DNA of 64,000 nucleotides from Raja brachyura (GCA_963514005.1 OY740785.1:79608001-79672000); one strand, 5' to 3'; shown: positions 1 to 64,000, counted from the first letter of the stretch. The notes: generated by a model not told the origin, from the sequence alone. Numbers and translations: made by a program.

Positions 1-2793
1 CGGGACTCAGCGGTCGAGAAGCTGGAGAGGGAGATACAGGACGCTGAGTCTCGCCTGGGTCAGTTTGGTGAAGACTCCAGCGAATGGGGAGAGTTTCAGA
101 GGAAGAAGGAGGTTTTGAGGAGTCTGCTGCTTGAGCGATCTCGAGGCGCTTATGTGAGGTCTCGGGTCCAGATGCTGCACGAGCTGGACCGAGCGTCGCC
201 TTTCTTTTTCTCTTTGGAGAAGGGGCGGGGAGCTCGAAAACAGCTCGTGGAGTTGCTTGCAGATGACGGCTCCTCTGTCACTGATCCAGAGAGGATTAAT
301 GCCTTGGTTAGGTCCTTTTATGGGTCCCTGTTCTCTGCGGAAGGATTCAGTGTGGAGACTCAGCAAGATCTGTGGGAGGGTCTACCGACCGTAGATAGGG
401 GGGAGGCTGATCTTCTTGATGGCCCCTTATCTTTGGAGGAGTTGACTCGCGCCTTGATTCAGCTCAGGAGGGGTAAGTCCCCCGGGCTGGATGGGTTGAC
501 GGTGGAGTTTGTTAGAGCATTCTGGGACATCCTAGGGGGTGACTATATGTTGGTTCTGGGGGAGAGCCTGGCGACTGGAGTGATGCCTCTCTCGTGGCGT
601 AGGACGGTTGTTGTCTTGCTGCCTAAGAAGGGCGAACTCCGTTTGTTGAAGAACTGGCGTCCAGTCTCTCTCCTTTGCACAGAATATAAAATTTTTGCAC
701 GGGCAATGGCAAATCGCCTGGGCTCCGTGCTGCATCAAGTGATTCATCCTGATCAATCTTATACAGTCCCTGGCCGGTCCATCCAGGATAACATCCACCT
801 GGTTAGGGACCTGATTCATTTAGTCCAGGGTACTGGTGAGTCAGCTGCTTTTCTGTCTCTTGATCAGGAGAAGGCTTTTGATAGGGTAGAGCATGAATAC
901 CTATTTGGGACGTTGCAAGCGTTTGGGTTTGGACCACACTTCGTGGCCCGGGTCCGGCTTTTGTACGCTGCTGCGGAGTGTCTTGTAAAGGTTAATGGCG
1001 CGGTGCTATCTCCTTTTCATTTTGGGAGGGGGGTCCGCCAGGGGTGCCCTATGTCGGGCCAGTTGTATTCGGTCTGTGTGGAGCCGTTCCTGTGTCTTCT
1101 TCGGAGGAGGTTGACAGGCCTGGCCCTACCTGGGCCGCGGGTTGAGGTGATTCTATCGGCGTATGCCGATGACGTACTTCTTATGTTCACTGATCCTGGT
1201 GACCTGCGGAGGATGCGTGACTGCCAGGAGATATTCTCGGCTGCATCTTCTGCTAGGATTAACTGGAGTAAGTGCTCTGGACTTTTGGTGGGTCAGTGGC
1301 GGGTAGACTCCCTGCCGGAGGAGATGGCATTGTATGCGTGGAGTACCACGCACCTCCTCTATCTGGGGGTGTACCTGAGTCCCACTGAGGATGTTTGGCC
1401 GGCAAACTGGCAAGAGTTGGAGACGAAGGTGGTTGCTCGGCTGGGGCGCTGGTCAGGCCTGCTTGGAGTTCTCTCCTTTCGGGGGAGGGTGCTGGTCATA
1501 AACCAGCTGGTGGCCTCTATGTTATGGTACCGGCTGGCTACTCTTGTCCCGCCCTCTATATTTGTAACTGCTATACAGAAGAAGCTGGTGGATTTCTTTT
1601 GGGGAAATAGGAAGCATTGGATTTCCGCGGCGGTCCTGAGTCTTCCGTTAGAGGAGGGCGGCCAGTCCTTGGTGTGCGTGCGCACCCAGGTGGCGGCTCT
1701 CCGTCTCAGGACTCTGCGGAGATACATGTATGTAGAGAACCCTCCCAGATGGCACGCTCTGGCCACGTATTTTTTTCGTCAGGGTCGTTGCCTAAGGGGG
1801 GTCTCGCGGCTCCCGGTGGCGGGTGTCAGTCGACCCGCTCTAAGGGGCTTGCCTGTTTTCTATAGGGATGTGTTAAGAGTGAGGAATTTGGTGGTGTTCA
1901 GCCAGAGTGTTGTTCCACGAGGAGAGGGGGATGTTGTGGCTGCGGGTGTGGCTGGTCCTCATCCTGTCATGGTGGTTGTCGAGGAGAGGCGCGAGCCTAG
2001 AGTGGTTCAGATAGAGCTTACCCCTGCTCCGTCAGATCTGCTCATCGGGCCTAGGCTTCGGGATATTTCTCGGCCTCCGGCTCCGCATAATCTGAGCTGC
2101 CTTTCTGAGATGACCAGCATGCCATTTTGTGATGCAAGGAGACGCGCACTGTACAGGATGCTCCTGCACATTCTGAACCACCGTGCCTTCGTCTCCCGTC
2201 CTGACTCACCATGGAGGACGGTGTTACCATCCGAAGGCGGCGGGGGGCCCCAGTGGGGGTCCTTCTATAAGGGAGTTGTACCCCTTTATATTGGGGACCT
2301 GGGGTGGAGAGTGCTGCATGGAGCGGTGGTTTGTAATAAACTTTTGAGTCGGTTCACGGGCTCGTCTGCCGCATGTATTTTCTGCGGAGAGGAGGAGACC
2401 GTATTCCATGTGTATATGGAGTGTGTGAGGTTACTGCCCCTGTACCAATATCTGAAGGGGCTGTTCCTCAAGTTCTGGCTGCATTTTAGCCCCACAATCC
2501 TGGTGTTTGGACACAAGGCGGGGAGTGGGGAGAGCCGAGTGTGGGGGGGGGACTTACCTGTCGGTTTGCTCCTTGGCCTGGCCAAGATGGCCATTCGTGG
2601 GTCCAGGCAGCGGGCTGTCGACGGTCAGGCGAGAGTCGGCTGCCTGCCCCTCTTTCGGGCCTACGTCCGTGCACGTGTGTCCCTGGAGAGGGAACACGCG
2701 GTGTTCACGGGGACTCTGGAGGCCTTCCGTCAGCGCTGGTCGCCGCGTGGGGTTGAGGCGATTATAAATGAATGTACTGCTGTACTACAATGA
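1..2793 (+). CDS. Tx1-clade (L1 superfamily) non-LTR retrotransposon ORF2: reverse transcriptase + C-terminal CCHC zinc finger; 5' part lies outside the window
   Basis: Frame is open from base 1 to TGA at 2793. Motifs KSPGLDGL, NWRPVSLL, LSLDQEKAFDRVEH, GVRQGCPMSG, YADD, YLGV and CIFCGEEETVFHVYMEC. No stops or frameshifts. Confidence 0.93.
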   Translation, partial: RDSAVEKLEREIQDAESRLGQFGEDSSEWGEFQRKKEVLRSLLLERSRGAYVRSRVQMLHELDRASPFFFSLEKGRGARKQLVELLADDGSSVTDPERINALVRSFYGSLFSAEGFSVETQQDLWEGLPTVDRGEADLLDGPLSLEELTRALIQLRRGKSPGLDGLTVEFVRAFWDILGGDYMLVLGESLATGVMPLSWRRTVVVLLPKKGELRLLKNWRPVSLLCTEYKIFARAMANRLGSVLHQVIHPDQSYTVPGRSIQDNIHLVRDLIHLVQGTGESAAFLSLDQEKAFDRVEHEYLFGTLQAFGFGPHFVARVRLLYAAAECLVKVNGAVLSPFHFGRGVRQGCPMSGQLYSVCVEPFLCLLRRRLTGLALPGPRVEVILSAYADDVLLMFTDPGDLRRMRDCQEIFSAASSARINWSKCSGLLVGQWRVDSLPEEMALYAWSTTHLLYLGVYLSPTEDVWPANWQELETKVVARLGRWSGLLGVLSFRGRVLVINQLVASMLWYRLATLVPPSIFVTAIQKKLVDFFWGNRKHWISAAVLSLPLEEGGQSLVCVRTQVAALRLRTLRRYMYVENPPRWHALATYFFRQGRCLRGVSRLPVAGVSRPALRGLPVFYRDVLRVRNLVVFSQSVVPRGEGDVVAAGVAGPHPVMVVVEERREPRVVQIELTPAPSDLLIGPRLRDISRPPAPHNLSCLSEMTSMPFCDARRRALYRMLLHILNHRAFVSRPDSPWRTVLPSEGGGGPQWGSFYKGVVPLYIGDLGWRVLHGAVVCNKLLSRFTGSSAACIFCGEEETVFHVYMECVRLLPLYQYLKGLFLKFWLHFSPTILVFGHKAGSGESRVWGGDLPVGLLLGLAKMAIRGSRQRAVDGQARVGCLPLFRAYVRARVSLEREHAVFTGTLEAFRQRWSPRGVEAIINECTAVLQ

Positions 2794-2896
2794 TCTGTTC
2801 ATTATAGTGTGATTTTTGATTGTGTTTTGATGTGTTGTATTTTATGATTTGTGTTGAATAAAGTTTTTGAAATGAAAAAAAAAAAAAAAAAAAAAA
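1..2896 (+). mobile_element. Young Tx1-type LINE with 3' UTR, AATAAA and poly(A) tail
   Basis: Stop at 2793, T-rich UTR, aataaa at ~2858, A-tail at ~2875-2896, followed directly by a (GA)n/(GGGAGAGA)n tract. Confidence 0.9.
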
Positions 2897-2951
2897 GAGG
2901 GAGAGAGGGAGAGAGGGAGAGAGGGAGAGAGGGAGAGAGAGAGAGAGAGAG
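2897..2951. repeat. (GA)n / (GGGAGAGA)n microsatellite
   Basis: Read directly from the sequence. Confidence 0.95.
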
Positions 2952-3125
2952 GTGTCCATGGGGACTCTGGAGGCCTTCCGTCAACGCTGGTAACCGCGTG
3001 GGGTTGAGAGTATTGTAAACAATGTTGTACTACAATGATTTTTTTGATATAGTGTTATTTTGATTATGTTTTGATGTGCTGTATTATATGATTGTGTAGA
3101 ATAAAGTTTTTGAAAAGAAAAAAAA
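2952..3125 (+). mobile_element. 5'-truncated, diverged second copy of the same Tx1 3' end
   Basis: ggggactctggaggccttccgtca...gtactacaatga...aataaagtttttgaaa repeats 2709-2875 with substitutions and a premature stop; has its own A-tail. Confidence 0.88.
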
Positions 3126-3858
3126 GAGACAGTAACAGAGAGAGTGACAGAGTAACAGATACAGAAAGAAACAATGAGAATTGCAGCAGTGTGGCATTCT
3201 ATTTCTATTGAATTGCAGAGCTATTAACTAATTTGCAGGATGTTCATGTTATACAACCATTAACTCATTCACATTCATGTAGCAGAGAAACACATCTGCA
3301 GAATTGTAAATAATTGGTCTCTCCACGGCATTCAAGCTGCTTCAACAAGACCAGTTCAACAGGCAGCATAATTATGCCATTATCGAATAGACACTAAACT
3401 GTCAAATAGGGTTGTTTTTTTCAATCTGCCACAGTGGTGATGTTTACGCTTTGAATATTTTAGTTTGGAAGTAGTCTGGCAACGGTCATTTTAATTTGGA
3501 ATGCCTTTTACACCGACTTCTGCTGATGGCATTCAGTGCAAGTATAGCAGCATCATGCACATGAATACATCTTGCATTAAAATAAAAATATCACAAGGCT
3601 GGAGCCAAGGTCTGGCTCGCATCTGTGGAAGCAGTGGACAGATAACATTTCAGGTCAGGACGCTACCTCAGACTCCTGCATTGAAATACTTGTTTAAATC
3701 ATGTTTTCATATGAACAAAAACATTTTTTTTGCTATACCTCTAGAAATGTTCTTCCATGTTAAAGCATTACAGCAGTTATCTGCTTCAATTCATGAACTC
3801 AGTATTTTAGGGAAATATTGCAGAGATAACCTAGATGTAGAATGGACCTATTGTGCCA

Positions 3859-4508
3859 TTATCTGTTTCAGTTCTGAATCCCAATTATTCCAGATCCAAT
3901 AAGCCTTGTTTCACGTGCTTAAATGCTGCTCCATAAACCTAGTTCTATGATGGACTACTGCTATGGCAATGGAAACACTATCTTAGTCATAGGAACAGTA
4001 GTGCCAACCTTGAAAGAGCCACTACAACCCCCAGACTGAAGCCCAGGTGAAAGCCTACATGATTTCTCAATTCTGAGATACCAGCTCTTTCTCAGGTAGA
4101 ATTATCCATCCATTTCCTCGTGTGAAGGGGATATGGTAAGAGTGCTCTCATGCTATTACTGGAATTCTACTCTTAGGCCCTCAAACATTCAATTTCATGC
4201 CAGCTGAAATCTGTAATAAGAACCAAAGCTTTATCAGGAAAAGGCCATTGATCTCACAAAGACCACAATGGCCGATTTGCTCTCTAGGAGTAGGGCAAAC
4301 ATTTCAAGGCCTTGTCATTGTTGAATCACATGACATTACTCTGACATTCAGTATTATCACATGGTTTGAGTGATGATACTGACCATCCTATCCCTGCAAT
4401 TCAACACAACATGTTCATCATAGAACTAGGTTTATGGAGCAGCACTTAAGCAAATGAAACAAGGCTTATTGGATCTGGAATATTGGGATCAGGAACTGAA
4501 ACAGATAA
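3859..4508. repeat. Inverted repeat, ~95-bp arms (3859-3955 and 4413-4508) around a ~460-bp spacer; possibly an old MITE
   Basis: ccagatccaataagccttgtttca...tgctgctccataaacctagttctatgatg is the reverse complement of catcatagaactaggtttatggagcagca...tgaaacaaggcttattggatctgg. Confidence 0.85.
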
Positions 4509-5474
4509 CAGCAGTGATGCTTTAATTTATGCAGAGGGAAATGTCTGGCAGCACTACAAAAAGAAAATCATCTTTGATGTAAAATGCTATAATCAAAATT
4601 ATTGCTAGTTTTTGGGATACATACATGATTATTGCATTTGGTGCTGATCAATAAACAGAGGACATAGACAGATTTTAGGAGAAATGTTGTTAAGAGCAGA
4701 ACATGAGAATAAGGTAAGTGCAAATACCTTGCACATTTTATTGAGGATTAGAAGGATTTGCGAAGTGTGTCTCTAAACTATCCCCACATGATGTAAAGAA
4801 AGTATAAAGAAAATGGATGGTCAACAAAATTAAAAATATTAAATCAGAAATGAACCAATAGAAAGCAAAGAATTTTCTTATTGTGCCTCAGTGGATGAGG
4901 TACAATCTGTTGAGCTCGCCTCTGGCTTTGCAATCCTTTCCACCCATTTTTCCTTTGTACTTTGCATTCAAATAATGCACTTCCATACAAGATATGCTCA
5001 CTAATGAAGTTCAGCACTCACATGCAATTTCATCCATTTATGCAACCCGGCAAATTACATCTATGCCAACCACAGTGCTGAGAATCCAAAGCTCAAGAAA
5101 GCAAAGACACTAATATTAAAATAAACATTGGGATGTAGCTGTTAAGTTATAAAATGGAGGATTTAAAAGGCCCGACTCTGCGGGTAAGTCCAAACAGCAT
5201 GGGAGGTCACCGTTCTTCCCACGAGGTTGGATGAACAGTACAAACCTCCTAACTAGGATAGCTGTTCAATTACTGTACCAGGATGTTACGTTGCCTGACA
5301 TAGAGGACTTTATCTCTGCGGATAATTTGGACAGACAATGTTTGTTTTCTCTGAAACAATTGAGGCTGAGGGTTGTGACCTGATAAAGGTATACAAAGTT
5401 ATAAGATGCATAGATAGGGAAGAGAGTCCAAATCTTTTTGCAATGGTAGGGACATAAAAAAGTAAGAGGGCACA

Positions 5475-5885
5475 GGTCCCTGGATATTCGCTTGTTCTTG
5501 ATATCCTTATGCATTGTTTTAGGATTCTCCTTAATCTTACTTGCCAAGGACATTTCATGGCCTCTTTTTGCCCTCCCAATTTCTGCAAGTTCTGTCCTGT
5601 GATTACTCTATATTCCTCAAGAGACTCCTCAATTGTAGATGTTTTCCTTCTGATCAAGCCTTCAATAGCTTTTGTCATCCAAGGTTCCCTATTCTTGCCA
5701 GAACTGCCTTTCACTCTTACCAAGGCATGCTGACCCTGAACTCTAACTCTATTTGAAAAGATTCCCTCTTTACAGCTGTAGTTTTACCCATGAGTATCTG
5801 CTCCCAATCTACTCCCACTGAGTCCTCTCTTAAAATGAAGAGATTAGCCTTCCCAAATGCAGGACTTGAACCAATCTTATCCTTT
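5475..5885 (-). mobile_element. Decayed CR1 LINE ORF2 fragment
   Basis: Minus-strand peptides GKANLFILREDSVGVDWEQIL, REPWMTKAIEGLIRRK and LASKIKENPK resemble the CR1 endonuclease-RT linker. Confidence 0.7.
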
Positions 5886-6199
5886 TCCATAACCTCCACC
5901 AATCCTCCACCACTACAGCTCGCCTGGACATTTCCCTCTCTGCGACGCATCAGATCCAACCACACCACCATAAACCACAACTGTCGCTTTCCTCTCACTT
6001 ACCATCAATCCCAAAGGTCCTGCCAGTCCCGCTGCCCCCTCTAGGCCTGATCTAGCTTACTCAGTTGATCTTGCCTTCATTTCAGACATAATTGCAATTT
6101 CCCAGTTCTTTTTCACAATCCCAACATTATTTAATTGGAAACATCTTAGTCGCTTGCTAGGCCCCTGATGCCACAGCAGTAACCAAGTTCTACCAGACT

Positions 6200-6555
6200 C
6201 TGAGACTATCCCCAACATATTGTCCATCGGGCAGAAGATACAAGCACATATCGTCAGATTCAGGAGAAGCTTCTTCCCAGCTGTTATTAGGCCAGTGAAT
6301 GGTTCTCTCATATGGGTGTAGTACCACCTTTCCAACTACCTCGCTGTGGCCCTTGCACCCCTTTTTTATCCGCACTTTCTCTGTAACTGTAATTCCATAT
6401 TCTGCACTTTGTTTATTGTTCTCTTTGTACTGCCTTTCTTTGTACATGTGCATGGCCTCATTGTATTCATGTACAGTATGATATGACTGGATAGGATTTT
6501 AAACAAAGTTTTTCACTGGCTCTTGGTGTGCATGACAATAATAAATCAATACCAA
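6200..6555 (+). mobile_element. Rex1/Babar LINE 3' fragment (decayed)
   Basis: ccatcgggcagaagataca...agattcaggagaagcttcttcccagctgttattaggc encodes a PSGRRY..RFR.SFFPAVIR-like C-terminus; AT-rich UTR with aataaa. Confidence 0.65.
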
Positions 6556-7674
6556 TTCTCCTTCTCATCGTTATATCTCTGCTATTAATTGTTAGTGAAA
6601 TAGTGAAATTATTATTATTCACGCCTCTGTGGACATGTGCCATTTATTTTACAAATCCACCAATATTAACTGTTATTAGGGTGAATGAGGAGCTGGCTGG
6701 ATCAGGACAGCAACCTGGTGTGTAACTATTAGTGTAATTTGCCTTGGTCCATTTGCCACCTCAGCAAACACCCTGCAGTTGGAATTTACCTATTTAGTTT
6801 GCTTTGCACACTGTTTGTTTGTTCCTGGTACCTGAGTCTCCTAGTATGTTAAAATCAACCTCTGGATCTCATGAACTCAAAGGTAACCATGTGAAATATA
6901 TTAACAACCAATAACTCACATTGAACATTGGACTGTATAGTACATCTGTCCTCCTCTGTGAGTACTGTCAGATTCCAAGAGGTCTGGTGAAAGGAGAATA
7001 CAATACAGCAGTAGAAATACAGGACACAGGGGAAAATAAATAACAAGATGGCTTATTTTGTTTGTGAAGATTTATACTTCTTTAGCTATAGGGTAACTTT
7101 GCAGCTAGAATGTTATTGCCAATGTTTTCAGTTGGTTTAATAAACCGGATTTCCTTATAACGTAGGAGGAAGCCATTCTGCTTCCTATGTCTATGGTAGC
7201 TCTCAGATCAACTTCAATGCCCCATTCAATTTTCTCTGTACCTACTCTTCCTACATTCCCACCCCAATTACAGTTAGGCTCTTTATTGTGGCCAAGTAAC
7301 CCACCAATCAGCATGTTTGTGACCTGTGGGAGGAAATGGAAGCAGCCCGATGAAACCCATGCAGGAGAACACACAGACCAGTGAGCACCAGAGGTCAAGC
7401 TTGATCTCCAGTCATTGGAAGTTTTAAGCAGCAGCACGATCTGTTGTGCATCGTCCCACTGTGAAAAAAAGAAACGTCTGCCAACATTTTAATTTGAGTG
7501 AGCCTTGTTGAAAAATATCACCCTCTCTTTGATGTTTCACAGACACCTACGTTCAACTTCTTGCACCCATTGCCAAAGATAGTGTTGGGACTTGGAATAA
7601 AATTCCACTGAACTTGAATACAGCCCATTTTAATTTATAGTATCTATTCATAATTTATCACATCACTGCCATTT

Positions 7675-7974
7675 GATTTAAGTTTAGAGATACAGTGCGC
7701 AAACAGGCCGTAAGCCCCACCGAGTCAGTGCCGACCAGCGAATCCTGCACAATATCACTATCCTACACACACTAGGGACTATTTATAATTTGACCAACCC
7801 AAATAGCCTACAAATCTGTACGCCTTTGGAGTGTAAGAGGAAACTGGAGATCCCAGAGGAAATCCACACAGATCACGGGAGAGTGTACAAACTCCACAGC
7901 ACCTATAGTCAGGATCGAACTTAGGTCTCTGGCGCTCTAAGGCAGCAGCTCTACCGCTATGCCATCATGCTGCC
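7675..7974 (-). mobile_element. tRNA-derived V-SINE (HE1-like)
   Basis: Minus-strand head gggcagcatgatggcatagcggtagagctgctgcc...gttcgatcctgactatagg (A and B boxes), central gtttgtac..ctccccgtga, and a CR1-like tail. Confidence 0.75.
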
Positions 7975-9659
7975 CTTTTATAGGTTTGTACATGATAATA
8001 AAACTAGCTGACAGAGAGGTGAAAAACCTCACAAGTAGAAGGATGTCAGTGGATTCAGTACAGAAGTGGTAAAAATAATTCAATCTAGAAAATAAAATGT
8101 CATAATATACAATAGGGAAGTAGAAAAGGAACACATAATACTGTGGAGGATACTGACAGGTCAGGAGGAACATAACCATGATTCATGTAAAGGCTTCATG
8201 ACAGGCTGATTAAATAAAAACACATGGGATGCTTTACTTTGTCGGACAAGTCTTGTAATGCACGAATAGGGGGCTGATACAGTTTGGCAAACAGCATTAA
8301 ACAGGCTGTGGCTTGAATTTTAACTTTTACAGTAAATTTGCAATTGCAATGGACAGGGTACAGAGGGGATTAACAAGTAAAATGCAAGAACTAGAAACCA
8401 TTAGCTATCAGAAAAAAATAATAGGCTGAGGTTGTTTTATTTAGAAAAAAAGGCAGCGCAATGAAAATGTGTAGGCCGGGAAGGGGGTGGGGTAGGAGTT
8501 GGAGAACAAATTCCCTAAACAGAGGGTTAAAATGCAATGATTTAATGGAATTGTTGAAAGGACTATTGTAGGGATGAGGAAAATGTTTGCACCTAGAGGG
8601 TGCTGTTGGTTGAAAATATGCTGGAGGCAGAAAATCCTTACGACGTTTAAAAAGTATTATTTTGATGTGTTTGAAGAAGCACAACCTGCAGGGCAGTGGA
8701 CCAAGTGCCAGAAATAGGATTAGACTGTTGCTCTTTCTCAAACGACACTTACTGTATATGATTGGGTTTGATGGCTCTTGCAAAGACATATCTTTTCGAC
8801 AATGGGGTAAGATATCTACCAATGGCCAATATGTGTATGGGCCAGCAATTTTAATACCAAAAATTAATTCTGGACTTAAACTTTCTAGATGCAAGGAGCA
8901 ACTTAATAGCCCTAGGCAGCAGGGATGCATCATCGCTGGCAGCCTTCTGGGATTTTGCTTTGAATTGTTTTAGACTGCAATAGCAACGAGTTCCTGGTGT
9001 GAAGGACTACTGCTCTGTTCACAATCTATTGAAAGTTGACAATAAAAACATCCTTGAATAATGAAAAAAGGAATTATTTTATCAAAGCTGCAAGTGGAAA
9101 ATGCTGCAGAAGCTGGAGCTTTGAAGTAGAAACACAAAAACGGAAATATTCATACAGGGTGCATCAGCAAAACCAAGAAACTGGTTTTGCACAACTTGAT
9201 TGCTAAAAATCATGGAAGAGTAACAGAATTATTTGTTTTAAAAGATACAGCATGAAATCAGGCCTACCAAGTCCACACGCCTTCAATCACGATCAATCAC
9301 CCCTTCACACTAATTTTACGTTGTCCTATTTTCACATCCACTCCAAACACAGTAGGGGCAATTTACATACCAATTAACCTACAACCCTGCACATCTTTGG
9401 GATGTGGGAGGAACTGCCTTTCCAGCCTGCCTGCAGGCTCCGCCCGGCCCCGCCCACTGACCTCACAAAGCCTTTGCATCTGGCCCAACTGCTTCCTGGC
9501 CCCGCCCGGCCTGGCTCCCCCAGCCTACCAGGTTGTTGATTCCATTGAATTGAATTGAATTATTTCTCACTTAACATCACTAATTCTTAACATTAACTTT
9601 TAATTTCAAAGACAGTTTAAAAAAAATAAATTTGTTGTCTTCATTGACAGCTTAGATCG

Positions 9660-10344
9660 GACCCGCTGTGTGTGTGTGTGTGGTGAGGTGTCCTCCCCTG
9701 AATTCCATAGAGCTGCCGACAACTTTCGTGCATGAGACACGGACGCTTCATTTCCAGAACATTCTGAACGCGTGACGCACGGTTGCATTTCGCTCTCTGT
9801 CTCTCCCCTCTCTCTCCCCCCACCCTCTCTCTCTCTCCCCCACCCTCCATCCCCTAAACCGCCTTCCCCCCTCCACTCCATCCCCTCCCCACCCTCCCTT
9901 CCCCCCACCTCTCCCCCTCCCTTCCCGCCCTCTCCCCCCTTCCCTCTGCCTCTCTCCCTCTCTCCTCCCCTCTCTCTCTTCCCTCCCATCTCTCTCACCC
10001 CTCCTACCTCACCCTTCCCCCCTCACCCACCCTCCCTTTCCTCCTCCACTCCATTCTCCCTCTGTCTCTTGCCCTTCTGTCTCTGCCCATTTCTCTCTGT
10101 CTCTTCCCATTCTCTCCCTCCCTCTCTAGACGTGCCTGCGAGTTGAGGGCTATGTGTCAGTGGATAGGGCGGTTATGGGGTAACAGGAGCAAATTAATAA
10201 TATTAATATATCAAGGTAGTTAGCATGTGTGCGGGGAGGGAGGTAGTTAGTGTGTAGTGTGTGTGTGCGCCCCCCCCCCAGCTTCCCCTCTCCCCCGCAA
10301 CCACACGTTGGGGAACAGACACAATGAGCCTGCACTTGGTCTAG
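9660..10344 (+). mobile_element. Non-autonomous Helitron-like unit (5' boundary uncertain)
   Basis: Ends ...gggaacagacacaatgagcctgcacttggtCTAG|T, a degenerate form of the hairpin+CTAG terminus at 50822 and 54849. Internal C/T tract. Module 10125-10260 is homologous to 56180-56315 and 57170-57305 (opposite strand). Confidence 0.7.
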
Positions 10345-11255
10345 TATATTTTTAAAACTGTGTGTGTGTGTGTGGGTGTGTGTCATTTTGCCTTTGAAAC
10401 ATATTTTCTCAAAAACCAGACGCAAAAACGCAGAGATTGTTACATATTTTGTTAGCGATTTAACTTATGATTTCAGAAATCGACTCCTCTCTAAATTTGA
10501 TCAATTATTTCCCCAGATTTTTAATAAAGTTGTTTTTTTTAATCAAATCTCTGCGGCAGCTGCAGACGTCACAATGTCCTTGCTTGCAGCACCGCCCATT
10601 CCCCCCCCCCCCCATGCTCTTGATTAAAGCAGATGCTTACAATGTGCATCCCCGTTCTTTAAAAGGCTCAGAACGATCGAGAAGGTTATGCAGCAGACCC
10701 TACAGCTCAGCTCCGCTATAGGATTTTTGTTCTGCAGATCGCTCATGCACGCTGAAAAAGCTCTCCTCACTGCCGGTGCAGCTTGTGACGCCCCGCCCAT
10801 CCCGCCTGCCCGCTCATTCCAGCTGTGGGTTTCCGGAGAGTCAGAAGCCAGTGAGAGTCAGAGGCCCAATCGTCTACCCCCCCGGCCCAGCTCTGTCATA
10901 CTGGTGGGAGCGGAAGTCACGATCGGCTGGCCCCCCCCGCTGCTTTTCACCGTCCTCAGATCGCTCCATGCCTCGCTCACGTGGGCCCACGCTAGTTTAG
11001 CCCCGCCTCTCTCTCTCCCCCTCTCTCGCTCTCTCTCCCCTCTCTCTCTCTCTCTCCCCCCCTCTCTCTCCCTCACTCTCCCCTCCCCCTCTCTCTCTCC
11101 CCATCCCCCTCTCTCTCCCTCCTCCCCTCCCCGCTCTCTCTCCCCCCACTCTCTCTCCACCCCTCTCTCTCCTCTCCCCCCTCTCTCTCTCTCTCTCTCT
11201 CTCACTCTCTCTCTCTCTCTCTCTCCCTCCCGTCCCTCTCTCTCTCTCCCCCACA
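10345..11255 (+). mobile_element. Second Helitron-like unit fused head-to-tail, 3'-truncated
   Basis: Begins tatatttttaaaactgtgtg right after CTAG. 10400-10870 is the reverse complement of the modules at 55681-56140 and 56683-57100. Ends in a (CT)n tract. Confidence 0.65.
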
Positions 11256-11469
11256 GGAGACCCTGTATTAAATAGGAGTATAAATTGAAACAGGAAAACA
11301 AGAAAGATTTAGGAGTTTTGTTTGAATTAAATGGGAGAATCATACAAGGTTTCTTACTGATGTAATTAGGCAGAGAATTGACAAGATGGCATTAAGCTCA
11401 ATATCTGCAGATTTTCAACTCAATCGCAGTCCATCTCTCTCACTGCTCCTTCCCTCCGACTAAAAATCT

Positions 11470-11716
11470 AACTTCAGATAGCCCTTGCTTTCTCTCTCCA
11501 TCCCCTTCCCCATCCCAGTTTTCCCACTAGTCTTACAGTTTCTGACTACATTCTATCCTTGTCCCACTCCCTCCCCTGACATCAGTCTGAAGAAGGGACT
11601 CGACCCGAAATGTCGCCCATTCCTTCTCTCCAGAGATGCTGCCTCATCCACTGAGTTACTCGAGCATTGTGTGTCCACCTTCGATTTAAACTAGCATCTG
11701 CAGTTCTTTCTTACAC
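11470..11716 (+). mobile_element. Penelope-like element 3' tail carrying a minimal hammerhead motif
   Basis: cagtCTGAAGAagggactcgacccGAAAtgtc at 11583-11614, then ccagagatgctgcc; same tail as the Penelope at 34260-34360. Confidence 0.7.
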
Positions 11717-11845
11717 GCCAGGTCCATTATGGTTGGGTGTTGATAGAAATGTACTTGGATAGGTTTTGTCATTGGTCTGCTGTAGCTACTTGTATTCCAA
11801 AAATCATATAGGATTCAGCACGAAGCAATGAAACCAATGATATTG

Positions 11846-12082
11846 GGTGGCAGTGGCGCAGCAGTAAAGTTGCTGCCCCACGGCACCAGGGACCAGGGTT
11901 GGATCCTGACTACCGGTGCTGTCTGTACGGAGTTGTACTCCATAGACGTACAGGTTTGTAGGTTAATTGGCTTCTGTATATTGTAAATTGTCCCTCGTGT
12001 GCAAGATGCTGCTAGTGTATGGGGTGAGCTGGACGGCGCTGACTCGGTGGGCCGATGGGCCTGTTTCCATGCTGTATGTCTA
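11846..12082 (+). mobile_element. tRNA-derived V-SINE
   Basis: gtggcgcagcagtaaagttgctgcc...gggttggatcctgactac (A/B box), ggtttgtaggttaattggc core, gggcctgtttcc tail. Confidence 0.75.
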
Positions 12083-13914
12083 GTTAATTATATTTTTTCA
12101 AGAGTTTCAGACCTCTTATCCAAAGCTGTTTTAAAGAAGAGTGCTGAATAATGCTAGCATCTCATATTCCTCCTGGGTAGTCTATACCCTATAGGTATGA
12201 ACATTGAACTCTCCAGTTTTAAGTAACATCATTCCCTGTTTTACTTTACTCATTCCTTTTGTTCCTGTCACTTCCAATCAGCCTGTTTCAATCCCTCCTC
12301 CATCTGGTTCCGTCCGCTTATCATTCGCCTTTATCTGGTTCCACTTATCACCTTCCTTACTTATCAGACTCCAACATTGGCATCCTCTTGTGTTTCTACT
12401 TGCCACATTCCAGCTATATCGCTATCTCCACCCTATCCTTAACCTCTCCCCCCACCCCCCATACACACACACCACCACAAGCCTGTCTCCATCTGCCCCC
12501 CTTCCCCTCTCTCTCCTTTCCTGACCAACTACCGACCAGCCATTGACGCCACACCACCCGCTCTATTCCACCCGACTCCATCTGGTCCTCATTGTCCACC
12601 TTTTCTGATTTCACCCATCTCCTGCCAACCCCTGCTTCACCCCTCTATCTCACCTCTTTACTATTGGCTCGCTCTCCTCTATATTCTCAGACCTGATGCT
12701 GACTCAAGATGTCAACCTTGCCTCCATAAAAACTGACCGATATGCTGTTCTTCCACCAGTTTGTTGTTTATTATAGAATACAGCATCTACAGTCTCAAGT
12801 CACCTGTATCATCCTAAATTACTCAATAACATCTAAAGTCTTGAGATTAATAACAACCTTTCTCCATTATGCAAATTGTTGAACCTTTCTCTATAATGCA
12901 AAATGTTGAACAAGTTGCTTTTTCCTTTAAAAAGTTCAACGAATCCAAGTAATCTAAATAAAGAATTTCCATTTATTTGTCTGCTTGCTAAATTTGGCTC
13001 ATTCCCCATTTAGACCTTAATTAGTTCTGAGTTTTGCAGAAAACCTGGTGAGGCTTTATTTCCAATACAGAATAGCATGATGAAAAATATACAAGAACAC
13101 CCAAGTGTCACTGTCTCAGAATTTGCTTTCAAGTCGTAATTTTTTTTGGCAAGCAATAACATTACAAAAACAACACAGTCTATAATAGAATCAGCTCCAT
13201 TCATCTTTTGAATTGTTTACAAACCAATGGTCGATAATTGTCACTGTCCTTGAACTTGGTGACCCGGGTGTATTGAATAAAATATTGAATTGTCCATACT
13301 GGGATTCTTTTAGGGCATGGGTACTTCCAAGGCATCATTCAGATTTTTTGGTTAAATATAGAAAAAGTCTGTATTTTGTTCTGTGCATTGTTAAATCCAA
13401 TTACTTCAATAACATATTGTTTATACAACTTTACTCGTATTATTGCCAAAATGCATTAGCAGCTCATGGGAAAAACAATCACAAAATTTACAGTCATTCT
13501 TTTAAACAGAAAAAAAAAATCTTTGAGCAATGAAAATTAAAAGCTTTTCAACTTTAAAAATAAAGTTTTTAATAATAATAAAATTTAATAATAATAAAAT
13601 TGACTGCTCTTATTGCGTCCAGTTAGACTACACAGGAGAATTGGTCCAGATTTATTTCTAAGGGAATCCCAAGCTCGTACTGAGGTTATAGAATTTGAGG
13701 ATCATTGTAAAGTCACACCCCACTATCTTCATAAAAATAATTAGATAATCAGTCTGGCCACCAGAGACATCCAGCTCCTTTACCACTGCATTACATTTAT
13801 AGCATCAACAAAGAACATCCTTTTATGCTTGTGTTAGAGTTGCCTTTTCCTGTGGATATTAATTTCTGCTAAAATAGAAATCATGTTGTGTATATTGTAA
13901 TTAGAATTAGGGAT

Positions 13915-14095
13915 TAGAAACATAGAAACATAGAAAATAGGTGCAGGAGTAGGCCATTCGGCCCTTCGAGCCTGCACCGCCATTCAATGTGATCATGGCT
14001 GATCATCCAACTCAGTATCCCGTACCTGCCTTCTCTCCATACCCCCTGATCCCTTTAGCCACAAGTGCCACATCTAACGCCCTCTTAAATATAGC
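13915..14095 (-). mobile_element. Young CR1 3' end with (CATAGAAA)n tail
   Basis: Near-identical to 31103-31275 and to the reverse complement of 45685-45858. Confidence 0.9.
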
Positions 14096-16234
14096 AGATT
14101 GTTATACAAAAAGCCAAATTTGTAAGTATATTCTTTAAAGTACCAATTTGGGCAAGTGCGATGTAGTGACAAAACATTTCTATTGATATTGAAATTCATT
14201 ATTAATTTCTCTGATTACCGTAATAAAGTGGATAATTTACTATTCTAGTTAATGGGCAAAAGCATGTGTATTTCTGCAACTGCCCATTGATTAAACTCAC
14301 TCTCCCAAGTACTTACTGGCCTGATGTGGATGTGGGACCAATTGTTGTGGGTCTTCAGACCAGGTACCAACGTCTCATCAGTGATTAGGTCTTAGGTGGC
14401 ATGGCCCCGGGGCCCAACTCAAGGAATGCACTGCCAGCTTTTGACAGTGTCAAGAACGCAGGAATAGCTTCATTTTCCAACAAAGTCTGTAGAGGCTTAC
14501 CGAGGTTTTTTTTTTTCCGGATATTCGGTGACAAATACAAATCATTCAAGTGGCTTGAAATTATTACAAATATATTTAAAAAAATAAAAACACCAATGGA
14601 ACATTGACATCAATTGAACTAGGTAGCAAACCAAGTAAGCTGATTTTTTTCCTAAATGTCTACCTTGAAAACAATGGGAATTTCCAGTCTGGCTAGAGGA
14701 GGATCACGTAATGCTGGGGAATCTCAGCACAACCAGACTCTGGTCCTGGAGGCAAAGTAGTAAGGAGCATCTTAGCCTTGGTGGTTTCCTTTGGATTTGT
14801 CAAACATTGCCAAGTCAAAATTAGCTAATTGTAATTTTTAATTGTTAGACATAACCTTAATCATAGACCTGGATCTATAAAGGGTCTTTGCTATCTTTAA
14901 ATTAATGAGTCCTTTGACACCCAATTATAAAATGAGAGTAAAGCTTCTAGTTTGCTTAATCAGCATGCATTCTGCCATTCCAAGTAATTAACTTCCCCAC
15001 CAGATGCACTGTTCAGAAATCACCAATGTTTTGTTCAAGTTAACTAAATTAGTGATCTCTACTGTATAGAGCAAAAGCACAAGGGTCAAGGGAAGACCAT
15101 CACCTGCACTCTCCTTCAAGCAGACATCATCCAGACAGGCGGCTTCACTATAATTGGATCACAAGTCAAAACTCTTTACCTTGCAGCGCTGTAGGAATAC
15201 TTATAAAAGGATTGCCACACTTCATTAAGCCGACTCACCACTTACCTTTTCAAGGACAATTTGAAATGGAGCCTATATCCCAGTGAGATTTTAAAAAAAT
15301 TAAATGGCATTCTTGAACAGGACAGTAAATAATGCATTATTTTTGAGTATTTAAATTTTTCTTCGAGCATTTGGCTACTTTGCCTCGAGAAGGCAGTGGT
15401 AGGTCATCTTTGTAACTGATGCAATCCATGTGAAGATGCTCTTACAAATGTAGCTAGATTGTTGCATGCATATGGTCTAGATTAGGATATGATAATTTCC
15501 GAGTCAAGTTGGCAAGTCAAGAGTCTCATTATTGTTATCCTTGTGCTTCTAGGTAACCTTAACTAATTTATCTCAACACCTTTAGATGTGTCACTACAAG
15601 ACAGTTTGCTGCATTTTCTACTAGCAAATTGTGACTCTCCGAATCACAAATATACTTCAGCCTTATTTTGACTGGAGACAGGCTTGGATAGAAACTCTCA
15701 AAAATACTATACTGAAATTTCCTTTGGAATTTCCCTTGGGTGACAGATGACTTCTGTTACAGTCCTGTGCGGTCTGAAGTGGCTGACAAGTCTACTTATC
15801 TACAACTTTCAAAGTTCTACTTCTAGTAGAATGCATTTTCATTCCTGAATTGTTTTTATTGAAGCAAATCTCTAACATCATTTCTTTTACCAAAGATGTG
15901 GATTATTATTTTAAACATTTTTCATCCAGCTTGTTTTTACTGCTGCATGGATAAATGTGTTTTAAATGCCAATTTCATTGCCTTCCCCCTACCCACCCCA
16001 AAAGGTGATAGGAAACACTACCATTGGGCTGTGTGCTGTGACCGTGCCTTTCTGATAAGTTATCGACCTCAGAATGTATAATTATAGAACGGTTTCAGTG
16101 TTGGTGGTAGAATGTCAATTGCTGTTTGCATGAAAATTCCTGAGAAAACCTTGTGGTCTTCAAACTCGGGCTACAAAATGTTGTAATAGTACTGTTGGTG
16201 GCACTACACAGTGATAGTAGATGTAATAAAAATG

Positions 16235-16447
16235 AACTGCAGGTGCTGGGTTTATACCAAAGATAGACACTAGTGCTGGAGTAACTCAGTGGGTCAGGCA
16301 GCATCTCTGGAGAAGATGAATAAGTGACGTTTTAGGTCAGGACCTATCTTGAGACTGAAGAAAGGTCCTGACTGAAACGTCACCTATCCCTCTTCTCCAG
16401 AGATGCTGCCTGACCCGCTGATTTACTTCAGCATTTTGTGTCTATCT
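16235..16447. mobile_element. Inverted pair of Penelope-type tails forming a ~190-nt hairpin
   Basis: agatagacac..gctggagtaactcagtgggtcaggcagcatctctggagaag pairs with cttctccagagatgctgcctgacccgctga..gtgtctatct; CTGAAGA..GAAACGTC near the centre. Confidence 0.8.
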
Positions 16448-16879
16448 CAGCTAGTAGACGTTCTGCCTCACAGTTCAAATGTAAAGGTGGGTGTTTGGTG
16501 GTGAGAGTGGAATCAGTGGGTCAAAGGGCTTGTTTTCATGCTGTATTTCTTGGCATGACATCAAATTAATGGCAGTAATTCTTGTTTCAACCACAGCTTT
16601 CTTATTTGACTCAAGGTTCTGGGTTAAAAGTGAAAAAAAATCTACATTGTGGTAGGTAATCTCTGACAGACCAGATATTAAATGGAGACAGCATATTTTG
16701 GAAATAATCAGCAGGTCAAGTAGCATTTGGTCTGAAAAAATATTTTGTTTTCTCTTTCCACAGATGCTGCCTGACCTGTTGAGTGTTTCTAGCAGTTCCT
16801 GTTTAGTTTTAAATTCAGATTTGCAGCATCTGCAGTTGTTTGATTTGTGTTATAAGAGGCCATATCTTTCTTCTAGGTT

Positions 16880-17100
16880 GTATATAAAAGATCCCATAGC
16901 ATTGTTTGACCAGGAGGGAGGGAGATTTTCTGAGACCCAACATTTAGTCTCCAACCAATAAAAAGGAAGATTATCTGTTCAATTACTCCTGAGTTTATTT
17001 GGTACACACCATCATTGTGTTGTCTTTATTAAAAATAGTTAATTGATTGTAACGTGTTCTAGGACATTGAGGCCATGACAAGTGACGGTGTAAATGAGGG
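16880..17100 (+). mobile_element. Old, degraded SINE resembling the Deu-domain (SacSINE1-like) family
   Basis: aaagatcccatagcatt...gattatctgttcaatta...ggacattgaggccatga resembles my recollection of the DeuSINE core and tail; heavily diverged. Confidence 0.4.
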
Positions 17101-17435
17101 TTCATTTAATAGCAATTAATGGAGGCAACAGATATTTCAGAGACAGTACAGCGTAATTCCTAGAGGGGGATGACCCGAAGTGCTGCAATAGAAAGTTACA
17201 GTTTTTATAACTGATGGCTATGCGGTCAATTTATCGTTTCCGATAACTTACTTAAGAATTACTGCAAAACAATAATCAATATATCACACGGCACAATAAT
17301 AAAAACAAAACCATCTAAAAGTATAATCAACTTTTTTTTTCCACACGTTCCAACCAATGCCCTTCTGTAGAAGCCAGCTTTTTATTTTACAAACGTGCTT
17401 TTTGCTTCACATTGTTTTCTTGTATTTGAATACAG

Positions 17436-17526
17436 TGGAGAATATCAAACTGGATGTGGAAAGGCCACCCTAATTATCATTCTGAAGCAGGACCAATTCC
17501 GGAACAGCGACTATCTGCTGTTACAG
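17436..17526 (+). other. Candidate internal exon (91 nt) of an unidentified gene or lncRNA
   Basis: T-rich tract + tacag| acceptor and cag|gtaaaa donor. Two frames are open (WRISNWMWKGHPNY... and GEYQTGCGKATLII...). Unique sequence; no homology recognised. Confidence 0.3.
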
Positions 17527-18249
17527 GTAAAAAATGTATAATTGTCAATAGTTAGTAATCTCACATGTATATGCAAAGTGCAGTTAAATATAGTTCTTTC
17601 ATATTCAAACATGATCTTATAAGTAACAATCACAAAATAATTTGATAAAATATTGACATAGACATGAGCTTAGTATGGAAGTAATATTTGAAAGAGGTTG
17701 TTATAAAACAGTGTAGGTAGTTATATTTCTAGATATTAGAGATTACACCAATGGGAATTGTGAACAATTCCTCATTTTATTCTATAGTAAGTCATGCCCT
17801 CTTCAGGGCGAATGTATATCCAACATGCATTATTAAATGTGAAAGGGGGAGGGGGCTTTATTTGTGGTGCATGTAATTCAAAATTATGATAGGCAGAGAA
17901 TCAGCATATGCTTATTTTACTTTGTTTAGAAAAGTCCAAATATCACTATCATGGAAGCAAGGTTATGAATGTTATTGACAGTGGGACAAAGTGTCTTATT
18001 TTACCAAAGTAATATAATCTTCTGCAGCACAAAATTCAAAGATTATCCGAAACCTCATTCATATCTCATTGCTAGATGTGGAACTACCATCTGCATAGTT
18101 CAGATCAGAAAAGTTCCGAGTCATCTCTGGGTGATCTTATAAAATTACAAGACAATTTTTCAAAAAACAGAAAATTTACTTTTGTGTAAACATTCCATTT
18201 GCATGTCACAGATTAAAGAGATTATCCAATTCTTGAAAATCCACTATTT

Positions 18250-21200
18250 TTCACACCTCTCCGGATCCTCCATTCTGATTTTGCATTGCGGAAATTATCC
18301 ACTTTGTTGTACGCATTGTTGTCAATGCTAGGATTTCATGACAGAACGCTTTCATGCTCACTTTCAAAATTCCTGGGGCGTTTAACGCCGCAAATAAAAT
18401 TCCCACTCCAGTTACACTATTGTACAAACCATGTCTACTGTTCGTGCCAAAAGGATGACATGTCTTTGAAGAAGAATACTCAATTTAGTAGAGAAATATT
18501 ATTTTGCATGAAATCAAAATGGTACAGCAACAAAAAAAAAACATCTTTGTAACTGGTGAGTCGTTGCAGTTTAAAAGTGGGATATAATATATTAATTATA
18601 GCTATATCTACATTCAATGATTTTTCTGAGTCCTGCAAGATTAAAAATCCATTGGTATTCGATTTTAAAGATTGATTAATACATTCATAATATTTTTAGC
18701 ATTGTCGAAAATCTGCGTTTTAACATTGGAATTTCGAGTAGATTCATAGAAAATCAAATCGGCTCACAGATCAATGCCCAAATCCGTGCGCTTTCAGTTT
18801 CCTTGACCGTAATCGTGTTTCTATATAACATTCCGCTGCCGAAACTGACCATTCATACAATCTGGAAGACTTCACGTTGTGAGAGCAAATCTCGCCAGTC
18901 ACAACATGATGCCGGTTTAGCAACTGTTAAAATACACAGTTCTGAAAGCTGTTTGGAGTTTAGCATAAGCATCTTATCACAACACATTACCACGAAAACT
19001 ACATCTAGTCTGTAATTCAAATGTCAATGTTATTTTATTTTACCTAAATTTTATAAACTAGGTATGTTTATCCACGCCATATCAACTTTTGCTCGAGTCA
19101 TTGTTGTGTGTGATGAAATTGAATTATTTCAAGTTATTAAACGACGCATCGATGTGTTCGCAATTCTTATTAGCTGGTAAAATACTTAATAAAATGCACC
19201 AAATCAAAATTCAAACAATGATCTTTATAATCACTGGCAAAATATTATGCCCCTAGAAACAATGAAGCTTCATCAGGATTTTTTTTTTCACCAACAAGCA
19301 ACATATGCTTTCTTTTGTAGAAATAAAACAAACCTGCTGGGGGCAGTAGGCGGGGATTAATAGTGTTGCAACGCGCCTCAGTTTTGAGCCACGAGATCAT
19401 TAACGAGTCGCCTTTGGATTATTGTCACTTCATCGACCTTTGCAATTGCACAAACCTGTGCTTTGCGGTTTGCATTAAGGGCAGTGAAGGGACCAACACT
19501 TAAACAAAAATCAGACAGAAAGTAAGCAGTTTTATTTACGGATACACTTCTAAGCCTTTGGGTGACATGCTTCTACTCATCTTTTCCAGGGCTTAGGAAA
19601 CTGATGAATAATGATGTCTATGCGTTCCGGACCTCTTCGTTGATTTTTTTTTGCAGGCACGCGACTGCGAATCACAACTCACGATGGAATTACGGCGGAA
19701 AATTACATGCACCTTGCATCGATAAATATGGTCCAACTGCCAACACTACACCTTTACGGAAAGAAGGGTAATCATGCATCGTCTCGGGGGTTTCTCCATG
19801 CTTATATGTACAGAATTAACGCGGCGTGCTCACTCTCAAGATGCCAGAAATCGTGCTCAATTTTGATGAGAAAGTGAAATGCTGAAATGATTCCTGCTCC
19901 AACAACATATCGGTCATTATAAATGCCATTTTATATCACACGGACATGCCAAATTTACTGATGCGAGCTTTAGGCAAGACTGCACGGGGGAAGGGGGTAG
20001 AGATAACATTGCTATCGATGACGATAAAAACGCAGCTCTTAAACAAGCAGCTTGAATCAGCATGCGCCCAGTGCAACATTTTGCTTCAGTCCAGTGCATC
20101 ATCCACTTACCTTTGTAGGTGAAACGGTGTTTTAAAAAAAATCTGCAGTTATTCTTTTTCGCTAGATCCGAAATCAATTGAATCCTACCATTCGAGTTAA
20201 AAAACAATGATAATGGTTGAGTCACAATGTTTGATGCAGGTCCAGTGGAACTGTGTGTATTCTGTTCAACAGGGCTCACGTCAGCTCTGAATTATGGGGG
20301 TACTGCTAAAGCAGGAGCGAATCTCAGCGTCAGTCCCCGTGAATCATACACTCCATATATTCGCTTTCTTTTGGAAGTAGTAACGTGGTTAGTTGATGTC
20401 ATATGGTCTGAGTCTGCGCGGCTACAAGAAGTCCGCCTCCCGTGAAGGATCTGCTGCTGCCTGAGATGGTCAGTTTCAGCCGCGCTGCAACGATGGAACA
20501 GAAATGTACTCTGTCAGATGCAAGGGAAAGAAACGTGCAATTCCGATTTCACAGCACTTCATCTTGAAACACTTCCACGCCATTCATGATAGAATATTCA
20601 ACGTGATAATTGTTAGGAATTCCACTATTTTATGTCAATCACATCTTTGACAATTACATTTATTTTTTTAAATTCTATCTGCATATATTTCAGTCACAAG
20701 GTAAACATATTTGCAAATGCTTTTATTTGAGGAATTTGCAATGCCAACATATGAAAATATAAGAATCCTTTACTGCCCAGACATTCACATTTTCTAAAAA
20801 ACGTTTCTTCAATTTAGAGTTGAGGTCTAAGGAAATTGTGCGTGAAACCGTTCAATGTTTAACGGGAAAGCGTTAAGTCAAAGTAAGCCAATGTGTCGGT
20901 ATGTTACATAATAGAGCATTCAGATCACGTATGTCGGTGCCTGGAATATGAGGAAACGTTTTGTTATTGTGAAAAATATCTGAATGAAATCAGCCTATTA
21001 ATGATTTCTATAAAAAGTAGATTCTCAAATAAAGGTAACCTTAAAAGATAACATTGCAATAAAGGTATTTCATTTTAAGACTTCAAACAAGGTTTTAAAT
21101 CGCTATTTAGATAATTTAAATCGGCAAGATTGAAAATAACGTTTTGAACTTACTTTTGCAGTGAAAAAGATGTTCGTTATAATTTGCCTGTGCCAGTATA

Positions 21201-21300
21201 TTTAGGGCGTGCAGGTTGTATTTGGAATCAGCATTAGGTATGGAGGGTTAGCTTATCGTGTCTTGAACGCTTAAAATACATTTTACAACAGAGTAGCGCA
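18250..21300. promoter_or_regulatory. Repeat-free, CpG-retaining block; putative regulatory or promoter region
   Basis: Visibly more CG dinucleotides than the flanks and no recognisable TE. GC box ggcgggg at ~19349. Strong minus-strand donor AAG|GTAAGT at ~20105-20113. Confidence 0.4.
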
Positions 21301-21884
21301 GTTTAAAAAAAATCTATGGTGTTCCTTTCTACATCTATCATGGTAATCTGGATGAAAATTGTCATTTTATATGAACCATTGACATAATTTAAGTTGTTTG
21401 TTTCCAATTGCATTTTCATTACTTTATATTTAATTTGTGTTTCTATTAACTTTATTACTTATGAGAACATGATATAAAATATTTTCTAATTAAATGGACA
21501 TCAGAACCAAAAATCCTCAGCTGTTTCAAGTGTTCAAAACATAAACATTAAATGAACAACATAAACAATGGAGATGGTCAGAGTATCCACTTCTAGGTTG
21601 CTAAGAAGTATCTTCCACCTTGTAGTCTTACGAGAATGATGTGACTGCAGAGCAGAGTGGTATAATATGTGATAGACATTGTCGCCAATTGTTTAGCCTT
21701 TAAAGATTCAAACATTAGTCAGTGGGATGTGTAACCAAGTTGAAAAGGTACTAAGAACATCTCTTGGATTAGTGGAAATGCACAGAAGTCAAACATTCAT
21801 GGATCTGTGGTGGACTCCTAAAGTTCAAAAGAATATATCCATTCCAGTCTGTAAGGCCCAGAACTGTTATAAATAATCTTTTAT

Positions 21885-22128
21885 AAACACTTTTTCTCAC
21901 AGAGTTGTGAGTCTGTGGAATTCTCTGCCTCAGAGGGCAGTGGTGGCCGGTTCTCCAGATACTTTCAAGAGAGAGTTAGATAGGGTGCTTAAAGATAGCG
22001 TAGTCAGGGGATATGGGGAGAAGGCAAGAACGTGGTACTGATTGGGGATGATCAGCCATGATCACATTGAGTGGCGGTGCTGGCTCGAAGGGCCGAATGG
22101 CCTACTCCTGCATTTATTGTCTATTGCC
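21885..22128 (+). mobile_element. CR1 3' end, subfamily with a TATTGTCTATTG tail
   Basis: cagagagttgtgagtctgtggaattctctgcc...gaagggccgaatggcctactcctgc. Confidence 0.85.
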
Positions 22129-22604
22129 TGGATGATTCAGTTTTTGTACAACTGCACAAAAACTTCCTTTTCTTTATGTTTTCCATCAGTTTAAATTACG
22201 AACATTTTATCTGCTGTTTTGAATATATTTTGAACTTGGCTGTTAGGTTTTGATGGGATAGTTGTCGGGCTTCATTCATGTGTTCCTAAATTTATGAATT
22301 TCTGCAGTTTGCAGCACATTGCCATTTATAAAAATACTCCATTCTATCCATTTGGTCCAAAACATTGGTAACATATGGTTTATTTTGGACAGTTTGATTG
22401 GTCACATTAAAAACAATGTTTGTTGATATATAATTCTTTGATCCTGCCTATAACCTATTTTACTACCCATTCTCTTGTTATTGACAACACTTTATCATGA
22501 TTTCTAAATCATTAATAAATTGAGGAGACTGGAACGTAGATTGAAGTGGCATTCCATAAGTCACTTTCAATCAGTTTTAAAATCTAGCTATTATTCCTAA
22601 ACTA

Positions 22605-23090
22605 GATACCTAAAATCGATGTTCCACCAATTGGTGGTAGCCAGCGCCATCGTCTTTGCCGTTGTGTGCTGAGACAACAGGATTAACAAGCTCATCAGAA
22701 AGGCTGTCAACGTTCTGGGGGCGGAGTTGGATTCATGGGAGGTGGGCTTGGAGGGGAGGATGCTCCTCAAATTGCGGATCATTTTGGACAATACAGCTCA
22801 CCCCCTCCACGATACACTGGTCAACCTGAAGAGTAGCTTCGGCAACAAACTGGTTCCACCAAGATGCAGAACAGAACAACACAGGAGATCCTTCATCCCA
22901 GTGGCTATTAAACTATACAACTCTTCCCTCTTCTGTCATAGGGTAGACTGACTCCTCTGCCCCCTCCCGTTCCCCAATCTGCTCATCCCAATCCTTTCTA
23001 CCCGACTTTAATTTCATGTTTCATGCATCTTGTGTTTTATGACTGTTGACAGATCAATTTCCCTCCTGGAATAAATAAAGTATTGTATCG
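22605..23090 (+). mobile_element. Rex1/Babar LINE 3' fragment
   Basis: Peptide ILDNTAHPLHDTL...PPRCRTEQHRRSFIPVAIKLYN; UTR ends aataaataaag. Confidence 0.75.
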
Positions 23091-23316
23091 TAAACTCTGT
23101 GCTAAAAATATATTCAGAGGGGCCTTCTTGTGAATTTTATAATCTGAATTGCTATCATTTGTGCATGGCTTTTGCTGTTTTCAAAATTTGTGCTGCATCC
23201 AGCAATAGAGGGATGCGGTGAAACCCGGTAAACCACGACCATTTCCTATATTTTGAGGCTACCTACTTCTTCCTGAAGGCAAACATTATTGATGAAATTC
23301 ATGATTGGCTTCAATA

Positions 23317-24068
23317 TCCATCCATCCATCCATCCATGTATGTCACGATTCTCCTCTTCTCCAAGCGCACCAAGGTTTGTTCTGACCGGTGAAATAGTAG
23401 AAAAGTTATGAAGGTTTAAAAAACGGTGAGATCAGCAGATTGGTCTTCTCGCCTGTCAATCACCATGAAGGTAACGCCCCCTCCGGCACCCGCGGAGAAT
23501 AAAACCTCGGAGGCGGGGCTGAGTCCATGAGCAGCATGTTAAGTTGAATAGGATGCCTCTGAGTGAAAGCGGAGTGGGACCAGGAACAACAGCTTGAGGC
23601 CGTAAGCTGAAGGTGTGGGGTGAGCAGAGTATGAGGTGCGTCTTTTGCGACCACCCCTCTTCCCCCTCCGCCCACCACACCTCCCCTCCCCTTCCCCCCC
23701 CCACACTCCCCCGCCCCACACACCCCTTCCCCACATACCCCCTTCCCCCACCCTCCCCTTCCCCCAAACCCCCCTTCCCCACAATCCCCCTTCCCCACAA
23801 CCCCCCTCCCCCACACCCCCCCTCACACCCCCCCACCCCCTCCCTTACACCCCCACACCCCCTCCCCCCACCACCCACACCCCCCACAACTCCCACTGCC
23901 CACACCCCCATCCCTCCTCCCACACCATGCTCTCCCACCCACCCCACCCCCCTTCCTGCACCCTCCCACTCCCCACCCCCCCTTCCCAACCCCACCCCCT
24001 CTCCCCCCACTTCCCCACCCCCTCTACCGAACCCCACCCCCCCTCCCAATGGGTCCCACTTAGTCTAA
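23317..24068 (+). mobile_element. Non-autonomous Helitron-like element with a ~400-bp C-rich tract
   Basis: Possible A|TC start (tccatcc..). 3' end cccaatggg hairpin remnant + tcccacttagtCTAA|T (CTRR). Confidence 0.6.
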
Positions 24069-24744
24069 TGTAAGCTTAAAAGAGTGAAGTAGCTCACAAA
24101 CCACCCACTCAATGTCCAGTCGGCCACTACCTGCCCCATCTGTAAAAGAGTCAATGGTTATGGGGAGAAGGCACGAGAATGGAATTGAGAGGGAAAGATA
24201 GATCAGCCATGATTGAATGGCGAACCAGACTAGATGAGCCAAATAGCCTACTCTGCTCCAAAGACTTGTGAACTAATGCGTTTGAGTGAAAGTAAGTCAT
24301 CCTCAATCCTGAACTATTAATTGTACACCATACATGCATACATTGGAGGCCGTGTGGTGTGCATGGCGCTGAACTTAGAATCATATAGTCATACAACATA
24401 ACAACAGGCAATTAGGCCCAGCATATCCACCGATCTATATTAATCCCATCTTTCAGCTCTTGCCTTATAGCCTTTTATGCTAAGGGGATTCAAGTGCTTG
24501 TCTGGACACAAACATTTAGACAGGTACATGAATAGGACATGTTGAGAGGGATATGGGTCAAATACAGGCAGGTGGGTCTAGTGTGGATGGAATATTTTGG
24601 TTGGTGTGGGCAAGTTGGGCCACAGGGCCTGTTTCTACACTGTATGATTCTATGATCTTATAATTGACGTCAGCAACTCAGCTTCCACCACTCTCTCAAT
24701 GTATTCCAAGTACTCATCATTTTTTGGGTGAAAAAAATCTATCT

Positions 24745-25420
24745 CAAGAGTCAAGTCAAGAGAGTTTTATTGTCATGTGTCCCAGATAGGACAATTAAAT
24801 TCTTACTTGATACAGCACAACAGAATATGTAAACATAATGCAAAACGCAAGATAAAAGTTCAGTGTGTCTATAGACCATAGACATCATATACACAATAAA
24901 TAAACAGATTATAGTGCAATAATAATAATAGTCTGTTATTGTTCAGAGCTTATTTGATGGTACACAAAGAGCTGCAGAAACTCAGCGGGTGTAGCAGCAT
25001 CTAAGGAGCGAAGGACATAGGCAACGTTTCGGGCCGCAACCCTTCTTCAGAGCTTATTTGATGTTGTGTTTAATAGCCTGATGGCTGTGGGGAAGCAGCT
25101 GTTCCTGAACCTGGACGTTACAGATTTCAGGCTCCTGTACCTTCTTCCCGATGGCAATGGTAAAATTAGTGTGTGACCAGGATGGTGTGGGTCTTTGATG
25201 ATGTTGGCAGCCTTTTTGAGGCAACGACTGCGATAGATCCCTTCGATGGTGGGGAAGTCAGAGCCGGTGATGGACTGGGCAGTGGTCACAACTTTCTGCA
25301 GTCTTTTCCGCTCCTGGCTGAACCAGGCCACGATGTAGTCAGTCAGTATGCTCTCTACTGCACCTGTAGAAGTTCGAGAGGTCTTCCTTGACATGCTGAC
25401 TCTCCGTAATCTTCTCAGGA
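24745..25420 (-). mobile_element. Rex1/Babar 3' fragment interrupted by a Penelope tail (~24960-25051)
   Basis: ORF 25047-25394: CLKKAANIIKDPHHPGH..LPSGRRYRSL..RFRNSCFPTAIRLLN. ttcagagcttatttgatg is duplicated on both sides of the insert. Confidence 0.8.
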
Positions 25421-26227
25421 TAGGATAGACAGTCAGAACTTTTTTCCCTTGATGTAAAAATCAAATATTAGAGGGCATAGCCTTAAAATGAGAGCAGTAA
25501 AGTCTAATGGAGTTGTCTGGGGCAAGTTATTTTTTTACATACAATGTGTGCCTGGATTACTCTGCTGGGGCTGGTGGTTGAGGAGGATACAATATTGACA
25601 TTTAAGTGACTTTTGGATGGGCATATAGACATGTAGAGTGTGGTAAGAAATTGATTTTGTGCAGGCAGATAAAAGTTGGTTTTGGCATCTTGTTCAGCAA
25701 GGACATCGTGGGCCTGTTCTTGCGCTGTGCTATATAACCCTTACAATCGTTGTCTGTTTCTTCAACCGTCCAGACTCTGGGTCCGATGCTCAGCATCGCA
25801 GATCCATTGGATAAAAGACTATTGTATATAACAGATCATTACTGAATCATGAGAGGTTTTGAAAATGATGGCTATATCTTCTGCAACATATGCCTGCTTC
25901 CATTAAAACACAAGGATTGAAGCTACGTGGTCCTGTCTTTGCATTATTTTTGTCTAATTCTCTTTTCTTGTTAACTTCAGTTAGTCCCATGCCTTAATTT
26001 ATCATCAGTTTCTCTGGCACGTTGGAAATTGTATTCTCATCCTTTAATATCGAGTTTGGCAAAGGATAATTATTTAACATTTGGAATGTATATTCCCATT
26101 TGCATTGCTTGTAAAGAAGCAAGGTTACCAGAACATAGCCTAAACTTCTAATATAACCATGGAGAGCTTTGTGTTAATCCTGTTATCATCTGTAAGTATT
26201 TTCTAATTTTCTTTTTATGTCATTATG

Positions 26228-27262
26228 TAGGTATGTTACAAAACTTACCTTTAGCGGCGCTGCATTTCTGCCGCTCCCCGTGTGCGCGACTTTAGCGCCT
26301 GTCAGAGGGGGGCGGGCTTAAAGTGCCGATTTTCACCAGACCAGGATAATCGATGAATGTCGGGCGATTTAATTGCGGAAGAAAAATCGCTCCGACATTT
26401 CATCCATTAAGGTATTTTTAAATTACTCTAAGTTATTTGTTAACTAGAGTAATTTAAAAATCACCTTCAAAAGCCGTGACCGCAGACAACCGGAAGCATT
26501 TTCCGTAGGGGAGAAAAAAAGGTAAATACTTTATTTTTTTATTAAAAGTTGGTTTTTTGGGAGGCATAAATACTATTTTAATGTTGCGAAATGGGGTCCC
26601 CAAAAAATGTATGAACCCCCAGTATTTCCCCCCCCGACTTCACCGCAAACCGCAACGTTCCAATCCACCGCATTCCACTAAAACCCACTCGCTAGTTGAT
26701 TTAAATGGCCACTTATTTACAGGCATTAAACATTAAATTCCTTCCATTTGGCCCAGAAATTCATGAAAATGAGATTTAAAAATTATGTTATATTGTGGAT
26801 TATTGTGTGAATGTTATTTGGACACTTAGGCAATTAAAAAAAAGTTTATCTTTTCTTAAGAAATTGATAGATGTTTAGATCTACTCATTGAATTTTGTAA
26901 TTAGCTACAATTAGATAACTAACTAATTATATACTTTAATTTCAGGTAATCCAAGTAAGATTGTTTAATATTTGTTTCAGAATGCTTCAATCTATAATGA
27001 CTGAAAATTTCATTGAGTTCTCTTAATTTTTAATAAAGTTATGGGCTTTTAATTTTTCCAGATCACAGCTTTTGAGTTAAGTCAATTGAAAGGCAATGGG
27101 AAGCAAGATACTCATTTCCGAGCATGAAAATGGCCATAACTTTCTTAATACTGAAGATATGAAAGTAAATTAGGTGTCAAATTAAACTTCTTGTTATGCT
27201 TTATCTGATGGGATAAATTGCAGACTTGATTTTTAAAATCTCAAAATTTTGTAACATTGCTA
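26228..27262. mobile_element. Non-autonomous TIR DNA transposon (~1035 bp) with 7-bp TSD CATTATG
   Basis: Left end taggtatgttacaaaa, right end ttttgtaacattgcta (imperfect 16-bp TIR). cattatg at 26221-26227 and 27263-27269. Confidence 0.82.
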
Positions 27263-29388
27263 CATTATGACTGCTTTTTCTAATCCTATTTTGTTCATAT
27301 CATATCTCTCTCAGTCTCTTAGATGTTTGATTGTTGTTTCAAAGGCTTTTACTTACTTTGCTTTGGTTTTACATTCTCTCTCATTTTTGGTTGATTATGG
27401 CTATTTTATGTGGTAAATAGAGCTCTTTACCTAGAGTGGAAAATATTGGTTCTGTATTAACTGAAATTCCTTTTTGATTGGTTCCTATGATTCATCTATA
27501 GTTTAATCCTATAACAGATTCGGTCAGTTTTCTGGTGCCAGTAATTGTGTTAAATTTCCTTTTTTCAACCCATATTTTTGTATTTTCATGCAAATTTTGA
27601 AATGTATCAATTTTCGATAAGAGTTCCATTATTGTTAGTTAGTTAACTATTGTAAATCTGGTGAACTACTCATTACTAAAACTAATAGGATCTGCTTTCT
27701 TGTTGGTCCCAGAATATGTTGCTCTCATAAATGCCTTGAAGGCACTAAGGATATTCACTACCTTTTGACTTGAGCTATTCTATTCTATCCAATTTAAATG
27801 AAAATTCATGCCTTCGAATAAAATAAGTTCGCTTTTGCTTCAAGCAAAATGATCTCTGAATTAATACATTTTGTCTCTTTATTGGTACCAACAGGAACTC
27901 TGCAGACAACTCCTATTAAAGTTTTATACCCATTCTTATCCTATTTGCTTCTGGCTGCTAGTGTTCAATTTTCGGCAGATTATATGCATGCATTGATCAG
28001 GAGCTACAATATAATCACAGGCAAAGAGTTTCATAGGTAATTTGTTATTTTTATAATCACATCTAATGTTTTCATCAGAAGTCATCAAGTTTCAGGGTTG
28101 GACAACTTCACAACCCACTCCTTTAATAACATCTGATCGTTATGGTGAAGCTGAATATTTGAATGGATAACCTTATGTATTAATGGGTACAATTCTAAGG
28201 AATAGTATGAATATACTATTACCTAATAACTGACAACTCCTTTGTAGTTTTGGCTTCAGGGTGGCTTTCAGACTAAGCTAGTGAATCCTATTAAAAATGA
28301 TGGACTTACACCATACCAAGGGCAAATTATCCAGTTAAAGTGATGGAAACCAAAAAAAACCATCCCTACAATGAGAAAACGACTTCCATTTTTATAGCAT
28401 CTTTAAAACAGTAATAATGTCCCAAAGTGCATGATAAGATTCAGCCATATCTTTTGACAGATACGCAAAACTTATTTGAAGAGGTGAACTGTAAGGAGGC
28501 CATAAAGGAAGAAAGAGAGGTAGCAATTGTTTAAGATCGGGAATTCCACGGCTTTTGTCCTTCGTCGTTGAAGGCATGGTCACCAATGAAATCAAAATCT
28601 ACGGAGCAATCAAATCTACGGAAATTAGAGGAATTTAAATATTCAGAGGTTTATCAGCTTGATGAGATTTTTCAAATAGAGAGGCGCAAGATCAAAGAGA
28701 GGATTTTAAACATGGATAAAAAAAATTAAAGTAAGGCATTGCTTAAATGGGAACGAGTGTAGGTCATTAAGCACATGATACAAAAGTGGGGGGTTTTGCA
28801 GATAGTGAAGATGGCTGTGAAAGATTGCAGCAGGATCTTGATCGATTGGCCAGGTCAAAACAAAACATCTTTAAAGCATTCTTTAATGATGTTTTGTTTT
28901 TATTTTAACCTGTATTAGTGAATTCAATTGAAAAATGATCATTTTTATTTGAAAATCTTAACAATGTTCTTCTCTGTATTAGAAAGTAGATCTTGTTAGA
29001 TAAGGTAGAAAAACAGTTTTCTTCAAACACCATATTCAAAATGAACAGTTATGTAAGCCATAAATAAAAGTAATGCTGGAAATATTCATTGGTTTGTCAA
29101 TATTTGTAGGAAAGGGCTAAAATTAATATTGCAATCAGTAAAGATTCAACTGATAAAATATCATTGACCTGAAACATTAACTATTCCTCTCTCCACAAAT
29201 GTTGTCTGATCTGCTGAACATTTCTGTTTTTAATTCAGATTTCCAGTGGCTGCAGTTTTTGTCCTTTACAATCATGTACAGCAGATGGTACACAGAAAAG
29301 CTCTATTTTCCCTGTTTCCCCCAGCAAAGGGTCATTCTAATTTCAGCTATATTTCACACTCAACCAACACATGGCAAGTAGATTATAA

Positions 29389-29689
29389 TGGGCCTGTCCT
29401 ACTTACGCAACTTTTTCGGCAACTGCCAGCAAAAATTATAGGTTGTTACAGGTCGCCGAAAATTTTCAACATGTTGAGAAACCAGCGGCGACCAGAACAA
29501 GGTACAACTCTTTGGGCGATTACTCATGACCATACCACGACATGTTGCCGGGGTGTCGCCTGTATGGTCGTGAGTAGTCTTCTCAGTCGCTGTTGGATTT
29601 TCAACATGTTGAAAATTTTAGGCGACCTGCAATGACCTATGACAGGTGCTGGCAGTCGCCGAAAAAGTCGCGTAAGTGGGACAGGCCCA
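29389..29689. mobile_element. PIF/Harbinger-type MITE, largely palindromic
   Basis: TIR tgggcctgtcctacttacgc / gcgtaagtgggacaggccca extends ~90 bp inward; TAA TSD on both sides. Confidence 0.9.
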
Positions 29690-30329
29690 TAAGGCTATTA
29701 ACTATTTGCACTTGTATTGATGTCCTGCCATAACAAGCCTGCCATATTTGTCTATGTAACAATAACTGCACAATGAAACTAATCATCTGATTGCTGATCA
29801 TAGAAACATAGAAAAATAGGTGCAGGAGTAGGCCATTCGGCCCTTCGAGCCTGCACCGCCATTCAATGTGATCATCTTAAGGAATGCACATCAGAAAAAT
29901 GTCAATTGTTTATTTCCAACGTGTTACTGCTGCAGCTGTTTTTATTTTTAAAATCTGTTATTGAATGATGAATTGACATGTTTTCTTACCCCGTTCCCAC
30001 TCTCTCACCTCCCCTGATCACACTTCCTCCCACGTAGCTGATAACTTCCCGATATCCTAGCCAAACTTCACCCCTAATGTCCAAATCCATCCCTCTCTCT
30101 GGCTGTCTAAGGCTGTACTAAGTTGCTCACAATCTTGTTCCATATTTGATCCAAAGTTAAATTTAGGAACTCATGTCCATGCCATTTGATTCTGTCTCAG
30201 ATCTTCTGCTGGTAAAATCTTCACCAATGCCTTTGTTGCCTCTAATCCAAAAGGTATTTGGCCAAGCTCTCTGATCCAGCTTTGTTGACTGTGTCCTTGC
30301 TCAAACCAAGTATTGCTTATCCATTGGGC

Positions 30330-30955
30330 CTGTGTCATAGAGTGATACAGTGTGGAAATAGTTTATTCGGCCCAACTTGTTCGCACCGGTCAATATGTCC
30401 CAGTTGCACTAGTCATACCTGTCTGTGTTTGATCGATATCCCTCCAAACCTGTCCTATCCATGTACCTGTCTAACTGTATCTTAAACATTGGGATAGTCC
30501 CAGTCTCAATTACCTCTCTGGCATAGACCCACCACCCTTTATATATAAATCTTTTCCCCTTCAACTTGAACTTATGTACTCTGGCCCTCAATTCCCCTAT
30601 TCTGGACAAGATATTGTGTGCATCTACCCGATTTATTCCTCTCATTTTATACGGCTCCATAAGATCACCCTTCATCCTCCTGCACACCAAGGAATAGAAA
30701 CCCAGCCTACTCAACCTCTCCCTATAGCGCAGACGCTCTAGTCCTGGCAACATCCTCGTAAATCTTCTCTGAACCCTTTTAAGCTTTACAATATCTTTCA
30801 AATATATCTTCCATGTGCCTGCTCTCCTAGATCCCTCAACAACACTCCCCCAAGGCCTACCATTCACTATGTAGCTCCTGCCCTTGTTAGACATCCCAAA
30901 ATGCAATACCTCACATTTCTCTGTATTAAATTTCATCAACCTCTCCTCAGCCCAA
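30330..30955 (-). mobile_element. Decayed CR1 ORF2 3' part
   Basis: MKFNTEKCEVLHFG, LKRVQRRFTRMLPGL. Confidence 0.85.
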
Positions 30956-31099
30956 CTGACTTTTGTTTTAAAAAAAACTGTTGTTAAAGAGGTACTGAGA
31001 TATCAGACTAGTTTTACTCGTATTCCAATGTTTAAATGCTATACCAATCCCTTCCCACAGATTTGCTCAAGGTTAATTGCAGAATAATGGAAACACAAG

Positions 31100-31582
31100 G
31101 AACATAGAAACATAGAAAATAGGTGCAGGAGTAGGCCATTCGGCCCTTCGAGCCTGCACCGCCATTCAATGTGATCATGGCTGATCATCCAACTCAGTAT
31201 CCCGTACCTGCCTTCTCTCCATACCCCCTGATCCCTTTAGCCACAAGTGCCACATCTAACGCCCTCTTAAATATAGTCAATGAACTGGCCTCAACTACCT
31301 TCTGTGGCAGAGAATTCCAGAGACTCACCACTCTCTGTGTAAAGAATGTTTTCCTCATTTCGGTCCTAAAGGAATTCCCCCTTATACTTAGACTGTGACC
31401 CCTTGTTCTGGACTCCCCCAACATCGGGAACAATCTTCCAGCATCTAGCTTGTCCAACCCCTTAAGAATTTTGTAGGTTTCTATAAGATCCCCCCTCAAT
31501 CTTCTAAATTCCATCGAGTACAAACCGAGTCTATCCAATCTTTCCTCATATGAAAGTCCTGACATCCCAGGAATCAGTCTGA
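31100..31582 (-). mobile_element. Young 5'-truncated CR1
   Basis: RLIPGMSGLSYEERLDRLGLYSMEFRRLRGDLIETYK...GTGY; near-identical to 45380-45858. Confidence 0.92.
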
Positions 31583-32914
31583 TGCTTGAGCAAAACACAG
31601 TGTTGGAGTAACTCAACAGGTCATGCAGCATCTGTGGAGCAAATGTGTCGACAACAGTTTGGGTCAAGCTCTCTTTTAAAATCAAAATAGTAGAGATGCT
31701 GAAGATTTGAAATTGCTGGAAATATTTAGACATTTGCTGAGATCGATAATATTTTCGGGTAACGATCCTGAGATGCAGTTGAAGACGAATGGTACTCAGG
31801 AATACAAGGATGGAAGTCAAAGAGGGTAAAACATTTGCAGTTGAATGAATAGTTGTGAAATTTACACCTAGTAGCCCAAATTCTGGTTAATAACAAGAAA
31901 AACAAATCTTTCCCAGAGGCATGGGAAAATGGGCGATACAATCTTTGAAAATAAACAAAGAACCTGATTAATTGTGGGAACTGGCCTTTTAAATACATAC
32001 TTGGCCTAGATGTGGAAAGAAGAGCCGGAAAGAATTGCGGTAAGATTGATGGGGTGGAAAATGAGCAGAGTCAGCAAAGAAAATCACCAAGTCAAGTCGA
32101 GTTAATTGCCATATGCATAGATGGCGAAGTACAAGTACAATGAAGATCTTGCTTGTAGCAGTATCACAGGCACATAGACAGCACATAGAAACATAAAATT
32201 ATACATAAATTACATATAAATTCTACATATTGATCTCTGGTAGTGTAATGCTATTGTGCCAGAGAAATATCAGAAGGGAAAATAAGGTTGACAATTTGTC
32301 TTGAATACGAAGTCAGTAATAAAAATTAAGAAGTAGGCCAAAGTTATCTGCTTAATGGAAATTATGACAGATCAGTTTGCATAGGGATTTTCATAAACCA
32401 TTAGCTTTATAAGGTGAAATAAAAACAATGCATAAAAATTCTACTTAATGTAAGTGAACACGTATTGGAATCATTATCTTGTCTATGTTGGGAGTTGGTG
32501 TCGATTTTTAACTGGAAAAACATGAGTATTGCAGATCATTCATCATATAAATTAACTATTCTATATTTTACAGTAGAAAAATGCAAGAAATATGTTCAAA
32601 CTGATAGTCTGACATAATAACTGATTTTCTTTCCACATAATCTACCTAACCAGCAATTTCCTACATTTTCTATTTTTATTTTCTTTTCCACACAAGACAT
32701 CAATAGAATTCAATGCAACGTAGCATGAATGCATATTTCAGTAAAAGGAAATGATTGTGAAGCCTGACAGAGTCATACAGCATCGAGACATGCTCACTGA
32801 GTATACGCTAGTCATTAAGATGTCATTTACACTAATTGTACAATAATCCCATTTTAATCTCCCCACATGCCAATCAACTGCACAGATGTATCAGTCACCT
32901 ACATATTATACCAG

Positions 32915-34360
32915 AACCAACCAATCCCCGTCTACTAATACTCTCCTCCGCCTAGCGGAGCTGGTCCTTAGCCTCAACAACTTTTCCTTTGACTCCTCCC
33001 ATTTCCTCTAAATCCAAGGCGTAGCAATGGGCCCCTGCTATGCCAGCCTCTTTGTAGGGTATGTCGAACAATCCTTGTTCGAAGCGTACCGTGGCCCTAT
33101 CCCCGAACTATACCTCCGCTACATTGAAGACTGCATTGGTGATACCTCCTGCACCCATGCCGAACTCACTGACTTCATCCATTTCACCACTAACTTCCAT
33201 CCGGCACTCAAATTCACCTGGACCATTTCCGACATATCCCTACTGGTTCTAGATCTCACCATCTCCATCGCAGGCAACAGACTACTAACAGACATCTACT
33301 ACAAACCCACTGACTCCCATGTCTATCTGGACTACACTTCATCCCACCCTGCTTCCTGTAAGGACTATATTGCCTATTCCCAATTTCTCCATCTACACCG
33401 CATCTCCACCCAGGATGAGGTGTTCCAAACCAGGGCATCGGAGATGTCCTCATTCTTTAGGGAACAGGGCTTCCTCTCTTCTATTATAGATGAGGCTCTC
33501 ACCAGGGTCTTCTCTATATCCCGTAGCTCCCCTCTCACTCCCCATTCCCCTACCCTTAACAAGGGCAGAGTCCTCCTTGTCCTTACCTTCCACCCTACCA
33601 GCCATCGCATACAACATATAATCCAACGACAATTTCACCACCTCTAACGGGATCCCACCACTGGCCACACCTTCCCATCTCCTCCCCTTCCTGCTTTCTG
33701 CAGAGACCATTTCCCTCCATAACTCCCTGGTCAATTCGTCCCTTCCCACCAAAACCACCTGGTACTTTCCCTTACAACCGCAGGAAATACTACACTTGTC
33801 GCTTTACCTCCCCCCTCGACTCCATCCAAGGACCCAAGCGGTCTTTCCAGGTGAGGCAGAGGTTCACCTGCACCCCCTCTAACCTCATCTATTGCATCCG
33901 ATGTACCAGGTGTCAACTGCTCTACATCAGTAAAACCAAGCACAGGCTTGGCGATCGCTTCACCCAACATCTCCGCTCAGTTTGCAATAACCAACCTGAT
34001 CTCCCAGTGGCTCAGCACTGCAACTCCCCCTCCTATTCCGAATCCAACCTTTCTGTCCTGGGCTTCCTCCATAGCCAGAGTGAGTCCCACCACAAATTGG
34101 AGGAACAGCACCTCATATTTCGCTTGGGTAGTTTACACTCCAGCGGTATGAACATTGACCTACAATTTCAGGTAGTCCTTGCTTTCTCCTTCCTTCCCCT
34201 CCCGTTCTCAGCTCTCCCACAGCCCACTGTCGTCACCTCTTCCTTTCTTCCCCCCCCCCCCCAGCATCAGTCTGAAGAAGGGTCTCGACCCAAAACCTCG
34301 CCTATTCCTTCTCTCCATAGATGCTGCCTCACCCGCTGAATTTCTCCAGCTTTTTTGTCT
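32915..34360 (+). mobile_element. Penelope-like element: decayed RT + GIY-YIG endonuclease + 3' tail
   Basis: GVAMGPCYASLFVG, YLRYIED (YIDD-like), YYKPTDSHVYLDYTSSHP and NLIYCIRCTRCQLLYISKT..LGDRF..H; contains stops and frameshifts. Confidence 0.9.
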
Positions 34361-34589
34361 ACATATCATTTACAATTATCAATTTACCTAACAATCTGCA
34401 CGTATTTTTACGAGAAAACTGGAGCACCTAGTCACCCTCGCAGCTATGGGAAGAATTTGCAAACTGTACAGGCAGTACTGGAGGTCAATACTGAACCCAG
34501 ATTGCATGAGGTCTTACACAGCAGCTCTACTAGGTGCACATTTGTGTCTGTAAAACTTTTGACAATGGTATGAAAATCTACGATGACTT

Positions 34590-35400
34590 TCGAATCCGAT
34601 TCAGATTCAGATTCAATTTTAATTGTCATTGTCAGTGTACAGTACAGAGACAACGAAATGCATTTAGCATCTCCCTGGAAGAGCGACACAGCAAATGATT
34701 TGAATAAATAACAATAAGTGTCCGGGGGGGGGGGTGATTGGCAGTCACCGAGGTACGTTTTTGAGTAGCGTGACAGCCGCCGGAAAGAAGCTGTTCCTGG
34801 ACCTGCTGGTTCGGCAACGGAGAGACCTGTAGCGCCTCCCGGATGGTAGGAGGGTAAACAGTCCATGGTTGGGGTGAGAGAGGTCCTTGGCGATGCTGAG
34901 CACCCTCCGCAGACGATGCTTGCTTTGGACAGACTCAATGGAGGGGAGCGAGGAACCGGTGATGCGTTGGGCAATTTTCACCACCCTCTGCAATGCCTTC
35001 CGGTCGGAGACAGAGCAGTTGCCATACCAAACTGTGATGCAGTTGGTAAGGATGCTCTCGATGGTGCAGCGGTAGAAGTTCACCAGGATCTGAGGAGACA
35101 GATGGACCTTCTACAGTCTCCTCAGGAAGAAGAGACGCTGGTGAGCCTTCTTGATCAGAGTTGAGGTATTGTGGGTCCAAGAGAGGTCGTCGGAGAGGTT
35201 GACTCCCAGGAACCTGAAGCTAGAAACACGTTCCACCTCCGTACCGTTAATGTGGATGGGGGCGTGCGTGCCGCCCCTGGACTTCCTGAAGTCTACAATG
35301 AGCTCCTTGGTCTTCTTGGAGTTAAGGGCCAGGTTGTTGTCAGCGCACCATGCTGCTAAGTGCTGGACCTCCTCCCTGTAGGCCGACTCATCATTGTTGC
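34590..35400 (-). mobile_element. Rex1/Babar LINE 3' part (RT C-terminus) with (GAATCT)n tail
   Basis: WCADNNLALNSKKTKELIVDFRK, KAHQRLFFLRRL, FYRCTIESILT, LPSGRRYRSLRCRTSR. Confidence 0.9.
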
Positions 35401-36589
35401 GCTGTAGATGTGAAACCTCGTATGGGTTCACAATATAGACAGCCTGCACCCGAGAATTGTTCATCAATCTATTATTGTCATGTGTACCATGGTACACTGA
35501 CAAGCCTTTTTTGTTGCATGCTATCCAGTCAATGAAAAGACTACATGATTACAATCAACCCATCCACAATGTCCAAATACAGGATAAAGGGTATATAATT
35601 TAATATATGATAAAGTACGATTAAAGATTGTTCAAAAGGTCTCCAATGAGATAGATGGGAGGTCAAGACGGCACTTTAATTGGTGAGAGCTATATTTAAG
35701 AAGGAGTTAGATGTGGCCCTTGTGGCTAAGGGGATCAGAGGGTATGGAGAGATGGCAGGTACGGGATACTGAATTGGATGATCAGCCATGATCATATTGA
35801 ATGGCGGTGCAGGCTCGAAGGGCCAAATGGCCTACTCCTGCACCTAATTTCTATGTTTCTATGAGAGGACAGTGCCTGATAGTGGTAACAGCTGGGAAGA
35901 AACTGTCCTTGAATCAAGAAGTATGCGTTTACAATCTTTACCTCTTGCCTGATGGGAGAGGGATCTCATCTGCTGGTCCTATCTGTTAGTTATAGATTAT
36001 TCATTGTCAAACCTTAAAAATTCACGAAACTTTAGAAATATTTGAATGTGCAGAGATATGCTTGCACTGGTTCGTGATATTCTACTCATGTTGGCATATC
36101 CTATCAAGTCTCTAAATTATTTCAGGAGCATTCTGATCACTCTTTTATCATATTCCATAACATATATTTGCTGAATCAGGTTAGCTGATATGCATGGTTT
36201 CAGATTTCTAACACTTAACTTTTTTTTTGTTTTTGGCATGCTTGGAGAAAATAATTTTTACCAAGCAGTTATGAAAAGTGAAAATCTCTGACTCTTGCAT
36301 AGTATTAATTGAACACTAGATGGCCCCTGATAGGAATAAGTACTCTATTTACTGGCAATTAAAGTTTAATAATGGCTTCATTATTCTTTGAATGGAAAGG
36401 TCGATAGACTTTGGGAATAAACAGTTAATTATTACTACAATGAGAGTTTATTTTCACATTACAGGAAAGTAAATATGGAAACAGTGGAGTGTTCCAATTT
36501 TTCATTTTAGTTTTATGCTATCAATCTTCGACGATTTCCTGCCTTCAGGAATAATGATAAATTTCCAAAAGTAAAATACTGCAGATGTT

Positions 36590-36920
36590 TCCTCCACATG
36601 CAACTTGCCCATTTAGCTCCTTCCTTCTTATCATCCTGGGACCCAAAGACTCTTCCAGGTAAGCAGCCATTTACTTGTACTTCGTTCAACTGAGTAAACT
36701 GCATTATTTGCTCAAAATGTGGTGTGCTGTACACTGGGGAAACCAATGTAGATTTGCAGGACAACTGTGTTCTGACTGCAAGAATGACCTTGAGTTTCTC
36801 CATCACACTTCCTTGTACCTTGCCCTGTCCCAACAAAGCCCAACGTAAGCTTGGGGAAGAACATTTCATCTTCTGACTCAACACATTACAATCTACAGGG
36901 CGCAAAAAATAATTCACCAA
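36590..36920 (+). mobile_element. Old Penelope GIY-YIG fragment
   Basis: ttccaggtaagcagccatttacttgtac...tgtggtgtgctgtacactggggaaacc is homologous to 33845-33940. Confidence 0.6.
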
Positions 36921-37957
36921 TAAGTAAGTTTTAATTTTCTTTCAACAATTTTCCTTTGTAAATTGGTTATTTATGAAAATATTGGATTTGGTTGAAATAG
37001 CGAAGAGGGGGAGCAGTTTCTTTCATCAGACAGTCGGGAGGAAGGGTAAAGATCACAGAATTCTATTCAATGAAACAAAGTAGGGAACACAACATCCTGT
37101 TCTGCCAACAATAGGTGGGGAAGAATTTATTGGCATGGCCACTACGTTTGTGTTTATGACTACATACTAGTTTGGTTTCAGAAAATCATACTTGCAGCAT
37201 AAACTCACTTGATCTAAGTTGATCTAAGTGGACAATTGTCCACTTAAAAATAAATAAATCAAAACATGAACTATTTCAGTTTTAAATGGGAATTCTAAAT
37301 TTGAAAATGCACTGTTAGTACCTGTGTAGGTAATTATATGGTGTTATTTTTGGATACTCTTTCAATTTATAACCTTTGGAAAAAAAGCAAGCCATCGTTT
37401 TGCCGAGATCAACAATCAAAAAGGAATAAACTGCGATTAGTTGCTAAGGAATGAGCGAGGTTTGTATAATTATATTGCCATTTTAAATTAATTGCTAAAC
37501 TGTAAATATCGAACAAGGGGTAAGTGAATGCCAAATGTTACATGAATTAAATGAAAGTTGAAAAAAGAAACATGGGTATATTGGCTAGGAATAAAGTGAA
37601 TTTGTAAAACATAATGAATGCTAATTTGTTTGGATAATATGAGAACGGTGGCAAATGGTTAAAAGAAAAGTCATGAAGTAAAATGTAGATGAGGACTTAA
37701 AAAGCTTTTTACAATTTTGACACAAGAGTTTATTGAAGGGTGGTGATCAGAATGATTTTATATGATGGAACAATTAATATGGTATTGTATTGAACCTAAA
37801 CAAAATTCTATATTAAGGGAACCAAGACTAATTATTGATGTATTTCCTTTGTTTTTCCTTTATGATATCTGCACATTAAAATATAAAAAAAGAATGCTAA
37901 TCAAAATCATGACATGGCTTTTCAGAAAGGAATCAACCTTAAAGTATATCCTTTTAG

Positions 37958-38238
37958 GTCAGGGGGAGTTCCCACCGCCACGGGTAGCATGTAATCACGT
38001 GCTACCTGCTCCATGGTCGGACAGTCGGCAACTAAGCTGCCTCCCCAACCTGGTTTGCCAGGTGAGGATGGGGCTGTGAGCCTCCAGCAGGACCAAAAAC
38101 AAGACCTGTCAAAGGGCGGATGAGCTCCTAGCGAGCCAACGGCCATCCACACATCAGTAGAAGTTGCGATCACTGTCGTACATAGTATTGTACGGCACCG
38201 TGCCCGTTGATGTTTCCAACTTTCATGATGATGATGAT
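37958..38238 (+). mobile_element. Short GC-rich retroposon with an (ATG)n tail (RTE/RTEX-like, inferred)
   Basis: Sharp GC-rich island in AT-rich DNA ending catgatgatgatga; tttag on both flanks; structured 5' half. Confidence 0.5.
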
Positions 38239-39444
38239 TTAGTATTATCTTGGTAATAATACTAAAAGGAAGCAGAGATGTAAAATAGGACATTAATTTA
38301 GTCATCTAATTGAAATAAATAAGCGATAAACATATCTGTAAAATTAAATTAAACAAATCTTCTACATGTGAAATGATTTATACATTGAGTCAGTAGTCTC
38401 ATGAAACATATTTCTTCTTTGCTATATTGGCATGTTGCAATTCAAAATGTAAATTAGCTCTTTCCTTAAACCCAGATTTTCATATTAGCTGAGGTATGTA
38501 TACACACATATACATGTTGATCATGATTTCAATACACTTTAACAGAGATTAAATATTCCACATGCGCGACAAGATATTTCTCCAGTAAAGTAGAATCCAC
38601 AATAGTTATTATTCCCATTTAACATTTTATTTCTGAAAATATAAACATATTGCATAAAATATGAGCTATGATTAGGCTATTTAACTCAAATCATTTGCCC
38701 CTTCCGCAAATCTTTGACGCTGATCGAGATTTAGCTTCCCAAATTGTAAGTCCGGAGGAAACATTCTGTGTGAAAAATTTCTGCCCATAAACAATTAAAT
38801 GAATTGCCATTTCATTTCCAAACCCTCTTCTCCAATTTTGACCTTAGTCTGCCACGTTTCACAGAATGTAACAATTTTTCTCTGATGCCAGTAGTGCGCT
38901 ATTGTTGTTTCTTACTTAACCATTTCGGAATATAATCTTTTTCTGATCAAATATTTACCAGCATATTTATAATTTAGTTCCAGAGGTGTTTTCTGGATGT
39001 TGTCAGAGGCCAAACCATGTTCAGCATTCAAACATGATCAAGTAGCCATATCAGAGCCAGCCAATAACTATCTATGACAAGGGAGAATTGAACTATTTCT
39101 CGTTGATATCAAGTGCTTACCGCTGAGCAGACATTGAACTTGGTGTCTCACTTAAATACAAGAGCCTCAAACACAAACAAGAGGCTAATGGGCTTATCCC
39201 ACTTTGGCGATTTTTCAGGCGACTGTCAAGTTGCCGGCAGTCGCCTGAAAAACCGGCAACCTGAACGGCGACTGTCAGAGTGGAACACACACAAACTCAT
39301 CGCTTCCTTCACCAGCCCGTTTTGCAGGCGGGGGACATAGCAAGCGGGGGAGCGCTGTCTGAGTGAAATTCCCACGGTGCAAAGCCAAGGTGATACACCA
39401 CGATGAACAGGAAGGTTGGTGCTGTAATTAAGCCGGCTAAAACA

Positions 39445-40125
39445 GTAATCAAATAAATCAAATCAAATACATTTATTTGTCATTGCACATCAACTGTACA
39501 ACAAAATTTTCTGTGCATCCCCTTCAATGGTAAACAATAAAAGACACAGGATAAACAGATTAAAAAGAACAAAACACAATAACACAAACAACCATTTGCT
39601 TTCACATTTACATTTACTACAAGATCAATGCATAAAATAAGTAATAGATAATAAAAATGATGCACATTATATTGCACATGCTAGCAGACAAATTTTTATA
39701 ATGCACCCCGAATTGTGTACTGTTGCCCGTAGTGTTATCTGCTTGAATTAAGTTATCTAATGACACGTGGGTAGAAACTGTTAGTTAGTCTGCAAGTGCG
39801 GGCCTTCAAAGACCTGTATCGCGTCCCAGAGGGCAGCAGATTGAAAAGGTGGTTGGCAGAGTGGGATGAGTCCTGTGTGATGTTTGTCACCCGGCGTAAA
39901 CATTGGGCCTTGTAAATGTCTTCCAGGGAGGGTAGTTGAGCGTTTGTGATGCTCTGTGCTGTTTTAATAACCCTCTGTAGTGCCTTCCTTCCAGCCACAG
40001 TGCAGCTAGCAAACCACACTAGGATACCATAGGAGAGGATGCTTTCCACGGCGCACCGGTAGAAGGACAGCAGCAGCTGCTGTGAGACGTTTGCTCTCCG
40101 CAGAGTCCTCAGGAAATATAGCCTC
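39445..40125 (-). mobile_element. Rex1/Babar 3' fragment with (GATTT)n tail
   Basis: ESILSYGILVWF..RKALQRVIKTAQ..LPSGTRYRSLKARTCRLTNSFYP. Confidence 0.85.
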
Positions 40126-40844
40126 CTTTAAAAGAAGAGGGGGAGAGGGGGGAAGAAGGAGTGGAGACAACTTTTAAGAAGCCAGAGATACACGGCTGAG
40201 AAGCTCAGTGGACATTTAACATTACTGGTCGGTTATCCTTGGTTTTGAAAACAACTGCTTACGTTTTTTCCCCCCCAATGCGCCAATTAAATTCACCGGC
40301 ATCACCGGCTATAACCTACGAGAACCATCACCCTCCTGGCAACCCACTAGGACCTCCTGGCGACCCACCTATTACTCGATACTCTCCATGGTGGCTTCAT
40401 TCTAGTCGCCGCTAATTTGTCAATATGTTGACAAATTTGCGGAGACCATAATGAGACCGCGACTAGTTCCCAGAATGCGGGTATAGTGACAGATTATATC
40501 GTTCAAGGAATTTCTCACTTTAGCCACTATGAGAAGACAAGGGGGTAAGGAGATAGCATTGTTCATGCATGGGAGCCCTCCTCGAGACATTCAAAGCCGT
40601 TCAAAGATAAATCTCTTGATTAATAGTTTCTTTATTGTCGCAGTAAAACAGTAAGATATTCATCCAAACTTCTTGTTAAGTACATTTTAATCTTACTAGT
40701 AATCAAACTCCAGTGCGTGGCTCTGACATGTTAGAAAGCTCCAAACGTGGTCAAAAGCTATGCCATCCCGCCATGCTTCTTCCAAACTAAAAGAAAACGA
40801 ACTAGCTTCTGCGCAAGATTCCCAGCAGCAAACACGCCTCCGAA

Positions 40845-41791
40845 TCTTATATTATTAAAAGTCTGATCTTGACCGCTTTTGGCTCACTGTGGTGTGATTT
40901 CTGAGAGAATGTTGCCACCTACAGCCGTCATTTTCGGCCAGCACGCTCAGACTCCCCCTCCGCCATACTGGACCAGAGGATTTTTCCCATCGATGAAAAA
41001 TCAGAGAGATATTAATGTTTTTAAAAATTCGCCATTCTCTCTGCTGCCCCTGCTGGATGGAGGGGGAGGGACTATAAAACCCGAAAGTGGTGTGCCTCAC
41101 TCAGTCTCTGCAAGATGGAGGAAGCCAGAGGGTCACATCTCTCTGAGCTCTGAATAGCACTGAACACATGTCTACTCAACTGTGAGTGCCCTTAATGTGG
41201 TTCTATAAATGCTTGCAAAAAGTGTCTATTGGTTTTAAAATGCTTGCAGAAAGTGTCTATTGATTCTAAAATGCTTGCAAAAAATGTCTATTGGTTCTAA
41301 AATGCTTGTACAAAGTGTCTATTGTTTCTAAATGCTTGCAAAAAGTGTCTCTATTGGTCTCTACATGCACGGATTTACTCATTACGTTTAAAAAAAATCA
41401 TACAGCTCTCACCCATAGAATGTTGGTGAACGTTCCACCGTGTGATGTCACAATGCGATCCCTCATGGAATGGATCTAATTTACATATGCCTTTGCACCA
41501 GCCCCAGCCCCAGCCCCCCCCCCCCCATAGCCTGTGTTGAAGTGTGTGATCACATGTGTGGGGATAGAGAAAGAGGATTGGAGGTGATAGGGAATGGAAA
41601 ATAGATGGATTGCCCCTACCTCTCCCCCACCCCTCCCTCCACACTCTTCCCCTCCCTTCCCTACCCCATCTCCCTCCTCCCCTCCCTCCCTCCCCCACAC
41701 CTCTCTCCCCTTCCCAATCCCACTCTCTTCCCCCACCCCTCTCCTACCCCCTCTCCATCTCCCTCTCCTCTCCCTGCTCCACTTAGTCTAG
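40845..41791 (+). mobile_element. Non-autonomous Helitron with both termini
   Basis: A|TCttatattattaaaagtctg 5' end and ccacttagtCTAG|T 3' end (subterminal hairpin not evident). Internal 30-bp tandem repeat and C/T tract. Confidence 0.75.
41195..41365. repeat. ~30-bp minisatellite (aaatgcttgcaaaaagtgtctattggttct) x ~5
   Basis: Read directly; lies inside the Helitron. Confidence 0.9.
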
Positions 41792-42332
41792 TACATAATA
41801 AATTATATTTAAGAGGGAGTTAGATGTGGCCCTTGTGGCTAAAGGGATCAGGGGGTATGGGGAGAAGGCAGGTAAGGGATACTGAGTTGGATGATCAGCC
41901 ATGATCATATTGAATGGCGGTGCAGGCTCGAAGGGCCGAAAGGCCTACTCCTGCACCTATTTTCTGTGTTTCTAAATCCCACCCACATAATTACAGACAG
42001 ACAAAATTTAACGGCGAATGCCATAATTTATAACATACTAAGTTAAGCCAAATGGCCACAACAGCGGGATCTCCTCACGACCATGAAGGCGACTCCCTGG
42101 CAACCACCCGCGAACATGTGGCGACTGCATAGTCAATATAGATAAATGTGAGGTTATCCACTTTTGTGGCAAAAACAAGGGGGCAGATTATTATGTCAAT
42201 GGGGTTTGGTTAGGTAAGGGGGAGGTACAGCGAGACCATGGGTGTCCTTGTACACCGGTGACTGAATGTTGACATGCAGGTACAGCAGGCAGTGGAGTTT
42301 TGGTGCAGTTGTACAAAAACTGAATGTGGATT

Positions 42333-43125
42333 AGGCAATAGACAATAGATGCAGGAGTAGGCCATTCGGCCCTTCGACCCAGCACCGCCATTCAATGTGC
42401 TCATGGCTGATCATCCCCAATCGGTACCCCGTTCCTGCCTTCTCCACATATCCCCTGACTCTGCTATCTTTAAGAGCCCTATCTAGCTCACTCTTGAAAG
42501 TATCCAGAGAACCGTCCTCCACTGCTCCCTGAGGCAGAGAATTCCACAGGCTCACAACTCTCTGTGAGGAGAAAGTGTTTCCTCATCTCCGTTCTAAATG
42601 GCTTACCCTTATTCTTAAACTGTGGTCCCAGGTTCTGGACGCTCGCAACACCAGGAACATGTTTCCTGCCTCTAGCGTGTCCAAACCCTTACCAATCTTA
42701 TATGTTTCAATAAGATATCCTCTCATCCTTCTAAATTCCAGAGTATACAAACCCAGCCGCTCCATTCTTTCAGCATATGACAGTCCCGCCATCCTGAGAA
42801 TTAACTTTGTAAACCTATGCTGCACTCCCTTAATAGCAAGAATGTCCTTCCTGAAATTAGGGGACCAAAACTGCCCACACTACTCCAGGTGTGGTCTCAC
42901 TAGGGCCCTGTACAACTGCAGAAGGACCTCTTTGCTCCTAAACTCGACTCCTCTTGTTATAAAGGCCAACATGCCATTTGCTTTCTTCACTGCCTGCTGT
43001 ACTTGCATGCTTACTTTCATAGACTGATGAACAAGGACCCCAGATCCCATTGTACTTCCCCTTTTCCCAACTTGACGCCATTTAGATAGTAATCTGCCTT
43101 CCTGTTTTTGATACGAAAGTGGTTA
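42333..43125 (-). mobile_element. CR1 3' part, TATTGTCTATTG-tail subfamily
   Basis: QHRFTKLILRMAGLSYAERMERLGLYTLEFRRMRG; tail caatagacaatag on the + strand. Confidence 0.88.
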
Positions 43126-43939
43126 CAACTTGGATTGTTTACTCTGGAATGTCAGAAGTTGAGGGGAGATCTCATAGACGTATATGAGATTATGGTAGGC
43201 ATAGATAGACAGTCACACCATTTTTTCCTGAGTGGAAATGTCAAAGACTAAAGGGCACAGCTTTAAGGTGAGGTGGACAAAGTTTAAAAGAGATATGCAG
43301 GACAGGTTTTTTTTTAAACAAGATGGTGGGTGTCCAGACACAATATCTGGGATGGTGGTGAGGTAGATATGATGGTGGTGTTCAAGTGGCTTTTATGTAG
43401 GCACATGAATATGTAGCAAATGGAGGGGTATGAATCATGTTCTGACAGATGAGATTAGTTTATCTTGGCATTAGGTTTAGCACCAGGGCTGCCAATATTG
43501 AGTGAGAGTTGAGAGCTTGAAATTTTGCAATCTGGTGCATACTGTAGCGAGTCTTTTAACTTACACTTGGATGCAACATTTATGCTTTAAATTGGATTAG
43601 GTATGAATAAGGTTAGGCTAAATTACATTCCACAATAGAGCCAGGCTCTGCTCAACAGGTGCAGCACATGAATGACTATACTCATGTATGGAAATCAGAT
43701 TACATTCATGCTGTTATGCATATATATATATATATATATATAGAGAGAAAAACTCAGAGAAACAAAGCAAAAGTCAGGCTTCCATCACTGTTCTGCACAA
43801 ATAAATCAATCAACCTTGTTCAAGAAGGAACTGCAGATGTTGGAGAATCGAAGGTAGACAAAATTGCTGGAGAAACTCAGTGGGTGCGGCAGCATCTATG
43901 GAGCGAAGGAAATAGGCAATGTTTCGGGCCGAAACCCTT

Positions 43940-44612
43940 CATAGAAACATAGAAATTAGGTGCAGGAGTAGGCCATTCGGCCCTTCGAGCCTGCACCGCC
44001 ATTCAATATGATCATGGCTGATCATCCAACTCAGTATCCCGTACCTGCCTTCTCTCCATACCCTCTGGTCCCCTTAGCCACAAGGGCCACATCTAACTCC
44101 CTCTTAAATATAGCCAATGAACTGGCCTCAACTACCCTCTGTGGCAGAGAGTTCCAGAGACCCACCACTCTCTGTGTGAAAAAATTCCTTCTCATCTCAG
44201 TCCTAAAGGATTTCCCCCTTATCCTTAAGCTGTGACCCCTTGTCCTGGACCTCCCCAACATAGGGAACAATCTTCCTGCATCTAGCCTGTCCAACCCCTT
44301 AAGAATCTTGTAAGTTTCTATAAGATCCCCTCTCAATCACCTAAATTCTAGAGAGTATAAACCGAGTCTATGCAGTCTTTGTTCATAAGACAGTCCTGAC
44401 ATCCCAGGAATCAGTCTGGTGAACCTTCGCTGCACTCCCTCTATGGCAATAATGTCCTTCCTCAGATTTGGAGACCAGAACTGTACGCAATACTCCAGGT
44501 GTGGCCTCACCAAGACCCTATACAACTGAAGTAGAACCTCCCTGCTCCTATAGTCAAATCCTTTTGCTATGAATCCTATACTCAAATCCTTTTGCTATGA
44601 AGTTTGCTATGA
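43940..44612 (-). mobile_element. Young CR1 3' part inserted into a Penelope tail
   Basis: ORFs 44031-44336 and 44337-44585 encode CR1 ORF2 C-terminus; catagaaacatagaaa tail. Confidence 0.92.
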
Positions 44613-44705
44613 CCGTTTTCTAGACTTCAGACGGTTTCAACCTTACCCTTTGAATATAGAAATAAGACGAAAATAATGCCACATATTCAATCATATATAT
44701 ATCTA

Positions 44706-45858
44706 AGAGATTAGCATACAAACTTAAAGCACACGGTATTGGGGGTTCAGTATTGATGTGGATAGAGAACTGGCTAGCAGACAGGAGGCAAAGGGTAGGA
44801 GTAAACGGGTCCTTTTCAGAATGGCAGGCAGTGACTAGTGGGGTGCCGCAAGGCTCAGTGCTGGGACCCCAGCTATTTACAATATATATTAATGATTTGG
44901 ACGAGGGAATTCAATACAACATCTCCAAATTTGCAGATGATACCAAGCTGGGGGGTATAGTTAGGTGTGAGGAGGATGCTTGGAGGCTGCAGGGTGATTT
45001 GGATAGGCTGAGTGAATGGGCAGATGCATGGCAGATGCAGTACAATGTGGATAAATGTGAGGTTATCCACTTTGGTGGCAAAAACATGAGGGTAGACTAT
45101 TATCTGAATGGTGGCAGATTAGGTAAGGGGGAGATGCAACGAGACCTGGGTGTCATGGTACACCAGTCATTGAAAGTAGGCATGCAGGTGCAGCAGGCAG
45201 TGAAGAAAGCAAATGGTATGTTAGCATTCATAGCGAAAGGATTTGAGTATAGGAGCAGGGAGGTTCTACTGCAGTTGTACAGGGTTTTGGTGAGGCCACA
45301 CCTGGAGTACTGCGTACAGTTTTGGTCTCCAAATCTGAGGAAAGACATCCTTGCCATAGAGGGGGTACAGAGAAGATTCACCAGACTGATTCCTGGGATG
45401 TCAGGACTTTCATATGAGGAAAGATTGGATAGACTCGGTTTGTACTCGATGGAATTTAGAAGATTGAGGGGGGATCTTATAGAAACCTACAAAATTCTTA
45501 AGGGGTTGGACAAGCTAGATGCTGGAAGATTGTTCCCGATGTTGGGGGAGTCCAGAACAAGGGGTCACAGTCTAAGGATAAGGGGGAATTCCTTTAGGAC
45601 TGAAATGAGGAAAACATTCTTTACACAGAGAGTGGTGAGTCTCTGGAATTCTCTGCCACAGAAGGTAGTTGAGGCCAGTTCATTGGCTATATTTAAGAGG
45701 GCGTTAGATGTGGCACTTGTGGCTAAAGGGATCAGGGGGTATGGAGAGAAAGCAGGTACGGGATACTGAGTTGGATGATCAGCCATGATCACATTGAATG
45801 GCGGTGCAGGCTCGAAGGGCCGAATGGCCTACTCCTGCACCTATTTTCTATGTTTCTA
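44706..45858 (+). mobile_element. Young 5'-truncated CR1 with an uninterrupted RT C-terminal reading frame (44753-45769)
   Basis: SGVPQGSVLGP, SKFADDTKL, RPHLEYCVQFWSP; tttctatgtttcta tail. Confidence 0.95.
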
Positions 45859-48800
45859 TATGGTTCAATGAAATTAAGATATATATGTAATATATATGGA
45901 AACTGGTCCTTCCGCCAACCAGGTCCACACCGACCAGCAATCTATCATACACCAATTCCATCCATCACGCCAGGGCCAATTTATAGAAGCCAATTAACCT
46001 ACAATCCTGCACTTCTTTCGGATATGGGAGAAACCGGAATATCCAGAGAAAACCCATGTGGTAGTAAGGCAGCAACTCTACCGCTGCACCACCGTGCCAC
46101 CCCATTCAATTATTTTTTTTGTAATATATTTATTGTGGTGTCACGTGAATAAAGATGAACACATGATTCTGATTTCTGCCCTTAGTTGGATAACACACAT
46201 GTTCAGTCATTGTGTTTTATGGCAGGTTTTCAACCTCTTCAGGCTGAAGGTCTTGACTCGAAACATTACCCATTCTTTCTCTCCAGAGATGCTGCCTATC
46301 CTGCTGAATTTTTCTAGTTTTCAGTGTCTATCTTCAGTTTAAAACAGCATCTGAAATTCCTTCCTACACTATTTGTTAAGCAAAACGCAAATTCTCATTA
46401 TATAATTTTGTGATCAGCGTGAGAGCATGAGAATTTTGTGAAATGCGCGGGTCTCACACTTAATGCGTGAGAGTTGGCATCCTTGCTAATAATTCAAACA
46501 TTTTATGCAAGTTCCAATTGTTTGCACAATAATCACTTATTACTGCTTTATAACAGTTAAGTTACTTTAAGACTATTTCAGAAATTATGGCAGTCAACAA
46601 AAAATCAACTAACAAATTAAAGCAAACTAAAAAAAATAACATGTTCCCTTTCCTGACTCTACCTCATAAGTACTTTAATGCTGTTAACAGGGCAAAGGGA
46701 TATTAATCTCAAGAATCAAAATGGGGAAAGTGAGGGCAATTTTGCTTAAATGGTAATTCCAAGCCCATTCAGATCTGCATAGAGTCTGTTATACAACATG
46801 TACATTACTGGCCCAATTTGTCCATACTGATCAAGTTGGCATTCTGCGTGCCCAGGGACCGGCTGCCGTTCCCAGGTCAGCTCGCGTCCCAGGGACTGGC
46901 TGCCGTTCCCAGGTTGGCTCGCCTGCAACAGAATGAGTGGTGGGCGGGGAAGGTATTGAGAGGGAGAAGAGGGAGGTGCCGTGTGCCCATAGTCCGAACC
47001 CTGTCCTAGATGCTTGGCCTCATTGTGGTCGTCGTCGCCCCCCCCCCCCATGTTTGACAACTGCTTCACCTGGTTGTTGTTGTCAGCAGCTGCACATTCG
47101 ACCAAAGAGAAGAGATGCAATTCTATTCGCGGCCGTCAACCGGCGCACTTCCCCAGACCGCACAGATCGTTGGCAGGTGGCGCAAAGGGACAAACTGTCG
47201 CAGGGACTGAACTCAGCGTGAGAACTCGGTCATGAGCGTGAGGGCGTGAGAAATAGCTACAAGGCATGATTCTCACGCTGAAAGCGTGAGAGTTGGCAGC
47301 CCTGCAGCACAGACATTATGGCAGAAGGGCCGATTCCTACGCTGTGTTAATCCTGTACTTGAAGTGACACACTGTAACTGTGTATAATCTAGCAAATACA
47401 CTGTAATTAGCAGTGAATGTTACTCAAGCATCACCATTTAAACCTGTGACCCAAATCATCCAGAAGGACCAAGGTATCCAATGCACAGAAAAATCACCAT
47501 TTGTAGGATCTACTCCAACTCATATACATCTTGACTTGAAAATTATCATCATGGTCATTACTCTAAATTCTGAAAGTCCTGAGCCAACAGAATTCTGAGA
47601 GCTTCTTCCCGGAAGTATTGTAGCAGTTTAAGAAGGTAGCTCACCCCACCGACTTATCAAGGTAATTATGGACAGATAAGAAATGTCCTTGCTAGTGACA
47701 GAAATTATCCATAATTGAATGAAACTGACAACAATCAACATAAACATATTAAATATATCCAAATATTTATGGCAGAATATTTCCATTAACTGTGGTAATT
47801 TGAAATTTTTGTCCGAAAGCCTATATTAATCTCTTGAAAATGATCTGGATCACCAATGCAGTCCTCCTTTCTCCAGAAATGAAAAGGTTTGGAGCTTTGA
47901 ATTGGTTTCTAGACATGCATGCCCCTAAGTACCAGAAATATCATTACCTCCTTTCAGTAACCTCTCTTCAACACAACTATGATTCTTTCAGTGGTATGTC
48001 TTAAATGCATACATTATTACAGATATCATCTGACCAAACATTTATAAAACATTCAATTAGCTCATTGTGGTTCACAGTTAAATTAACTTAAGAATTGCAA
48101 TCCAGGGAATAATGGTATACTGGAGTCAAACATCCACAGAGCCAGGTGGCTTCTATCAAGACATTTTTAAATAATTAGGTGAAAACACTGTAGATATCTT
48201 TAGGCAAAAACTTCAAAGTCTTCTTGATTTGGGAAGCATCCCTTCAGATTAGAATTCTATACAAACACCAGAACAGTCATAGAATCAAACTTGCCAATGT
48301 CACAGAGAAAGACAGCACTGTAAACGCCATAGAGATTAGCATAACATTTCAAATAAATATTAATAGATTAAAGTAATAGGAAAATATGTAGTGAATTTCA
48401 GTGTGTGAAATCATTCACTGTGGACCCAAAAATAACACAATGACGTACTTTGGTGAAAATCTAGAAATATTAGCTTAGGGATGATTATTTTCCAAAGCAA
48501 CAGAGTCAATTCCTGTGCTCATTGAAATACTATTGAGGGAAGGCCATATTAGAAAGACTGCTAGCTAAAACTTCATACCCAGTCAGTTGCACTAATTGTG
48601 GTGGTAATATGATGAGCTTGCTTTAGATCGATGTAGAATAGAAACGTAGGCAAGTGGCTTGGGCAGGGCAGGCATTTGGCAATACCAGACCAAATCCTCA
48701 GAATCAATGGCCAAAATGCTATTGCACCGCTGTGTGGAGGTGGCGGGTTCATATGTGGGATGTGAGTGACCTTTCAACCCTTCTAGCAGGGCTGGAGGCA

Positions 48801-48879
48801 TTGAGTGAAGGTTTCTACCAGGAATTCACCCAGTCTTGACAGTAGCCGATGTCTATCAAGTCACAAAATTGAGGCGTTG

Positions 48880-49716
48880 TTGACAAGGATGTTACAGAAC
48901 AATATTGATCAGATGATTAATTGGGAGGAGATTGAATGGTATTGCAAATTTAAGTGTGAGGTGTTACATTTTGGGACGTCGAACAAGGGCAGGACCTACA
49001 CAGTAAATGATAGGCCTCTGGGTAGTGTTGTAGAGCAGAGGGATCTAGGAGTACAGGTGCATGGTTCCTTGAACGTCGAGTTGAAGGTGGTCAAAAAGGC
49101 CTTTGGCATTTTGGCCTTCATCAGTCAGGGTATTGAGTATAGAAGTTGGGAAGTCATTTTGCTGTTGTATAAGACATTGGTGAGATCTCATTTAGAATAT
49201 TGTGTTCAGTTCTGGGCACTATGTGATAGGAAAAATATTGTCAAGCTTCAAAGGGTTTAGAAAAGATTTACGAGGATGTTGTCAGGACTAAAGGGTGTGA
49301 GCTATAGGGAGTAGGCTGGGTCTTATTCCATGGAGCGCAGGAGGATGAGGGAGGATCGTATAGAGGTGTACAAAATCATGAGTGGAATAGATCAGATAGT
49401 CTCTTGCCCAAAGTAGGGGAATTGAGGACCAGAGGACAGAGGTTCAAGTTGAAGGGGAAAAGATTTAATAGGAATCTGAGGGGTAACTTTTTCACACAAA
49501 GGGTGGTGGGTGTATGGAACAAACTGCCAGAGGAGGTAGTTGAGGCTTGGACTATCCCACCATTTAAGAGACAGTTAGACAGGTACATGGATAGGTCAGG
49601 TTTGGAGGGATATGGACCAAGCACAGGTAAGTGGGACTAGTGTAGCTGGGACATTGTTGGCCGGTGTGGGCAAGTTGGGTCGTGAGGCCTGTTTCCACAG
49701 TGTATCACTCTATGAC
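48880..49716 (+). mobile_element. Older CR1 3' part
   Basis: KCEVLHFG, QRDLGVQVH, RSHLEYCVQFW, FFTQRVVGVWNKLP. Confidence 0.88.
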
Positions 49717-49754
49717 ACTGCAGGAATGCTGTTCCTGTCACCACAACACATTAA

Positions 49755-50433
49755 AGGGCCTGTCCCACCAGCATGTGACTCCATGCGGTGAGCGTGACCT
49801 AACGTAGTCACTTGAGCCGTCCGGCCTCGTGGGGCCGGTCCCACTTCGATCGCCGGAGCCGTGTGGAGTTGTGCGGAGCTGGTCCCGACATCGCGCGGGG
49901 CTCGGAAAAACTGACCGTGTTCAAAATTTCCGCATGGCAATGGCCTGTCGGCCCGCAACCGCCTCGATGCATTACGCACCGCCTCACGTCATGCCTCCGT
50001 GACCCTCTCTATATGTGCCTCCGTGTCCCTCTCTGTGTGCCTCCGTGGCCCTCTCTCTGTGCTTCCGTGACCCTCTCTGTGTGCCTCCGTGACCCTCTCT
50101 CTCTGTTCCTCCGTAACCCTCTCTGTGTGCCTCCGTGGCTCTCTCTATATGTGCCTCCGTGACCCTCTCTGTGTGCCTCCAAGGCCCTCTCTTTCTATGC
50201 CTCCGTGACCCTCTCTGTGTGCCTACGTGGCCCTCTCTATATGTACCTCTGTGTCCCTCTCTCTGTGCCTCAGTGTCCCTCTCTGTGTGTCCCTCTCTGT
50301 CCTTGCGAACTTACCGTGGACTTCGCTCCAACTTCGCTCCCACGTCGCGCCACTCACCCGATCTCTGCGCAGCCCCCTCTTCCAGTTTGTTCGCGCTCAC
50401 CGCATGGAGTTGCATGCTGGTGGGACAGACCCT
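49755..50433. mobile_element. Harbinger-type MITE with an internal minisatellite
   Basis: ~40-bp TIR agggcctgtcccaccagcatg.gactccatgcggtgagcg / cgctcaccgcatggagttgcatgctggtgggacagaccct; flanks taa/caa. Confidence 0.85.
49990..50302. repeat. 22-24-bp minisatellite (gtgcctccgtgaccctctctgt) x ~13
   Basis: Read directly from the sequence. Confidence 0.92.
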
Positions 50434-50821
50434 CAAGGCTATGATTGCACAGAAGGTGCAAAGGAGCTTATAGGATGTTGCCTGGGATAGAACCTGTCAG
50501 TTATGAGGAGAGACCAAATAGGTGGGGTTTGTTTTCCTTGGAGCAGAGTTGTTACCTGCTATAATTATGAGAGGCATAGATAGCATGGATAGTGGGAAAC
50601 TTTTCTTCAGAACAGAAATGTCTAAAACCACAGGCCACAGGTTTAAGGTGAGGACTAAGAGAGTTAAGGAAAAGAATCTTCACCCAGAAGACGATTGCAA
50701 TCTGGAGTGCACTGCCTGAGAAGGTAGTGGGGTCAAGTTATTAAAAAGCCTCTGGAGAAGCAATTGAATGTCCAAGACAAAGGTGAAAGGGCCATGTGCT
50801 GGTAAATAGGATTAGTAGAGA

Positions 50822-53800
50822 CTAGACCAAGTGCAGACCCGTTGGGTCTGTTCCCCCAACGTGTGGTTGCAGGGGGGAGGGAGGGAAGGGAGGAGGGGAG
50901 AGAGGGGTGGGAGAGGGAGGGGGAGAGGTGGGGGATGGGGGAGAGAGAAATGGAAGTGGGGAAGGAGGGTGAGAGGTGTAGGGGAGAGTGGCAGAAGTGG
51001 GAGAGAGAGAGGGGGAAGGGGGAGTGGTGGAAGAGAGAGAGAGTAGTAGGGGAAAGGGATGGGGGAGATAGGGAGGGAGGGGAGAGAGAGAGTGGGTGAG
51101 GGAGAGAGGTGGGGTGGGGGAGGGGTGGGGGAAAGGAGAGAGGTGGAAGAGTGGGAGGGAGGGGGAGAGGGGTAGGGGAGTGGTGGAAGTTGGAGAGAGG
51201 GAGGGGATGGTGGTGGGGGAGTGGTGGAAGAGGGAGAGAGGGGTAGGGGGAAGGGGGTGGGAGGGAGTGGTGGAAGAGGCACAGGGGTAGGGGGAAGGGG
51301 GTGGGGAGAGAGAGGGAAGGGGAAGGTGGAGAGAAGGATGGGGGTGGGGGAGAGAGGGAAGGGGTGGGAGGAGGACGGGGGTGAGGGGATTAGAGAGGGG
51401 TGGGGGAGGGGGAGGGGGAAGAGGGGGAGATGAGAGCAGAGGGATGGGGGAAGGGGAGGGGGAAGAGGGGCAGATGAGAGCAGAGGGGTGGTGGAAAAGA
51501 GGTGAGGAAATGGACAGGTGGTGGGGAGAGGAGAGGGGGAGGAAGAGGGGGAGGGGAGGTGGAGAGAGAGTGGAGGGGGAGAGGGAGAGAGTGGAAGGGG
51601 AGAGAGAAAAAGGGGAGGGAGAGTTGACTTTCCTGTCGAACTAAATCAAATAATAAGATTTCGAAAATGAAAAATAATTTAGATCGATCGCTGTCGAGAA
51701 ACGAAGTCCGAATTACCGTTGGGGAAGAATGTTCTGGAAAAGGTTTCAAAGGCAACTCGAGCAAGCAATGTTCCCCCCAGTCACATGTGTGGGGGATAGT
51801 GGAACAGTGTCCCCCAGTCACATGTGTGGGGGATAGTGGTGCAGTGTCCCCCTAGTCACATGTGTGGGGGATAGTGGTACAGTGTCCCCCTAGTCACATG
51901 TGTGGGGGATGAGGTACAGTGTCCCCCTAGTCACAAGTGTGGGGGAAGTGGTACAGTGTCCCTCTAGTCACATGTATGGGGGAAGTTGTACAGTGTCCCC
52001 CTAGTCACATGTGTGGGGGAAGTTGTACAGTGTCCCTCTAGTCACATGTGTGGGGGAAGTGGTACAGAGTCCCCCTAGTCACATGTGTGGGGAAAGTGGT
52101 ACAGTGTCCCCCTAGTCACATGTGGGGGGGGGGGGGGAATGAGGTACAGTGTCCCTTAGTCACATGTGTGGGGGGTATTAGGTGGTACAGTGTCTCCCTA
52201 GTCACATGTGTGGGGGTTGAGGTACAGAGTCCCCCTAGTCACATGTGTGGGGGATATTAGGTGGTACAGTGTCCCCCTAGTCACATGTGTGGGGGAAGCG
52301 GTAGTGTCTCCCTAGTCACATGTGTAGGGGGGGTGCGGGGCAGCATGTCCCTGAGGGTGGGTGAGGGGGTTAGAGAGGGGTGCGGTAAGGGGAAGGGGAG
52401 GGGAGAGGAGATGGGAAGGTGAGAGGAGAGGGGTTATGGGGAAGAGGGGAGGAAAAGGAGGTGGGGGGGAGAGGAGAGGGGGAGAAAGAGGGGTAGGGGA
52501 GAGGTGGAGAGAGAGTGGGGGAGGGAGGGGAAAAGGTGGGGAATGGGGGAGAGAGAAGTGGAAGTGGGGAGGGAGGGGAGAGGTGTAGGGGAGAGTGGTG
52601 GAAGTGGGAGAGAGGGAGGGGGAAGGGGGAGTGGTAGAAGAGGGAGAGAGGAGTAGGGGAAAGGGGTGGGGGAGATAGGGAGAGAGGGGAAAGAGAGGGT
52701 GGGGAGGGAGAGAGGTGGGGTGGGAGAGGGGTGGGGGAAGGGAGCGAGAAGTGCAAGAGTGGGGAGGGAGGGGGAGAGGGGTAGGGGAAGTGGTACAGTG
52801 TCCCCCTAGTCACATGTGTGTGGGATATTAGGTGGTACAGTGTCCCCCCAGTCACATGTGAGGGGAATGAGGTACAGTGTCCCCCTAGTCACATGTGTGG
52901 GGGAAGTGGTACAGTGTCCCCCAGTCACATGTGTGGGGGATGAGGTACAGTGTCCCCCTAGTCACAAGTGTGGGGGATATTAGGTGGTACAGTGTCTCCC
53001 TAGTCACACGTGTGGGGGATGAGGTACAGAATCCCCCTAGTCACATGTGTGGGGGATATTAGGTGGTACAGTGTCCCCCTAGTCACATGTGTAGCGGAAG
53101 TGGCACAGGTCCCCCAGTCACATGTGTGGGGGATGAGGTACAGTGTCCCCCTAGTCACGTGTGGGGGAAGCGGTACAGTGTCCCACTAGTCACATGTGTG
53201 GGGGAAGTGGTGCAGTGTCCCCCTAGTCCCATGTGCGGGGGGGGGGGGGGGGTGGGGCAGCATGTCCCTGAGGGTGGGTGAGGGGGTTAGAGAGGGGTGG
53301 GATAAGGGGAAGGGGAGGGGAGAGGAGAGGGGAAGGTGAGAGGAGAGGGGTTATGGAGAAGAGGGGAGGAAAGGGAGGTGGAGGGGAGAGGAGAGGGGGA
53401 GAAACAGGGGTAGGGGAGGGGTGGAGAGAGAGTGGAGGGGGAGGGAGAGAGAGTGAAAGGAGAGGGAGAGAGGTGTGGAGAGAGAGGGGGTGAGAGAGGA
53501 GGGGGAGAGAGAGGGAAAGGAGTGGGGGAGAGGTGGGGAGGGGAAGGAGAGGGGAAGAGTGGTGATTGAGGGGAAGAGGGGTAGCAGGGAGTGGTGCAAG
53601 AGCGATGGGAGGGGGGGATGGGGATAAAGAGGGGTGGGAGAGAGAGGGCGTGGGAGTGGTAAGGAGAGAGGGAGATGGAGAGGGGGAGAGGGAGGAGGAG
53701 AGGGGGGTGGGGGAAGGTGTGAGAGGGTTCAGGGAGGGGTGGGAGGGGAAGGGGAGAGAGGGGGAAGAGTGTGGAGGGAGGGGGAGGGGTAGGGGAGAGA

Positions 53801-54848
53801 GAGGGAAGAGTGTACAGGGAGGGGGAGAGTGGTATGGGGACGGGGAAGAGTGAGGAGGGAGGGGGAAGCGGAGAGAGGAGGAAGAGTGGGGGGGAGGGAA
53901 GGGAGGAGGGGGTTTTAAGCATTTTTAAAAAATTACTTGTCTAACGTAAAGTATAGATACGCAATGAAAACTAGAAAATGAATTAAAATTATCACTTGTC
54001 TAAAGATAACACTTGATAACACGGCTGTGGAAATCGGCAAAGAAAAAAGCAATCACTTCAAAGTGGAGTCCTTTGAATAAAGAGAGAATATTAAAAAAAC
54101 GGGAATTTGTGTGTTAATTTGGCGGAGCAAATAACGGAGAACTTAATAAAAATAATTATTCAAATATAAATAAATATTGAAAACATCGTCTACGTTAACC
54201 TTTTCAAAAAAGTGTAAATTGATATAATAAGATTTTCAAAACAAAAGTGTCAAATTAAAAATGAAATAACGGCAGAAATCCAGCGTTTAGATCGATCGCT
54301 GTCGAGAAACGAAGTCCGAATGACCGTTGGGGAAGAATGTTCTTGAAAAGGTTTCCAAGGCAACGCCAGCCGGCAATGTTCCCCCAGTCACATGTCAACA
54401 CAGGCTGCGGGGTGAGGGCTGGGGCTGGGGCCAAGGCAGATCCATTCCGATTGGCCATCTGTGAGGGATGGCATTGTGACATCACACAATGGAACGTGCT
54501 GCAACATCAGGAGGGGGAGGGGGGGAGGGGGGGCTGGGGCTGAGGCAGATGTAAATGAGATCCGTTCCGATTGTCCATCTGACAGATTTACCAACATTCT
54601 ATGGGTGAGAGCAGTTTGATTTTCGAAAAGGGGGGGGGGGGGGGGATGACGACGGATTTTATTAAAAACGGTGTACGTAACGACGTCCAAACGTGACGGA
54701 GAGCGCCGTCGGGAAAGCGCGAGCGTAACGTCCGGGCCGGTGGGAAAAACGGCGGCGTCCGAGGGTCCTGTTTCGGCGGAGCGCGACATCAAAGGGCGGC
54801 GACGCAGCAGACGGTTGTCGACAGCCGGCCACACAGTTTTAATATATA
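50822..54848 (-). mobile_element. Helitron-like unit (~4 kb) with G/A tracts and minisatellites
   Basis: Minus-strand 3' end cagaccc-aac-gggtctg hairpin, 8 nt, CTAG|T. Minus-strand 5' end tatatattaaaactgtgtgg abuts the CTAG of the next unit. Confidence 0.8.
51770..53240. repeat. Two arrays (51770-52330, 52788-53240) of a ~35-38-bp minisatellite gtggtacagtgtccccctagtcacatgtgtggggga
   Basis: Read directly; each unit has a palindromic cacatgtg core flanked by C-run and G-run. Confidence 0.95.
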
Positions 54849-57800
54849 CTAGACCAAGTGCAGACCTGTTGGGTCTGTTCCCCCAACGTGCGGTTGCAGG
54901 GGAGGGAGGGCGGGGCACCATGTCCCTGAGGGTGGGTGAGGGGAGTAGAGAGCAGTGGGGTAAGGGAGAGGAGAGGGGAAGGTGAGAGGAGAGGGGTTAT
55001 GGGGAAGAGGGGAGGAAAAGGAGGTGGAGGGGTGAGGAGAGGGGGAGAAAGAGGGGTAGGGGAGAGGTGGAGAGAGAGTGCAGGGGAGGGAAAGAGAGAG
55101 AAAGGAGAGGGAGAGAGGTGGGGAGAGAGAGGGGGTGAGAGAAGAGGGGAGAGAGAGAGAAAAGGGGGGAGAGGTGGGGAGGGGAAGGAGAGGGGAAGAG
55201 TGGTGTGAGGGGAAGAGGGGTAGCAGGGAGTGGTGCAAGAGCGATGGGAAGGGGTGGGGGGGAGATGGGGATGAGGAGGGGTGGGAGAGAGAGGGGGTGG
55301 GAGCGGTAAGGAGAGAGAGAGATGGAGAGGGGGAGAGGGAGGAGGAGAAGGGGGTGGGGAAGGTGTGAGGGTTCAGGGAAGGGTGGGAGGGGAAGGGGAG
55401 AGAGGGGGAAGAGTGTGGAGGGAGGGGGGGAGGGGTAGGGGAGAGAGAGGGAAGAGTGTGCAGGGAGGGGGAGAGTGGTAGGGGAGGGGGAAGAGTGAGG
55501 AGGGAGATTGCGGGGGGGTAGGTGGCGGTGGAGGGGAAGGTGTGGAGGGGGCTTAGGGGAAGGACGGTGGGGGAGGGCAGGGGGTTGGGAGAGAGAGAGA
55601 GAGCGTGGTGGGGAGAGAGAGAGCGAGCGTGTGGGGAGAGAGGGAGAGAGAGAGAGAGAGAGAGCGTGGGGGGAGAGGGAAGCGGCTTCTGACTTGGGGA
55701 AACCCACAGCTGCAATAAGCGTGCAGGGCTTCATGAGCTGCGCTACCGGTCATGAGAAGCTTCAGCGCGTGATCCAATAGCGGAATGGAGCTATAGAATA
55801 TTTCTTCTGCAGAACTTATGAGTAGATTCAGCGCGTGAGCAATCACTGCCTTCAGATCTGTAGAACAAAGAAGCTATAGCGGAACGGAGCTGTAGAACGT
55901 TTGTTCTGCACAACTTTCTCGATCTTTCTGCGCCTTTAATCCACGGCGGGGGGGGCGGGGCCTGGAGGCAGGTGGGCGTGGATTGGTGGGCATGTGGGCA
56001 TTGTGACGCCAGCAGCTGGCAAGTGCCGTTTATATTTAAAAAAATTAGTTCTGTGACTTAAAAATCTGGGGAAATAATTGACCAAGGAGTGGATTTCTGA
56101 ACTCATAAGTTAAATCCTTACGCTTTTTTGCATCTGGTTTTCGAGGATGGGGGGGGTGGGGCGGTATGCAGTGTCTCACACACACTAACCACCCCCACAC
56201 AAACACACTAACTACCCCCCTTGATATTATATTAATATTATTGATTTGTTCATTTTACCCCATAACGGCCCTATCCACTGACGCATAGCCCCCACCTCGC
56301 AGGCGCGTCTAGAGAGGGGGGGGGGGCGTAGAGAGTGTGGGCAGAGAGAGAATGGGGAGAGACAGAGACAGAAGGGCAGGAGACAGATGGAGAGGAGGGG
56401 GGGGAGGAGGGGAGAGAGAGAGATGGAGAGAGAGAGGAGGGGGTGGGAAGGGAGGGGGAGAGGTGGGGGGAAGGGAGGTCGAGGGAAGGGGGGAGGGGGT
56501 GGATGGGTGTGAAGGGGGAAGGGGGTTTTAGGGGAGGGAGGGTGGTGGAGGAAGGAGGAGGAGGAAGAGACGATTGTGTATAGGATCTTTGGTAGAGAGC
56601 AGAGAGGAAGGAAGGAGAGGGGACGAGGTGAGTAAAGAAGGGGGGGGAGCCGGGCTGCTAAATGAAGAAGGAGAGAGAGAACCGGCTTCTGACTCTGGAA
56701 ACCCACAACTGGAATGAGCGCGCGGGGCTTCACGAGCTGCGCCAACAGTGATGAGAAGTTTAAGCGCGTGATCCTATAGCAGAGAGGAGTAGATTCAGCG
56801 TGTGAGGAGTCGCTGCCCCGAGATCTGTAGAACAAAGAAGCTATAGCGGAACTGAACTGTAGAATCTTTGTTCTGCAGAACTTTCTCGATCTTTCTGCGC
56901 ATTTTAATCCACAACGGCAGGGGGGGGCCTGGAGGCAGGTGGGCATTGTGACGTCAGCAGCTGGTGAGTGGCGTTTATATTTCGAGTTTTGTGATAAATT
57001 TTATTCAAAATCTGGGGAAATAATTGACCAAGGAGTCGATTTCTGAACTCGAAATCGAAATTCTGAAAGTTAAATCGAAATTGTAAAAATCTCTGGATTT
57101 CTAGGAGTTACGTTACACACACACGATTTGTGGTTCGGGGGGGGGGGGGGGTGGGGTGGCATGCGGCGACACACAGACTAACTACCCCCCGCACACACGC
57201 TAACTACCCCCCTTGATATTATATTAATATTATTAATTTGCTCCTTTTACCCCATAACCGCCCTATCCACTGACGCATAGCAACCAACTCGCAGGCGCGT
57301 CTAGAGAGGGAGGGGGGTAGCGAGTGAGAGCAGAGAGAGAATGGGGAAAGAGAGAAAGGGCAAGAGACAGAGTGAGAGGGGGTGGAGGGGAGGAGGAGAG
57401 GGAGGGTGGGTGAGGGGGAGGGTTGGGGAGGATAGGTGAGAGAGTCGGGAGGAGAGCGGAGAGAGGGGGGAGGGAGAGGGGGGAGGGAGAGGGGGGAAGG
57501 GAGAGGGGGGAAGGGAGAGGGGGGAAGGGAGAGGGGGGAAGGGTACAGGGGGAAGGAGGGTGTGGAGGGGGATTGGTTTGACATAACTCGGCCTCGCAAC
57601 GCCTGCAGCCATTGATAACAGCCAGCTGACAACAGCCTTTTAAAGTCGCTAAGGCAAGATGCGTTCATCCAGGAGCGAGCGTTGACAGCAAAGGAGCACC
57701 GGCTTCTGACTCTCTGGAAACCCACAGCTGGAATGAACGCGCAGGGGATGGGAGGGGTGCGCAGGTGGGCGGGGCTTCGCGAACTGCGCCGGCTGTGAGG

Positions 57801-57855
57801 AGAAAGTTCAGTGCGTGAGGAGTTGATGCCCTGAGATCTGAAGAACAAAGAAACT
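54849..57855 (-). mobile_element. Helitron-like unit made of ~1-kb tandem modules
   Basis: Minus-strand 3' end cagacc-caaca-ggtctg hairpin + cacttggtCTAG. Module ggcttctgact..aaacccaca..agatctg..gaacaaagaa recurs at ~55683, 56683 and 57700. Confidence 0.75.
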
Positions 57856-57862
57856 ATATTCA

Positions 57863-58869
57863 GGTATTCCGAAAAACGCAAGGAACCATGGGATTTGTCA
57901 AAGGTCATTCGCGATAAACATTCTTGGCAACTGTGCTGCTGCATGTATACAGACCTGCGTTTCATCCGTAGGCAGGATCGAACCCGGGTCTCCGGCGCTG
58001 CAAGTGCTGTTCAATAGCTACTGGACCGTCCCCGTCCCCTCCCGAGTGTCCCATCCCTGTCTGGGGGCGGCCGGAGATGTCCGGGGTGTCCCTGGACTGA
58101 TGCGAGTCAGACGGGAGTGGCGACCCAGACTTGCAGCCAACGTTGTGAAGAAGTGCAAACTCCAGCTCAACTCCGCCTGTCCCGCCAGATTAACCGACAG
58201 CCCTGGACTGACGGGATACTGGCCCGTGCAGTGGCGGCCCAGGCTTACAGTCAGCGCGGAGAAGAAGTGCTAACTACTGCTCAACTCTGCCTGTCCCGCC
58301 GAGTTAACTGACAGCCCTGGACTGATGGACAACCGGCCCAGAGCAGTGTAGTTAGCGCTTCTTCTCTGCGCTGGTTGTAAGCCTGGGTCACCACTGCAAT
58401 GGGTCGATGTCTCGTTAGTCCAGGGCTGTCGGTTAACCCGGCGGGCCAGGCGGAGATGAGCTGGAGTTTGCGCTTCTTCACAACGTTGGTTGTAAGCCTG
58501 GGCCTCTACTGCACGGGCCAGTGTCCCATCAGTCCAGGGCTATCGGTTAATCCGGCGGGACAGGCAGAGTTGAGCTGGAGTTAGCGCTTCTTCACAATGT
58601 TGGCTGTAAGCCTGGGCTGCCACTCCCGTCTGACTCCCGTCAGTCCAGGGTCACCACCGAAAGTCTCCGATTGCCCCCGGAAAGGAATGGAACACTCAGG
58701 ATGAGAAGGGGACAGTCCAGTAGCAATTCAACTGCGCTTGCAGCGCCGGAGACCCGGGTTCGAATCCCGACTATGGATGAAACGCAGGTCTGTATTGATG
58801 CAGCAGCACAGCTGCAGAGAATGTTTATCGTGAGTGACCTATGACCTGGGCATGCGCCGTGGGAATACC
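57863..58869. mobile_element. ~1-kb foldback (palindromic) element with ~113-bp internal subrepeats
   Basis: ggtattcc / ggaatacc ends. The arms are reverse complements over ~400 bp. Subrepeat gcctgtcccgcc..ttaac.gacagccctggactga occurs 2x forward and 2x reverse. Confidence 0.88.
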
Positions 58870-59394
58870 GAAATTGCGTATTGCTCTTGTTGATTATGCA
58901 TGGAGATGCAAGTTTGCAAAGGCGGACCCTGTATGATATGATTTATATATATTAAAAAAACATTATGCAGAATAAAATATATGTTAAATGCAAAAACTTT
59001 TCAGTGACTCTCAGTGTGCATATCTTCAGGTAGCCCCGGCATTCTCTCTCTCTATCCCTCCCCCACCCAAGTCGCACGAGCTTCTCGTTTTCACCCATCA
59101 AACAGCTAACAATGGCCTGTTTAAATTATTGTAGCGGCGCCTACTGGCACGCGCTAGTATTGAACCCGGCGGTCGGAAGCCGTGGGCAAGTGACCTGGGA
59201 GGGGTCAGGGTATTTGCGCGGTTTTGCTTTCACGCGGCAGTTGTTCGACTGACCACCATTGTGGCCAGTCGCATGTGTATAGACCTGTAGATCAAGGATC
59301 GAGTTCACAATAAAAAACGTTCAAAGAAACTCGTCGTCGTCTTTGCACCGCCGAATTGGTGACCCCAACCTGTCTAGCCGTAGTTAGACAGGGA

Positions 59395-60100
59395 TCATGC
59401 AAGAAGACTATGTTCCCGCAGAATCGGCTGGCATGCGGCAGGGCTCACCTGGGTTCAGACTGCCCATGTTTTGGCCGGATCAACCGCAAGTTTGGTTCAC
59501 CCATGTGGAGGCATAGTTTCACCTGTACAGGATCGTCGTAGATGAGACCATGTACTTCCTCGTTGTGGGGGCTCTGCCACAGGACTGTGCCTCGAAGTTG
59601 AAGCCGTACATAAGAGATCTGCCGGCGGTAAGTATGAAGGGTTGAAGACTCTTCTGCCTCAGCTGCCGGGACAGGGCGGCGAAGATCCTCCACATGAACA
59701 GGATCCGTGACCGGCGGCAGTCCACCATTATGGCGAAGAGTTTGACCCTGATGGACAGGCATCGACCGTGTTTGCTGTTCGAGCTGGCTTTCCATGAGCA
59801 GATGCCGGATGAAGTCCGTTTGATGTTCGCTGGGGCTGACTTCAGCGATCCACAGCACCTCGCGGAGAAGGCCGATGATCTGTGGACCACCGGACGGCGG
59901 GACGTTTGCTCCTTTACCCGCCCTGTTGCCACGGCTAGGGTGCAGCCCAGAAGACATTGAGAGGAAGGTCAGCGGTCGCCCAGCACCGAAGACTCATCGT
60001 CGCAGACGGACGTCGTTGGTGTTATTACCACCTCCGTTATGGTTTTGAAGCCAGACGATGCCGAAGCCCCTGCTCGTTTCAGGGAAATGCCTTGGCCAAT
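59395..60100 (+). pseudogene. gag: Gypsy gag, frameshifted
   Basis: RLPMFWPDQPQVWFTHVE near 59457; LAEKADDLW; Cys/His knuckle WCYYHLRYGFEARRC near 60017. Confidence 0.75.
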
Positions 60101-62990
60101 CGCCCAAAGAGGCGACCGCGATCGGCCTGAACGAACACCTCTACGTCCGTAATCTCCACTCAGGCCACCGTTTCCTGGTTGACTCCGGTGCCATAGCCAG
60201 CATCCTGCCGCCGACCACCCAAGATACCCGTGTCGGTATGGTAGGACCCGTCCTCTCGGCCGTTAACGGGAGTGACATCCGAACTTACGGTACGCGGACC
60301 TTGCACTTTCAACTCCCACCCGTACAGGTGGAAGTTTATCATTGCTGACGTCGCCCAGCCAATTTTGGGGGCCAATTTCTTGCTCGCATTCTCCCTGCTA
60401 GTCGATGTGCGGGGCGGGCAGATGGTCCCGTTGTCGGACCTGTGCCCTGTCGCGCCACGTAACCCTTTAACGTCCCAACAGCAACCCGACAATGTAGCTG
60501 AGGTACAGGAACCTTTCGCAGCCCTTTTGACCGATTTCCCAGAGCTGCTCACGCCCCGGCTCAAAGGGGCTGTGCCTCGTCATGGCGTAATCCACCACCT
60601 TCCCACGGAGGGCCCACCTGTTCACCCGCCACCTCCTGCCCGATAAACTGCGGAAATGGGGATTGTCCGGCGGTCGGATAGCCTTTGGGCTTCTCCTCTG
60701 CAAATGGTACCTAAATGGTCCGAGGGCTGGAGAGCTTGCGGTGATTACACGCGTTTAAACGCTGTGACCACGGCAGATCGGTACCCAGTGCCCCACATCC
60801 AAGATTACTCAGCTCATTTGGAGGGAGCTACCTTCTTTTTGAAGGTCGACCTGGTCGGGGTTATAATCAGATCCCGGTTCACCCAGTCGACATCCCTAAG
60901 ACGGCCACCATTGGCCTTTTCGATTGGTTAAGAATGCCGTTTGGCCTGAAGAACGCCGCTCGCGTTCCAAAGGTTAATGGATCAAGTCGGGCGGGGTTTG
61001 CCATTCATTTTCATCTACCTGGATGATATTCAGGTGGCCAGCAGTTCACAGGTTGAACACATTAAGCACCTTCGCCTGCTTTTTGAGTGGTTGCGTAAGC
61101 ACAGCTTGGTGATATATCCTGCAAAGTGCCAATTCGGGTTGCGCTCCATCTCCTTCTTGGGACACAGTGTCACCCCCCCAGGGTGCCCAATTGTTGCCTA
61201 AGAAGGTCAACGTCATCTTCCATTTCCCGAGGCCACTCTCCATCAAGGGCCTACAGGAATTCATCGGCATGGTGAATTTTTACCACCGATTCGTTCCGTC
61301 AGCGGCCGCTGTTATGCGACCGCTGTTCCAATGTCTTGCAGGCAAGCCAAAGGATCTGGTTTGGTCCAAAGAAACTAGTATAGCTTTCGAGGGTGCAAAG
61401 ACCGCATTGGCCAATGCCACCATGCTGGTGCACCCGAGGGCGTCCGCTCCTACGGCCCTCACCGTCGATGCTTCGGACGTCGCGGTGGGCGCTGTCCTGG
61501 AGCAGCCGGTAACTATCCGCTGGCGTTTTTCAGCAGGCAGCTGTGGGCCCCGGAGTGTAAGTACAGCACTTTCGACAGGGAACTCCTCGCGCTCAGGCAT
61601 TTCCGCTATTTCCTGTCTGGCGATCAGGCATTTCCGCTATTTCCTTGAGGGACGCGTGTTCACTGCCTTCACGGACCACAAGCCGCTCACGATCGCATTG
61701 AGCAAGGTAGCCGATCCGTGATCTGCCAGGCAACAGCGGCACCTCGCCTACATATCCGAATTCACATCTGACATTCGGCATGTAACAGGGAAGCTGAACG
61801 CGCTATCCCATCTGGCTGTTCCTGCGGTTTCCGTTCTGAACCTTGGGGTGGACTACACTGAGCTGGCAGCGGCTCAACGGGCCGATGCCGGCACGGCGGA
61901 TTGCGACAATGCTGATTCGGGACTCAAGCTAGCCGAGGTGCCTTGTGGCGCTGCAGGCGGCGGGTCCTTTGTGATATCTCCACAGGTAGGGCCCGCCCGA
62001 TCGTCCCAGTTGCTTGAAGGCAGCGTATATTTGACACTGTTCACAGCCTAACCCACCCATCCATTCGCGCCACCGCCGCCCTGATTACATCGAAGTTTGT
62101 CTGGCATGGGTTACGGAAACAGGTTGCTATGTGGGCTCGTGTTTGTATCCCATGTCAGACTTCCAAAGTGCAGCGGCATGTGCGGCTGCCGGTGCAGAAT
62201 TTTGCTGGTCTTGATGGCAGGTTTCTGAACATTCATGTTGACCTGGTCGGACCCTTGCCGTGTTCGCGCGGGGCCATGCACCTACTCACCAATATGGATA
62301 GGTTTACCAGGTGGGCGGAGGCAGTAGGAGGCTTGCGCTCGTGCTATTAACTCACATTGGATCGCTCATTTTGGGGTCCTGTCGGATATCGCCACTGAGG
62401 GCTCAGTTTATGTCCTCCCTGTGGTGTGGTTTGGCGCAGCTGTACGGCGAGAAGTTCCACCAGACAATCGCTTATCACCCGGAGGCGAACAGGTTAGTTG
62501 AGCGGTTCCACAGACACCTTAAGTCAGCGTTGAAGGCCCGGCTCACCAGCCCCGATTGGGTTGACCAGTTGCCCTGTGTTCTCCTAGGCATCAGAACTAC
62601 GCCGAAGGAAGACCTCGACGCCTCCTCGGCTGAGCTGGTTTATTGCTCGGTTTTGCGGGTACTTGGGGATTTTGTACCAGCCACCCCGGCTTCGGCCGTG
62701 CTAGCTGACCTTCGCGAGAGGTGTGCGTGTTGGTCCCAGTTCCCATCTTCAGGCATGGGTTGGCCGCGGTGCATGTACCTACTATGTTACAGGATTGTTT
62801 TATGTGCTTATGTTTCCTTCGTAGAGACGTTCACCGCTCGCCGTTACAGCGGGTGTACGAAGGACCGTTCAAGGTGTTAAAGACTAGTACCTCGACGTTC
62901 ACGTTGGACATGGGTGGCAGGGAGGAGTTCGTCTCCGTCAGTCGCCTTCAGTCAGCTTACGTGGACGAGGACAGCCCAGTGACAGAGGCC
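60100..62990 (+). pseudogene. pol: Gypsy pol (PR-RT-RNaseH-IN), multiple frameshifts
   Basis: FLVDSGA (protease); WASPLQMV, GDYTRLN, YLDD (RT); VDASDVAVGAVLEQ, TDHKPL (RNase H); HVDLVGPLP, LVERFHR, YEGPFKVL (integrase). Confidence 0.9.
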
Positions 62991-63455
62991 ACTTCATGGC
63001 ATAGAGAGGGTCCGCCGGCTGTTTTGCCGTCCTCTGCGACTGTTATTCCCGGTTTTGTTTCACCGGTCTCCGGTGTTACGCCCATCCCTCATTCGCGGTT
63101 TTCACGTCCCTCCGGTTCTGTTTTGCCGGTCCCTTATGTTACACTCCTTCCGCGTTCACGGATTACGCGTTCCGATCGTACGGTTCAGTTACCTGTGCGT
63201 TTCCGTACCTCGGTTTCTGGGAGGGGGAGGGCTGTAACGGCACCTGCTGTCGTGCGCCAGTATCGAACCCGGCAGTTGGAAGCCACGGGCACGTGACATG
63301 GGAGGGGTCGGGGTTTTCGCGCGGTTTCGCTTTTGCCCGGCAGTTGTTCGACTGACCACCGTTGCGGCCAGTTACGTGTGTATAGACCTGTAGATCAAGG
63401 AACGAGTTCACAATAAAAACTGTTCAAAGAAACTGGTCGTGTCTTTGCACCACCA

Positions 63456-63680
63456 AATTATCATCGTTACTTTTTTGCATATCTTTCATTCGTTGTTCTT
63501 TATCCCTCTACATCATAATCTATATCTCTCGTTTCCCTTATCCTTGACCAGTCCGAAGAAGGGTCTCGACCCGAAATGCCACCTATTCCTTCTCTCCAGA
63601 GATGCTGCCTGCCCCGCTCCAGCGCCGCTTTGTGTGTCTGGCTTCGGTTTAAACCAGCATCGGCAGTTCCCTTCCTCCTC
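63456..63680 (+). mobile_element. Right half of the Penelope-type tail split by the Gypsy (left half ~59020-59123)
   Basis: cagctaacaatggcctgttt continues as atcatcgttacttttttgcatatc...gaagaagggtctcgacccgaaa..ccagagatgctgcc. Confidence 0.75.
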
Positions 63681-63719
63681 CATACATTCAGCAGTGTTTT
63701 TTTTTAACTCAGTAGTGTA

Positions 63720-64000
63720 CGCACCTAACGTTAAACTTCTTGCAGCAAAAGCCCGCCCGCACTGCAGACTCTCGTCGCCGTCGCCATGGCCAGGGAGCGC
63801 GCGGGGCCGAGTGGCAGTTGGAGAGCGCGTGCGGCGGGCGGGCGGGCGCGAGCGAGCAGCGCTGTCCCGCTCCCGGGAGAGGGAGGGAGCGAGCGGCCGG
63901 GCAGCGGCGGTGGAGGAGGTAAGTCTTCTTTCCTGGCATGGGTGGCGGCCAAGGAAAGAGAGAGAGCGCAGCGTCTGCAGAGCACCGCACCCGGGCCTTT
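63720..64000 (+). promoter_or_regulatory. CpG island with a probable first exon (donor at 63918/63919) of an unidentified host gene
   Basis: Very high GC and CpG content, gggcggg boxes, gtcgccATGG at 63786, consensus donor GAG|GTAAGT. Confidence 0.6.

Follow-up and report, generated by a model that had tools for sequence, protein, structure and literature searches.

The closest described relatives of the elements studied here are Helitron1 elements, namely Helibat1-Helraiser and HelibatN (PMC4778049, PMC5876387; PDB 7LCC), which, according to the available text of these sources, have a 5'-TC, a hairpin followed by CTAG-3' and an A^T target without duplication, as does the array family described below (here and throughout, the caret marks an insertion point or a junction). 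Precise circle junctions of Helraiser read CTAG^TC, and its insertions show an AT-rich preference that is strongest 3' of the insertion (PMC4778049). Whereas these circle junctions keep the TC, the skate genomic junctions are without the first 4-5 nt of the element, and for Helraiser the available text reports the AT-rich preference but no defined word equal to its own head. In the case of the FoHeli elements of Fusarium, Chellapan et al. (2016, PMC5148889) proposed self-insertion as the source of multiple 5' termini; as in the mechanism proposed here, one Helitron enters another, and a copy that begins at the leftmost 5' end and terminates at the first 3' end has two 5' termini, and one FoHeli4 was found 2 bp from another. 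In contrast to the family studied here, the FoHeli model, as far as the available text of that paper goes, concerns few cases, non-canonical fungal elements and duplicated 5' pieces of <200 bp, and includes neither a fixed register, nor a target consensus that matches the head, nor a test of outer remnants against downstream elements. Tandem dimers of transposable elements can be produced by double insertion (McGurk and Barbash 2018, PMC5932611), so that target preference, not rolling-circle copying, makes the tandems, as we propose for our array; in these dimers, however, the target is regenerated by the target site duplication, whereas the array family makes no duplication and has a copy of the target in its own head. 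The word 'Helitron' is absent from the available text of that paper. Truncated plant Helitrons form rolling-circle tandem arrays (Xiong et al. 2016, via the review PMC12628747), which resemble the present locus in being tandem and made of partly decayed units; as outlined in that review, they repeat a single template, and many have several 5' ends and one 3' end, whereas the units here are of different subfamilies with a CTAG each. Arrays, chimeras and microsatellites are described in PMC12001565, PMC4224331 and PMC4344730, whose available text does not describe head targeting. Self-insertion has been proposed for fungal Helitrons; in a full-text literature search of largely open-access papers, the result listings and the beginnings of abstracts showed no report of fixed-register head insertion or of prefix stacks.

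The window, which is the whole stretch of DNA analysed, is 64,000 nt long and comes from the 2.7-Gb genome of the skate Raja brachyura (G000:C5:79608001-79672000). Its positions 50822 to 57855 had been interpreted, from the sequence alone, as a head-to-tail rolling-circle concatemer of modular non-autonomous Helitrons. In our analysis, three or more dissimilar non-autonomous Helitron1 copies are piled up at the locus, and their head-to-tail junction probably arose by insertion of one copy at an A^T site 5 bases inside an older head. The features of the locus and its flanks are as follows.

50608..50821, plus strand: left part of the host target, the decayed 3' end of a LINE (nhmmer E 1.9e-13, profile from 19 copies).
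50822..54848, minus strand: unit A, a 4,027-bp non-autonomous Helitron1 copy with an intact 3' end and a head without its first 5 nt (from the sequence).
50822..50850, minus strand: 3' terminator of unit A, with a 7-bp stem, a 3-nt loop, 8 nt and CTAG (1,128 exact copies).
51678..51788, minus strand: duplicated block, with its twin at 54286-54395 (93%).
51772..52331, no strand assigned: 37-bp minisatellite of 14.6 copies inside unit A, also in family members.
52784..53241, no strand assigned: second 37-bp minisatellite array, 12.1 copies, also in family members.
54830..54877, minus strand: head-to-tail junction, CTAG^TATATATTAAAAC, at which the hairpin and CTAG of unit B meet unit A's prefix-less head (from the sequence).
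54849..55507, minus strand: unit B'', the last ~660 nt of an element of a third, L070-like subfamily, which ends in a hairpin and CTAG of its own (by alignment).
55508..57858, minus strand: unit B', a copy of a composite family (L074/L071-like, 90%) with three ~1-kb modules, from which ~1.6-2.0 kb of the 5' part is missing (by alignment).
57859..58884, no strand assigned: unrelated ~1-kb palindromic repeat adjoining the truncated 5' side (self-inverted, 82% over 958 nt).
58885..58943, plus strand: right part of the host target, the terminal ~60 nt of this LINE 3' end, with ~6 nt lost (by local score).

The two 37-bp minisatellite arrays and the third, fused unit boundary at 55507/55508 had been overlooked in the sequence-only reading.

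Both minus-strand Helitron 3' ends that had been noticed, at 50822 and 54849, are real; each has a hairpin with a 7-bp stem and a 3-nt loop (with one mismatch at 54849), 8 nt and CTAG. Compared to shuffled sequences, the two hairpins have fold z scores of -2.86 and -1.31, respectively, so the hairpin at 54849, taken alone, is not beyond shuffles. The 28-nt terminal sequence has 1,128 exact copies in the genome (reversed control, 0). On the minus strand, the CTAG of unit A is followed by T, as it is in 272 of 277 distinct collected ends, and A precedes the TC in all 56 free heads that were paired with a tail (these heads had been selected on TC). Free heads begin with TCATA, TCTA or TCTTA, and the unit A family reads A^TCATA-TATATATTAAAAC. 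The array has neither TIRs nor target site duplications, and tblastn with RepHel found no RepHel remnant in the window; unit A has no RepHel coding remnant. A RepHel partner with the same ends is present elsewhere in the genome. PF14214 matches occur at 96 genome places, 10 of which were examined; a 10.3-kb RepHel element at G000:C4:319012-329285 is related to the family in its head and nearly identical to it in its tail, and the head of another, on C775, matches unit A at 83% over 431 nt. The Rep and PIF1 domains were detected with PF14214 (E 2e-53) and PF05970 (E 3e-57), the match to Helraiser, which is the only solved relative, has an E of 4e-90, and the reading frames are broken in the RepHel copies with the same ends. 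Helentrons (HLE2) have subterminal inverted repeats and a T^T target and are without the CTRR end; the elements here are not of this kind, having ends of the form TC...CTAG at A^T, and the ends of unit A are not inverted. The view of the units as non-autonomous Helitrons thus holds, and the assignment of the array elements to non-autonomous Helitron1 is supported.

Unit A belongs to a family with a length of 3.2-3.9 kb, of which the minisatellite is a part, and the members L064, L073, L263 and L271 cover it in pieces at 74-86%; its last 300 nt are 96% identical to L073. The block duplication that had been seen in unit A was recovered (51678-51788 and 54286-54395, 93%), and the internal duplications of unit A are common to other copies. 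The context of the block (51600-51830) has 9 full-length matches among the 303 collected sequences, the 8 best of them at 87-97%; judging from these copies, this context is inherited family structure.

What had been considered the second unit consists of two pieces, B' and B''. The last 300 nt of B'' are 96% identical to L070, while B' is 90% identical to L074 and L071 over 2.1-2.4 kb and is without its last ~45 nt, which would carry the hairpin and CTAG. The fusion of B' and B'', with the hairpin-CTAG of B' removed, is found once in the genome (allowing up to 2 mismatches). On the left, homology stops at 57858, where three family members all cease to align to B', about 1.6-2.2 kb short of their heads, and this boundary is a truncation rather than a terminus. 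The three ~1-kb modules are present, with anchors at 55684, 56684 and 57701, but they are not the product of a local concatemer. The first module fusion is spanned by at least 40 other copies at 90-96% and the second by 14 collected loci, which shows that the modules were inherited and not made locally. An intact tail^head version of the module boundary lies at 9.8-10.9 kb of the window, and the 1-kb modules of B' look like former single elements fused by the loss of tail^head junctions.

At the junction, TATATATTAAAACTGTGTG follows immediately after the CTAG at 54849, as the sequence-only reading had stated, but the head is not whole, since its first 5 nt (TCATA) are missing. No 5' TC survives anywhere at the locus, the prefix being absent from A and B being truncated. 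A rolling-circle concatemer would mean that one circle was copied repeatedly and inserted as a multimer, or, in a variant, that an element's 3' end was wrongly connected to a point 5 nt into its own head, which would give prefix-less junctions. Helitrons do form circles, head-to-tail junctions and tandem arrays have been cited for rolling-circle replication, and aberrant junctions are common in cells, as described in the available text of PMC5876387. At this locus, however, the TC-bearing prefix is absent from the junction and the adjoining units belong to different subfamilies, three in all. Outside the G/A tracts, which are long and common to all units, the only sequence common to A and B amounts to ~620 nt at 90%, so the units are not copies of each other. 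The last 250 nt of the neighbouring units are 75% identical to each other and 96% identical to their best matches elsewhere, and 29 of 275 other tails are closer than the neighbouring tail. A rolling-circle concatemer is therefore not supported here and, because the units are non-identical, is largely refuted at the locus.

The same pattern was found across the genome. Of 52 adjacent tail pairs, only 2 had the neighbour as best match, and the other 50 neighbours have better matches elsewhere; the set includes L149, L165 and one pair in L171, where host DNA lies between the tails and there is no true junction. The two near-identical pairs, in L064 (92%) and L079 (93%), are in favour of copying from one circle and may represent true tandem amplification. 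For TCATA-type heads, matched patterns detected 179 prefix-less junctions compared to a single intact CTAG^TCATA junction (reversed control, 3). Tails are followed by TC in 191 cases, and among the first 100 listed about 20 were judged on inspection to be heads, the majority of the TCTA type. When 86 tails were sampled irrespective of flank, 34 were followed by head-like sequence (2 of them doubtful), and only 3 of these 34 keep the TC. In addition, a single template gives no reason why an outer prefix of the other type should match the downstream head, as reported below, and we consider a rolling-circle concatemer very unlikely.

Recombination or template switching between dispersed copies via the shared G/A tracts, without new insertion into a head, is suggested by the presence of these tracts in all units and by the B'/B'' fusion, which is unique to this locus and lies at the edge of a G/A tract. 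Tract crossovers could account for the fusions but not for the junction, since they yield chimeras and not a precise CTAG join 5 nt into a head at 179 places; as an origin of the array, recombination has only a slight probability.

The preferred explanation, insertion into an older head, was examined through the target sites of the family. At host sites after tails, T is the first base in 98%, and the consensus is TAWWWWTTAAAA; T-n4-6-WAAW was found at 71 of 140 host sites compared to 344 of 4,982 random A^T sites. The target consensus of the family, A^TA-n4/5-TWAAA, is the sequence that lies 4-5 nt inside its own heads. This target-like sequence begins 5 nt into heads of the TCATA or TCTTA type and 4 nt into heads of the TCTA type, prefix and core together measure 17 nt in both head types, and the junction heads are without exactly those 4-5 nt. 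Free heads carry stacks of TCATA, TCA, TCTA and TCTTA. Alternatively, the true 5' end could be TATATATT..., in which case the junction would be a precise circle junction and the upstream TCATA or TCTA would be a preferred microsatellite target in the host. Some free heads indeed lie behind long (TCTA)n runs (L063, L134, L199 and L209). However, single-prefix free heads preceded by unique host DNA are common, the innermost prefix is specific to the family, and a RepHel head retains TCATA even directly behind another tail. Moreover, the host-site sequence after CTAG is no microsatellite, and the neighbouring units are unlike all the same, which makes this alternative highly improbable.

If a newcomer splits an older head, the prefix left outside the newcomer should be of the type of the downstream head. 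Among 56 elements with both ends readable, a prefix of the other type outside the element's own prefix was found in 13 of 16 elements whose downstream head is of that other type, compared to 4 of the remaining 40 (automatic classification; Fisher P 5e-7, indicative only, as the copies are related and thus non-independent). After 8 downstream ends were re-classed by eye, the counts were 15 of 18 and 2 of 38. The 56 elements came from about 300 loci, 60 of which had been picked for prefix-less junctions; L160 was left out of the upstream analysis, and about half of the sampled tails were unscorable, having no recognisable head within 6 kb. For a prediction set in advance on 40 new loci, the 3' end was in range for 22. 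Five TCATA heads had TCTA directly outside, and both of those with a found 3' end were then followed by TCTA-type heads; two more heads with TCTA further out were also followed by TCTA-type heads, although these were identified post hoc. Single-prefix heads had host DNA downstream in 11 of 12 scorable cases, and none of the 6 scorable same-type prefix stacks had a downstream unit. A downstream unit was thus present for 4 of 10 stacked heads compared to 1 of 12 single-prefix heads, so the broad prediction is weak, and it is only the other-type remnants that track the downstream head. Three of 33 head-followed elements are without a stack (L073, L190 and L268), another array, L236, bears only one prefix, and L010 is followed by host DNA despite its other-type stack. 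The number of stacked prefixes does not equal the number of downstream units, since single copies bear 2-4 prefixes.

The pile interrupts the 3' end of a LINE. The LINE is cut at a site where, according to the profile, LINE copies read A and then T. With the left flank as query, blastn found no LINE copy extending to the junction, whereas the profile search did reach it. The right piece (58885..58943) was not detected by nhmmer, and its mean local score was 25.5 compared to 19.1 +/- 0.8, a score that none of 500 shuffles and one of 500 pieces drawn at random from the window reached. The adjoining palindromic repeat ends ~10 nt short on its left side compared to the ends of 14 other copies. A TCATA-TCATA motif at 58933-58945 (minus strand) was considered as a prefix stack of the array and rejected; it is the interrupted LINE end, and 48 nt of non-Helitron DNA intervene before the palindromic element. 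In four other organisms, single contigs agree with the left flank as far as 50821 exactly and diverge after it, and this stop of the match suggests an empty site. Low-complexity tracts could also have misled the assembly; no contig spans the array, and the contigs of runs X15 and X16 cross 50821/50822 by only 25-26 letters, which is below the bridging threshold. However, the same type of junction occurs at 179 places, the units are collinear with intact family members over 2 kb, and head-type loose ends beside tails are also found in contigs of the four other organisms; an assembly artefact is thus extremely unlikely.

For insertion into older heads, we propose the following mechanism. The RepHel transposase would read one A/T-rich word for both the donor end and the target, so that every resident head would be a preferred target. 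An insertion at the inner A^T would split the resident head, so that its prefix (TCATA or TCTA) comes to lie beyond the 5' end of the newcomer and the remainder, now without prefix, behind the newcomer's CTAG; repeated insertions into older heads would build (TCATA/TCTA)n stacks. A later event that begins at the outermost TC and ends at the first CTAG may then produce a single copy with stacked prefixes, although recombination collapse of dimers of the same family, or slippage, could also produce such copies. Since none of the 6 same-type stacks had a downstream unit, same-type stacks would need a further step of this kind. Dimer read-through from the inner TC is suggested as the source of the stack-less arrays. 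Where an internal hairpin-CTAG is lost, units would merge into longer composite families, such as that with the three 1-kb modules, which would move as one. At the locus, either B landed on A or a ready-made pair arrived by read-through; local deletions removed the B'/B'' junction and the outer 5' end. Since the outer 5' end is lost, the prefix stack cannot be read there; the form of the junction and the behaviour of the family elsewhere make this assignment of the locus the most likely one.

The locus is one ordinary, damaged example among hundreds, and the interest lies in the rule followed by the family. There is about an even chance that these Helitrons are self-targeting, with a target word that is their own 5' end shifted by 4-5 nt. 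About 4 of 10 insertions would then hit older heads, and the 3-5-nt prefixes would form ordered stacks in which the history of insertions is recorded, give rise to (TCTA)n and (TCATA)n microsatellites and promote the formation of composite families. On how Helitrons choose their targets and on whether tandem arrays in genomes are true rolling-circle products, this family offers a simple test from sequence, namely whether the TC has been retained and whether a remnant is present, and its heads are a concrete substrate for biochemistry. The family is a warning, too, that annotation tools will misplace 5' ends. The family also points to a possible route from transposition to new microsatellites and mosaic elements. 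If the rule is general, many of the head-to-tail Helitron junctions that have been cited for concatemers would be nested insertions, which can be told apart by whether the 5' TC is retained.

Beside the head-to-tail array of non-autonomous Helitron copies (50822-57858, minus strand) lies a palindromic repeat of ~1 kb (57859-58884), which is 82% self-inverted, contains internal 114-bp repeats and belongs to an abundant family whose ends read AATAAGCGAGTTCGGTATTCC. The right end of this repeat and its flank were both found within one contig of run X5, so the palindromic repeat is probably older than the Helitron pile. Farther along, an LTR retroelement (59130-63459), which we take by eye to be Gypsy-like, has LTRs that are 86% identical and a flanking direct repeat of 5-6 bp, and it is inserted into another repeat. 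On the other side of the array, a small inverted-repeat element (49755-50433) with arms of 49 nt (88%) encloses a 22/46-bp tandem array.

The window holds other Helitrons. On the plus strand, a second pile (9790-11250) has at ~10345 a junction in which CTAG is joined to TATATTTTTAAAAC without a prefix (the first 4-5 nt of the head). This second pile and unit B', the composite copy at 55508-57858, have matching modules. A lone Helitron of a related family (40835-41773, plus strand) has a head that begins with TCTTA after an A, a consensus-like target directly after CTAG and an internal 31-bp tandem repeat.

At four loci sampled elsewhere in the genome (L063, L134, L199 and L209), pure (TCTA)n microsatellites of at least 15 units directly adjoin Helitron heads, as expected if microsatellites are seeded by stacks of serial prefixes. 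At L184, ~2.56 kb upstream of the tail, a stack is followed by TCTAG and then by a prefix-less head, as if the upstream unit had been lost by deletion between its own TCTA and its own TCTAG. The junction at L137 is without the final bases of the tail.

Close to the head of unit A (50822-54848) is a GC-rich and CpG-rich stretch (54650-54830), also present in the 5′ region of the RepHel element; it could be a promoter of the element or a captured promoter. A CpG-island-like stretch (63720-64000), ~6 kb away from the array, carries an ATG together with a GT splice donor; a host gene may have its first exon here.

On two contigs of the genome (G000:C47, 3.8-4.6 Mb, and C13, 2.5-3.1 Mb), several RepHel copies have identical scores at a spacing of 120-350 kb, which suggests that large tandem duplications lie behind them.
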